Notes: generated by a model not told the origin, from the letters alone. Positions 1-63,972 are shown, counted from the whole stretch's first letter. The stretch is 63,972 nt of DNA, filler included, from Salisapilia sapeloensis CBS 127946 (GCA_023334545.1; 16 parts of 16 records of this genome joined end to end with filler, not necessarily neighbours in it); one strand, 5' to 3'. Numbers and translations: made by a program.

Positions 1-2111
1 ATCTTGCCGAACCTTCCAGACTCCCTCCAGACCCTTCGAGACACCATCGAGACACCTCCGCCAATCCACAAAGAAGCCACCCTACTAAATTTTCATACTC
101 TCTAGCAGAACTGACACGCATAATATGAGACGCAGGTTGTTTGAAAATTTGGGCTCGAGCAGGTGGGATCCGTTCGCGCCAGCGGTTTGACAAGAGTTCG
201 ATTGTTCTCGAATCGGCTTCAAGAGGCGGGTACATGAGTGGTACGAGATGGGATGCCGCTTGGATAGCAATATCGCATGGTACGTGCGTAGATTTCCATC
301 CTTTCGGAAGTGTCCGCTCTCGGAGAAAAGACTGGTCGATATACCAAGTGCTTCCATGGTTGTAGCCACAGTAATGTTAATAGACTAACTACTCTTTCTG
401 CAGTATTCTTATTCAGTCGACACGTTATACTTCAGCAATATCAGAGATCATCTCTTGCACACGACTTGAAGTTGTCTAGTAACTTGGATGCTCCTCTCGA
501 AGCGATGGTGCCGAAATCCTGATTGTACGTATTTAACAGTTTCTGCAACTGCGAAAATGTTAGATGGAAACGGAAAAGAAGTCAATAACGCTCTGTACGT
601 TGAGTTTCGTCGCCATTCCATGGAAACTGCCGCGACCGAGTTATTATTCCTTGACAAGGAAATCGAATACCGATGAAGTTACCTAGGAGTATAGGTCAAA
701 CTTCAAAGGGCGAATACGTTCATTAAGGCCCTTTTAGGAGTGCTGAGCATCTACAAAGACCTGCTCAGGATCGTCTGCATCAATAAACAACATAGCCATC
801 CCACCTTGCTCTCTGATGCCACTTGCCGGCGCCATCGATGCTAATAGCTCTGTGCTTCACCGAAGCCCTGGGGGCGGTATATATCATGATCGTGGATGTA
901 CTGCCGAATCTACTTTCCATGTAATTTAATTCAAGTATCGTGCAATAAGCTCGAGGTGGCATTGATCTGGCCAATTCGATGCCCGAGAAAACTTTCGACC
1001 GGATCTTTTGCGGTGATCTTGAGCTTATTAAAACATTGTGGTAGAAGATGCTGCAAATAGTTTGATGTCAATTATTTTGGAAATTGCTCGCTACAGTCCT
1101 GTCGTTGTAATCAAGGGAGCGCATTTGCCTTTAGTGACGAAAAATCGAGTGTATTGCATGTATATATGTAGGACAGACGTGTGTTTGATCAGGTAATATG
1201 CTCGCCGACGCAGTGATTGAAAATCGATTCCCTTGATAGCAAAAGTGACATCGGAAGATGTTTATAGAGAAAGCGTCAAGGCGAATGAGGTGGTTGCTGG
1301 CGTCGCGAGTGATACATCCTTCGCTTGTGTGATGACGATATTTGGCAGGGGCCATAGAGTAAAAGTATTTAAAGGTGTATTGAACGCGAATGATCGATTT
1401 TTTGCTCTCACATTGTTCATGTTCAGGATTGACATGGATGCACTCAAAGTAGCTGCCTTTGTGCAACAAGAGATCTTTGGCATTTCCTCCTCATCTTCAG
1501 ATACTAAAGTCTAGATGCAGTAGTTAAAGTTGTTAACGATCGTGCCACGTTGTATGTTTGCAAGTGAATAAGATCAGCCCCGCTGGTTAGGAAAAGGTAT
1601 TAGAGGAGTGCTTTCTGGTGATGCCGCTGTGAGTGATGCTTGTGTTCGCAATCTTAACTGAAGTATATACTATGGAGGCTTCGTTGGTTTTGGCAGTCTT
1701 ATCATGGCAAGTTGGGCTCTAATGCGTTCAGCAAACGAAAGAGAGTCCAGTATAAGACGATATTAATAGATGCCAAGATACGCTGTGCACTCTACAAATA
1801 CGGGGGTTTCAAAGCTGTTGATGATAATCGGTATTAAGTATCTGTAGATTGACGACGCTCAAAGCTGAAGTACCACATATGATGACGCAAACGATGAGTG
1901 TAGCTCGAAGAGTGCATGCCATGTTTATGCAATCCATTTGGCTTGGAGGGAGCTGAGCTTCCTTTTCGAGTGAGATGAACGTGGACAAGAAGGTGGATTA
2001 TGCAAAGTAAAGTGCTTGATAGTTAGTCTGAATCGTCCGATCGACGAAGCATAAGACGACTGCGCAAGGGCGTTCTCTGTCCATTGCTTTCTCTCTACCA
2101 TACTGTGAATA

Positions 2112-3024
2112 CTAGAGAATTACAAGAGTAGATGGAAGTAATACCATTCGTTTCGACATGAGTTTTCGACGTGGTGGGCTTTGTTCCATGGCGTCGTCCA
2201 CGGCGCTTCGATGGCGCTTGGCGTTGCGGCCGACGGACGCAATAGTGGATGTGGACTCTTCGACTGCTTGCGATATATTCTCCACCGTCTTCTGTAGCTC
2301 TGCTTCACTCTATTGCATCCCATTAGGCACAGTGGATGCAGTCGATCAGTATAAAAGTACATTTTCATAAACGCGTTTGATGGTTTCGATCTCGGCCGGG
2401 TCGGTATAGACACCTTGTTCCAAATCTGGTTGACTAGCGTACGATGTAAGGCCTGAAAGAACATTTAAAGATAACATAGATGTACGTGAAGGTGACATCA
2501 CTAGCTTCCTTGCGTTGGTTTTCCATCTTTAGCTTTGTATGTTCTTTCACGAGGTCAAAAACCTACGAATTAAACCAAGGTGAATATAAGCATATCACAA
2601 ATACAGATTCTAGACATACCTTTTCACGTTTCTCTTTAATAGAAGCTTCTATCTCCTTGATCCGTTTATCCTCCTCTGCGACTTTGGACGCAAGCTCCTG
2701 GTCCACTTCTTCCATATCACCTACTCCATCGCATAAATACATTTTCATAGCGATCTCATACTATAAAACTACCTTGATCAGTGGGATCATAATGACGGAT
2801 AGCATTTGAAAAGACATTCGCGACAACGTCGTTCACGTGTGCCCTCGCGACCTAGACATTTGTAAATAGATAGAACAAAGTCGTACATCACACCTAACAC
2901 GTACATCTTTCTGTGCAGCAGACATGTTTGGCTGCACCTTGAGTGCAGCAGCGATTGCCTTCTCCGTGCATCGACGCTGTGCTTCCTTAAGCTCTGCATA
3001 CGAGTACTTGCGTTCGTCGCCCAT
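2112..3024 (-). CDS. Multi-exon coiled-coil protein, possibly kinetochore Nsl1/Mis14-like
   Basis: Exons join through short GT..AG introns (e.g. 2904-2852): MGDERKYSYAELKEAQRRC...QKD|VARAHVNDVVANVFSNAIRHYDPTDQ|GDMEEVDQELASKVAEEDKRIKEIEASIKEKREK|VFDLVKEH... The helix followed by an 'EEVDQELASKV' coiled coil recalls the Nsl1 EPFD-L segment. The gene is well supported; the family and the 3' end are uncertain. Confidence 0.55.
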
Positions 3025-3225
3025 ACTCCCTCGAAGGCGCGAAAAGCACGGTCTTTTGAAATGTCCCACATTGCAGCCGACCTTCTTCATATAAAAACAT
3101 GTGTACGTAATGCATCCAAATCGAGACGCAATATGACGACTGTGTCATCGAACATATCATCCTCCATTTCCATTTTCTCACCTGATCTCCGTCTACTATC
3201 CTCCTTTCTAGCGCTAGAGGCAAGT

Positions 3226-6132
3226 ATGAGGTTAACAGGAGACATTGGGTCTGCACCATCATCTCCATGGAGACAGGAAGCTGTGCCAACGCCGCCTGGA
3301 AGCGGAAATTTGCTTCATCAGGGCAAATTGTTACGTCGAGACCGGACGTTCTTGACGTGGAAGTGGAGAGAATTTGTACTAGAACGTAATCGGTTGCAAT
3401 ACTTTAGCATGAAAGGAACTAGGAAAGGGGAAGTATCTTTGACGGCAGGAAGTACGCCCATTACGATTCGAATCACGGATAGTCTCAAGCCGTTTGGATT
3501 TGTGCTGTTCATCAAGGACGAGAAATTGACATTAGCAGCTACCAGTGACGCCGAACGTCGACGTTGGGTAGATGTCTTCTGTGACGTCTTCCACGTAAGT
3601 GTAGAACAGGAGAACGACCGAAAGACTAAACCGACGTACTTGCCTGTACCGGATGCATCGACGCCACAGGCCACACCGAAAGGTTCTGCGCATTCGAATG
3701 TGTCTGAAATGTCCGAGTTCAGTCACTCTTTATCCACAAACTCGGATAATGCACGTAGCTTTCGATACAATCGATCCGTTCCACAGGAAGTGATTCCGAT
3801 CCTAGAGTCACGCATGACGTACGGACCGTTAAAAGAAACGTTCTCTCATGTTACTTTCCCTCCTTCCCTTGCCAATGGAGACTCTCTCGTCGGTGTCGGT
3901 CCTATCGTCCGTAGGCTGAATTTCACCGATGAACGTGTCCTCGCCGTCGGACTGTACATTGATCCGTCCGAAGCAGCCCCTCAGCTACAGCCATTCCACG
4001 GCCGCTCGCTTAGTAGTCTCAACGGCGATCAGCGTTTCTACGACCACTTGATCCACCACACCACATTCCGCCGCTCGTTCGTCTTCACCAGTCGCAAACG
4101 CATATCCAAGTCAGTGCTCCAAGCCGTACTACGCGACGAGATCTCACCACGTATTGCTGGAGACGCTGACGCACTCGACACGTTCTTATCATTGATCGAA
4201 AAGTCGTTAAAGAAAGCAGAATCGATGGTCTTGCGACTAGAAGGCGGAGCGCACTGTGAGTTCCGTCTTCGAGGTCACGTCTATCCTCCAATCGCGTCTC
4301 GATCCCTGTGTAAGTGCTTCCAAGCCATGTTCTTTGACGTCGGGAGCATCCAACAGGACGCCAAAAGAGGTCTTATCCAACGTCTGCCGAGTCTGTGGGG
4401 AAGTGAAGAGCCGGATGCACATGATGAGATCTATGGTAGTTTACACATGGACGAGGAAGACGACGATACGGACTCGGACTTTGACATGGACGCGCCGTTG
4501 CTAGCTGGAAACGACTCCGACGAAGACGACAGTGACGATGAACTCATGACAGAAGCTCGACGACGCAGTCAGTCGTCTCGAGAGCGTCGATTGAGCGTGA
4601 AAGACAAGCTCGATGAGCTCGATGAACGGACGCATGAACTCTTGCGTCGAGAAGGACGTAGTCTCGTCCCTCACTTTGGACCGATGTTGGATCCAGTCTC
4701 CCACGCGTCTTTCGCAGGCGACCTCATCGTCGACCGAAGCACTTTGCTCGGCACATGGTCACAACGTATGACACAAGAAGTGGAAGAGCAAGACCAGTTG
4801 CACGAGACGCACTCACAACGTTTCTCAGTTGGTTTATATGTCCAACCAGGGGAAGCGAGCGAGAATTTACTCAAGTACAAGGGATTATCGATCGGTAGCA
4901 TTGTGCAGGACCCAGACTTTTTCCGTCGCTTTGCAGACGGACCATTTGCAAAGCACCTGGTCTTTAAAGTCGCTGGACGCATGACGTTAGGACATGTCCT
5001 AGAACACATGATCTCTAGGCTGAAACCAGTCAAGACAGAAGCAACGGACGCCCCTGACACACCTGTGGATGGCACTGTCGACCACTTGCATAGCATCTAC
5101 CTAGAACATAAACTACTGGAGCTGTCACCGACGGATGAAGTACATGTGTCGATAGATAGTGCAGGTAATTGTGTGTTGCGTCTCGGACGTAAGACGGTCG
5201 CTCCGGCTGAAGCAGAGGAGGATGAAGTGGAGGCATTAGCAGTCGCAGAAGAGATCCAGCTGCCTCCACCACCGTTCGCGACGCTGCTTCAGAGTTTGTT
5301 CTATGGCTACAAGCGATCGAATGACGAGTGTCGAGCGCAGTTACTACAGCGTCTACCGAGTTTATTGGATCTCGCACGAGATGACTTGGTGCATACGTAT
5401 CATGATGAGATCCAAGTACTCAAGGAGAACTACAAGCGACAGAAACCGGAGAATCGTGTCAAGGCAGGATATTTGGCCTTGTCATTTGATAAGAAACGCA
5501 AGATGAAAAAGAATGAAGATGGTGGGAAAGAAGAAGTGATGGTGACGTCGAGGTGGAGTAAACGATGGTGTCGTCTCGATGGCGTGACGTTCTCGTACTA
5601 TGCACACAAACGGAACCGGAAAGCTCGAGACGTGGTCGATTTGAGGCAATGTGAAATCATGGAAATCGATGCCACGAACACGAATTCCGAATTGTCAAGG
5701 TTTGTCGAAGATAAAAAGAGTGGGAAGGAACAAGCGTCCATTACGTTTGCGATCGTCAAGCCGAATAGAGAGATCTTAGCGCTACGTACGGAAAGTATCT
5801 ACGAAGGGGAGGAATGGATCGAGTCGCTTTTGGATGCCAGTAAAGTGTCCAGTTTGGAGAGTGGGACGGATCCAAGTGATGATATTGAAGGGCAGAAGAG
5901 GAGGAAGAGTTCAGTGGTGAAGCCAGCGTCTGGCGAGTTGGCAGAGGAAGGAGGGAACACGGGGTGGGAAGAAGAAGAAGAGGATGTCGAGTACAAACGA
6001 GGCTCGTTGCTACTGTGGCTAAAGGAGGATGTTCGCCATCTGATCATCTTCGTATCGTTCGTGCTTTTGCTACGAGTGATCACGAAGCGGAGGACGGTGG
6101 AGGTTGGAGCAGATTTGACAGACGCCGTGTAG
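3226..6132 (+). CDS. PH - chalcone isomerase-like x2 - PH - C-terminal TM protein
   Basis: Intronless ORF (open from 3061; likely start 3226). PH1: LLHQGKLLRR..WKWREFVL..LQYF..LTLAATSDAERRRWVD. CHI-fold 1: VTFPPSL..LVGVGPIVRR..VLAVGLYID..MFFDVGSIQQDAKRGLIQRL. Acidic linker, then a degenerate second CHI copy (FSVGLYVQP..CRAQLLQRLP). PH2: VKAGYL..WSKRWCRLDG..GEEWIESL. Hydrophobic tail HLIIFVSFVLLLRVI. Confidence 0.85.
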   Translation: MRLTGDIGSAPSSPWRQEAVPTPPGSGNLLHQGKLLRRDRTFLTWKWREFVLERNRLQYFSMKGTRKGEVSLTAGSTPITIRITDSLKPFGFVLFIKDEKLTLAATSDAERRRWVDVFCDVFHVSVEQENDRKTKPTYLPVPDASTPQATPKGSAHSNVSEMSEFSHSLSTNSDNARSFRYNRSVPQEVIPILESRMTYGPLKETFSHVTFPPSLANGDSLVGVGPIVRRLNFTDERVLAVGLYIDPSEAAPQLQPFHGRSLSSLNGDQRFYDHLIHHTTFRRSFVFTSRKRISKSVLQAVLRDEISPRIAGDADALDTFLSLIEKSLKKAESMVLRLEGGAHCEFRLRGHVYPPIASRSLCKCFQAMFFDVGSIQQDAKRGLIQRLPSLWGSEEPDAHDEIYGSLHMDEEDDDTDSDFDMDAPLLAGNDSDEDDSDDELMTEARRRSQSSRERRLSVKDKLDELDERTHELLRREGRSLVPHFGPMLDPVSHASFAGDLIVDRSTLLGTWSQRMTQEVEEQDQLHETHSQRFSVGLYVQPGEASENLLKYKGLSIGSIVQDPDFFRRFADGPFAKHLVFKVAGRMTLGHVLEHMISRLKPVKTEATDAPDTPVDGTVDHLHSIYLEHKLLELSPTDEVHVSIDSAGNCVLRLGRKTVAPAEAEEDEVEALAVAEEIQLPPPPFATLLQSLFYGYKRSNDECRAQLLQRLPSLLDLARDDLVHTYHDEIQVLKENYKRQKPENRVKAGYLALSFDKKRKMKKNEDGGKEEVMVTSRWSKRWCRLDGVTFSYYAHKRNRKARDVVDLRQCEIMEIDATNTNSELSRFVEDKKSGKEQASITFAIVKPNREILALRTESIYEGEEWIESLLDASKVSSLESGTDPSDDIEGQKRRKSSVVKPASGELAEEGGNTGWEEEEEDVEYKRGSLLLWLKEDVRHLIIFVSFVLLLRVITKRRTVEVGADLTDAV

Positions 6133-6700
6133 AGATGCATGGAAACGAGATCGATTAAAATAAAAAATACTTTGAACAGCGTATGAGATAAAAGAGGGCG
6201 TATGAGAGAGGGTGGATAACCGCTGCAGCTTGCGAGAATGGTCTTCCAAGATACCTTTGGTTCGGAGCGAGACACAAGGGCCAGCCGTTAGGATAGAGAA
6301 ATTACGTACGTCAGATCTATGTCAGATATTGGTGCAGCTGATGGATCTTCTGGCAGGATGAGGGAAGATCGTTATCTTCTGGTGAGAAGTCCGGTCGTAT
6401 CAATGGCAACCGCCATGCCTGAACGTATCTTTGCCGATAGACTCGAAACTCCTTCCGACCTTCCAAGATACGTTTTTTTCCAACCAAGTTACCGTTTCTA
6501 TCGAAACTAGATAGAATTCCACAATTGTAATGAGTGGGAGTGCCGACGTGGCATCTTCCCTCGGTACCCTATCGAATGCTACGTGGCTTTGAAGTTGATA
6601 GCTTTTCATGGTGGGAGAGTATGATAGGAAACAGTTGGCTTGTTCTGCCAGAATTTTGCGTCACGGTATTGATGGTTTTCATTTGAATACTTGACGAGGG

Positions 6701-7558
6701 ATGAAAATGTTCTCTGTGCTTGCTTTGCTACTGCTACCGAGCGTGCTAGGCGCTCCTTGCACGGAAGAGGAGCGAAAGGAGATGGATAAAGTTACGTACG
6801 CGGGTAGTCCATCCTGCTTAGTCGTGACAGAGCGTCTGGAGGACTACAAATGGATGGTTGGCTCGAGAGTCCATTGCCAGAGTGAAAACTGTCTGAGCTA
6901 CTTGCAGGACGTGATCTATGACATCCCGAACTGCGAATTAGATGGCATCAACTTTCGTCTACAGACCAAGGTCAAAGTTGCTAAATGTGCCTATGGCGGA
7001 TCGACCTCGACGTCTCCAAGTACGTCGTCAAATTCATCGTCGGAGTCCAACTCGGACTCGGTGTCTTTAGATTCCGACTCTGCGTCTACTTCAGCTTCGG
7101 ACTCCGACGATGATTCGGATTTGGTTTGGAATACGACTCCGGACCCGGATTGGGTCAATCCCTCGCAATTCTCCGTATCGGCCCAACTGGATGATCCGGA
7201 AGTGTTGGAAGCCTTGGAAAAGGAGTGCGATCAGGATAAGATCGATAAGATGAACCAATTGATGACTAGCAAGGAGTTGCAAATGGCGTGTGAACTGCAA
7301 GCGCAAGAACTGCTTGTGAGCAAGACATCTGATGACCCTAAGACAGTATGTGATTTCTCCGAATGCGGACGAGCGATGCAGGACCAAATTCCAAACATCC
7401 CAGACTGCAATATCGACGGCATTAACTACAGGCAAGCGACAGTGGATCGTGTCGGTTCATGCGAGTTTTCAGACGACTCGGACGCTAGCGATTCTGGCTA
7501 TCACTATGCCTCTCACGGATGGATGATACCACTGTGTGCCATCGTACTGGCTTTGTAG
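6701..7558 (+). CDS. Secreted elicitin-like (ELL) protein with two Cys-rich domains, probably GPI-anchored
   Basis: Signal peptide MKMFSVLALLLLPSVLG; two related six-Cys domains (CTEEE..CLV..HCQSENC..IPNCELDG..C and CDQD..ACE..VCDFSEC..IPDCNIDG..C); Ser/Asp-rich linker; hydrophobic C-terminus WMIPLCAIVLAL. Confidence 0.8.
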   Translation: MKMFSVLALLLLPSVLGAPCTEEERKEMDKVTYAGSPSCLVVTERLEDYKWMVGSRVHCQSENCLSYLQDVIYDIPNCELDGINFRLQTKVKVAKCAYGGSTSTSPSTSSNSSSESNSDSVSLDSDSASTSASDSDDDSDLVWNTTPDPDWVNPSQFSVSAQLDDPEVLEALEKECDQDKIDKMNQLMTSKELQMACELQAQELLVSKTSDDPKTVCDFSECGRAMQDQIPNIPDCNIDGINYRQATVDRVGSCEFSDDSDASDSGYHYASHGWMIPLCAIVLAL

Positions 7559-8187
7559 GCTCTACTAATATCCAAGATACTGCGTCGCAGGATGTCCTTG
7601 GATGATAGACCTGCTGATGTTAATGGAAACCGGCTTCCTATTCCTTTAAATCGAGTACGAGTGAGCTATAGATTGATACAAACCAGGACATACTGATCCA
7701 TCCTTCCCATCTTCAAGGTCTTGTCAATTGGCCTTTCGCCTGTCAAGCACGCCATGCACACGTCCATGATGGTCGTGCATCGCAATTGTCTCTGTGTGAT
7801 GTTTGCTTCCCGAGCTCTGCGAAGCAAACCGCGGGAGCTGACGTGAGTGAGCTGGTCGCACCCACCTTTGCACACATACTTTTGACGCTTTATCTCTCTG
7901 AAAGAAGAACCTAGCGTACGTCAGCGCCCCCTCCTCGAACAAGTATAACGGTCTAAATATTAGCTCGGAAGAGACCAGTTGCCATACTAAAGTCCTATTT
8001 AATTCGTATGAAGCCACTTCTGCGATACTCGGCGTGGGCGGGAAAGACGGGCCAGTTTTAGATCGCGATCTAGCGAACGCCATCAGACGGGTCAATAGCA
8101 TACGAAAGTCAAGAGATGCCTCCCTAGCTTCCACTTGACCACGAGCCCACAGAGCTCACTTTCCAAACTTCCGCTTCCTCCGTAAAT

Positions 8188-9240
8188 ATGAACAAAAGCA
8201 ACGACGCTCGAAAGCTAGAGGAGTATGTCATCCAGAAACGCTTGGCCCCGGCTTTGTTTGGAGATGTCCTTCTCTGCAAGCATAAGCCGACGGGAGACCT
8301 CGTCGCCGTGAAACGAGTGCTGCTTAGTGCTGCTACTGCTCAGCTCACGCTCAGTGCTCGGAAGAAAGTTAGGGAGAACGTAGCGCTCGAACGAGTCGTC
8401 TACCGCCAGTTCCAGAAGCATGGCGGACACCCGAATGTGCTCGCCCTTCGTGAAGAAATCCAGCACGATGGATATCTCTACATGGTGTTTGATTATTGCG
8501 ACAAGGGCGAACTCTATGAGCTCTTGAGTAAATCAGCTACGTCTAAGCTCGATGAACCAACGGCGAGGAAATACCTGAACCAGATCGTCCGAGGTGTCCA
8601 GTTCATGCATGCCACTGGCTTCGCACACCGCGACCTCTCTCTCGAGAATATCCTTGTCACAAAGGACGACGTCTGCCAGGTATGCGACTTTGGACTGGCT
8701 GCTCCTGCCCACAACACATCGAAAGAGACGGTCGGCAAGCTCTTTTACATGGCACCAGAAGTCCTCGCGGGTGACCGATACGACCCGAAACAGGCCGACG
8801 TCTGGTCGCTCGGTGTCATGCTCTTCATCATGCTCATCGGCGCTCCCCCGGCTGAAAGTGCCAGTCTCGACGATCCGCGCTTCCGACTCATCACCGCTCA
8901 TGGTGTGCGACATCTCATCGAGCGTTGGGGACTCACTAGGACGGTGCCTCCGAAAGCCATCGACTTGCTGGAGTGTCTCCTCCAAGTCGACCCGGCTCGT
9001 CGACCGACCATCGATCAGATCGTCACGCACCCGTTCCTCCGAGGCAACTTCCAGTCTCCGCGAGAGCTCGAGGTAAAGAACCGACAGTTCAGCTTCTCCA
9101 AGCTCCCGATCCAGGAGAAGGAAGAAAAGAGCCACGGCGTCGTGAACAACACGATCCAGCGTCTATTCCGACGAAGATCTTCCAAACGCATTATCGACTT
9201 CTCCCAAGTGTCGCAAGAACCAGCGGCCACAGCAGCGTAG
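8188..9240 (+). CDS. Ser/Thr protein kinase, CAMK group (oomycete-expanded type)
   Basis: VAVK, HRDLSLEN, CDFG, YMAPE and DVWSLG kinase motifs; the Gly-loop is degenerate (LAPALFGDV). Confidence 0.95.
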   Translation: MNKSNDARKLEEYVIQKRLAPALFGDVLLCKHKPTGDLVAVKRVLLSAATAQLTLSARKKVRENVALERVVYRQFQKHGGHPNVLALREEIQHDGYLYMVFDYCDKGELYELLSKSATSKLDEPTARKYLNQIVRGVQFMHATGFAHRDLSLENILVTKDDVCQVCDFGLAAPAHNTSKETVGKLFYMAPEVLAGDRYDPKQADVWSLGVMLFIMLIGAPPAESASLDDPRFRLITAHGVRHLIERWGLTRTVPPKAIDLLECLLQVDPARRPTIDQIVTHPFLRGNFQSPRELEVKNRQFSFSKLPIQEKEEKSHGVVNNTIQRLFRRRSSKRIIDFSQVSQEPAATAA

Positions 9241-9747
9241 AGATCTGTCTATCATCTACCTTATCGGCGACCAACACTAAGTGTATAGAGCTCCTACAAG
9301 CTCCTACAAGTCTGAATTACATAGAAACCCATAGAATCTGCATATCTTAACTATATCACAAATGAAAATAATGTCTCTACTTTACATTGGCTTTCTATCC
9401 CTTTTCCCATCATTCCTATCATCTACTATAAGAAGCCATAAAATCGATCTAGATAGTTGGTACAAAAACAGCGAAAGACTTTTCGCTTCATCCCAATCGT
9501 ACGATTCCGTCTACACAGCCTACAACAAACACGCGATCCAGTCTAATCTTCTAATTACGCTAGTATCTCATCTGACTGTATGCAATCAAACTCATACTTT
9601 GATAGATCACACTTAATTTTCGATTGTGGGTGTTACGAGTTCGCTTCATTTGCGTCTATGTATTATGGACACACTCGAGGCTGGACTCGAGACTCGTGTA
9701 AATACAGCTTACTGGTCTATCCTACCGATGGCGAATGGAGCCGCAGC

Positions 9748-9847
9748 NNNNNNNNNNNNNNNNNNNNNNNNNNNNNNNNNNNNNNNNNNNNTTAATTAAT
9801 TAANNNNNNNNNNNNNNNNNNNNNNNNNNNNNNNNNNNNNNNNNNNN
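9748..9847. other. Artificial contig spacer N44-TTAATTAATTAA-N44 (first of 15; the others start at about 14115, 17109, 20334, 23180, 29172, 30893, 33065, 35046, 36447, 38762, 43166, 49691, 54473, 62295)
   Basis: The same 100-bp block recurs with a palindromic 12-mer that gives stops in all six frames. It is an assembly-concatenation linker, not biology. Confidence 0.98.
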
Positions 9848-11740
9848 GCGATAGGCATTATTCAGCTTCTCCTTGACAACGATGCCGATGCTACCGTAGT
9901 GAACGAAAATCACCAAACAGCTTTGGACTTGGCTGCTAGCGGAGGGTTGTTGGAATCAGTAAAGCTGCTCGTGGAAAATGGAGTGAATATTCATGTCTTT
10001 CATGAACATGGCTATTCATCACTTACTTATGCAATTGGAGGTTCTAATGGCGATTCGAGTGAAAAGACTGCGTTGTACCTACTAGCCCATGGCGCTTCCA
10101 TCAACCCTCAGAATGATGCTGGCCAAACGCTTTTACGTAGCGCGATTAGAAACAGGTTTCAACGAGTAACCGATGTGCTGTTAAAGCGAGGTGCGGATCC
10201 GTATGCAGTATACGATCATGCTGCGAGTATAAAGAGGGAGAACTGCAAAGATAAATCTGGATTTGAGTCGAACGCCCGTTTGGAACCGTTTACAAGCCTT
10301 GCAAAAGCCCTTAGCAGTAACAATCAAGAGACTGTGCAAGGCTTCTTACGTCAGTCAATCGTTCGAAGGTCAGTTGAGGAAATGATATCAAGATACGATG
10401 ACGTCAAAAAATCAATGGAGGCTCTCCCAGACTCGGGCTGGAAACGCACCCTTGCCTCTGTCCTACACAATCATGAACTGGACATGTTGTACTTTGCATT
10501 TATGACAGAGAATGCTACGAAGAGAGAAGCGATTTTCATTAGGGTCGATAAGAGCAAGAAATGGATGGAAAAAGCTACATTTACGGATGGGCTGACGTTG
10601 ATGCAGCGCGCTGTAGCTTTCCAAGATATGATGGCTCTGGAGCGTATGATCTGCCATCAACTAGATCCTTATGAAAGTACTAACGACCATAAATTGGTTT
10701 CCGAAACAGCAGAAAGGGAAAAGCTGAGGAATAAAATACGAGGCAGGGTCCTGGAGACAATGAAGCATCAGTACGCAGACTGTTCTCAGAGGCTGGTCGA
10801 TGACAGTGGAGAGACATCAACTCTAGAGCAAGAGAAGCGGATCCAATCAACGCTCTTCTTCTGTACCTCGGTCTATGAAATCGGCCTAGCCATATTATTT
10901 GCTATCGACCTCAATCCAACGACGCTCAAGAGAATTATTGAACAAGGGTTGGACATGGCCATCCATCGTTGTTTTGTCTTTGAAGATGAAGATCAAGAGT
11001 TCTTTATGGATTTCATGTCGAGACTGCTTGAGAAAAATTTGCTTTCAGAGCGAGAGAAGGAAAAATTCTTCGTGAGAGCATTAAAAGTCAACATGGAGAA
11101 TACCCCATGGGTACGAGACATTAAAGCTTCAATACGAAAGCTCGACGAACGTATGATAGCTACTGAAAAGGGTGTAGCGGCACTTAAGATTAACTTTAAA
11201 GCACTTGAAACAGCCCTGGAAGATATGGAAAGACGGGAAGCAAGGATCGAAAAGATTGGAATGGCCCTAACACTCACTTGCGTATCCCTCATTTGTGTCG
11301 GAGGGTATGCTGCGAAAGAAATCATCTGCCATGTAGTCTTAAACAAAGGCTCGATGACTGTGCCCGAGGCCATAAAGAGCTTTTTAAAGAATATTAATAG
11401 CAGTAAGGTGGTCAATGAAGGGTTGAAAATTGCGCTTAGCAAAGCATTAATCCCTGTCAATGTCTTTATGACAAAGATGCTAAAAACAGAATCCGAATTA
11501 GACGTCGATGACGAGAAAGCAGCCTGTGTGCAAGTAGATGGGAGGAAGAAATCGAATGACAGTTTACATCAAAATGGTCCGCTGAAAAAGAGCGAAGTGG
11601 GGCGTGGAAACACCGATCGCGAAAACGTGGATGATGGGACTCAGCGCTCGAGCATGGTCACGCTCGCTTTGATTGTCGTCATTGTTGCCTACATCTTGTA
11701 CTCAGGTGGATTGGTTCGCATGCTGTCAAATGCATCATGA
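9848..11740 (+). CDS. Ankyrin-repeat protein with helical domain, coiled coil, hydrophobic helix and C-terminal TM (5'-truncated); paralogue of 39131-41899
   Basis: The frame is open from the contig edge. ANK motifs: HQTALDLAA, GYSSLTYAI, GQTLLRSAI..LLKRGADP. Long shared blocks with the 39131 protein (QGFLRQSI; IKASIRKLDERM). C-terminal TM LALIVVIVAYILYSGGLV. Confidence 0.85.
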   Translation, partial: AIGIIQLLLDNDADATVVNENHQTALDLAASGGLLESVKLLVENGVNIHVFHEHGYSSLTYAIGGSNGDSSEKTALYLLAHGASINPQNDAGQTLLRSAIRNRFQRVTDVLLKRGADPYAVYDHAASIKRENCKDKSGFESNARLEPFTSLAKALSSNNQETVQGFLRQSIVRRSVEEMISRYDDVKKSMEALPDSGWKRTLASVLHNHELDMLYFAFMTENATKREAIFIRVDKSKKWMEKATFTDGLTLMQRAVAFQDMMALERMICHQLDPYESTNDHKLVSETAEREKLRNKIRGRVLETMKHQYADCSQRLVDDSGETSTLEQEKRIQSTLFFCTSVYEIGLAILFAIDLNPTTLKRIIEQGLDMAIHRCFVFEDEDQEFFMDFMSRLLEKNLLSEREKEKFFVRALKVNMENTPWVRDIKASIRKLDERMIATEKGVAALKINFKALETALEDMERREARIEKIGMALTLTCVSLICVGGYAAKEIICHVVLNKGSMTVPEAIKSFLKNINSSKVVNEGLKIALSKALIPVNVFMTKMLKTESELDVDDEKAACVQVDGRKKSNDSLHQNGPLKKSEVGRGNTDRENVDDGTQRSSMVTLALIVVIVAYILYSGGLVRMLSNAS

Positions 11741-14700
11741 TTTCGAGAAGATATAGAGTCGTGGTAGGAATGCCAAGACCTAGAAAAATGAAATGTAATT
11801 CACTTTAAATTTTAAACGTATAAAATACTCTTCCTTAATATTGCTCGCAATATGCAGAGTGCTTCGTAACAAAATAGTATGGTGAACCGACAGCATGCCA
11901 AGATCAGTGATGAAGGAAACGAATCTTATAAAATGCAAGTTGCTTAAATGTCAACTAAAACCAAGAGGAGGCAATAGATATCAAAACATAAGTATTTATA
12001 TCGATCATGAGAGCTCCCTATCGAGAGCAACAACTTTGCAACGTACGATTGTGAATATCTTCATCGTTTTAAAAGCTATTCTGAGTGCATCCACCCAATT
12101 ATGGTGTGCATGTCTATAGAGCTGACGAGGACAAATTTATTGCATAGACATAGGCGATTTTATCGGAATGCTTCATTATAGCCATAACCATGACGCCTTA
12201 AGAGCGCGGAGGTCATATATTGAAAGACTGCAAAGGTAAACAAAGCTCGATGTTCATGCTTGTTGTGTGCATGTCACGAGTAAAGATCGTCAATTTATGT
12301 TTCTGCATAGTGGCTAGAGAATGTTAAATCAATTTTCCAACTCTGTGTCGTGCAAAGGATGTTGCAGGCCCATTTAAAGCAGCATATGCGTGGCAATATA
12401 TGGTTGGTCTAAGAAGTTAAAGAATTCTGCAGCACAAATTGATGTCAATCGCTGAATGGTTACTTAAGGCGTCCGATACTCGCATGATTGGAAGTGTGTA
12501 GCTCTTTGCTCTGGAATGCTAGATCTACAGAGCAGGTAAAGGGGCTATTGCGATAAGAACGAGTGCATTGACCTAAGATTAAAAGCACTATCTCCAATCT
12601 TCAACTCATACCCAATATATTGCGTACGATTGTGATAGTAGCCTAGCAGGTTAAGCTAGTACTTGTAGGTATATAGATCCTACTCTCTCGGTGCTCTTTT
12701 AGCAGAAGTATCAGCTACAAGTCTCTGCTTCGACGCAATCAGCATAGATTTTCATTATAGATGGCCTCTTTACACTTAGCCCTTATTTTTTACTTGCATT
12801 CATGTCTCTTTCTCCTAGATAGACCGCACGACATCGATACGGAAGGCAGTACATTTCTTTGGTAGTACCCGGCTGTGCTGAGCATGTCATCTTACGCATA
12901 AGGTACCGTCACACAAGTTTTATAATCGTCTTTTTCACTACTGATAAAGGATCGAATGAATGATGAATAAAGGTCCAAATAATCTTCATGTTACTATTCC
13001 GCTAGATTATATGTAAATTGTATTTAATTATCAATTACACTCTGACTATTTTTATCTTCCATCTTCCAAGCCAGAAACTATACCTACAATTGTATCTTGA
13101 AATGATGCGTCTTTTGGGCTACTTACGATATATTAAGTTCGGTCCAGCACACTCCAATCGCGTGCCAGTCTACTAATCTAGCACATAAAAAGAGAAGGGC
13201 TGAAAATGAATGGGTGTGTATGAAGAAGCTGATGATGAAACTTCTTGCGTCGTCTTTGAGTACGAAATGCTTGTTTACTTTCGAACACGACACGTCACGG
13301 AGTATGCCAGTGTGGTCTGTACATGTTTTCAAACCACTTTAAAAGAACAACAATATCAATCTGTAGATTCATCCTATACGCTTTGTCGTCTTTAAGATTT
13401 ATATTGTAGATAGTAACTTTGCTCGTCCATAAAATAACGATACGCATAGGTGTAGAAAAGCTAAGGTGCAGCGAGTCAAGAGGTGATATTACCCGAAACT
13501 GCTTACGTTTAAACAGGACTCAATTACTATAAATATATGAGCTTCCAAACATGATTGAGTCGAGCCTGATTTCCATTTTCTTCTTCGCTTTATACTGAGG
13601 AACCGTTGCAATATCTCACAGGTTGCAAGCACGCCACTTTTGTAAGTGAACAATCCGATGGAAAGAAACCTTTGCGATTCGTACGCACGTGAAGCGAATG
13701 GGTGGGCTGCATTTAGAAGAATCCAGTTAATTTCATTCGTGGAAGGATATATATCACATAAGAGTCATACTCTAGGTTCATATGACTACATGCACCTTTA
13801 CTACCTGCCAAGTGGGAAGAATAGTAAAACATGGGAAAACAGACCGATAAAAATACTTGTTCGTATTTCACCTGCTACGAGCGATTTGCTCTCTTGAGCA
13901 CATTTCGAACAGTTTCTGTCATAGCATTGCATCACTATCACTCGTCGCTTTAGTATAGATCCTTTGTGAAACCATCCACAGAATGGATTTCCTTTCTCTT
14001 CGCGAATTGCATACATGAATTTAGTTCAGATATCATACAGCCTACCAAGTCTCAAGTCAACTCAAGACTGTGTCTTTTAAAAACATTTATCGATGGAGTT
14101 TTTTCGAGCAACGANNNNNNNNNNNNNNNNNNNNNNNNNNNNNNNNNNNNNNNNNNNNTTAATTAATTAANNNNNNNNNNNNNNNNNNNNNNNNNNNNNN
14201 NNNNNNNNNNNNNNCTGCAAGAACGCATCTAATCCTTCGCTTCAATTTGAATCAAACTACCGTTACCTCTCAATCGCGTCTGCATTGCGTTGTACTCTTT
14301 TCGATGAAAGCAGTTATGATGTACCCAAAGACCACGTCATCGATCGCTGTATGCCACTTCTGTCAAATATTGACCCATTAGACTTTTCATTTCTTACATC
14401 TACCAAGCTGCCATAGGCTTTAGCTGCCACTACTTCGCCATCTCGTTGTACTCACCCGACTAGACTTGTGCATACCTATCTTGATTCTTAAACGAGTCTT
14501 CGACGAAGGCAACGTGGACGTGTACCTTGGACGCTGGTACAAATGCACTTCCGACTGGCCGACAGTCTACTGCGTACACGCCACAAGATCTGGTATTTCG
14601 CCTCGCCGTATGCCATCTATAACCTTCAAATCTGCTTTCATTCTGGCCAGAACGCCACTCGGGTGTAGTCACACTAGTCCCGACGGATCTGGTGCCACCA

Positions 14701-14951
14701 GAACACGTACAGCGATCAAGAGACTCGAAGGACACATCGGTGGCTTCCGAGATGACACAACAAAGACCTCTCGCGTGATCGCTACAACTGCATGGATACA
14801 AGGAACAGTGTGATGCTTGCTGTGCAGGGGTCGAGCTATCAAAGTGGCAAAGACGAAACGCGTACTGACACCCGAGACACTCTTATAGACACGCACGCGT
14901 AAGAGCTACCAGAGCAACCTACTTCTATTTAAATGACGCCGACTACAACTG

Positions 14952-16041
14952 CTAGAAGCCCCAGTCGCCAGGTCCTTTGCCAGAAAAGACCTTCTCCACC
15001 GCATGCACCATCCACCGAGAGTTGTCCGGAACCGCCCGAGCCTGCTTCTCCATCTGCTCCACCACTCGCTCGCACGAAGAGGCATATTTTTCCGGAAACC
15101 CCTCCAGCCGTCGCGCCCAGAACCTGTACATGGCCCCAGCCGACGTCTCCAAGCTCTCCTTGCCACGGTCCACCCACTCTCCTGTCATGACAGTTTATAC
15201 GATATCAGCACAAGAGCGAAAGAGCAAACAAACAAAAGCACGAACCGATGCCTCCGGAGGGAAACGCTGGCGGCAGGTGCGGACTCGGAACCGAAGGAAG
15301 AGGCTCCTTCTCCACCAAATCTCCACCGCCCGCAGCCTCGGACGAGTCGGACGGAATACTGTATCCGCCCTTCTCCAGCTCCTTCTTGATCCGCCTCTTG
15401 AGCTCCTTCCGCTCCTTGGCCCGCTGCATCCGCTCCTCTGCGTCCTCCTCCGTCTCCTCCGAAACTTCTTGCTGGACCACCATCAGCGGAATGCCCTTCA
15501 CGAGAGGCAGCTTGTGGTGCTTGGTCACCCACTCTCTCGAGTACAGGGACAGCCCCACGCCTACGAACATGAACGACTCCTTCTCGTCCCCTTCTTCCTC
15601 GTGGTCAACCCCCGGCTCGGACGAATCCTCCAGGTGCATCGCCCCTGGGATCGAAGCTACTCAAAGTTAGACATGGAGGTACAAGCATGCGCTGAGGAGA
15701 GTCCGTACGCTGCCTCGCCATGAGCTCTTCCAGCTGATAGGCTTTGCCATTGCCTCCTTTTTGCAGCCCAAAGCACTTGGGCTTCCTGCCACTCTTGACC
15801 ATCTGACTATTCCGTCCCAAAGCCATTCCGTTAGCTCCGTATGCATCGATACGACCTAGAGAGACCTGACGACGTACGATGTCAGGACGGAGAAGCCGAA
15901 GCAGACGCTGCACTCCTTCTCATCTGTCGGCGGGCTCTGCTCTTCCTCCCGACGCTCCTCAGACTCCACTCCGTCCGAACGCGCGGTCTCGTCCCCACCT
16001 TCCGTCGACACCATTTCGATCGATTTCGTACCTGATTCCAT
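14952..16041 (-). CDS. Multi-exon conserved hypothetical protein
   Basis: Exons splice through GT..AG introns: ..EKECSVCFGFSVLTS|QMVKSGRKPKCFGLQ..MARQ|..FMFVGVGLSLYSREW..LPLVKGIPLMV..|..MYRFWARRLEGF..GDWGF*. The start is either 16041 or 16116. Confidence 0.7.
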
Positions 16042-16114
16042 TCGTGTCGTCGCACTTGATCGAAAGTCTCCGCCAGCGTCTTTGAGATGGTACACTGTAC
16101 CACTCCTGCCGGTC

Positions 16115-17108
16115 ATGACGGACTCGACCTCCTTCCCACGGTCCTACGCGCTGCCTTTCGAGCGGGACTACGACCGACTGGACTCGCAGATCAGCCAGGC
16201 CAAGTGCGACGAGCTGAGAGAAAATGGCTACGCTGTCATTGACGACTGCTTCGGCCGTGGATGGGCATCGGCGCTGCTGGACGAGATGAAGTGGCTGCAC
16301 GAGCAGGGCCACTTCTTCCCGAACAAGACGCAGTTCACGAGCGGCAGCCGAGTCTTCCAGTACGCCAAGCCCAACATCTTCGAAGTCGACCTCCACAATG
16401 AGCAGCTGAGGGCCAAGGTGCCGGAGCTCGACGCCCTGTTCCACTCGAACCAAGAGTTCCTCCAGATCATCGGCAAGAAGCTCCCGGACCTCGACTTGCA
16501 GTTCACGTCGAGCGACAAGACGCTCAAGCTGCAGCGGAACGCTGGCAACGGCGGCTGCTTCCCGTGCCACTACGACAACCCTGGGAAGCCCAACAAGCGC
16601 CGACTGACTTGCCTCCTGTACCTGAACGACGGCTGGCAGCCGGGAGACGGAGGAGAGGTGCAGCTCTATCCTTTCTTGAAGCCCAAGGTGACGGTCGCTC
16701 CAAAGATGGACCGGGTGGTCCTCTTCATGAGCGACTGGATGCTGCACCGGGTGCTGCCATCCCACAAGGAGCGTTTCTGCCTCACGATCTGGCTGGACGG
16801 ACAGAACGTGAATCTGGACGAGCATGCTCAGCTCAAGGTCACGCAGAGCGATCTGTCCGACTGGTTCAACTTTATGGAGAGATTGCGCAAGTCTCCCGTG
16901 CAGCGACTGCTGTCGAGAGGCGTGTACGAGGAAGAGTACTACGAGTCGCTCGCCGAGTGCATGAACGGGGCAGAGGAGGGCTTCAGCGCGATGCTGGAAG
17001 CCCACGAAAGCCACTTGGCGAAGATGAAGCAGAACGCCGGTCTGTGGCAGTTCATCGAGAGACTCAAACAGGCGAGGGACATGGCCGCCGGCGAAGATGT
17101 CTATCTGA
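16115..17108 (+). CDS. 2OG-Fe(II) oxygenase, EGLN/SM-20 prolyl-4-hydroxylase-like (3' end at the contig edge)
   Basis: HYD iron motif (CHYDNP), LTCLLYLN, GDGGEVQL, distal His (MLHRVLP) and 2OG-binding Arg (ERFCLTIW). Confidence 0.92.
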
Positions 17109-18721
17109 NNNNNNNNNNNNNNNNNNNNNNNNNNNNNNNNNNNNNNNNNNNNTTAATTAATTAANNNNNNNNNNNNNNNNNNNNNNNNNNNNNNNNNNNN
17201 NNNNNNNNATCGATAAGTAGAATTTGCCAAAACAGGAGCGAAACATAGAGGCGATCCATACTTTTCTTGATGGAAGAGGCTAGGAAGAGGTCAATCGGAA
17301 AGTGATGAAGACGGCATACAAGGACATGAAAAGATCACGATTCTACCTCGGGTGACGCATGTTCTACATTCTCGGCTCTATGCGTGGTTAATCTGCTAGA
17401 ACCGGTCATCCGAGGCCACCAAGAGACCTTGACAATTCAGCTTCAACATGAGAGTTTGGTAACTTTACGTCAAAGAAACGTTTTTCGTGTAAAGAGTTTG
17501 TTCTTGTTGCAAAGGTCTAGATGTACATAAAGCTAGAGACGTAAATATTATACGTGCAGAATCGATTGCAGGCTATACGTACGCAACCATGTTCGACCAG
17601 GGATCTCGTAGGTTCGTAGCCGAACGCAGATTGTACTAGATAATACCCTAGATGAGCAAAATATGCAAGCGATCGGGAAAGTTTCAATGATAAAGAGAGG
17701 CATCTCGTTCTATTCTATAGAAACCTGGTATGAGTAGCCCGAGTTCCTTTTCACCTCGGCTTGATCCTAGAGACCCAAGCGATTCGCTGCCGTCATATTA
17801 ACGCCACATTCTAACGATCTACCGCACACGAATATGCTTTTAGAGTGCAACTTTCCATTAGCTTCTTGGCATGCAACTCATCGGACTCATGGTGCTCACG
17901 CCCGTTCCGCCTCTCTCGTAGATTCCTCTTCGAGCTTGGGAGCTCACCTACTTTCGCTACTCTTGTAGCCAGTCGTCTGCATAGCTGCACAAACATCCCG
18001 CATGACCGTAGATGGCGACAGATCCTACGACCTCGTTCGTATTTGAAGCTTCTACTTTCTTGACACTACGAACTTTACGACATCTACTTTCATAATCTAC
18101 CTCATCTCTCGCAGTGGCTGCAGCACATCCCATTGCACAAAGGAGCATTTCTTCCTTCTATCAATAGCCACTGAGACTAGGCGACGTATACAAGATAGCT
18201 CGAGATGGCTACAATTCGGCTGAGGCATGGCGGAGAACAGAAGAAAGACGTAGTGAGGTGTCTTTCGTCTCCCGTGGACATCTAGTAGGTCCGACGGCTC
18301 ACTCTGCTCTATACATACAGTGCAGCCACAGACAACAGCGTGTAGACAATAGCTAGACCCAGGATAATTATGTGGTAACCTAGAATAAAGCGTATGAAAA
18401 TGGCAAGCAAGTCTTTCGCGACACTAAACGCTTGCATGCGTAGTCGCAAGGATCGTGTGGCTTCCAGCAATTGTACAAATATACCAAGTGCACTGCACGT
18501 GTCTTCTAGAACCATGTACTGCTAACGAATGACGATCCTGTCGACAGGTTACCAGATAGCTTTCTACTGTGCAGCGTCCGTCTCCACACTACTATCTCGT
18601 CCATACATCCCCTCTTTCGATTCAACCCAAATGGCTTCTACTACACTCATCCCACCACCCAAACGCCAAGACACACCTACAAAGGTCCAACCGCGAGCGA
18701 GAAGCAAATAGTTCAGTACAT

Positions 18722-20242
18722 TCATCTTGCATCCTCCAGACTATCCGACTCGGTCTCCTCCGACCGATCCTGTATCTCGTCCTGCGTCTGTGTCTGTGTC
18801 TGCGTCTGCGTCTGAGTCTGCGTCGGCTCATGCACCTGCGTCGACTGCTCGTACGACGGCGAGAGACGAACGAGGCTGCGGATGCACTCCTTCGGGTCCT
18901 CCACGTCGTACCCCCGGAAGGCATCGGCGTACGCTGCCGACACCAGCCGCCGGCTCTTCCACGTCGACGCCATCACCAGTCGATTCACGGCGTCCAGAGG
19001 CTCGTCCAGACTCTGAAGCTATAAGCACAAGAACGTTGGCATCCTGCACCCAATCTCACGAACAAACGAACAAACGAAAAAGCAAACAGACGCACCCTCT
19101 CCGCAGACGTCTTGACCGACTGGATGAACGCCTCCTGCTTGTCCACCACCGATTGAGACACCGGCAGCTCCAGACGCTTGCGAGACACCGACCGCCGAGA
19201 CGACGCAGTTGCCTCCGCCGCCGCCCTCGCCTCCTCCACCAGCTTCTCCTGCTTCTCCACCGCCCTCCGCCACGTATCCTCTGCCTCTTCCAGTCTATCT
19301 CCCGTCCGTTAGTCCAAGAGCATCAATCGGGGAACAATAAGCAGACGCACTCTTTCAGACGAGACGCATTGTCCTCCGACTGCGCCTTCAGACGAGGGTT
19401 CTCCGGGTTCGCCGTCCGGATCTACAGTCGACCAAAAGACACAAAAGCACGCACGTCAGCACTCTCCAAACGACTTCCCACAAACAAAACAAAGACACCA
19501 ACGTTCGACTCGCCGGCCTTGACCTCCCGCAGGAACGACACCTGCTCCGCCTTGACCGCCTCCAGACTGTCCTCCGCTACAAGATAAAAGTCAGCACACT
19601 GCACTAGCAACACAACGACACCCACACGCACTGAAGCGAGCGATCTCCTCCTTGGCGCCCGAATCGACAAACTTCCGAAGCACCCGACGGAGCTCCTTCC
19701 GGCACTGACTCTGGACCACGTGCAGCAGATCCAGCTGAGACTGCGACAGACTCGCCTGCAGCTGGTTGCGCGTCTCCAAGTCCTTTTGCTGCCACTCCCG
19801 CTGCTGCTTCACGATCGACTCGTCCTCCTGCTGCTGCCGCATCACCTCCAGAGCAGACAGAGCCTTGCCCTCCCCATCTCCTGCGCTAGACTTGGCCTTC
19901 TTGTTACCACTAGACGCAGAACTCGTCTTGCTAGCCGTCTGCTTCCGCTTCGGACGACCTCGCTTCGGCTTGTCTTCTGTCGCTGTCTTTGGTTTATCCT
20001 TTGAAGCCTTAGGCTTGTCCTTCGGCGCGCTCTTCCCGCTCTGCTTGGACCGGCCGAAATCCCCCGATACGCTCTCGCTCGGAGGCATCGGGAAACTCAC
20101 GCTCGCACTCGACTTTGCTCTACTCCATACCAATCAGCCTCCACGACGACACATACACACACACATCGAAAGCCTACGAGTCCTTGACGCGCCGCCGCCG
20201 CCGGTCTCGTCGGACCACAATAGCGTCCGTGAACGTCGTCAT
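18722..20242 (-). CDS. Multi-exon coiled-coil protein with basic N-terminus, possibly kinetochore Dsn1/Mis13-like
   Basis: Spliced product: Lys/Ser-rich N-terminus (KRGRPKRK), a coiled coil, then LELPVSQSVVDKQEAFIQSVKTSAER|LQSLDEPLDAVNRLV..AFRGYDVEDPKECIRSL, whose pattern resembles the Dsn1 C-terminus. Exon boundaries were inferred by eye. Confidence 0.55.
18783..18824. repeat. Coding hexamer microsatellite (TGYGTC)n encoding a TQ repeat
   Basis: tgcgtctgtgtctgtgtctgcgtctgcgtctgagtctgcgtc reads as TQTQTQTQTQTQ on the minus strand. Confidence 0.8.
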
Positions 20243-20433
20243 CCTTCCACTCCCGAATAAAGGTACCAAGGACGACCTAGGAGCAAGTCTACCTCGACTC
20301 CTTTTTCAAATGCCTCGTCAAACTCATCGTCTCNNNNNNNNNNNNNNNNNNNNNNNNNNNNNNNNNNNNNNNNNNNNTTAATTAATTAANNNNNNNNNNN
20401 NNNNNNNNNNNNNNNNNNNNNNNNNNNNNNNNN

Positions 20434-21500
20434 AGATGGAAGAGAAGAGGCTCCAGGTTTCTTCACACAAAGGATAGTCAGACGTTCCGGAGCTGTTGGC
20501 GCTTAGTATCGTCTGGCCATTCCCACCTTCACTGCTGCATTGGTACACGTACAGCAAGTAGTTTTCCGTATTCGGGATTTCACCCATGCGCTCGAGTGCG
20601 AAGACGACACACGACGCAAAGAAGATGGTGCATATGGCTTTAAACGCGAGAAGCAAGAGCTGCGTCGAGAAGGTCTTACGAGGGTAGAGTGAAAAGAGAC
20701 TATCTACGACGACGTAGAAAATGTATGCTCGGAGGAAACCAAAGTCTAGCCAGGAACGGAGACCGTCTTCCGTCTCGACTGACACGACAAAGTGCGATAC
20801 GATGGACAGGAGGTCGAAGAGGTTGTGGAACTGGACGCTGAACCTGGCTCTGTCACCAAAATAAGTCGTTTAGCTCATGCATGCAGCCTATCTTAAAAGA
20901 TCGGTAGACGTACTTTTGTCTCGAGGCTACCCATCGCATGCCGTACCCGACGGAAGCAGCAATCAAGAGTGCTGACTCAATCGACCAGGACGAAAAGTTC
21001 ACTGCTAGAGATCCCCCTCGCACCGCTATTTCAATAGATGAGTTAAAAGATCAGGATGAATGCGATTCACAGTCATACTCCAAGCGACACAGACGTAGGC
21101 GCACGTGAGAATCTGGACGATGTAGTTCTACCATGCATACCTTAATATATCTAAATTAAAGGAATTGGCAGCAAAGTACGTACTGCAGCTTTGGGCAGTG
21201 GAAGATCAAAGAAGCGTCGGAGATGCTCGACCCGAGCGTCAGAGCTCAGCTCAAGCCACTCGAAGAGCACCGAGGCGACTGCGATGGGCAGCTGGAAGAG
21301 CAGCCAGTAGCGAACTTGTATCCACAAGAGCCCCCATGAGACTGTATAACACTCTGGCGAGTCGTTCGTGATGGCACAGTCCATGCTTTATGTACTTGCG
21401 CACTTCCGAACGTATAGAGCAGTGACTGATAATCTCGACCAGATCCGACGCCTCAGCTGATGTAGCCCAATTTTCGTGTCAAATTATCCGGATGGGCAGA
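20434..21500 (-). CDS. Slo/BK-family (Ca2+/Na+-activated) K+ channel, N-terminal TM part, cut off just before the pore
   Basis: Spliced exons give SIESALLIAASVGYGMRWVASRQK..FHNLFDLLSIVSHFVV..RSWLDFGFLRAY..LLAFKAICTIFFASCVVFALERMGE..WSLFSSI, matching the S2-S5 layout of Slo channels (RSWLGLRFLRA; HLVENSGD). The 5' boundary is approximate. Confidence 0.72.
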
Positions 21501-22862
21501 CGAGGCAGCCACTATTGGTCGATGAAAATTTGTTGAACTGACCACACTTCAGGACGAGTTAGAAACTTGGCGACTAGGAAAACTAAACGAACTTTGTACG
21601 ATCACAGGAGCTTTTGATTTGATTAAATGTACTTGGAGCATCAGCGGATGTGCCTTGTTTTTCGGAATTGTAAGGGTCCATTCTTGAAAAGAAGGGCATG
21701 GAGTTGTGGGTGACAAAGCGTCAGCAGCTTCACTAGCTCTATCAATTGCTGACCGACGCGAACAGTTTCACAGTAAGTAGAGTGGAGGTTGACTGCGATC
21801 CAGTGTGGCATATATAAATTTGATCGACAGTCGCCATCGTTTGTCCGAACAATCGTTCTGTGGTTTGTCGTGATAACTTGGACGGGAGATACCACTCGGC
21901 CATTGAAAGCGCAGCAATTGCTTCGAACATGCAGCTGAAAAAAGACTCCAAAGACGATAATTCCAATGAAGACGCTATATGGGAGAGGCAAGCAGCTGGT
22001 AGTGCCACAGTTGCAACTGAAAGGAAAAAAGCTCGTCATTTCACTCGTCTCGACCAGGTGGGAAATTCGGAAGTGACTTAAGAGATGATAAAGATGTAAC
22101 CTTGATTTTGCTGATAGGCAATGACGCAAGATGGCGCCATTCGAATCAACAACACGATCTAAGAAGTATCTACCTACAACCAAGGATACATATAGTAAAA
22201 TCAGAATCGTTGGTTGACTGAAGTTCAATGCTGAAAGCCTCTTCAAAGCGATCGATCTCCTTCAAGGACCAAAAGGATTGAATGATTATATATATGAGGG
22301 CTAGTTCGGACAGGGCATTCAAATTACGTAACGTTAGACGTACTCCAACTTGCCGGAGATGGTCTCACTTCAACAAGGTCTATCAAGTAGCGTATCCGGG
22401 TACATGCGCAAGCCCATTCGAAATACTTTCATCCATGCATTTTCGAAGAATGGATATATATTCCATGGCTACGCATGACAACGAACCACACTCTGGCTAT
22501 CGCCCGCAGTATTCACTTAGGTAGGACCTTGATTTTCAACTATGATATCTGGAAAGGTAATTAATAAATACATTAAATTCACCTTTCGATTCAAGGCTGC
22601 TTCCTTCATATCAATCCGCTTTGGACGGATTTAGACGTTTATGTCGATCCAAGACTACCACGTTTTACTTTGACATTCATTTCTTAATATTTGTGGTTGA
22701 TCAACGATACAGGTTTAAGTTCCTATACGAGCGACAGCTTTGAGTAGCTCAAGACATTCTCTCGACCTACTTCATACACACATATATGTAGATAAATATA
22801 TTAATATATGTTCATGACAGACTACAGAGCAGGATTAAACACCTATGCAAACGCTAGATAAT

Positions 22863-23179
22863 TTAATTTCTTATGCTACAGAGTGCCTTTGTCAAGTCCT
22901 CCGCATAAACGTAGAGGCATCGTGGTGTCTTGAAGTGTGGATCATTGCGAAGCAGAAAGTGAGCATAGCAGACCGGGATGGAGAACAAGCACAACAATGA
23001 ACGTGAAAGACCTCCGCTGCCTCCCGGAATCCCTTGTCCGCCCAGAGCTCCTCGTCCTCGCATGATGCCCGTGCATACGCTTCGGCAGTCCCGAGCACCA
23101 GCAGTGGCCACGCTATCAGCAGCACAACCTTCCGCTGGAAATCAAAGTACCAGTCAACTGTCGACTTCTTCCAACCACT
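22863..23179 (-). CDS. 3' fragment of an unknown membrane protein gene
   Basis: The frame is open from the contig edge (..KVVLLIAWPLLVLGTAEAYARASCEDEELWADKGFREAAE), then a probable GT..AG intron and a short last exon. Confidence 0.45.
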
Positions 23180-23279
23180 NNNNNNNNNNNNNNNNNNNNN
23201 NNNNNNNNNNNNNNNNNNNNNNNTTAATTAATTAANNNNNNNNNNNNNNNNNNNNNNNNNNNNNNNNNNNNNNNNNNNN

Positions 23280-23466
23280 GCGCGTGCTGAGGCAGCTCCG
23301 CCAGAGGAGGATCAAGGCCGTGCCGATCCGCCCGCCGACCGTCCCCGAGGGCGAAGAGCGCGTCCGCGTCGTGCTCCACGCCTTCAACAGGCATGAGGAC
23401 ATCGACGTCCTGCTCGCCGCTCTCGCTTCCGTGTCCAAGACCAACGGCAACAGAGCCAAACTCTAG
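23280..23466 (+). CDS. bioF: C-terminal fragment of 8-amino-7-oxononanoate synthase (class II PLP aminotransferase)
   Basis: AVPIRPPTVPEGEERVRVVLHAFNRHEDIDVLLAAL is the characteristic AONS C-terminus. Confidence 0.8.
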
Positions 23467-23537
23467 ACGTGTATTCGAGCCAAAAGACATGGAAATTTTG
23501 ATCTACAATTATCGTTTGAACATTCTTCACGAGTGCT

Positions 23538-25078
23538 TTATGAGACGTCTCTAGTGCTAAGCTTTTTGTGCAGTAGTCGCTGAGCGAGTTTCGAATTACG
23601 ACTAGAGTACCGTCTTCCATCGCTATTGCTTTCCATGGAAAGAGATACTCTAGATGTTCGATTTGCTGGCAGGGGACTCGACTGTGGACTGATGATAACT
23701 GGTGACACCAGTGGTAACTTTCTGTCCACGCGAGACAAGTTTCTCGGAGGACATACCGACGGAATGGATGCCGCATGGGTCGCTCGTCTTGCAGGTACCT
23801 ACAGGCGAAAGCTTAGATACAGAAGATTTGTATGGATGTAAGAAGTAGACAAACCTTGGTAGGCTTTCGTCGTTGCTTTGAAGCTGCTTCGAGCTCTGGT
23901 AACGTGTCCGACCTCTCGCTTGCTGCTACATCCTCTTTATCTTCCCACCCTTCCGCTAGTGGCTGCAGCTTGAGTGTCTTTGTTGACCGTCTGCGCCTTG
24001 TTGTAACCTCGGTAGTGTTCATATCGCTTTCGAGTGCCGATTCCTTGCCTTGCTCTTCTTCTACGACGTTGCCAATGTCAAACTGCGGCGCTCGGTCAAA
24101 GATGCCGGTGGCAATGGTAGCAGCCGGACGTTGCTGAGAGCTTTTTCTCGACTTGCCATGGTCTGGTCGTCGTGGTACAATCCATAGGTCACATGCAGGT
24201 TGTGCATTCGAAGATGTAGCATCAAGCGTCTGCCTTCGAATACTGGTAGATGGCATCGATACGGACGGTCGACTACTCGTCCATGCCTGCACAAGCTCTT
24301 CCTTGGGTCCTTGAGACTCATTTGATGGTTCTTCCTGCAACAAAGCCAAGTTCCTCTGAACCTCATCTGTAGACAGAGCTCTAGGAGTACTTGCACACAA
24401 AACATGGGCTAGTGACTCTACTTCCAGACTGTTGGATGGAGGAGAGCGATCCATTGGGGCCGAGATCGTTGCACGATGAGCTTTAGAAGTCAAGTGAGAG
24501 GTGGAAGTGGTTTTCTGATCACTTAGAGGAATCGCGGGCGTGGACGTCAATCCACTCGGTCGAGCCTCGGAGGTTGGCAGTGGCTCATGGGACGCATGCA
24601 GTTTGCTCTTGATGGTTCCCCACTTGCTTGATGTCCGTGACACGTTCGACTTGGACGAGCGGATGGACAGAAGAATATCCCTAGATACCTTTTCAGCTGC
24701 GACTTGCTGAGCTCTAGACATTGCTTTCACAGCAGTCTCACTACTCACATGTCTGTCCATGACGCTAGGCAAAGGCTCTTTCATCAAGACTTCCATCCTC
24801 TCTTTACTTCTTTCCAACGCACGTATTCGACTCTCTTCGACCCTGTCTGCGCATGAGCTCTCGTCTGGACAGATGAGGTTACAGGACCGTGGTGGATGAA
24901 AGGCGGTGTCCAGCTCCTTAATCTCTATGACTTGAGCTGCAATCAAAGCAGACGTCCTGTTCACGACGGTTCGATTCTCTTCCAACGTCCCAACCTGCAT
25001 CAACGCTCTCATAAGTACATCACCGGCCACATGAACTCCAGCTGCATCCGCATCATCAATCCAGCCATAGTCCTCCAT
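23538..25078 (-). CDS. Hypothetical protein (ordered N-terminal domain plus long Ser/Pro/Arg-rich disordered tail), two exons
   Basis: 421-aa ORF, then a GT..AG intron at about 23850-23800 and a last exon VPARRATH..STRDVS*. Confidence 0.7.
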
Positions 25079-25178
25079 CCTCTCTATCGTCCTATCTGCA
25101 CTATAAATACAACTGCAATCGTTTCAAAGACATATCCAAAGGAAAAAGAAAGAGGATCATGTTGTCATTCTACTGCCT

Positions 25179-27488
25179 CTAGTACACTCGGGCAAACGGA
25201 GGAACGTGCTGGCACTCCTCTTCATCCAACGTCTGGTCATGCACCGGACGGTACTCGATCTTGGTCTCCTTACCCAACTCCGGATGGTACGCCAACGTGT
25301 GCATCATCCATTCGTCATCCAGACGCTCCGTGTAATCTTCACGCGCATGGGCGCCACGACTCTCCTTTCGAGCTTCGGCCGCATGCATCGTGCAGCTAGC
25401 CGACGCGAGCAAGTTCTTGAGCTCCCACGTCTCAATCAAATCCGTGTTCCAAACAAGAGACTTGTCCGTGACGCTAATGTCGTTGAACTTGGGCGTGATC
25501 TTGTCAATGTTTTCCTTGCCTTCCGCAAGCGTCTTCTGCGTACGGTAGACGGCAGCGTCGCTTTGCATCGTCTTCTGCATCTCAAGACGCAGCTCGGCCG
25601 TGCTGATCGGTCCGTTGGCGTGACGAAGAGCATCGAGCTCCGAGATCGACTGCATGCCACCATCGGCAGGCATCGGGCGCTTGGCCTCGCCTGGCTTGGT
25701 GATCTCGGCGATACGGATGGCACAGGCACGGCCGAAGACAACTAGATCCAAGAGAGAGTTGGCTCCGAGACGGTTGGCGCCGTGGACAGACGAGCACGCG
25801 GCTTCTCCGGCAGCAAAGAGGCCTGGCACGACCTTGTCGCCTCCGTAGCTGCCGTCCTTGTTGGGCGTGTCCGGCACCACGACTTCACCCATGTGGTTGG
25901 TAGCGATACCGCCCATGTTGTAGTGGACGGTCGGGAGCACTGGGATAGGTTCCTTGGTCACGTCCACACCGGCAAAGATAGCAGCAGTCTCACTGATACC
26001 AGGGAGACGCTCGGCGAGCAGCTCAGGCGGAAGATGGTCCAAGTGGAGGTGGATGTGGTCCTGACCCTTGCCGACACCTCGGCCTTCGCGGATTTCCATT
26101 GTCATGGCACGAGACACAACGTCTCGGGAAGCAAGGTCCTTGGCCGTCGGGGCGTAACGTTCCATGAATCGCTCACCTTCACTGTTACGAAGGATTCCAC
26201 CTTCACCACGAGCTCCTTCCGTGATCAAGCAGCCTACATAGTCCATGTCAGTCAATCGAGCTTTGCAAGGCGAAGATGGGCTAGAATCGAATGTATCCAC
26301 TCAGAGATGGATACTTTTATCTTTTGCACATGTTTGTATGACCATTTTGGTCATTTGGACAAAAATAAATCGATACTAGCCATCATGGAAGGATAGATAG
26401 AGTACCTGCGCCGTAGATGCCTGTGGGGTGGAACTGGATGAACTCTGGGTCCTGGAGTGGAATGCCGGCACGAAGAGCCATACCGGTACCGTCTCCGGTA
26501 CATGTGTGGGCAGACGTGCAGGAGAAGTAGGCACGGCCGTAGCCGCCCGTGGCGAGCACCGTATTGTTCGTGTGGAAACGGTGGAGAGAACCGTCTTCCA
26601 TGCACATGGCGATCACACCGACGCACTCATTCGCGTCGTTCATGATCAAGTCGAGCGCAAAGTACTCAATAAAGTAGCTCGTGTCGAATGCGAGAGAGCG
26701 GCCGTATAGGGTGTGGAGCATGGCGTGACCGGTACGGTCGGCAGCACAGGCACATCGGTGTGCCTGGCCACCTTTACCAAACTCGAGCGACTGACCACCG
26801 AACGCACGCTGGTAGATCTTGCCTTCGTCTGTTCGGGAGAACGGAAGACCAAAGCTCTCGAGTTCACGAACAGCTTGAGGAGCCTACACATACATAACTT
26901 AGTATACAGATCGATTCAATTACACTCATGAGTATGCTGTCAAGATGCAAATAGCCACGCGTCGATATCATTCTTTGCCCATATTAGCAACATGCATTCG
27001 GAAGAGAATGCATGTATATGGTAGATAGTGATTTATTTACTCGTATATGGCTATTATGCTGTAGGGATTATTCTTCCCATTCCCACAGCAGCCTTAAAGC
27101 AAGTGAAAAGTTGAGCACGACATACCTCTCTGCACATGTAGTGGATGGCGTCCTGGTCACCGAGCCAGTCGCTACCCTTGACGGTGTCATACATATGCCA
27201 CCGCCAGTCATCCTTGGACATGTTGCCGAGCGCAGCGTTCACACCACCCTGAGCAGCCACTGTGTGGGATCGGGTCGGGAAAAGCTTCGAGATACAAGCC
27301 GTACGGAGACCTGCCTCGGCGCAGCCCATGGCAGCTCGAAGGCCAGCACCACCAGCGCCAACGACGACAGCGTCGTATTCATGGTCGACGATGGTGTACT
27401 TGGACGTGAGTTGCGGGAGGGATGAGAAGGCTCGCTGATGCAGCCCATTCGCAGGCGCAGCGGCGCGACGAGAAGCTCGTAGCATCAT
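25179..27488 (-). CDS. SDH1: Succinate dehydrogenase flavoprotein subunit, mitochondrial (exons 27488-27126, 26883-26406, 26233-25179)
   Basis: Mitochondrial presequence, [13 protein letters not shown] motif, SHTVAAQGG covalent His, [23 protein letters not shown]; the splice sites restore the frame. Confidence 0.98.
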
Positions 27489-27819
27489 TTCAGACCGCCG
27501 GAAAGATGATCAGCAAATGAGGGGACGGGAGCCGAGTGCTCTTTCGTCACATGATACTCACTCGAAACATTTCACATTTGAGGTCGTATAATTAGATCAA
27601 AATTGTGAAATGTATTAAATGCTGCTACTATGCTTTTGTAATACGATGAAACACAATAGTATTTTTGTGGTAGAAAGATGTCTTGATAAATTAAAAACTT
27701 TTAGCTTCAATTTATTATGGTAAGGCTTGTTCTGATTAAGCTCTGAGTATGTTGCTTGTTTTTGGGACGACAACGAAAGCTGGACAGAAGTTTTGATCGG
27801 AGGATAAGAGGCCTTCTCG

Positions 27820-28914
27820 ATGGCTGTTAATAGGACGAACGACGGGACGGATGGATCTGCATCGCGTAGACCTTCACAAGTTCCTCTTTCAACCTCGAGT
27901 AATGCCAATAAGATTAGTACCGCGGCCGGTGGAAGCCATCCGATGATGAGCCAACGAGACGCAGCGGACAGTGACAAGCTAGCATACCCTCCTGACGCCG
28001 ATGCATTCGCCAGGACTGTTGGAACGATGGCTGTTGCTCACGTCGCCAATGGAGTAGGATTTAAATCCATCCAGCGGTCTGCTGCGGACACACTCGTAGA
28101 TGTTCTATCGAAATGTACGCTCTATTATACTCTATTGGCCCTCCCAGATGCGTATTGACGTGACATAGATATTCGACAAATTGGAAGCACCTCAAAAGAA
28201 ATCGCAGAGCATTCTGGTATGTCGGTTAGAACACAGCTATGTACTCTTTTCTCAATATCTATTAGGTCGAACGCAGTGCGCCGCGACAGACATCATGCAG
28301 GCTCTTCAGGACAACGTCCCTTCTCCCGTGAATCCTATTGATCTAGCACAGGCACTTCAGACAGCCAAAACACCATTCCCACGCGCCATTCCGTCTAAAT
28401 TTGTATCGACGAAGCGTGCGTCCAGTACGAACATGGAAGTGAGTCAGCTAGGTAAACGAGCGGAGCGTCCAGCAAACGTCCCTTCTTTCATGCCAGCTCT
28501 ACCACCAAAGCACACGTATGACTTAAAAGGAAAAACAGTGGTTGAGAGGGAGCAGGACCCTAAAAAAGTGCGACGACATTTACTTCAGGAGAAGAGCGCC
28601 GTCCAACAGTCTCTCCACAGTCTTCACAAATTCGGAGGACTGTCGTCTGGAAGTACATCTTACACGACTATTCCAGCACATGAAAAGACGGTACGTATCG
28701 TGTACCTAATGTGCCATGACAGCATTCTTAATGTGACCTGTAGGAAGTTTTCAATGCAAAACGGACGTTTGCTGGTGTAAAGGGTGATGACGCCAATAAG
28801 AAATCGCAGCCTCTCGATACGAATACGCTGGCATTGCCAAAGAATGACAGTCAGGATATGGGTAAAGAGGACAAGATCTTGGCAGGAACGTTCCACGATG
28901 GAGACTCCGAGTAG
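27820..28914 (+). CDS. TAF8: TFIID subunit 8 (histone-fold/BTP domain plus TAF8 C-terminal domain), multi-exon
   Basis: AVAHVANGVGFKSIQRSAADTLVDVLSK|YIRQIGSTSKEIAEHS|GRTQCAATDIMQAL, then HVPSF-like ANVPSFMPALPPKHTY and EKSAVQQSLHSL. Confidence 0.85.
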
Positions 28915-29271
28915 ACTTAACAAGCGACACCTGTCGTGGAATTTCACGCATCCACTTCATCATTATACAAAAAATGGTACCTGCTCTTTCTACGCTTCTA
29001 CTCTACACGTACAAACGATCCCGTTAGTATGTAGAAGAGTAGGTAGGCTTGTGACTTTCGTACCTGCTGCTCAGTGGCTTTCGCAATCTCTTCATCGTCC
29101 GTCAGGAACCACTGGTACGTTGCCCCCACTCGCCTCTTTACAAACGACGTGTAGTGGCCTCCGTGTCTCCCNNNNNNNNNNNNNNNNNNNNNNNNNNNNN
29201 NNNNNNNNNNNNNNNTTAATTAATTAANNNNNNNNNNNNNNNNNNNNNNNNNNNNNNNNNNNNNNNNNNNN

Positions 29272-29527
29272 GAACGTATACGGTCTTTGGCTGATCATCA
29301 TCAAAACGATGTCGATGACAATTATCAGTGCTAGAGTAATGGTCACCATCTCGCCGTTCAGTAGGAGCCTGTGTATGATGTTCTGGAGGGTCATGTGCAC
29401 TGCTATTATATTCATGATTATGCTCTTCTTCTTCTTGTTGTGATGCTTCGTGTGTAGTGGCACGTTGTAACCAGTCGCGTCCAAATAGCCGTTCCATGCG
29501 CTGGCGATATCCTCTTGTGTAGACCAT
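29272..29527 (-). CDS. Small ORF immediately downstream of the capsid ORF (runs off the contig)
   Basis: The ATG sits 1 nt after the capsid TGA (TGAcATG): MVYTRGYRQRMERLFGRDWLQ... A second frame is also open over the same interval and ends in a TM-like stretch. Confidence 0.4.
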
Positions 29528-29528
29528 G

Positions 29529-30773
29529 TCAATTTGCAGAATGAAGCTTCGACATCTGATCGTCTGCTCCAAATATAACGTTTGGCATCGTCTCCGTCCA
29601 CGTAGGATGGTACCAGCGGTCGTCTTGGAACTCTTTGAACTGGACAATGTACCGCACCTGAAAATCAATGTTGCACAGCGTATTGTACTCTTTGCTTTCT
29701 CCAAACAATGGATCTCTGTACAGTAGGACCTGTAGCTGTTCTTGGTACGTAGGAGGTGTCCCTACCTTGGTCCACACCTTACGATGCTCGTCAAATTCTG
29801 GATGTGCCTTGGCGGAGTTTGCTTTTATGTAGCGTTTCACTGTGGTATTGATACCTTCTCCGTACATGTGTGCCTTCACTCGGTCCCATTGAATATCCCT
29901 GTACTGCTGCATTTCACGCAATGGTCTGTCTGTTTGTAGCATGTATCGATTGGTACCCGTGTCTGGATCCGTACTCTTGTTCGTAAGCTTTGATCCAATT
30001 AAGATATCGTTGCCTGCTTTCCTGCTCATGTTACGGAAACGCATTATAATCTCGCATCCTAGTACGGTGTAGTACTTGTACAGCTTATGACAGTAATACT
30101 CCAGCCCGTACTTGAACGTTGGAGTCTGTTCATGCGCTGGATAGTCACCGTTATATGTGGTTCCAAACTCCCACGGTTGGCCAATTTGTCTGGTGCCTTG
30201 ATGATAATCATGCATGAATGCTGTGTGTAGTCCGCCTGGAACGGTCATCGGATTATCATAATAGTTCGTACAAATGGAGAATGACTGTGCGCTTTCGTAG
30301 TCAATGTGCTTCATGCCTCCTTGGAACTGACACGGGAAGACTACTGTCTTTGTCTGTGGTAGCCACGCTGTCTCTGGCTCGTGAATAAGGACCTCCGTTT
30401 CTTTCGAAATGGTGTCAATGCCAGCACCGTCCATGGGATTATCCGTTGGTACTTCCGCCATAGCTACTTGCGTGTTTTGTGTATCTGCGGCCTTTACACT
30501 AGCTGGATGGTAGTCGTGGCTTTGCTTATTGGCCTTGGTGTTCTCCTGTGTAGCCTCTCCGTCAGGGTGTTCCTTCCGCTTTCGTAAGCGCTGTGGGGTT
30601 GCCTGCAAATCTTGAAATGAAGCAGTCTTGCCTTGATCTTGTTCTTCACTCTTGCCGAATACCGAGTGATAGGCTTGATCCAATTGGCCAACGTCTTCTT
30701 TATACTGCTCATAGGCCTGTTGATATGATAGGCCTTCGCGAATTAGTTCTGCAATACGAGGTATCCACGACAT
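29529..30773 (-). CDS. Putative ssDNA virus capsid protein (parvo-like hybrid/CRESS-type jelly-roll); endogenous element or co-sequenced virus
   Basis: Intronless 414-aa ORF. The N-terminal region is hydrophilic with a basic NLS-like motif (PQRLRKRK), and an internal Met/Gly segment (MAEVPTDNPMDGAG) resembles a VP2 start. The Tyr/Thr/Val-rich beta core has KLYKYYTVLGCEIIMRFRN and NIDFQVRYIVQFKE, typical strand motifs of ssDNA virus capsids. Recognised by eye only. Confidence 0.72.
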   Translation of the reverse strand: MSWIPRIAELIREGLSYQQAYEQYKEDVGQLDQAYHSVFGKSEEQDQGKTASFQDLQATPQRLRKRKEHPDGEATQENTKANKQSHDYHPASVKAADTQNTQVAMAEVPTDNPMDGAGIDTISKETEVLIHEPETAWLPQTKTVVFPCQFQGGMKHIDYESAQSFSICTNYYDNPMTVPGGLHTAFMHDYHQGTRQIGQPWEFGTTYNGDYPAHEQTPTFKYGLEYYCHKLYKYYTVLGCEIIMRFRNMSRKAGNDILIGSKLTNKSTDPDTGTNRYMLQTDRPLREMQQYRDIQWDRVKAHMYGEGINTTVKRYIKANSAKAHPEFDEHRKVWTKVGTPPTYQEQLQVLLYRDPLFGESKEYNTLCNIDFQVRYIVQFKEFQDDRWYHPTWTETMPNVIFGADDQMSKLHSAN

Positions 30774-30797
30774 CTAGCAAATTGAAAAATGATGGAT

Positions 30798-30890
30798 TTA
30801 AAGGTTATAGTAAAGATCTTTGATGCGCTGCTGATAGTACTCTGGACTACGTATTGGTTCTCCAGTGGGGCAGTCACGGCAGTAGTCCCA
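30798..30890 (-). CDS. C-terminal 30 aa of an upstream ORF on the viral contig (possibly Rep or an accessory protein)
   Basis: The frame is open from the contig edge: WDYCRDCPTGEPIRSPEYYQQRIKDLYYNL*, with its stop 24 nt before the capsid ATG. Confidence 0.4.
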   Translation of the reverse strand, partial: WDYCRDCPTGEPIRSPEYYQQRIKDLYYNL

Positions 30891-30992
30891 GCNNNNNNNN
30901 NNNNNNNNNNNNNNNNNNNNNNNNNNNNNNNNNNNNTTAATTAATTAANNNNNNNNNNNNNNNNNNNNNNNNNNNNNNNNNNNNNNNNNNNN

Positions 30993-31133
30993 TGTCATAA
31001 GGCACAAGAGGAAGCAAAAAAGATAGTTCCCAAACCGGGACTCGAACCCGGGTCGCGTGGGTGAAAGCCACGTATCCTAACCGCCTAGACTATTTGGGAT
31101 TGCTGATATATCTGTTAATAATAAATATAATAA
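30993..31133 (-). repeat. Left arm of a perfect 141-bp inverted repeat (partner 32924-33064) containing tRNA-Glu
   Basis: Base-by-base reverse-complement identity from tgtcataagg.. to ..ataataa; weaker similarity (cctgggttactgtg) continues about 40 nt inward. Confidence 0.95.
31027..31099 (-). tRNA. trnE: tRNA-Glu(TTC)
   Basis: Exact reverse complement of the 32958-33030 copy: 73-nt cloverleaf followed by a T6 terminator. Confidence 0.95.
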
Positions 31134-32923
31134 ATATCATATTTGACTCATTCGTTATTTTCCTGGGTTACTGTGCTACCATCGTATCTGCACGTCGAAT
31201 TGACTTTACAAACTATAGCTGAAGCATATGACGGGCACACACTTATCTCGTTCACGATCAAGCACTAGCCTGTCGCATACACGCCATAACGACGACGATG
31301 ACACAAATTGACAGTTTTACTGGCTACGGGTACGCCTGATGACTAATGGAGTTCTCCATTTAGAGGCTTCATCGCTCGTCCAAATGTTGTGAGAGTTAAT
31401 CAGAAGTTATTCATATTACCTACGCTCCTGTCTGGTTATATCTACGTAGTATATAATTTATCTGTATTTTTATAACGATTTCGACCATCTAGCGACAGTT
31501 GTACTCGGTTTTAGATAGATTGCGATTGATGCTCCCTCTGCTTTTGCTGTACAACTATGCATCTTTTAAACACAACAAGTATCGAGGTAGCCAAGCACTT
31601 GATAGACCATATCTTTAAAGATACACTTACGATTGGCAATAGTCAAACAACCGTATTGTACATTACTTTAACGACTTGACTCGAAATGCTAATGCTCACG
31701 CTAAGTACGTGGGTGTCTTTCAATCCGCACTTTAACTCGCTTCTCACCCAGTCTAACGTACTTAAGCTTTCAAGGCTCGCTCTTATGCGACACATCCCTT
31801 AAAGCCCATCCAAGCACGAAATTAGCAACCGATTGACAATAACTTTTTACAAGGGACACGTTCGATGCTGACCTCTGTGAACGACATATCCTCCATAGAA
31901 GAGGAGCGTAAACTGGTATGGTGTCGCCGGGTCGCAGCGTAATCTTGGATAAACGTATATATTCTCAAGCAATCCAATCATCATTCTGGATGGAACGCGT
32001 CACGTCCGCTTTTGCAAGTAGGCACACAACAAGTGATTTAATTTTGCAAGTTCCAAGCTCATTGTGTTGTTTTATATCGGTGCCTGTATCTGTGTGGTGT
32101 CCACGCGATGCAATCAAAACGTCGATCAAGAACTTAAGAACATAGTCGCCGATCTAAAGATACAAAAGAGGACATTTGACCACTTGGTTCAAGATCAAGT
32201 AGCTATTTTCCTACAGCCTGTTTAATCGTTCAGCTATCATACCAAGTAGCTTGTTGTAGTCTATATCATTTTATGCCAGCATGAGGCGTGTACAAACCAT
32301 CGATTAAGATATACATGTACCCCTCGGAGTATTTCCTTTATCACATAGGAAACCATGACCAGTAGAAGTATGCTTTCCTTCAAGTCGTTTTATTCGAGCG
32401 GCATAGCAGTCCAAAGCTTATGATCAAACACAATATATTCTTTCTAACCAACATCTCTTGCACTTGGAGCTAGCACTACATAAGGCAATAACTTCTCTGT
32501 ACTGCTTCTCGATGTTTCATAAGACATCAGTTCGTATTGATAGAAGTTGTTGAGCTCAATACTTATTATCGGCGTCATTTACTCTCTTGTAGTGGCGGAA
32601 AGAACTCAAATCACTCGCAGATGAAGTTTCGGCATGACCAGACATCAACGCCTCTTCGAATTTATAAGACAAAGTCTGTTGAAGGATCATGTCTATATGC
32701 CATACGAATTTAATCGACTGAAACGATTTGGCCCTTTGTTAAGCTTGAGTCAATTTGGAGAGGTTTGTAGCCTGAATTTAGATCAAGAAGATTCAAAGGA
32801 ATGTCTAGATGAGTGCATTTAAGATAATGAGGGCACGTGATACGCGCTACATCTAGTTCCAATAACGAACACGACGATAATATCACAGTAACCCAGGATA
32901 GGACGTCGGTTTCATTTTAATAC

Positions 32924-33064
32924 TTATTATATTTATTATTAACAGATATATCAGCAATCCCAAATAGTCTAGGCGGTTAGGATACGTGGCTTTCACCCAC
33001 GCGACCCGGGTTCGAGTCCCGGTTTGGGAACTATCTTTTTTGCTTCCTCTTGTGCCTTATGACA
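32924..33064 (+). repeat. Right arm of the 141-bp inverted repeat
   Basis: Identical to the reverse complement of 30993-31133. Confidence 0.95.
32958..33030 (+). tRNA. trnE: tRNA-Glu(TTC)
   Basis: TCCCAAA/TTTGGGA acceptor stem, anticodon loop CT-TTC-AC, T-arm CCGGG-TTCGAGT-CCCGG, and a T6 Pol III terminator just downstream. Confidence 0.95.
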
Positions 33065-33164
33065 NNNNNNNNNNNNNNNNNNNNNNNNNNNNNNNNNNNN
33101 NNNNNNNNTTAATTAATTAANNNNNNNNNNNNNNNNNNNNNNNNNNNNNNNNNNNNNNNNNNNN

Positions 33165-33356
33165 GGTCACATTATTGGATGTCTTGATGGCTTTCCAACG
33201 TTTCTCGTCCATTTTTCGAGGTATTGACTGGTCAAACTTTTTATAATGCCGGAGCGCTTCGTGCACAAGTATCATCGCGATGCGCTTGCAGTCAGCCTTC
33301 TTTTCATCCGAGAGCTCGAAGCTTTTGTATGCGTTTGCTGTCCATTGCGTCGACAT
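33165..33356 (-). CDS. 5' fragment of an oomycete START-like domain family gene
   Basis: SFELSDEKKADCKRIAMILVHEALRHYKKF..MDEKRWKAIKTSNNVT matches the N-terminus (L..L.e....W..vk) of the expanded oomycete START-like/FYVE family; truncated by the spacer. Confidence 0.65.
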
Positions 33357-33774
33357 AGTCTCAATATTGCTGGCAACGTGCAAATCTGTGAATGGCATTA
33401 AAACGGATCTTCAAATCTCGAAGTGGAGACGATACTGCGGGAAACATCACTGGCGTGCTTCATACATCGTCTTTTCTGTCGTGTTTTGCTTGGCTTGCGC
33501 TAGATTGGATAGCATACTTCGAACAGAAAAGCGGCCAATGTAGCTGAAAATCGTAAGCTTGTGAAGCTTTAATCGTAATCATATTCTTTATCTTATAGAT
33601 GAGCGCCTGGGCGAGCGATGTCTGCTCTTGTTCATATCAAGATAGCCTTGTTTGAGCTGTCTATCCAACTTCACACCTACCTCTGAGACCTACCAAAATT
33701 GAGTTCAACTACTTTAAAGAAGATGGAAATGAATTCGGTGAAATGCAGGAATAGCAGGGTACAAGGTGCGATAG

Positions 33775-57953: not shown

Positions 57954-59043
57954 ATGGAAGCTGTGTCCGAGACAGCATCATCTTCTACGTTCCAATCTAC
58001 TTCCTTTTAGCTAACATTTGCAAATAACAAAGCTGTTGTGATTGAATTATATTGCTGACAAAGCAAACTTGCTATTTTCTTGAGGGATTCTTATCCATAG
58101 GGTCAAAATTATATTGTCGTGCTCTTTGAGCGGATAATTCGGTAGTATGCTAGGGATTGAAGACAATAGGAAAACAAACGAGGATGAATTGTAACAGGAA
58201 CCAATACCTGAGTCTTTGCCGGCTCTTTCTGCCCTAACATGGCTATACACATTTCTACTCCTATCCTCGTATATCATCCGTTCCTCTTTCTTGTCTTGGC
58301 GGGAATATTGTCCACCATATTTTTCAGAAGCCCTTCAGGCTGAAGTGTCATTCGATTTGCTTGCAACATTAAGCTCTTCGCCATTTCACTGGGACATAGC
58401 ACAGTGCGAGTCACATGTATTGATCAATTATTCCATCTACCACTGTACGATTCCTGTTCCGAAATAATAGCGAAGGGCTCAATAGCGCAAGTAAAGCGAA
58501 GAGCTCACCAAGCGAAGCGAGTGTTTCGCGCGCTTTTTCAAATATGCACATGCCGAACATCAAGCGTGACTTGAGGTCTCCTCCAAGATTAATTCCTTCT
58601 GATTACATCAAAGAGCAAGCCAGAGATAGACTAAGAATATAGAGCGGCATCTCCATTGACAGTACCGAACATTCCTTTATACACTCAATACAGTGGGAGA
58701 CAGATACATTGAAATGGTACGCTGGGTTTCCGATGGCAAGCAGCATAGAAATTCTGCAATTCTCAGCGAACGTGGAATTACCCGATTCGACTATCATGAA
58801 TAGAATTGCAACACGCACATCCCAATTTTGCTGGAAAACGATTCGGCGGAAACAACTTTCAGATTCTACCTACCTTCCTTGCCATAACTGACATTACCCT
58901 TCACGATGTAGTGCGTACGAGATAGCCGTATCCTATTGATACTGCATTCGTAAAGCAACAGGTGTATTTCATATACTCTTTTTATTTCCTTTCGTCATAC
59001 ATGAGAGAACGTAGTCATCGATAGAATCCACTTGAACCCACAA

Positions 59044-60839
59044 CTACGCTTGGTACGGCACCACTTTGACTGGCAACTCGCTATCGATATTCAATTCCAC
59101 GCCGACAATGCTACCGATCGTGTATGGATCCTCCATCAACTTCAAGTCGAACTTACAAAGCAAAGCGCACATGACGATCTGTAGTTCAACCATCGCCATT
59201 CTCTGCCCAATGCATCGTCTCGGCCCAGCACCCTACAGCCATAAACAGCACTAGTAAGCACCTAGACTAGTCTATAAGATAATGAGGAACATACAAAGAC
59301 AGGGAACTTGGTTTCCGTGAGAGAGATGATGCCTCCGGTCGACGGATCGATCCAGCGCTCAGGTCTGTACACACGCGCGTCTTCACCCCAAACGCTATGC
59401 AGGATCCCTGGCGCGTGCATCGTGACCTGGATACCCATGCCTTTGCCCACATACGTTCCGTCACTCAGTGTAGTGGAGCTCGAGGCATATCGATGGGTAA
59501 GTGGCACCGTCGTGTCTAGACGCATGGTCTCTCGAATCACTGCTTCCAGGTACGACAGCTGAGTAGCTTCCTCGACAGTCGGGACGTCTGCGTTTGCATC
59601 TAAAAGATGTGGTAACTTGGCCTTCATCTCGGCACGGATCTTAGCTAGAACGTCCGGATGTCGATTGAGCTCGAGAAGGATCCACGACAGTGTGGAGCTT
59701 GTCGTCATGGCTCCAGCTAAGAAGAAGTTGAGCGCCATGTCACGAACTAGCGTCATGTCCACTTGAGAGCTTCCTGGGGTGGAAGCTTCCTTCGCTTGGC
59801 TGTCGAGGATCAGCGTGATTAAATCTTTTGAACGAGAATCAGAGCTAGCAACACGTCCATCTAGTATCTCTTGTTCCTTCTGATCGATCGACGTACGCAC
59901 AATTTTATAGATTAGATCGTCCAAGTACTTTTTACTCTTCGCAACATGCTCTTCTTCTCCGATACGCAACATCCGGCGTAGTCGCCAGAGCCAATCTGGT
60001 AGATGACTTCGATGGATACAGTTGACAGACAAGATACGAATGCTTTCGATAAAATCATTCGTTTCTCCTCGCAATCCCTTTTGCATACTTTTCATATCAA
60101 TCCCGAAGCCAACCTATTTGCATCTCTGTTATAAGATATTATAAATAATTATATTAACATTTTGGACCTGGGTAAAGACGTCGGTTGTTAATTCTGTGAA
60201 TAACGTACGACCTGAGACTACTGTCTTTCGATTCGAATGCTCATGTAAGACTCGTAGGAACTCTTGCGTACGCGTTCGAATCGTCGTGTGCATTACGTCT
60301 TTCATCATCTGCATACTGAACAAGTGAGAGGCAGTCTTTCGCTGGTAGGCCCAATGGTTGCCATTGCTATTGACAATGCCATAGCCGAATAAGTCCGAGA
60401 CGAGGTATAGGACGTGAGGGTCTTTAATGAATAAATCATTTTGCGTCTTGAATATATCTTCGAGGACCGATGGACTAGAGACGACTAACAACGGACGTCG
60501 ACCGAGTATCTCTAACAGCCAAGGCTTTCCTTCCTTGTCTTCGCACACTTCGGCCAACCAGTCGACAAATCTGTCAATCCAAAGTATCAGCCATGAGACT
60601 TGTAGAGTCTATCGCAAAGTAGCTGTAGCGTACCGATGACTATTGCGAGCTACCAGCACGGTGCTACCGAGGAATGGCAACGCTCCTTTTGGACGAGGAA
60701 TCGGCTGACCGCCAGGAGCGTAGGCACGAGGCTTTTGGTAATAGGACATGAGCATGTATCCTGCTGCAAGTGGAAGCGTTACGACCCCGATGGCTTGAGG
60801 TGTCGAAAGCTGATGAAAGGTTTCCATTGCTCGATCCAT
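59044..60839 (-). CDS. Cytochrome P450 (CYP86-clan-like oomycete family), four exons
   Basis: N-terminal TM and Pro-rich hinge (PIPRPKGALPFLG), I-helix FFLAGAMTTSSTLSW, ETMR (ExxR), PERW, and a heme motif F|GAGPRRCIG assembled across an intron. Confidence 0.93.
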
Positions 60840-62394
60840 CCTCTCTGAGACTAGCTGCACTGCGCTGGTGATCGAAAGCAGGCAAAGGAATAAATGATAT
60901 CCTGGGGATCCCACCACGGAGGTACGCCATCCCTATCAGCAGCTGCCCAAACAAGAACAGAAGGGGATGCTTTCCACGTGGCAGATTTAGTACATAGAAG
61001 AGACATATGAGCGAGAGCTCAAGAGTTGATTGAGCTAGAAGCTTATAAAGAAGTATTAAATGCATATTGCTTCGGATAGTAGTTCCGGCAGCAGTTCATC
61101 AACATTGTGCCTTAGTGTCCATGGAAACCTAGTAGATGCTTCGACGGCCAACGACGATTTGAAGTACGCCCGTCTGACCGTACTGGCTTTGTGCGATGTG
61201 TGTTAAGCAGATGATACCTCCATGACAAGATCATCAATTCCGAGGATATCCCTCTTGCATCATTATGTGGGAATGGAAGGGTAACGCTAGAGGGTGGGGA
61301 ACTGACAAGACAAAAGCACGGGGCGGGATTTGTATCAACTTGTCCGTGGCGCAACACGCTCGGAGCTACTAGAAGCTACACTTAGTGTGCACGTTGTAGC
61401 TAAAGTAAATTAGAGTATTTACAAATCAACTGGTCGTGCGTCAGGAGGTAGCATTAAGATTGGAGCAGGGACGACCCATTAAGCGCAAGATGTCAAGTGG
61501 TTGTGATACCCTTTTCTGATAAGCACGCTAGTTATAGCGCTTTACATGCTCACAATAAAAGCAGAACGAAAAGGTCTATGTATCGATATAGGGGGAATGG
61601 GGCGCTTTTCGTTACCCTCATAAAACTCACAATGTAGTCCAACTGTAAGTCGTAGTACACGGAGGTTATCGAGATAGCTACCAAAAGCTGTCATTCAAGC
61701 ATTGGAGTCGCAGATGGTAATGCTCGAGTTCAGTAGTCACCTAAGCCCAATCTTTCCAGCTTTCCAAGTACTCTCGACCCTTTACGCTTCAAGGGTCATC
61801 TCAGTAATCGTCATGCAGGTACCGTCGCTTCCGACAGGCACGACACTTGGGGCATAAGTGTGATCCGAAACTGCAGTTAGGGTTGTTGCGAAGACAGAAT
61901 CTCCAATTGTACGATCCGGTTTACTTCGCCCGTATGCATTCCGATGGTACTCTTAAATTGTCCTGTAGCTATCTACGAATCACACCATTGCGATAAAAAT
62001 GTCAGATTCACTCAAAGATCTTTGGCTGTAGCTATCTTCATTCATCTTTAAAATTGATCTGACTCGAAGAGGGAAAAATCCGTTTCTTCAGCGTAGTTTT
62101 CTCACAGTCGCATGCTCCAACGGTCCCTTTTGACCCAATGTACCTTCATCTCTAATCCACTATCAAGCAGCGCCTGACTGATCGCTTGCTACCAATGACT
62201 CTCATTTTCCAATCTACCTACAAGCCGAGCAATCTTCCTACAAGGTCAGAGATACTGTTGAAGGGTTGAGGGAAGACAATGCTGGTAGTGCATCNNNNNN
62301 NNNNNNNNNNNNNNNNNNNNNNNNNNNNNNNNNNNNNNTTAATTAATTAANNNNNNNNNNNNNNNNNNNNNNNNNNNNNNNNNNNNNNNNNNNN

Positions 62395-63064
62395 GACGTC
62401 CGCCATCCTCTCCTTGTGGTCGGCACGGCGGACAAGCAGATCCACATCGTCGACATCCGGAAGCCGACGCAGATCTACAAGTCGATCGCATCGAACCTCA
62501 AGTTCCAGACTAAGAGTGTGGCGTGCTTCCCGGACACGAGGGGATTTGTTGTTGCTTCTGTGGAGGGACGAGTTGCAATTCAACACGTCGAGGACAAAGA
62601 CAAAAGGTACAGTGAACTCTCTGCGTTTTACTTCTTGAGCTCATCGCTACACTTTGTGTGAAATAGTGGAGACTACACATTCCGATGCCATCGAGAAAAC
62701 AACACGATCTACCCCGTCACTAGTCTATCGTTTAATCCTCTTGGTACGATTTCGACGACTGGCAGCGACGGAACGTATGCTTTCTGGGATCTGGATGGTA
62801 GACAGAAGCTAAAGTCATTCGGCAAGTGCAACCAGTCCATATCGGCCGGCAAGTTTAATGCTCGTGGCGATATCTTTGCCTACGCTGTATCGTATGATTG
62901 GACTATGGGTGCTGAGAAGTACAATCCGAGCCAGCCGAGTGTAATTAGACTCCACAGCGTGCAGGAAGCGGAAGTGCAGCCGAAGAAGCGCAACGGTACG
63001 TTCGATCTATTGTGTGAGGAGATATTTGGGCTAATATGTATATGGCCACGTAGCTCGTCGGTAA
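62395..63064 (+). CDS. RAE1: mRNA export factor Rae1/Gle2 (WD40), 5'-truncated, with introns
   Basis: LKFQTKSVACFPD..SVEGRVAIQHV..|FRCHR..GSDGTYAFWD..FAYAVSYDWTMG, the Rae1-type YDWxxG motif. Confidence 0.9.
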
Positions 63065-63972
63065 TTTGGAAAATGGATACTTCTTGTTCTGGTTTACTCT
63101 CTGCACAACTTATTCGTTTGTTTGGACGCTGGCATTTACTCAAACGACCAGCTATATCAGGGATGCACTCGAGTTCTAGGGTATAGCTCCGACATACAGC
63201 AAGTCTTTCCTTCTGATCAGTTACCTTGAAACACTGAAATTGTGCTGATTCGTCCCATGCCACACCACTTTCATCCGGCCACCGAAATCAGTACGTTCAA
63301 AGTGCGCAGACTGAGTCGTGGCTGTTGAAGGAAGGTGACACGAAGGTGTACTTGAATTTTTTGCGTATCATCCAATCAGAAGTAGGATATAGATACATAT
63401 CAAGAAAGGAGGGAGTGGAGAGTGACTATAGGACACCACAGAAATGAGCTTTTTAAATGCGAGTCGCGTTTGAGCAACATCGCGACTCGATCGACTTTTG
63501 AAGTTTTGGATTGAGCCGAAAAATTTGATACTTGCGAATCCGCCTCTTGGGGGCGAGCCGAGAAACCTGATATCTGCGACTCGGTGTGGTCCAACTCGGA
63601 GGTAGGAAGGAAATGGAAAAGTGAGAGTGTATTTGAGAGTCAGGAAGGTCGGGGAGGTTGAAGCACTCGGAACTGGAAGTGAGGAGATGAAACTTCTCGC
63701 TGAACATGCATAAAAGGAATAATGGATCGAAACGATCTGCGACCCTGATGGACCTGTGGAATCTTGAAACTTCTAATCTCCACACTCGGTCATTTTTAGG
63801 CGAGTCGAAAAAGAACCCTTTTCACGACTTGTGTAATGGGCTAATCATTACATGGGACACAATGACAATTGTTCCCGATGATTTCGTACATATACATACG
63901 AAGTGAGGCGGAAGTGATGATGCACGCGTCATCATTCCAATTGCCAGAGGCTAATATGTTGAAGCCGTTATC

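What the first reader, a model, noticed from the sequence alone, without database searches (positions are those of the whole stretch)
29529..30773. Intact ssDNA-virus-like capsid gene on its own contig in an oomycete assembly
Seen in sequence: a 414-aa intronless ORF with no stops or frameshifts, unlike the intron-rich host genes and the decayed repeats elsewhere. It has a hydrophilic N-terminal extension with an NLS-like PQRLRKRK, an internal Met/Gly start-like segment, and beta-strand motifs (KLYKYYTVLGCEIIMRF; DFQVRYIVQFKE). Established knowledge: parvo-like hybrid viruses (PHV/NIH-CQV group) combine a CRESS-type Rep with a parvovirus-like capsid and have been linked to oomycete hosts through endogenous copies; to my recollection they are now classified as Oomyviridae. 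Inference: this is either a recent or retained endogenous viral element or a replicating virus of this oomycete, probably an undescribed member. Both flanks are assembly spacers, so integration cannot be decided here.
Basis: partly seen in the sequence, partly recalled or inferred. Interest (0 to 1): 0.88.

Follow-up and report, generated by a model that had tools for sequence, protein, structure and literature searches.

The report
Oomyvirus-like capsid gene, genome fragment
This 1.6-kb piece is an intact fragment (end of Rep, whole capsid gene, start of a small third gene) of a divergent member of the "parvo-like hybrid virus" group now classified as Oomyviridae; it could tie such a virus to a living host, but this group is also a notorious contaminant of DNA-extraction kits and the piece cannot tell these apart.

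Summary
The 414-aa ORF (29529-30773, minus strand) is real and intact.

The whole piece is collinear, at 88.7% nt identity, with one 4138-nt metagenome contig ordered antisense ORF / Rep / Cap / ORF3. All three window genes show purifying selection: capsid dN/dS 0.30, ORF3 0.13, Rep end 30/30 aa identical.

A profile of the capsid finds 843 protein clusters. Contig sizes were checked for some relatives and were small (1.4-3.8 kb).

The AlphaFold model has a single jelly-roll core. Its best matches are capsids of named parvo-like hybrid viruses, which are ICTV exemplars of Oomyviridae. Next come CRESS capsids, and circovirus capsids among solved structures. No phospholipase A2 domain is present.

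The lineage (window plus one relative) is the most divergent in the family sample.

The identity is therefore supported: a new member of a known family. Whether the DNA is a virus of the sequenced organism, a very recent endogenous copy, or reagent or environmental contamination cannot be decided from this piece. A 2026 study found this virus group on the silica membranes of commercial extraction kits.

The parts
30798..30892 (-). 3' end of a Rep gene (last 30 codons plus stop), cut off by the edge of the piece
   Evidence: The 30 aa are identical to the C-terminus of the 390-aa Rep of L001. There are 2 nt differences, both silent. The L001 Rep has an HUH-like HIH motif and a GEGKT Walker A motif. 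Profile hits to the AAV Rep40/68 SF3 helicase give E 1e-5.
30774..30797 (-). 24-nt spacer between the Rep stop and the capsid ATG
   Evidence: Read directly from the sequence. The same arrangement occurs in L001.
29529..30773 (-). Complete capsid (Cap) gene, 414 aa plus stop
   Evidence: Intact ORF. It is 83% identical to P0001 with dN/dS 0.30. The profile family has 843 clusters. The AF2 model has mean pLDDT 74. Best fold matches are capsids of parvo-like hybrid viruses.
30657..30767 (-). Cap aa 3-39: two predicted N-terminal helices, acidic (aa 1-45, pI 4.6), in the place where some relatives carry a PLA2 domain
   Evidence: Model helices 3-12 and 17-39 have pLDDT of about 90. There is no Pfam hit. 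In alignment A1 the PLA2 segment of P0003-5 is absent here. Charge.
30360..30656 (-). Cap aa 40-138: hydrophilic, predicted disordered linker holding the basic NLS-like PQRLRKRK (30573-30596) and the family-conserved SKET motif (30396-30407)
   Evidence: pLDDT is below 50 for aa 58-120. Motif positions. K124, E125 and T126 are invariant in A1; E125 and T126 are nearly invariant in A2.
29604..30359 (-). Cap aa 139-390: single jelly-roll core, including a variable, low-confidence loop region (aa 161-227, about 30093-30292)
   Evidence: The beta strands have pLDDT 85-97. Foldseek matches PHV and CRESS capsids and circovirus capsids. The loop region is 60-71% nt identical to L001, against about 90% elsewhere.
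29272..29527 (-). 5' part (85 codons) of ORF3, a small acidic and His-rich protein gene (94 aa in L001), cut off by the edge of the piece
   Evidence: The region is 95.7% nt identical to L001. In this frame there are 7 silent and 4 replacement changes (omega 0.13, binomial p 0.002). The other open frame has 0 silent and 11 replacement changes. A 91-aa ORF in the same position in L004 is similar (E 5e-5) and also begins MV[Y/H]TR.

Best explanation
The piece is a fragment of the genome of a divergent, PLA2-less member of the parvo-like hybrid virus group (family Oomyviridae, order Lineavirales, phylum Cressdnaviricota). It carries the end of the Rep gene, the complete capsid gene and the start of a small downstream gene (ORF3), all on one strand and all still functional.

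**Shown**
- Gene order, intactness and purifying selection.
- A single jelly-roll fold most like the capsids of named oomyviruses.

**Inferred from the circovirus/CRESS homologues**
- About 60 copies of the 414-aa protein would form a small T=1 icosahedral shell around a linear ssDNA genome of about 4 kb.
- The jelly-roll (aa 139-390) would form the shell.
- The variable loops (aa 161-227) would lie on the surface.
- The disordered N-terminal arm, with its basic PQRLRKRK patch, would serve nuclear import and/or DNA contact.

**Inferred for replication**
The genome would be replicated by the HUH-endonuclease/SF3-helicase Rep encoded just upstream.

**Not decided**
The DNA behaves as viral sequence that has not decayed. 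The piece does not show whether it sits in virions or episomes of the sequenced organism, in a very recent chromosomal insertion, or came in with reagents.
For: **The window's own genes**
- The ORF is intact.
- The whole 1621 nt is collinear with L001 positions 2438-4058 at 88.7% identity.
- The Rep C-terminus is 30/30 aa identical, with only silent changes.
- Cap dN/dS is 0.30. ORF3 dN/dS is 0.13, p 0.002.

**The capsid family**
- The capsid profile finds 843 cluster representatives at E<=1e-3 and 342 at E<=1e-30.
- The cluster members whose contig sizes were looked up lie on contigs of 1.4-3.8 kb.
- The window capsid hits these proteins at 50-79 bits.

**Structure**
- The AF2 model has core pLDDT of 85-97.
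- BFVD top hits are capsids of Pavo cristatus, Luscinia sibilans, Cygnus columbianus and Grus japonensis parvo-like hybrid viruses and of Forsythia and Lactuca parvo-like viruses, at E 2e-23 to 6e-16. CRESS capsids follow at about 1e-12.
- Of these, the Pavo cristatus, Grus japonensis and Forsythia suspensa viruses are ICTV Oomyviridae exemplars.
- PDB top hits are PCV2, bat circovirus and BFDV capsids.

**Relatives' genomes**
- Relative L004 (Rep 57% identical to that of L001) has 82-nt inverted terminal repeats and the same layout of antisense ORF, Rep, Cap and ORF3.
Against: - Only 30 aa of Rep and no genome terminus lie in the piece, so the two features on which the family is formally defined (Rep phylogeny and a linear genome with terminal repeats) are known only from relatives.
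- The capsid is just 20-26% identical to every family member except P0001.
- No Pfam, PHROG or PDB sequence hit exists for the capsid itself.
- The T=1 shell and the role of the N-terminal arm are analogies, not results.
Confidence: 0.88

Rival explanations
1. Origin sub-hypothesis A: the DNA is not from the sequenced organism. It is viral DNA carried in by silica-based extraction reagents, or by the environment or culture medium, and it assembled as a short stray contig.
For: - PHV-group genomes were recovered directly from the silica membranes of 29 commercial kits, interspersed through both major clades of the group (PMC13141889). The founding member NIH-CQV was itself a spin-column contaminant.
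- The piece is a short contig made only of viral sequence, with both ends inside viral genes.
- Relatives turn up in many unrelated public assemblies, always on small contigs. One Rep cluster alone (P0269) is on 129 contigs.
Against: - This particular lineage is rare. The exact protein is on no other record.
- Only one cluster at 83% identity exists among about 5.8 billion clusters.
- A 24-mer shared by the window and L001 occurs nowhere in the viral, metagenome or prokaryote-genome collections.
- An industrial-scale kit contaminant would be expected to recur.
Confidence: 0.35
2. Origin sub-hypothesis B: it is an extant, non-integrated virus of the sequenced organism (said by the reader to be an oomycete), assembled only in part.
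For: - Three adjacent genes are intact and under purifying selection.
- Divergence from L001 is mosaic. dS is 1.25 in the predicted surface loops, against 0.10 in the N-terminal arm and 0.15 in ORF3. This is expected for a virus evolving as a virus, not for neutral decay.
- Oomyviridae are predicted to infect stramenopiles, and transcripts of such genes exist in Plasmopara halstedii and Aphanomyces invadans.
- The lineage is not a common database contaminant.
Against: - Nothing in the piece links it to a host.
- Only 1.6 kb of an expected genome of about 4 kb was assembled.
- According to the literature read here, no oomyvirus has ever been isolated from a host.
Confidence: 0.25
3. Origin sub-hypothesis C: it is a very recent endogenous viral element in the host chromosome, and its flanks were not assembled.
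For: [quoted passage not shown]
- The contig breaks at both ends inside the element, as happens with repeated or polymorphic insertions.
Against: - There is no host flank, stop, frameshift or truncation in 1621 nt.
- Selection signatures are those of functional genes, although most of that divergence could predate an insertion.
- The nearest relative lies on a contig of free-genome size.
Confidence: 0.25
4. It is not an oomyvirus gene at all. It would instead be a parvovirus or circovirus capsid, or a cellular gene.
For: - Relatives of the neighbouring Rep hit Pfam Parvo_NS1 (26 of 28, best E 4e-8), and their profile hits AAV Rep40/68 (E 1e-5).
- A few family capsids hit Circo_capsid weakly (7 of 111, best E 6.5e-5).
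- Circovirus capsids are the best solved-structure matches.
Against: - There is no Parvo_coat or PLA2 hit.
- A densovirus is only rank 17 in the PDB search.
- Rep and Cap lie on the same strand, and the capsid is about twice the size of a circovirus capsid.
- Named PHV capsids beat CRESS capsids by about 10 orders of magnitude.
- The 120 best Rep relatives lie on contigs of no more than 4.4 kb, and the capsid relatives checked lie on contigs of no more than 3.8 kb.
- No cellular homologue was found.
Confidence: 0.03

Closest known systems
Oomyviridae (order Lineavirales, class Arfiviricetes), i.e. the parvo-like hybrid virus / NIH-CQV group; genera include Nicoomyvirus and Avoomyvirus
   Same: - A capsid jelly-roll whose best structural matches are capsids of exemplar viruses of this family.
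- Family-wide capsid motifs: SKET, LYxYYTVLGCE and KYIVQFK.
- A relative with inverted terminal repeats.
   Different: - The capsid is only 20-26% identical to other family members, whereas they share about 42% with each other in the core.
- Among the 28 Reps compared, that of the nearest relative has the lowest median identity to the rest (60%, against 66-74% for the 25 database Reps; L002 and L003 are 61-63%).
- There is no PLA2 domain. This is common among the relatives sampled: only 14 of 111 have one.
- The L001 contig is longer (at least 4138 nt) and carries an ORF3 that some members (L002, L003) do not show.
- Genus and species placement was not tested, because the exemplar sequences could not be fetched.
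Circoviridae and uncultured CRESS-DNA virus capsids
   Same: A single jelly-roll fold. PCV2, bat circovirus and BFDV capsids are the best solved-structure matches (E 6.5e-7 and weaker; TM 0.36-0.55 normalised to the target among the best matches). CRESS capsids match at about 1e-12 in BFVD.
   Different: - The capsid is about twice as long.
- The N-terminus is acidic and helical, followed by a disordered arm, instead of a short arginine-rich N-terminus.
- Rep and Cap are co-oriented.
- Relatives have linear genomes with terminal repeats rather than circles.
Parvoviridae
   Same: - Relatives have a small linear ssDNA genome with terminal repeats.
- The Rep has an SF3 helicase that matches AAV Rep40/68.
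- Some family members carry a VP1u-type PLA2 domain.
   Different: - The window protein has no PLA2 and no Parvo_coat match.
- Its fold is closer to circovirus capsids than to parvovirus capsids.
- The literature treats the 'parvovirus' label of this group as a misannotation.

Membership tests
Oomyviridae | Capsid protein homologous to those of parvo-like hybrid viruses (jelly-roll) | tested here: met
   Foldseek against BFVD gives capsids of named PHVs at E 2e-23 to 7e-15 with probability 1.00. These names are ICTV exemplars. At the sequence level the protein belongs to the same profile family as PLA2-bearing capsids.
Oomyviridae | Rep (HUH endonuclease plus SF3 helicase) that clusters with the group within Arfiviricetes | tested here: inconclusive
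   The window holds only the last 30 aa, which are identical to the L001 Rep. The L001 Rep has an HIH motif and a Walker A motif and is 57-65% identical to more than 1000 Reps on small contigs. No phylogeny with ICTV exemplars could be made.
Oomyviridae | Linear ssDNA genome with inverted terminal repeats | not testable with these tools
   Both ends of the piece lie inside genes. L001 shows no terminal repeats or hairpins, so that contig is probably incomplete. Relative L004 has 82-nt repeats that are 96% complementary.
Oomyviridae | Rep and Cap co-oriented, with Cap directly downstream of Rep | tested here: met
   The Rep stop at 30798-30800 lies 24 nt before the Cap ATG at 30773, on the same strand. 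L001-L004 have the same arrangement.
Oomyviridae | PLA2 domain at the capsid N-terminus (the feature that gave the group its 'parvo-like' name) | tested here: not met
   No Pfam hit even at E<=10. The feature is not universal: only 14 of 111 relatives have it.
Oomyviridae | Stramenopile (oomycete) host | not testable with these tools
   There is no host sequence in the piece, and no eukaryote genome collection was on hand. Host links come from the literature only.
Parvoviridae | Parvovirus-type VP capsid protein (Parvo_coat fold, VP1u PLA2) | tested here: not met
   No Pfam or PDB sequence hit. In the PDB fold search, circoviruses rank first and a densovirus ranks 17th.
Circoviridae | Ambisense Rep and Cap on a circular genome; capsid of about 230 aa with an arginine-rich N-terminus | tested here: not met
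   Rep and Cap are on the same strand. The capsid is 414 aa and its N-terminal 45 aa have pI 4.6.
Endogenous viral element | Host flanks and/or disabling mutations | tested here: not met
   There are no stops or frameshifts in the three genes, and no non-viral sequence within 29272-30892. Absence of flanks in a 1.6-kb contig does not exclude integration.

The most novel reading that the evidence does not exclude
The sequence is from an extant oomyvirus that actually lives in the cultured organism whose genome was assembled. That would be the first direct link of a living host to Oomyviridae, a family whose hosts are so far only inferred from endogenous copies. It would also belong to a lineage divergent enough (capsid about 23%, Rep about 60% identical to other members) to be a new genus.
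Probability: 0.2. Interest if true: 0.75.

Novelty: new member of a known kind. Interest (0 to 1): 0.45.

Why it matters
Oomyviridae was created in 2025 almost entirely from metagenomic sequences. Its hosts are inferred only from endogenous copies in oomycete genomes, and much of its public sequence record is suspected to be contamination from extraction kits. An intact, selected, rare lineage found in the assembly of a cultured organism would be a concrete case in which host association can be checked with existing reads.

If the sequence is host-associated, it gives the family its first tangible host. If it is reagent-derived, it is a contaminant contig that should be removed from the assembly, and it extends the known diversity of kit-borne sequences.

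It also adds a conserved third gene (ORF3) and a divergent capsid lineage to the description of the family.

Tried and rejected
**Searches that found nothing for the capsid**
- Pfam, PHROGs and PDB sequence searches with the capsid alone found nothing significant.
- A PDB profile search with 111 family members also found nothing.

**Structure prediction**
- The first AF2 run, on 7 sequences, was too poor to use (pLDDT 51). The second, on 111 sequences, was used.

**Attempts to identify sources and names**
- An exact-protein look-up for the window capsid found nothing on record.
- Cluster look-ups for ten family members gave no names.
- Literature searches for the assembly and sample identifiers of relatives (GCA_040384225.1, JGI 3300068286, SRR32678464) found nothing, so their sources stay unknown.
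- The Naccache 2013 paper is not held.

**Scans for closer relatives**
- Scans of the viral and metagenome collections with the capsid found none.
- Scans of the viral, metagenome and prokaryote-genome collections with a 24-mer shared by the window and L001 found none.

**Hypotheses rejected**
- A 72-aa overlapping ORF in the capsid's N-terminal region (30494-30712) is open in both genomes. It was rejected as a gene because omega is about 1 in every frame, with only 10 changes.
- The hydrophobic alternative frame downstream of the capsid, which the JGI gene caller chose in L001, was rejected because it shows 0 silent and 11 replacement changes.
- The antisense ORFs of L001 and L004 show no similarity.

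- In one search my reference for ORF3 was one base out of frame (29526 instead of 29527), so that PHROG result is void. The correct frame was used from then on.

Full report
**1. Observation**

The piece (window 29272-30892, 1621 nt, 46.7% G+C, no N) carries on its minus strand an uninterrupted ATG-to-TGA ORF of 414 aa at 29529-30773. At this composition, a run of 414 sense codons has a chance of about 3e-9. No plus-strand ORF exceeds 76 aa. The quoted peptide motifs are all present at aa 60-67, 105-118, 230-246 and 370-381.

**2. What else is in the piece**

In fact the remaining DNA is also coding, on the same strand.
- Upstream, 30801-30892 is the last 30 codons of an ORF cut by the edge of the piece. 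Its stop is at 30798-30800, and 24 nt separate it from the capsid ATG.
- Downstream, an ATG at 29527 lies 1 nt after the capsid stop. It opens a third ORF that runs off the other edge after 85 codons.

**3. Nearest relative**

The protein search found one close relative, P0001 (411 aa, 83% identity). It is a single sequence on a single 4138-nt JGI metagenome contig, L001. The whole piece aligns with L001 positions 2438-4058 at 88.7% nt identity.

L001 has four genes:
- an antisense ORF of 213-263 aa
- a 390-aa Rep (plus strand)
- the 411-aa capsid
- a 94-aa ORF3

The window's 30 upstream residues are identical to the Rep C-terminus, and the only 2 nt differences are silent.

Selection was measured against L001:
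- The capsid has dN/dS 0.30.
- Downstream of the capsid, two frames are open in both genomes. In the MVYTRG frame, 7 of 11 differences are silent (omega 0.13, binomial p 0.002). In the hydrophobic frame chosen by the JGI gene caller, 0 of 11 are silent.

ORF3 is therefore a real gene in the acidic, His-rich frame.

Divergence is mosaic:
- 96-98% nt identity in the Rep end, in capsid aa 46-138 and in ORF3
- 60-71% in the capsid segment encoding aa 161-227, where dS is 1.25, against 0.10 in the N-terminal arm

**4. Family**

The capsid alone has no Pfam, PHROG or PDB sequence match.

Weaker hits of the first search (23-33% identity) include proteins with the parvoviral VP1u-type PLA2 domain, PF08398. 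A profile of these found 843 representatives of 50%-identity clusters at E<=1e-3 and 342 at E<=1e-30. The window capsid alone hits them at 50-79 bits. Members of ten clusters were looked up, and their contigs were 1.4-3.8 kb. Among 111 members, 14 carry PLA2 and 7 weakly match Circo_capsid.

With this alignment, AlphaFold2 gave a model with mean pLDDT 74 and a beta-sandwich core at pLDDT 85-97.

Foldseek results:
- Against predicted viral structures, the top matches are capsids of Pavo cristatus, Luscinia sibilans, Cygnus columbianus, Grus japonensis, Phoenicopterus roseus and Accipiter gentilis parvo-like hybrid viruses, and of Lactuca sativa and Forsythia suspensa parvo-like viruses (E 2e-23 to 7e-15). 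Generic CRESS-DNA virus capsids follow at about 1e-12.
- Against solved structures, PCV2, bat circovirus and BFDV capsids lead (E 6.5e-7 and weaker). A densovirus is rank 17.

The ICTV 2025 table lists Pavo cristatus PHV (MW046350), Grus japonensis PHV (MW046412), the Forsythia suspensa parvo-like viruses and NIH-CQV (KC617868) as exemplars of species of genus Nicoomyvirus, family Oomyviridae, order Lineavirales.

**5. Rep and genome ends, known from relatives only**

The L001 Rep has an HIH (HUH-type) motif at residues 68-70 and a GEGKT Walker A motif. It has more than 1000 relatives at 57-65% identity, and the 120 best lie on contigs of no more than 4.4 kb. A profile of them matches the SF3 helicase of AAV Rep40/68 (E 1e-5) and Pfam Parvo_NS1.

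One relative in IMG/VR, L004 (3753 nt, Rep 57% identical), has these features:
- 82-nt inverted terminal repeats, 96% complementary, with small terminal hairpins
- the same four-gene layout, including a 91-aa ORF in the ORF3 position
- an ORF3 homologue that begins MVHTR and is similar to ORF3 of L001 (E 5e-5)

L003 shows short imperfect terminal repeats and no ORF3. L001 shows no terminal repeats, so it is probably not complete.

**6. Anatomy and likely function of the capsid protein**

Predicted parts:
- aa 3-39: two confident helices, acidic (aa 1-45, pI 4.6), in the place where other members carry PLA2.
- aa 40-138: hydrophilic and predicted disordered. It holds the basic PQRLRKRK patch and ends at the family-wide SKET motif.
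- aa 139-390: the jelly-roll, with a low-confidence variable loop region at aa 161-227.
- A short C-terminal tail follows.

By analogy with circovirus and CRESS capsids, I infer that 60 subunits form a T=1 shell with the variable loops outside. I also infer that the N-terminal arm acts in nuclear targeting or DNA contact. None of this was tested. Without PLA2, the membrane-breaching mechanism proposed for parvoviral VP1u cannot apply to this member.

**7. How divergent it is**

In the 111-member alignment, the window capsid and P0001 have the lowest median core identity to the rest: 23-25%, against a family median of 42%. Among the 28 Reps compared, that of L001 has the lowest median identity: 60%, against 66-74% for the 25 database Reps, with L002 and L003 at 61-63%.

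The lineage is also rare:
- The exact protein is on no record.
- There is one cluster at 83% identity.
- Neither capsid-based scans nor a shared 24-mer found further copies in the viral, metagenome or prokaryote-genome collections.

**8. Where the DNA comes from**

Three origins remain.

(a) *Reagent or environmental contamination.* The founding member of the group was a spin-column contaminant. A 2026 study recovered PHV genomes from the silica membranes of 29 kits, spread over both clades. A short stray contig made only of viral sequence fits this. The rarity of this lineage in public data argues against a widespread kit contaminant, but not against a lot-specific one.

(b) *A virus of the sequenced organism.* Intact genes, purifying selection and loop-focused divergence fit this. 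Transcripts of such genes are reported in Plasmopara halstedii and Aphanomyces invadans. Nothing in the piece links it to a host.

(c) *A very recent endogenous copy.* Such copies are reported in several oomycetes. There is no flank and no damage here, which is uninformative for a 1.6-kb contig.

I put these at roughly 0.35, 0.25 and 0.25. They cannot be separated with the sequence in hand.

**9. Verdict**

The identity call is well supported: this is a capsid gene, with neighbouring Rep and ORF3 fragments, of a divergent PLA2-less oomyvirus-like genome. It is a new member of a known family, possibly of genus rank.

The capsid fold is circovirus/CRESS-like rather than parvovirus-like.

Interest is moderate. 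It would be high only if read-level evidence tied the sequence to the organism.

**10. Slip**

The ORF3 query was one base out of frame, so that result is void. The consensus lines printed by the alignment tool were not used.

Noticed in passing
window 29272-29601 (minus strand); L001 3729-4100: Two overlapping reading frames are open downstream of the capsid in both the window and L001: the acidic, His-rich ORF3 and a hydrophobic, TM-like frame. The JGI gene call for L001 took the hydrophobic frame, but the substitution pattern (0 silent, 11 replacement) argues against it.
   Followed up: yes
window 30093-30292 (Cap aa 161-227) versus the rest of the piece: Divergence from L001 is strongly mosaic: 60-71% nt identity (dS 1.25) in the predicted surface-loop segment, against 92-99% in the N-terminal arm, the Rep end and ORF3. 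This suggests recombination or rapid loop evolution. Alignment uncertainty within the loop was not excluded.
   Followed up: partly
L004 1-82 and 3672-3753: An IMG/VR relative carries 82-nt inverted terminal repeats (96% complementary), each with small hairpins (z about -2.5 to -2.9). This indicates a complete linear genome of 3753 nt.
   Followed up: yes
L001 115-906 (-), L002 76-387 (-), L004 146-637 (-): Each relative has an antisense ORF (103-263 aa) at the left end of the genome. Those of L001 and L004 show no detectable similarity to each other, and the L001 and L002 ORFs have no significant Pfam hit. The L002 ORF was not compared with the others. Their function is unknown.
   Followed up: partly
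L003 1996-2358: The relative from NCBI assembly GCA_040384225.1 (contig JAWVHC010041127.1, 3665 nt) has an extra 120-aa ORF between Rep and Cap, and no ORF3. The organism of that assembly could not be identified.
   Followed up: partly
Rep relatives P0267-P0275: A set of nearly identical 390-aa Reps sits on many separate contigs of about 3292 nt in Logan assemblies (one on 129 contigs). This is the pattern expected of a recurrent, possibly reagent-borne sequence.
   Followed up: no
window 30494-30712 (minus strand, +1 frame within Cap): A 72-aa basic ORF overlapping the capsid N-terminal region is open in both the window and L001. With only 10 differences and omega of about 1 in all frames, there is no evidence that it is a gene.
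   Followed up: yes
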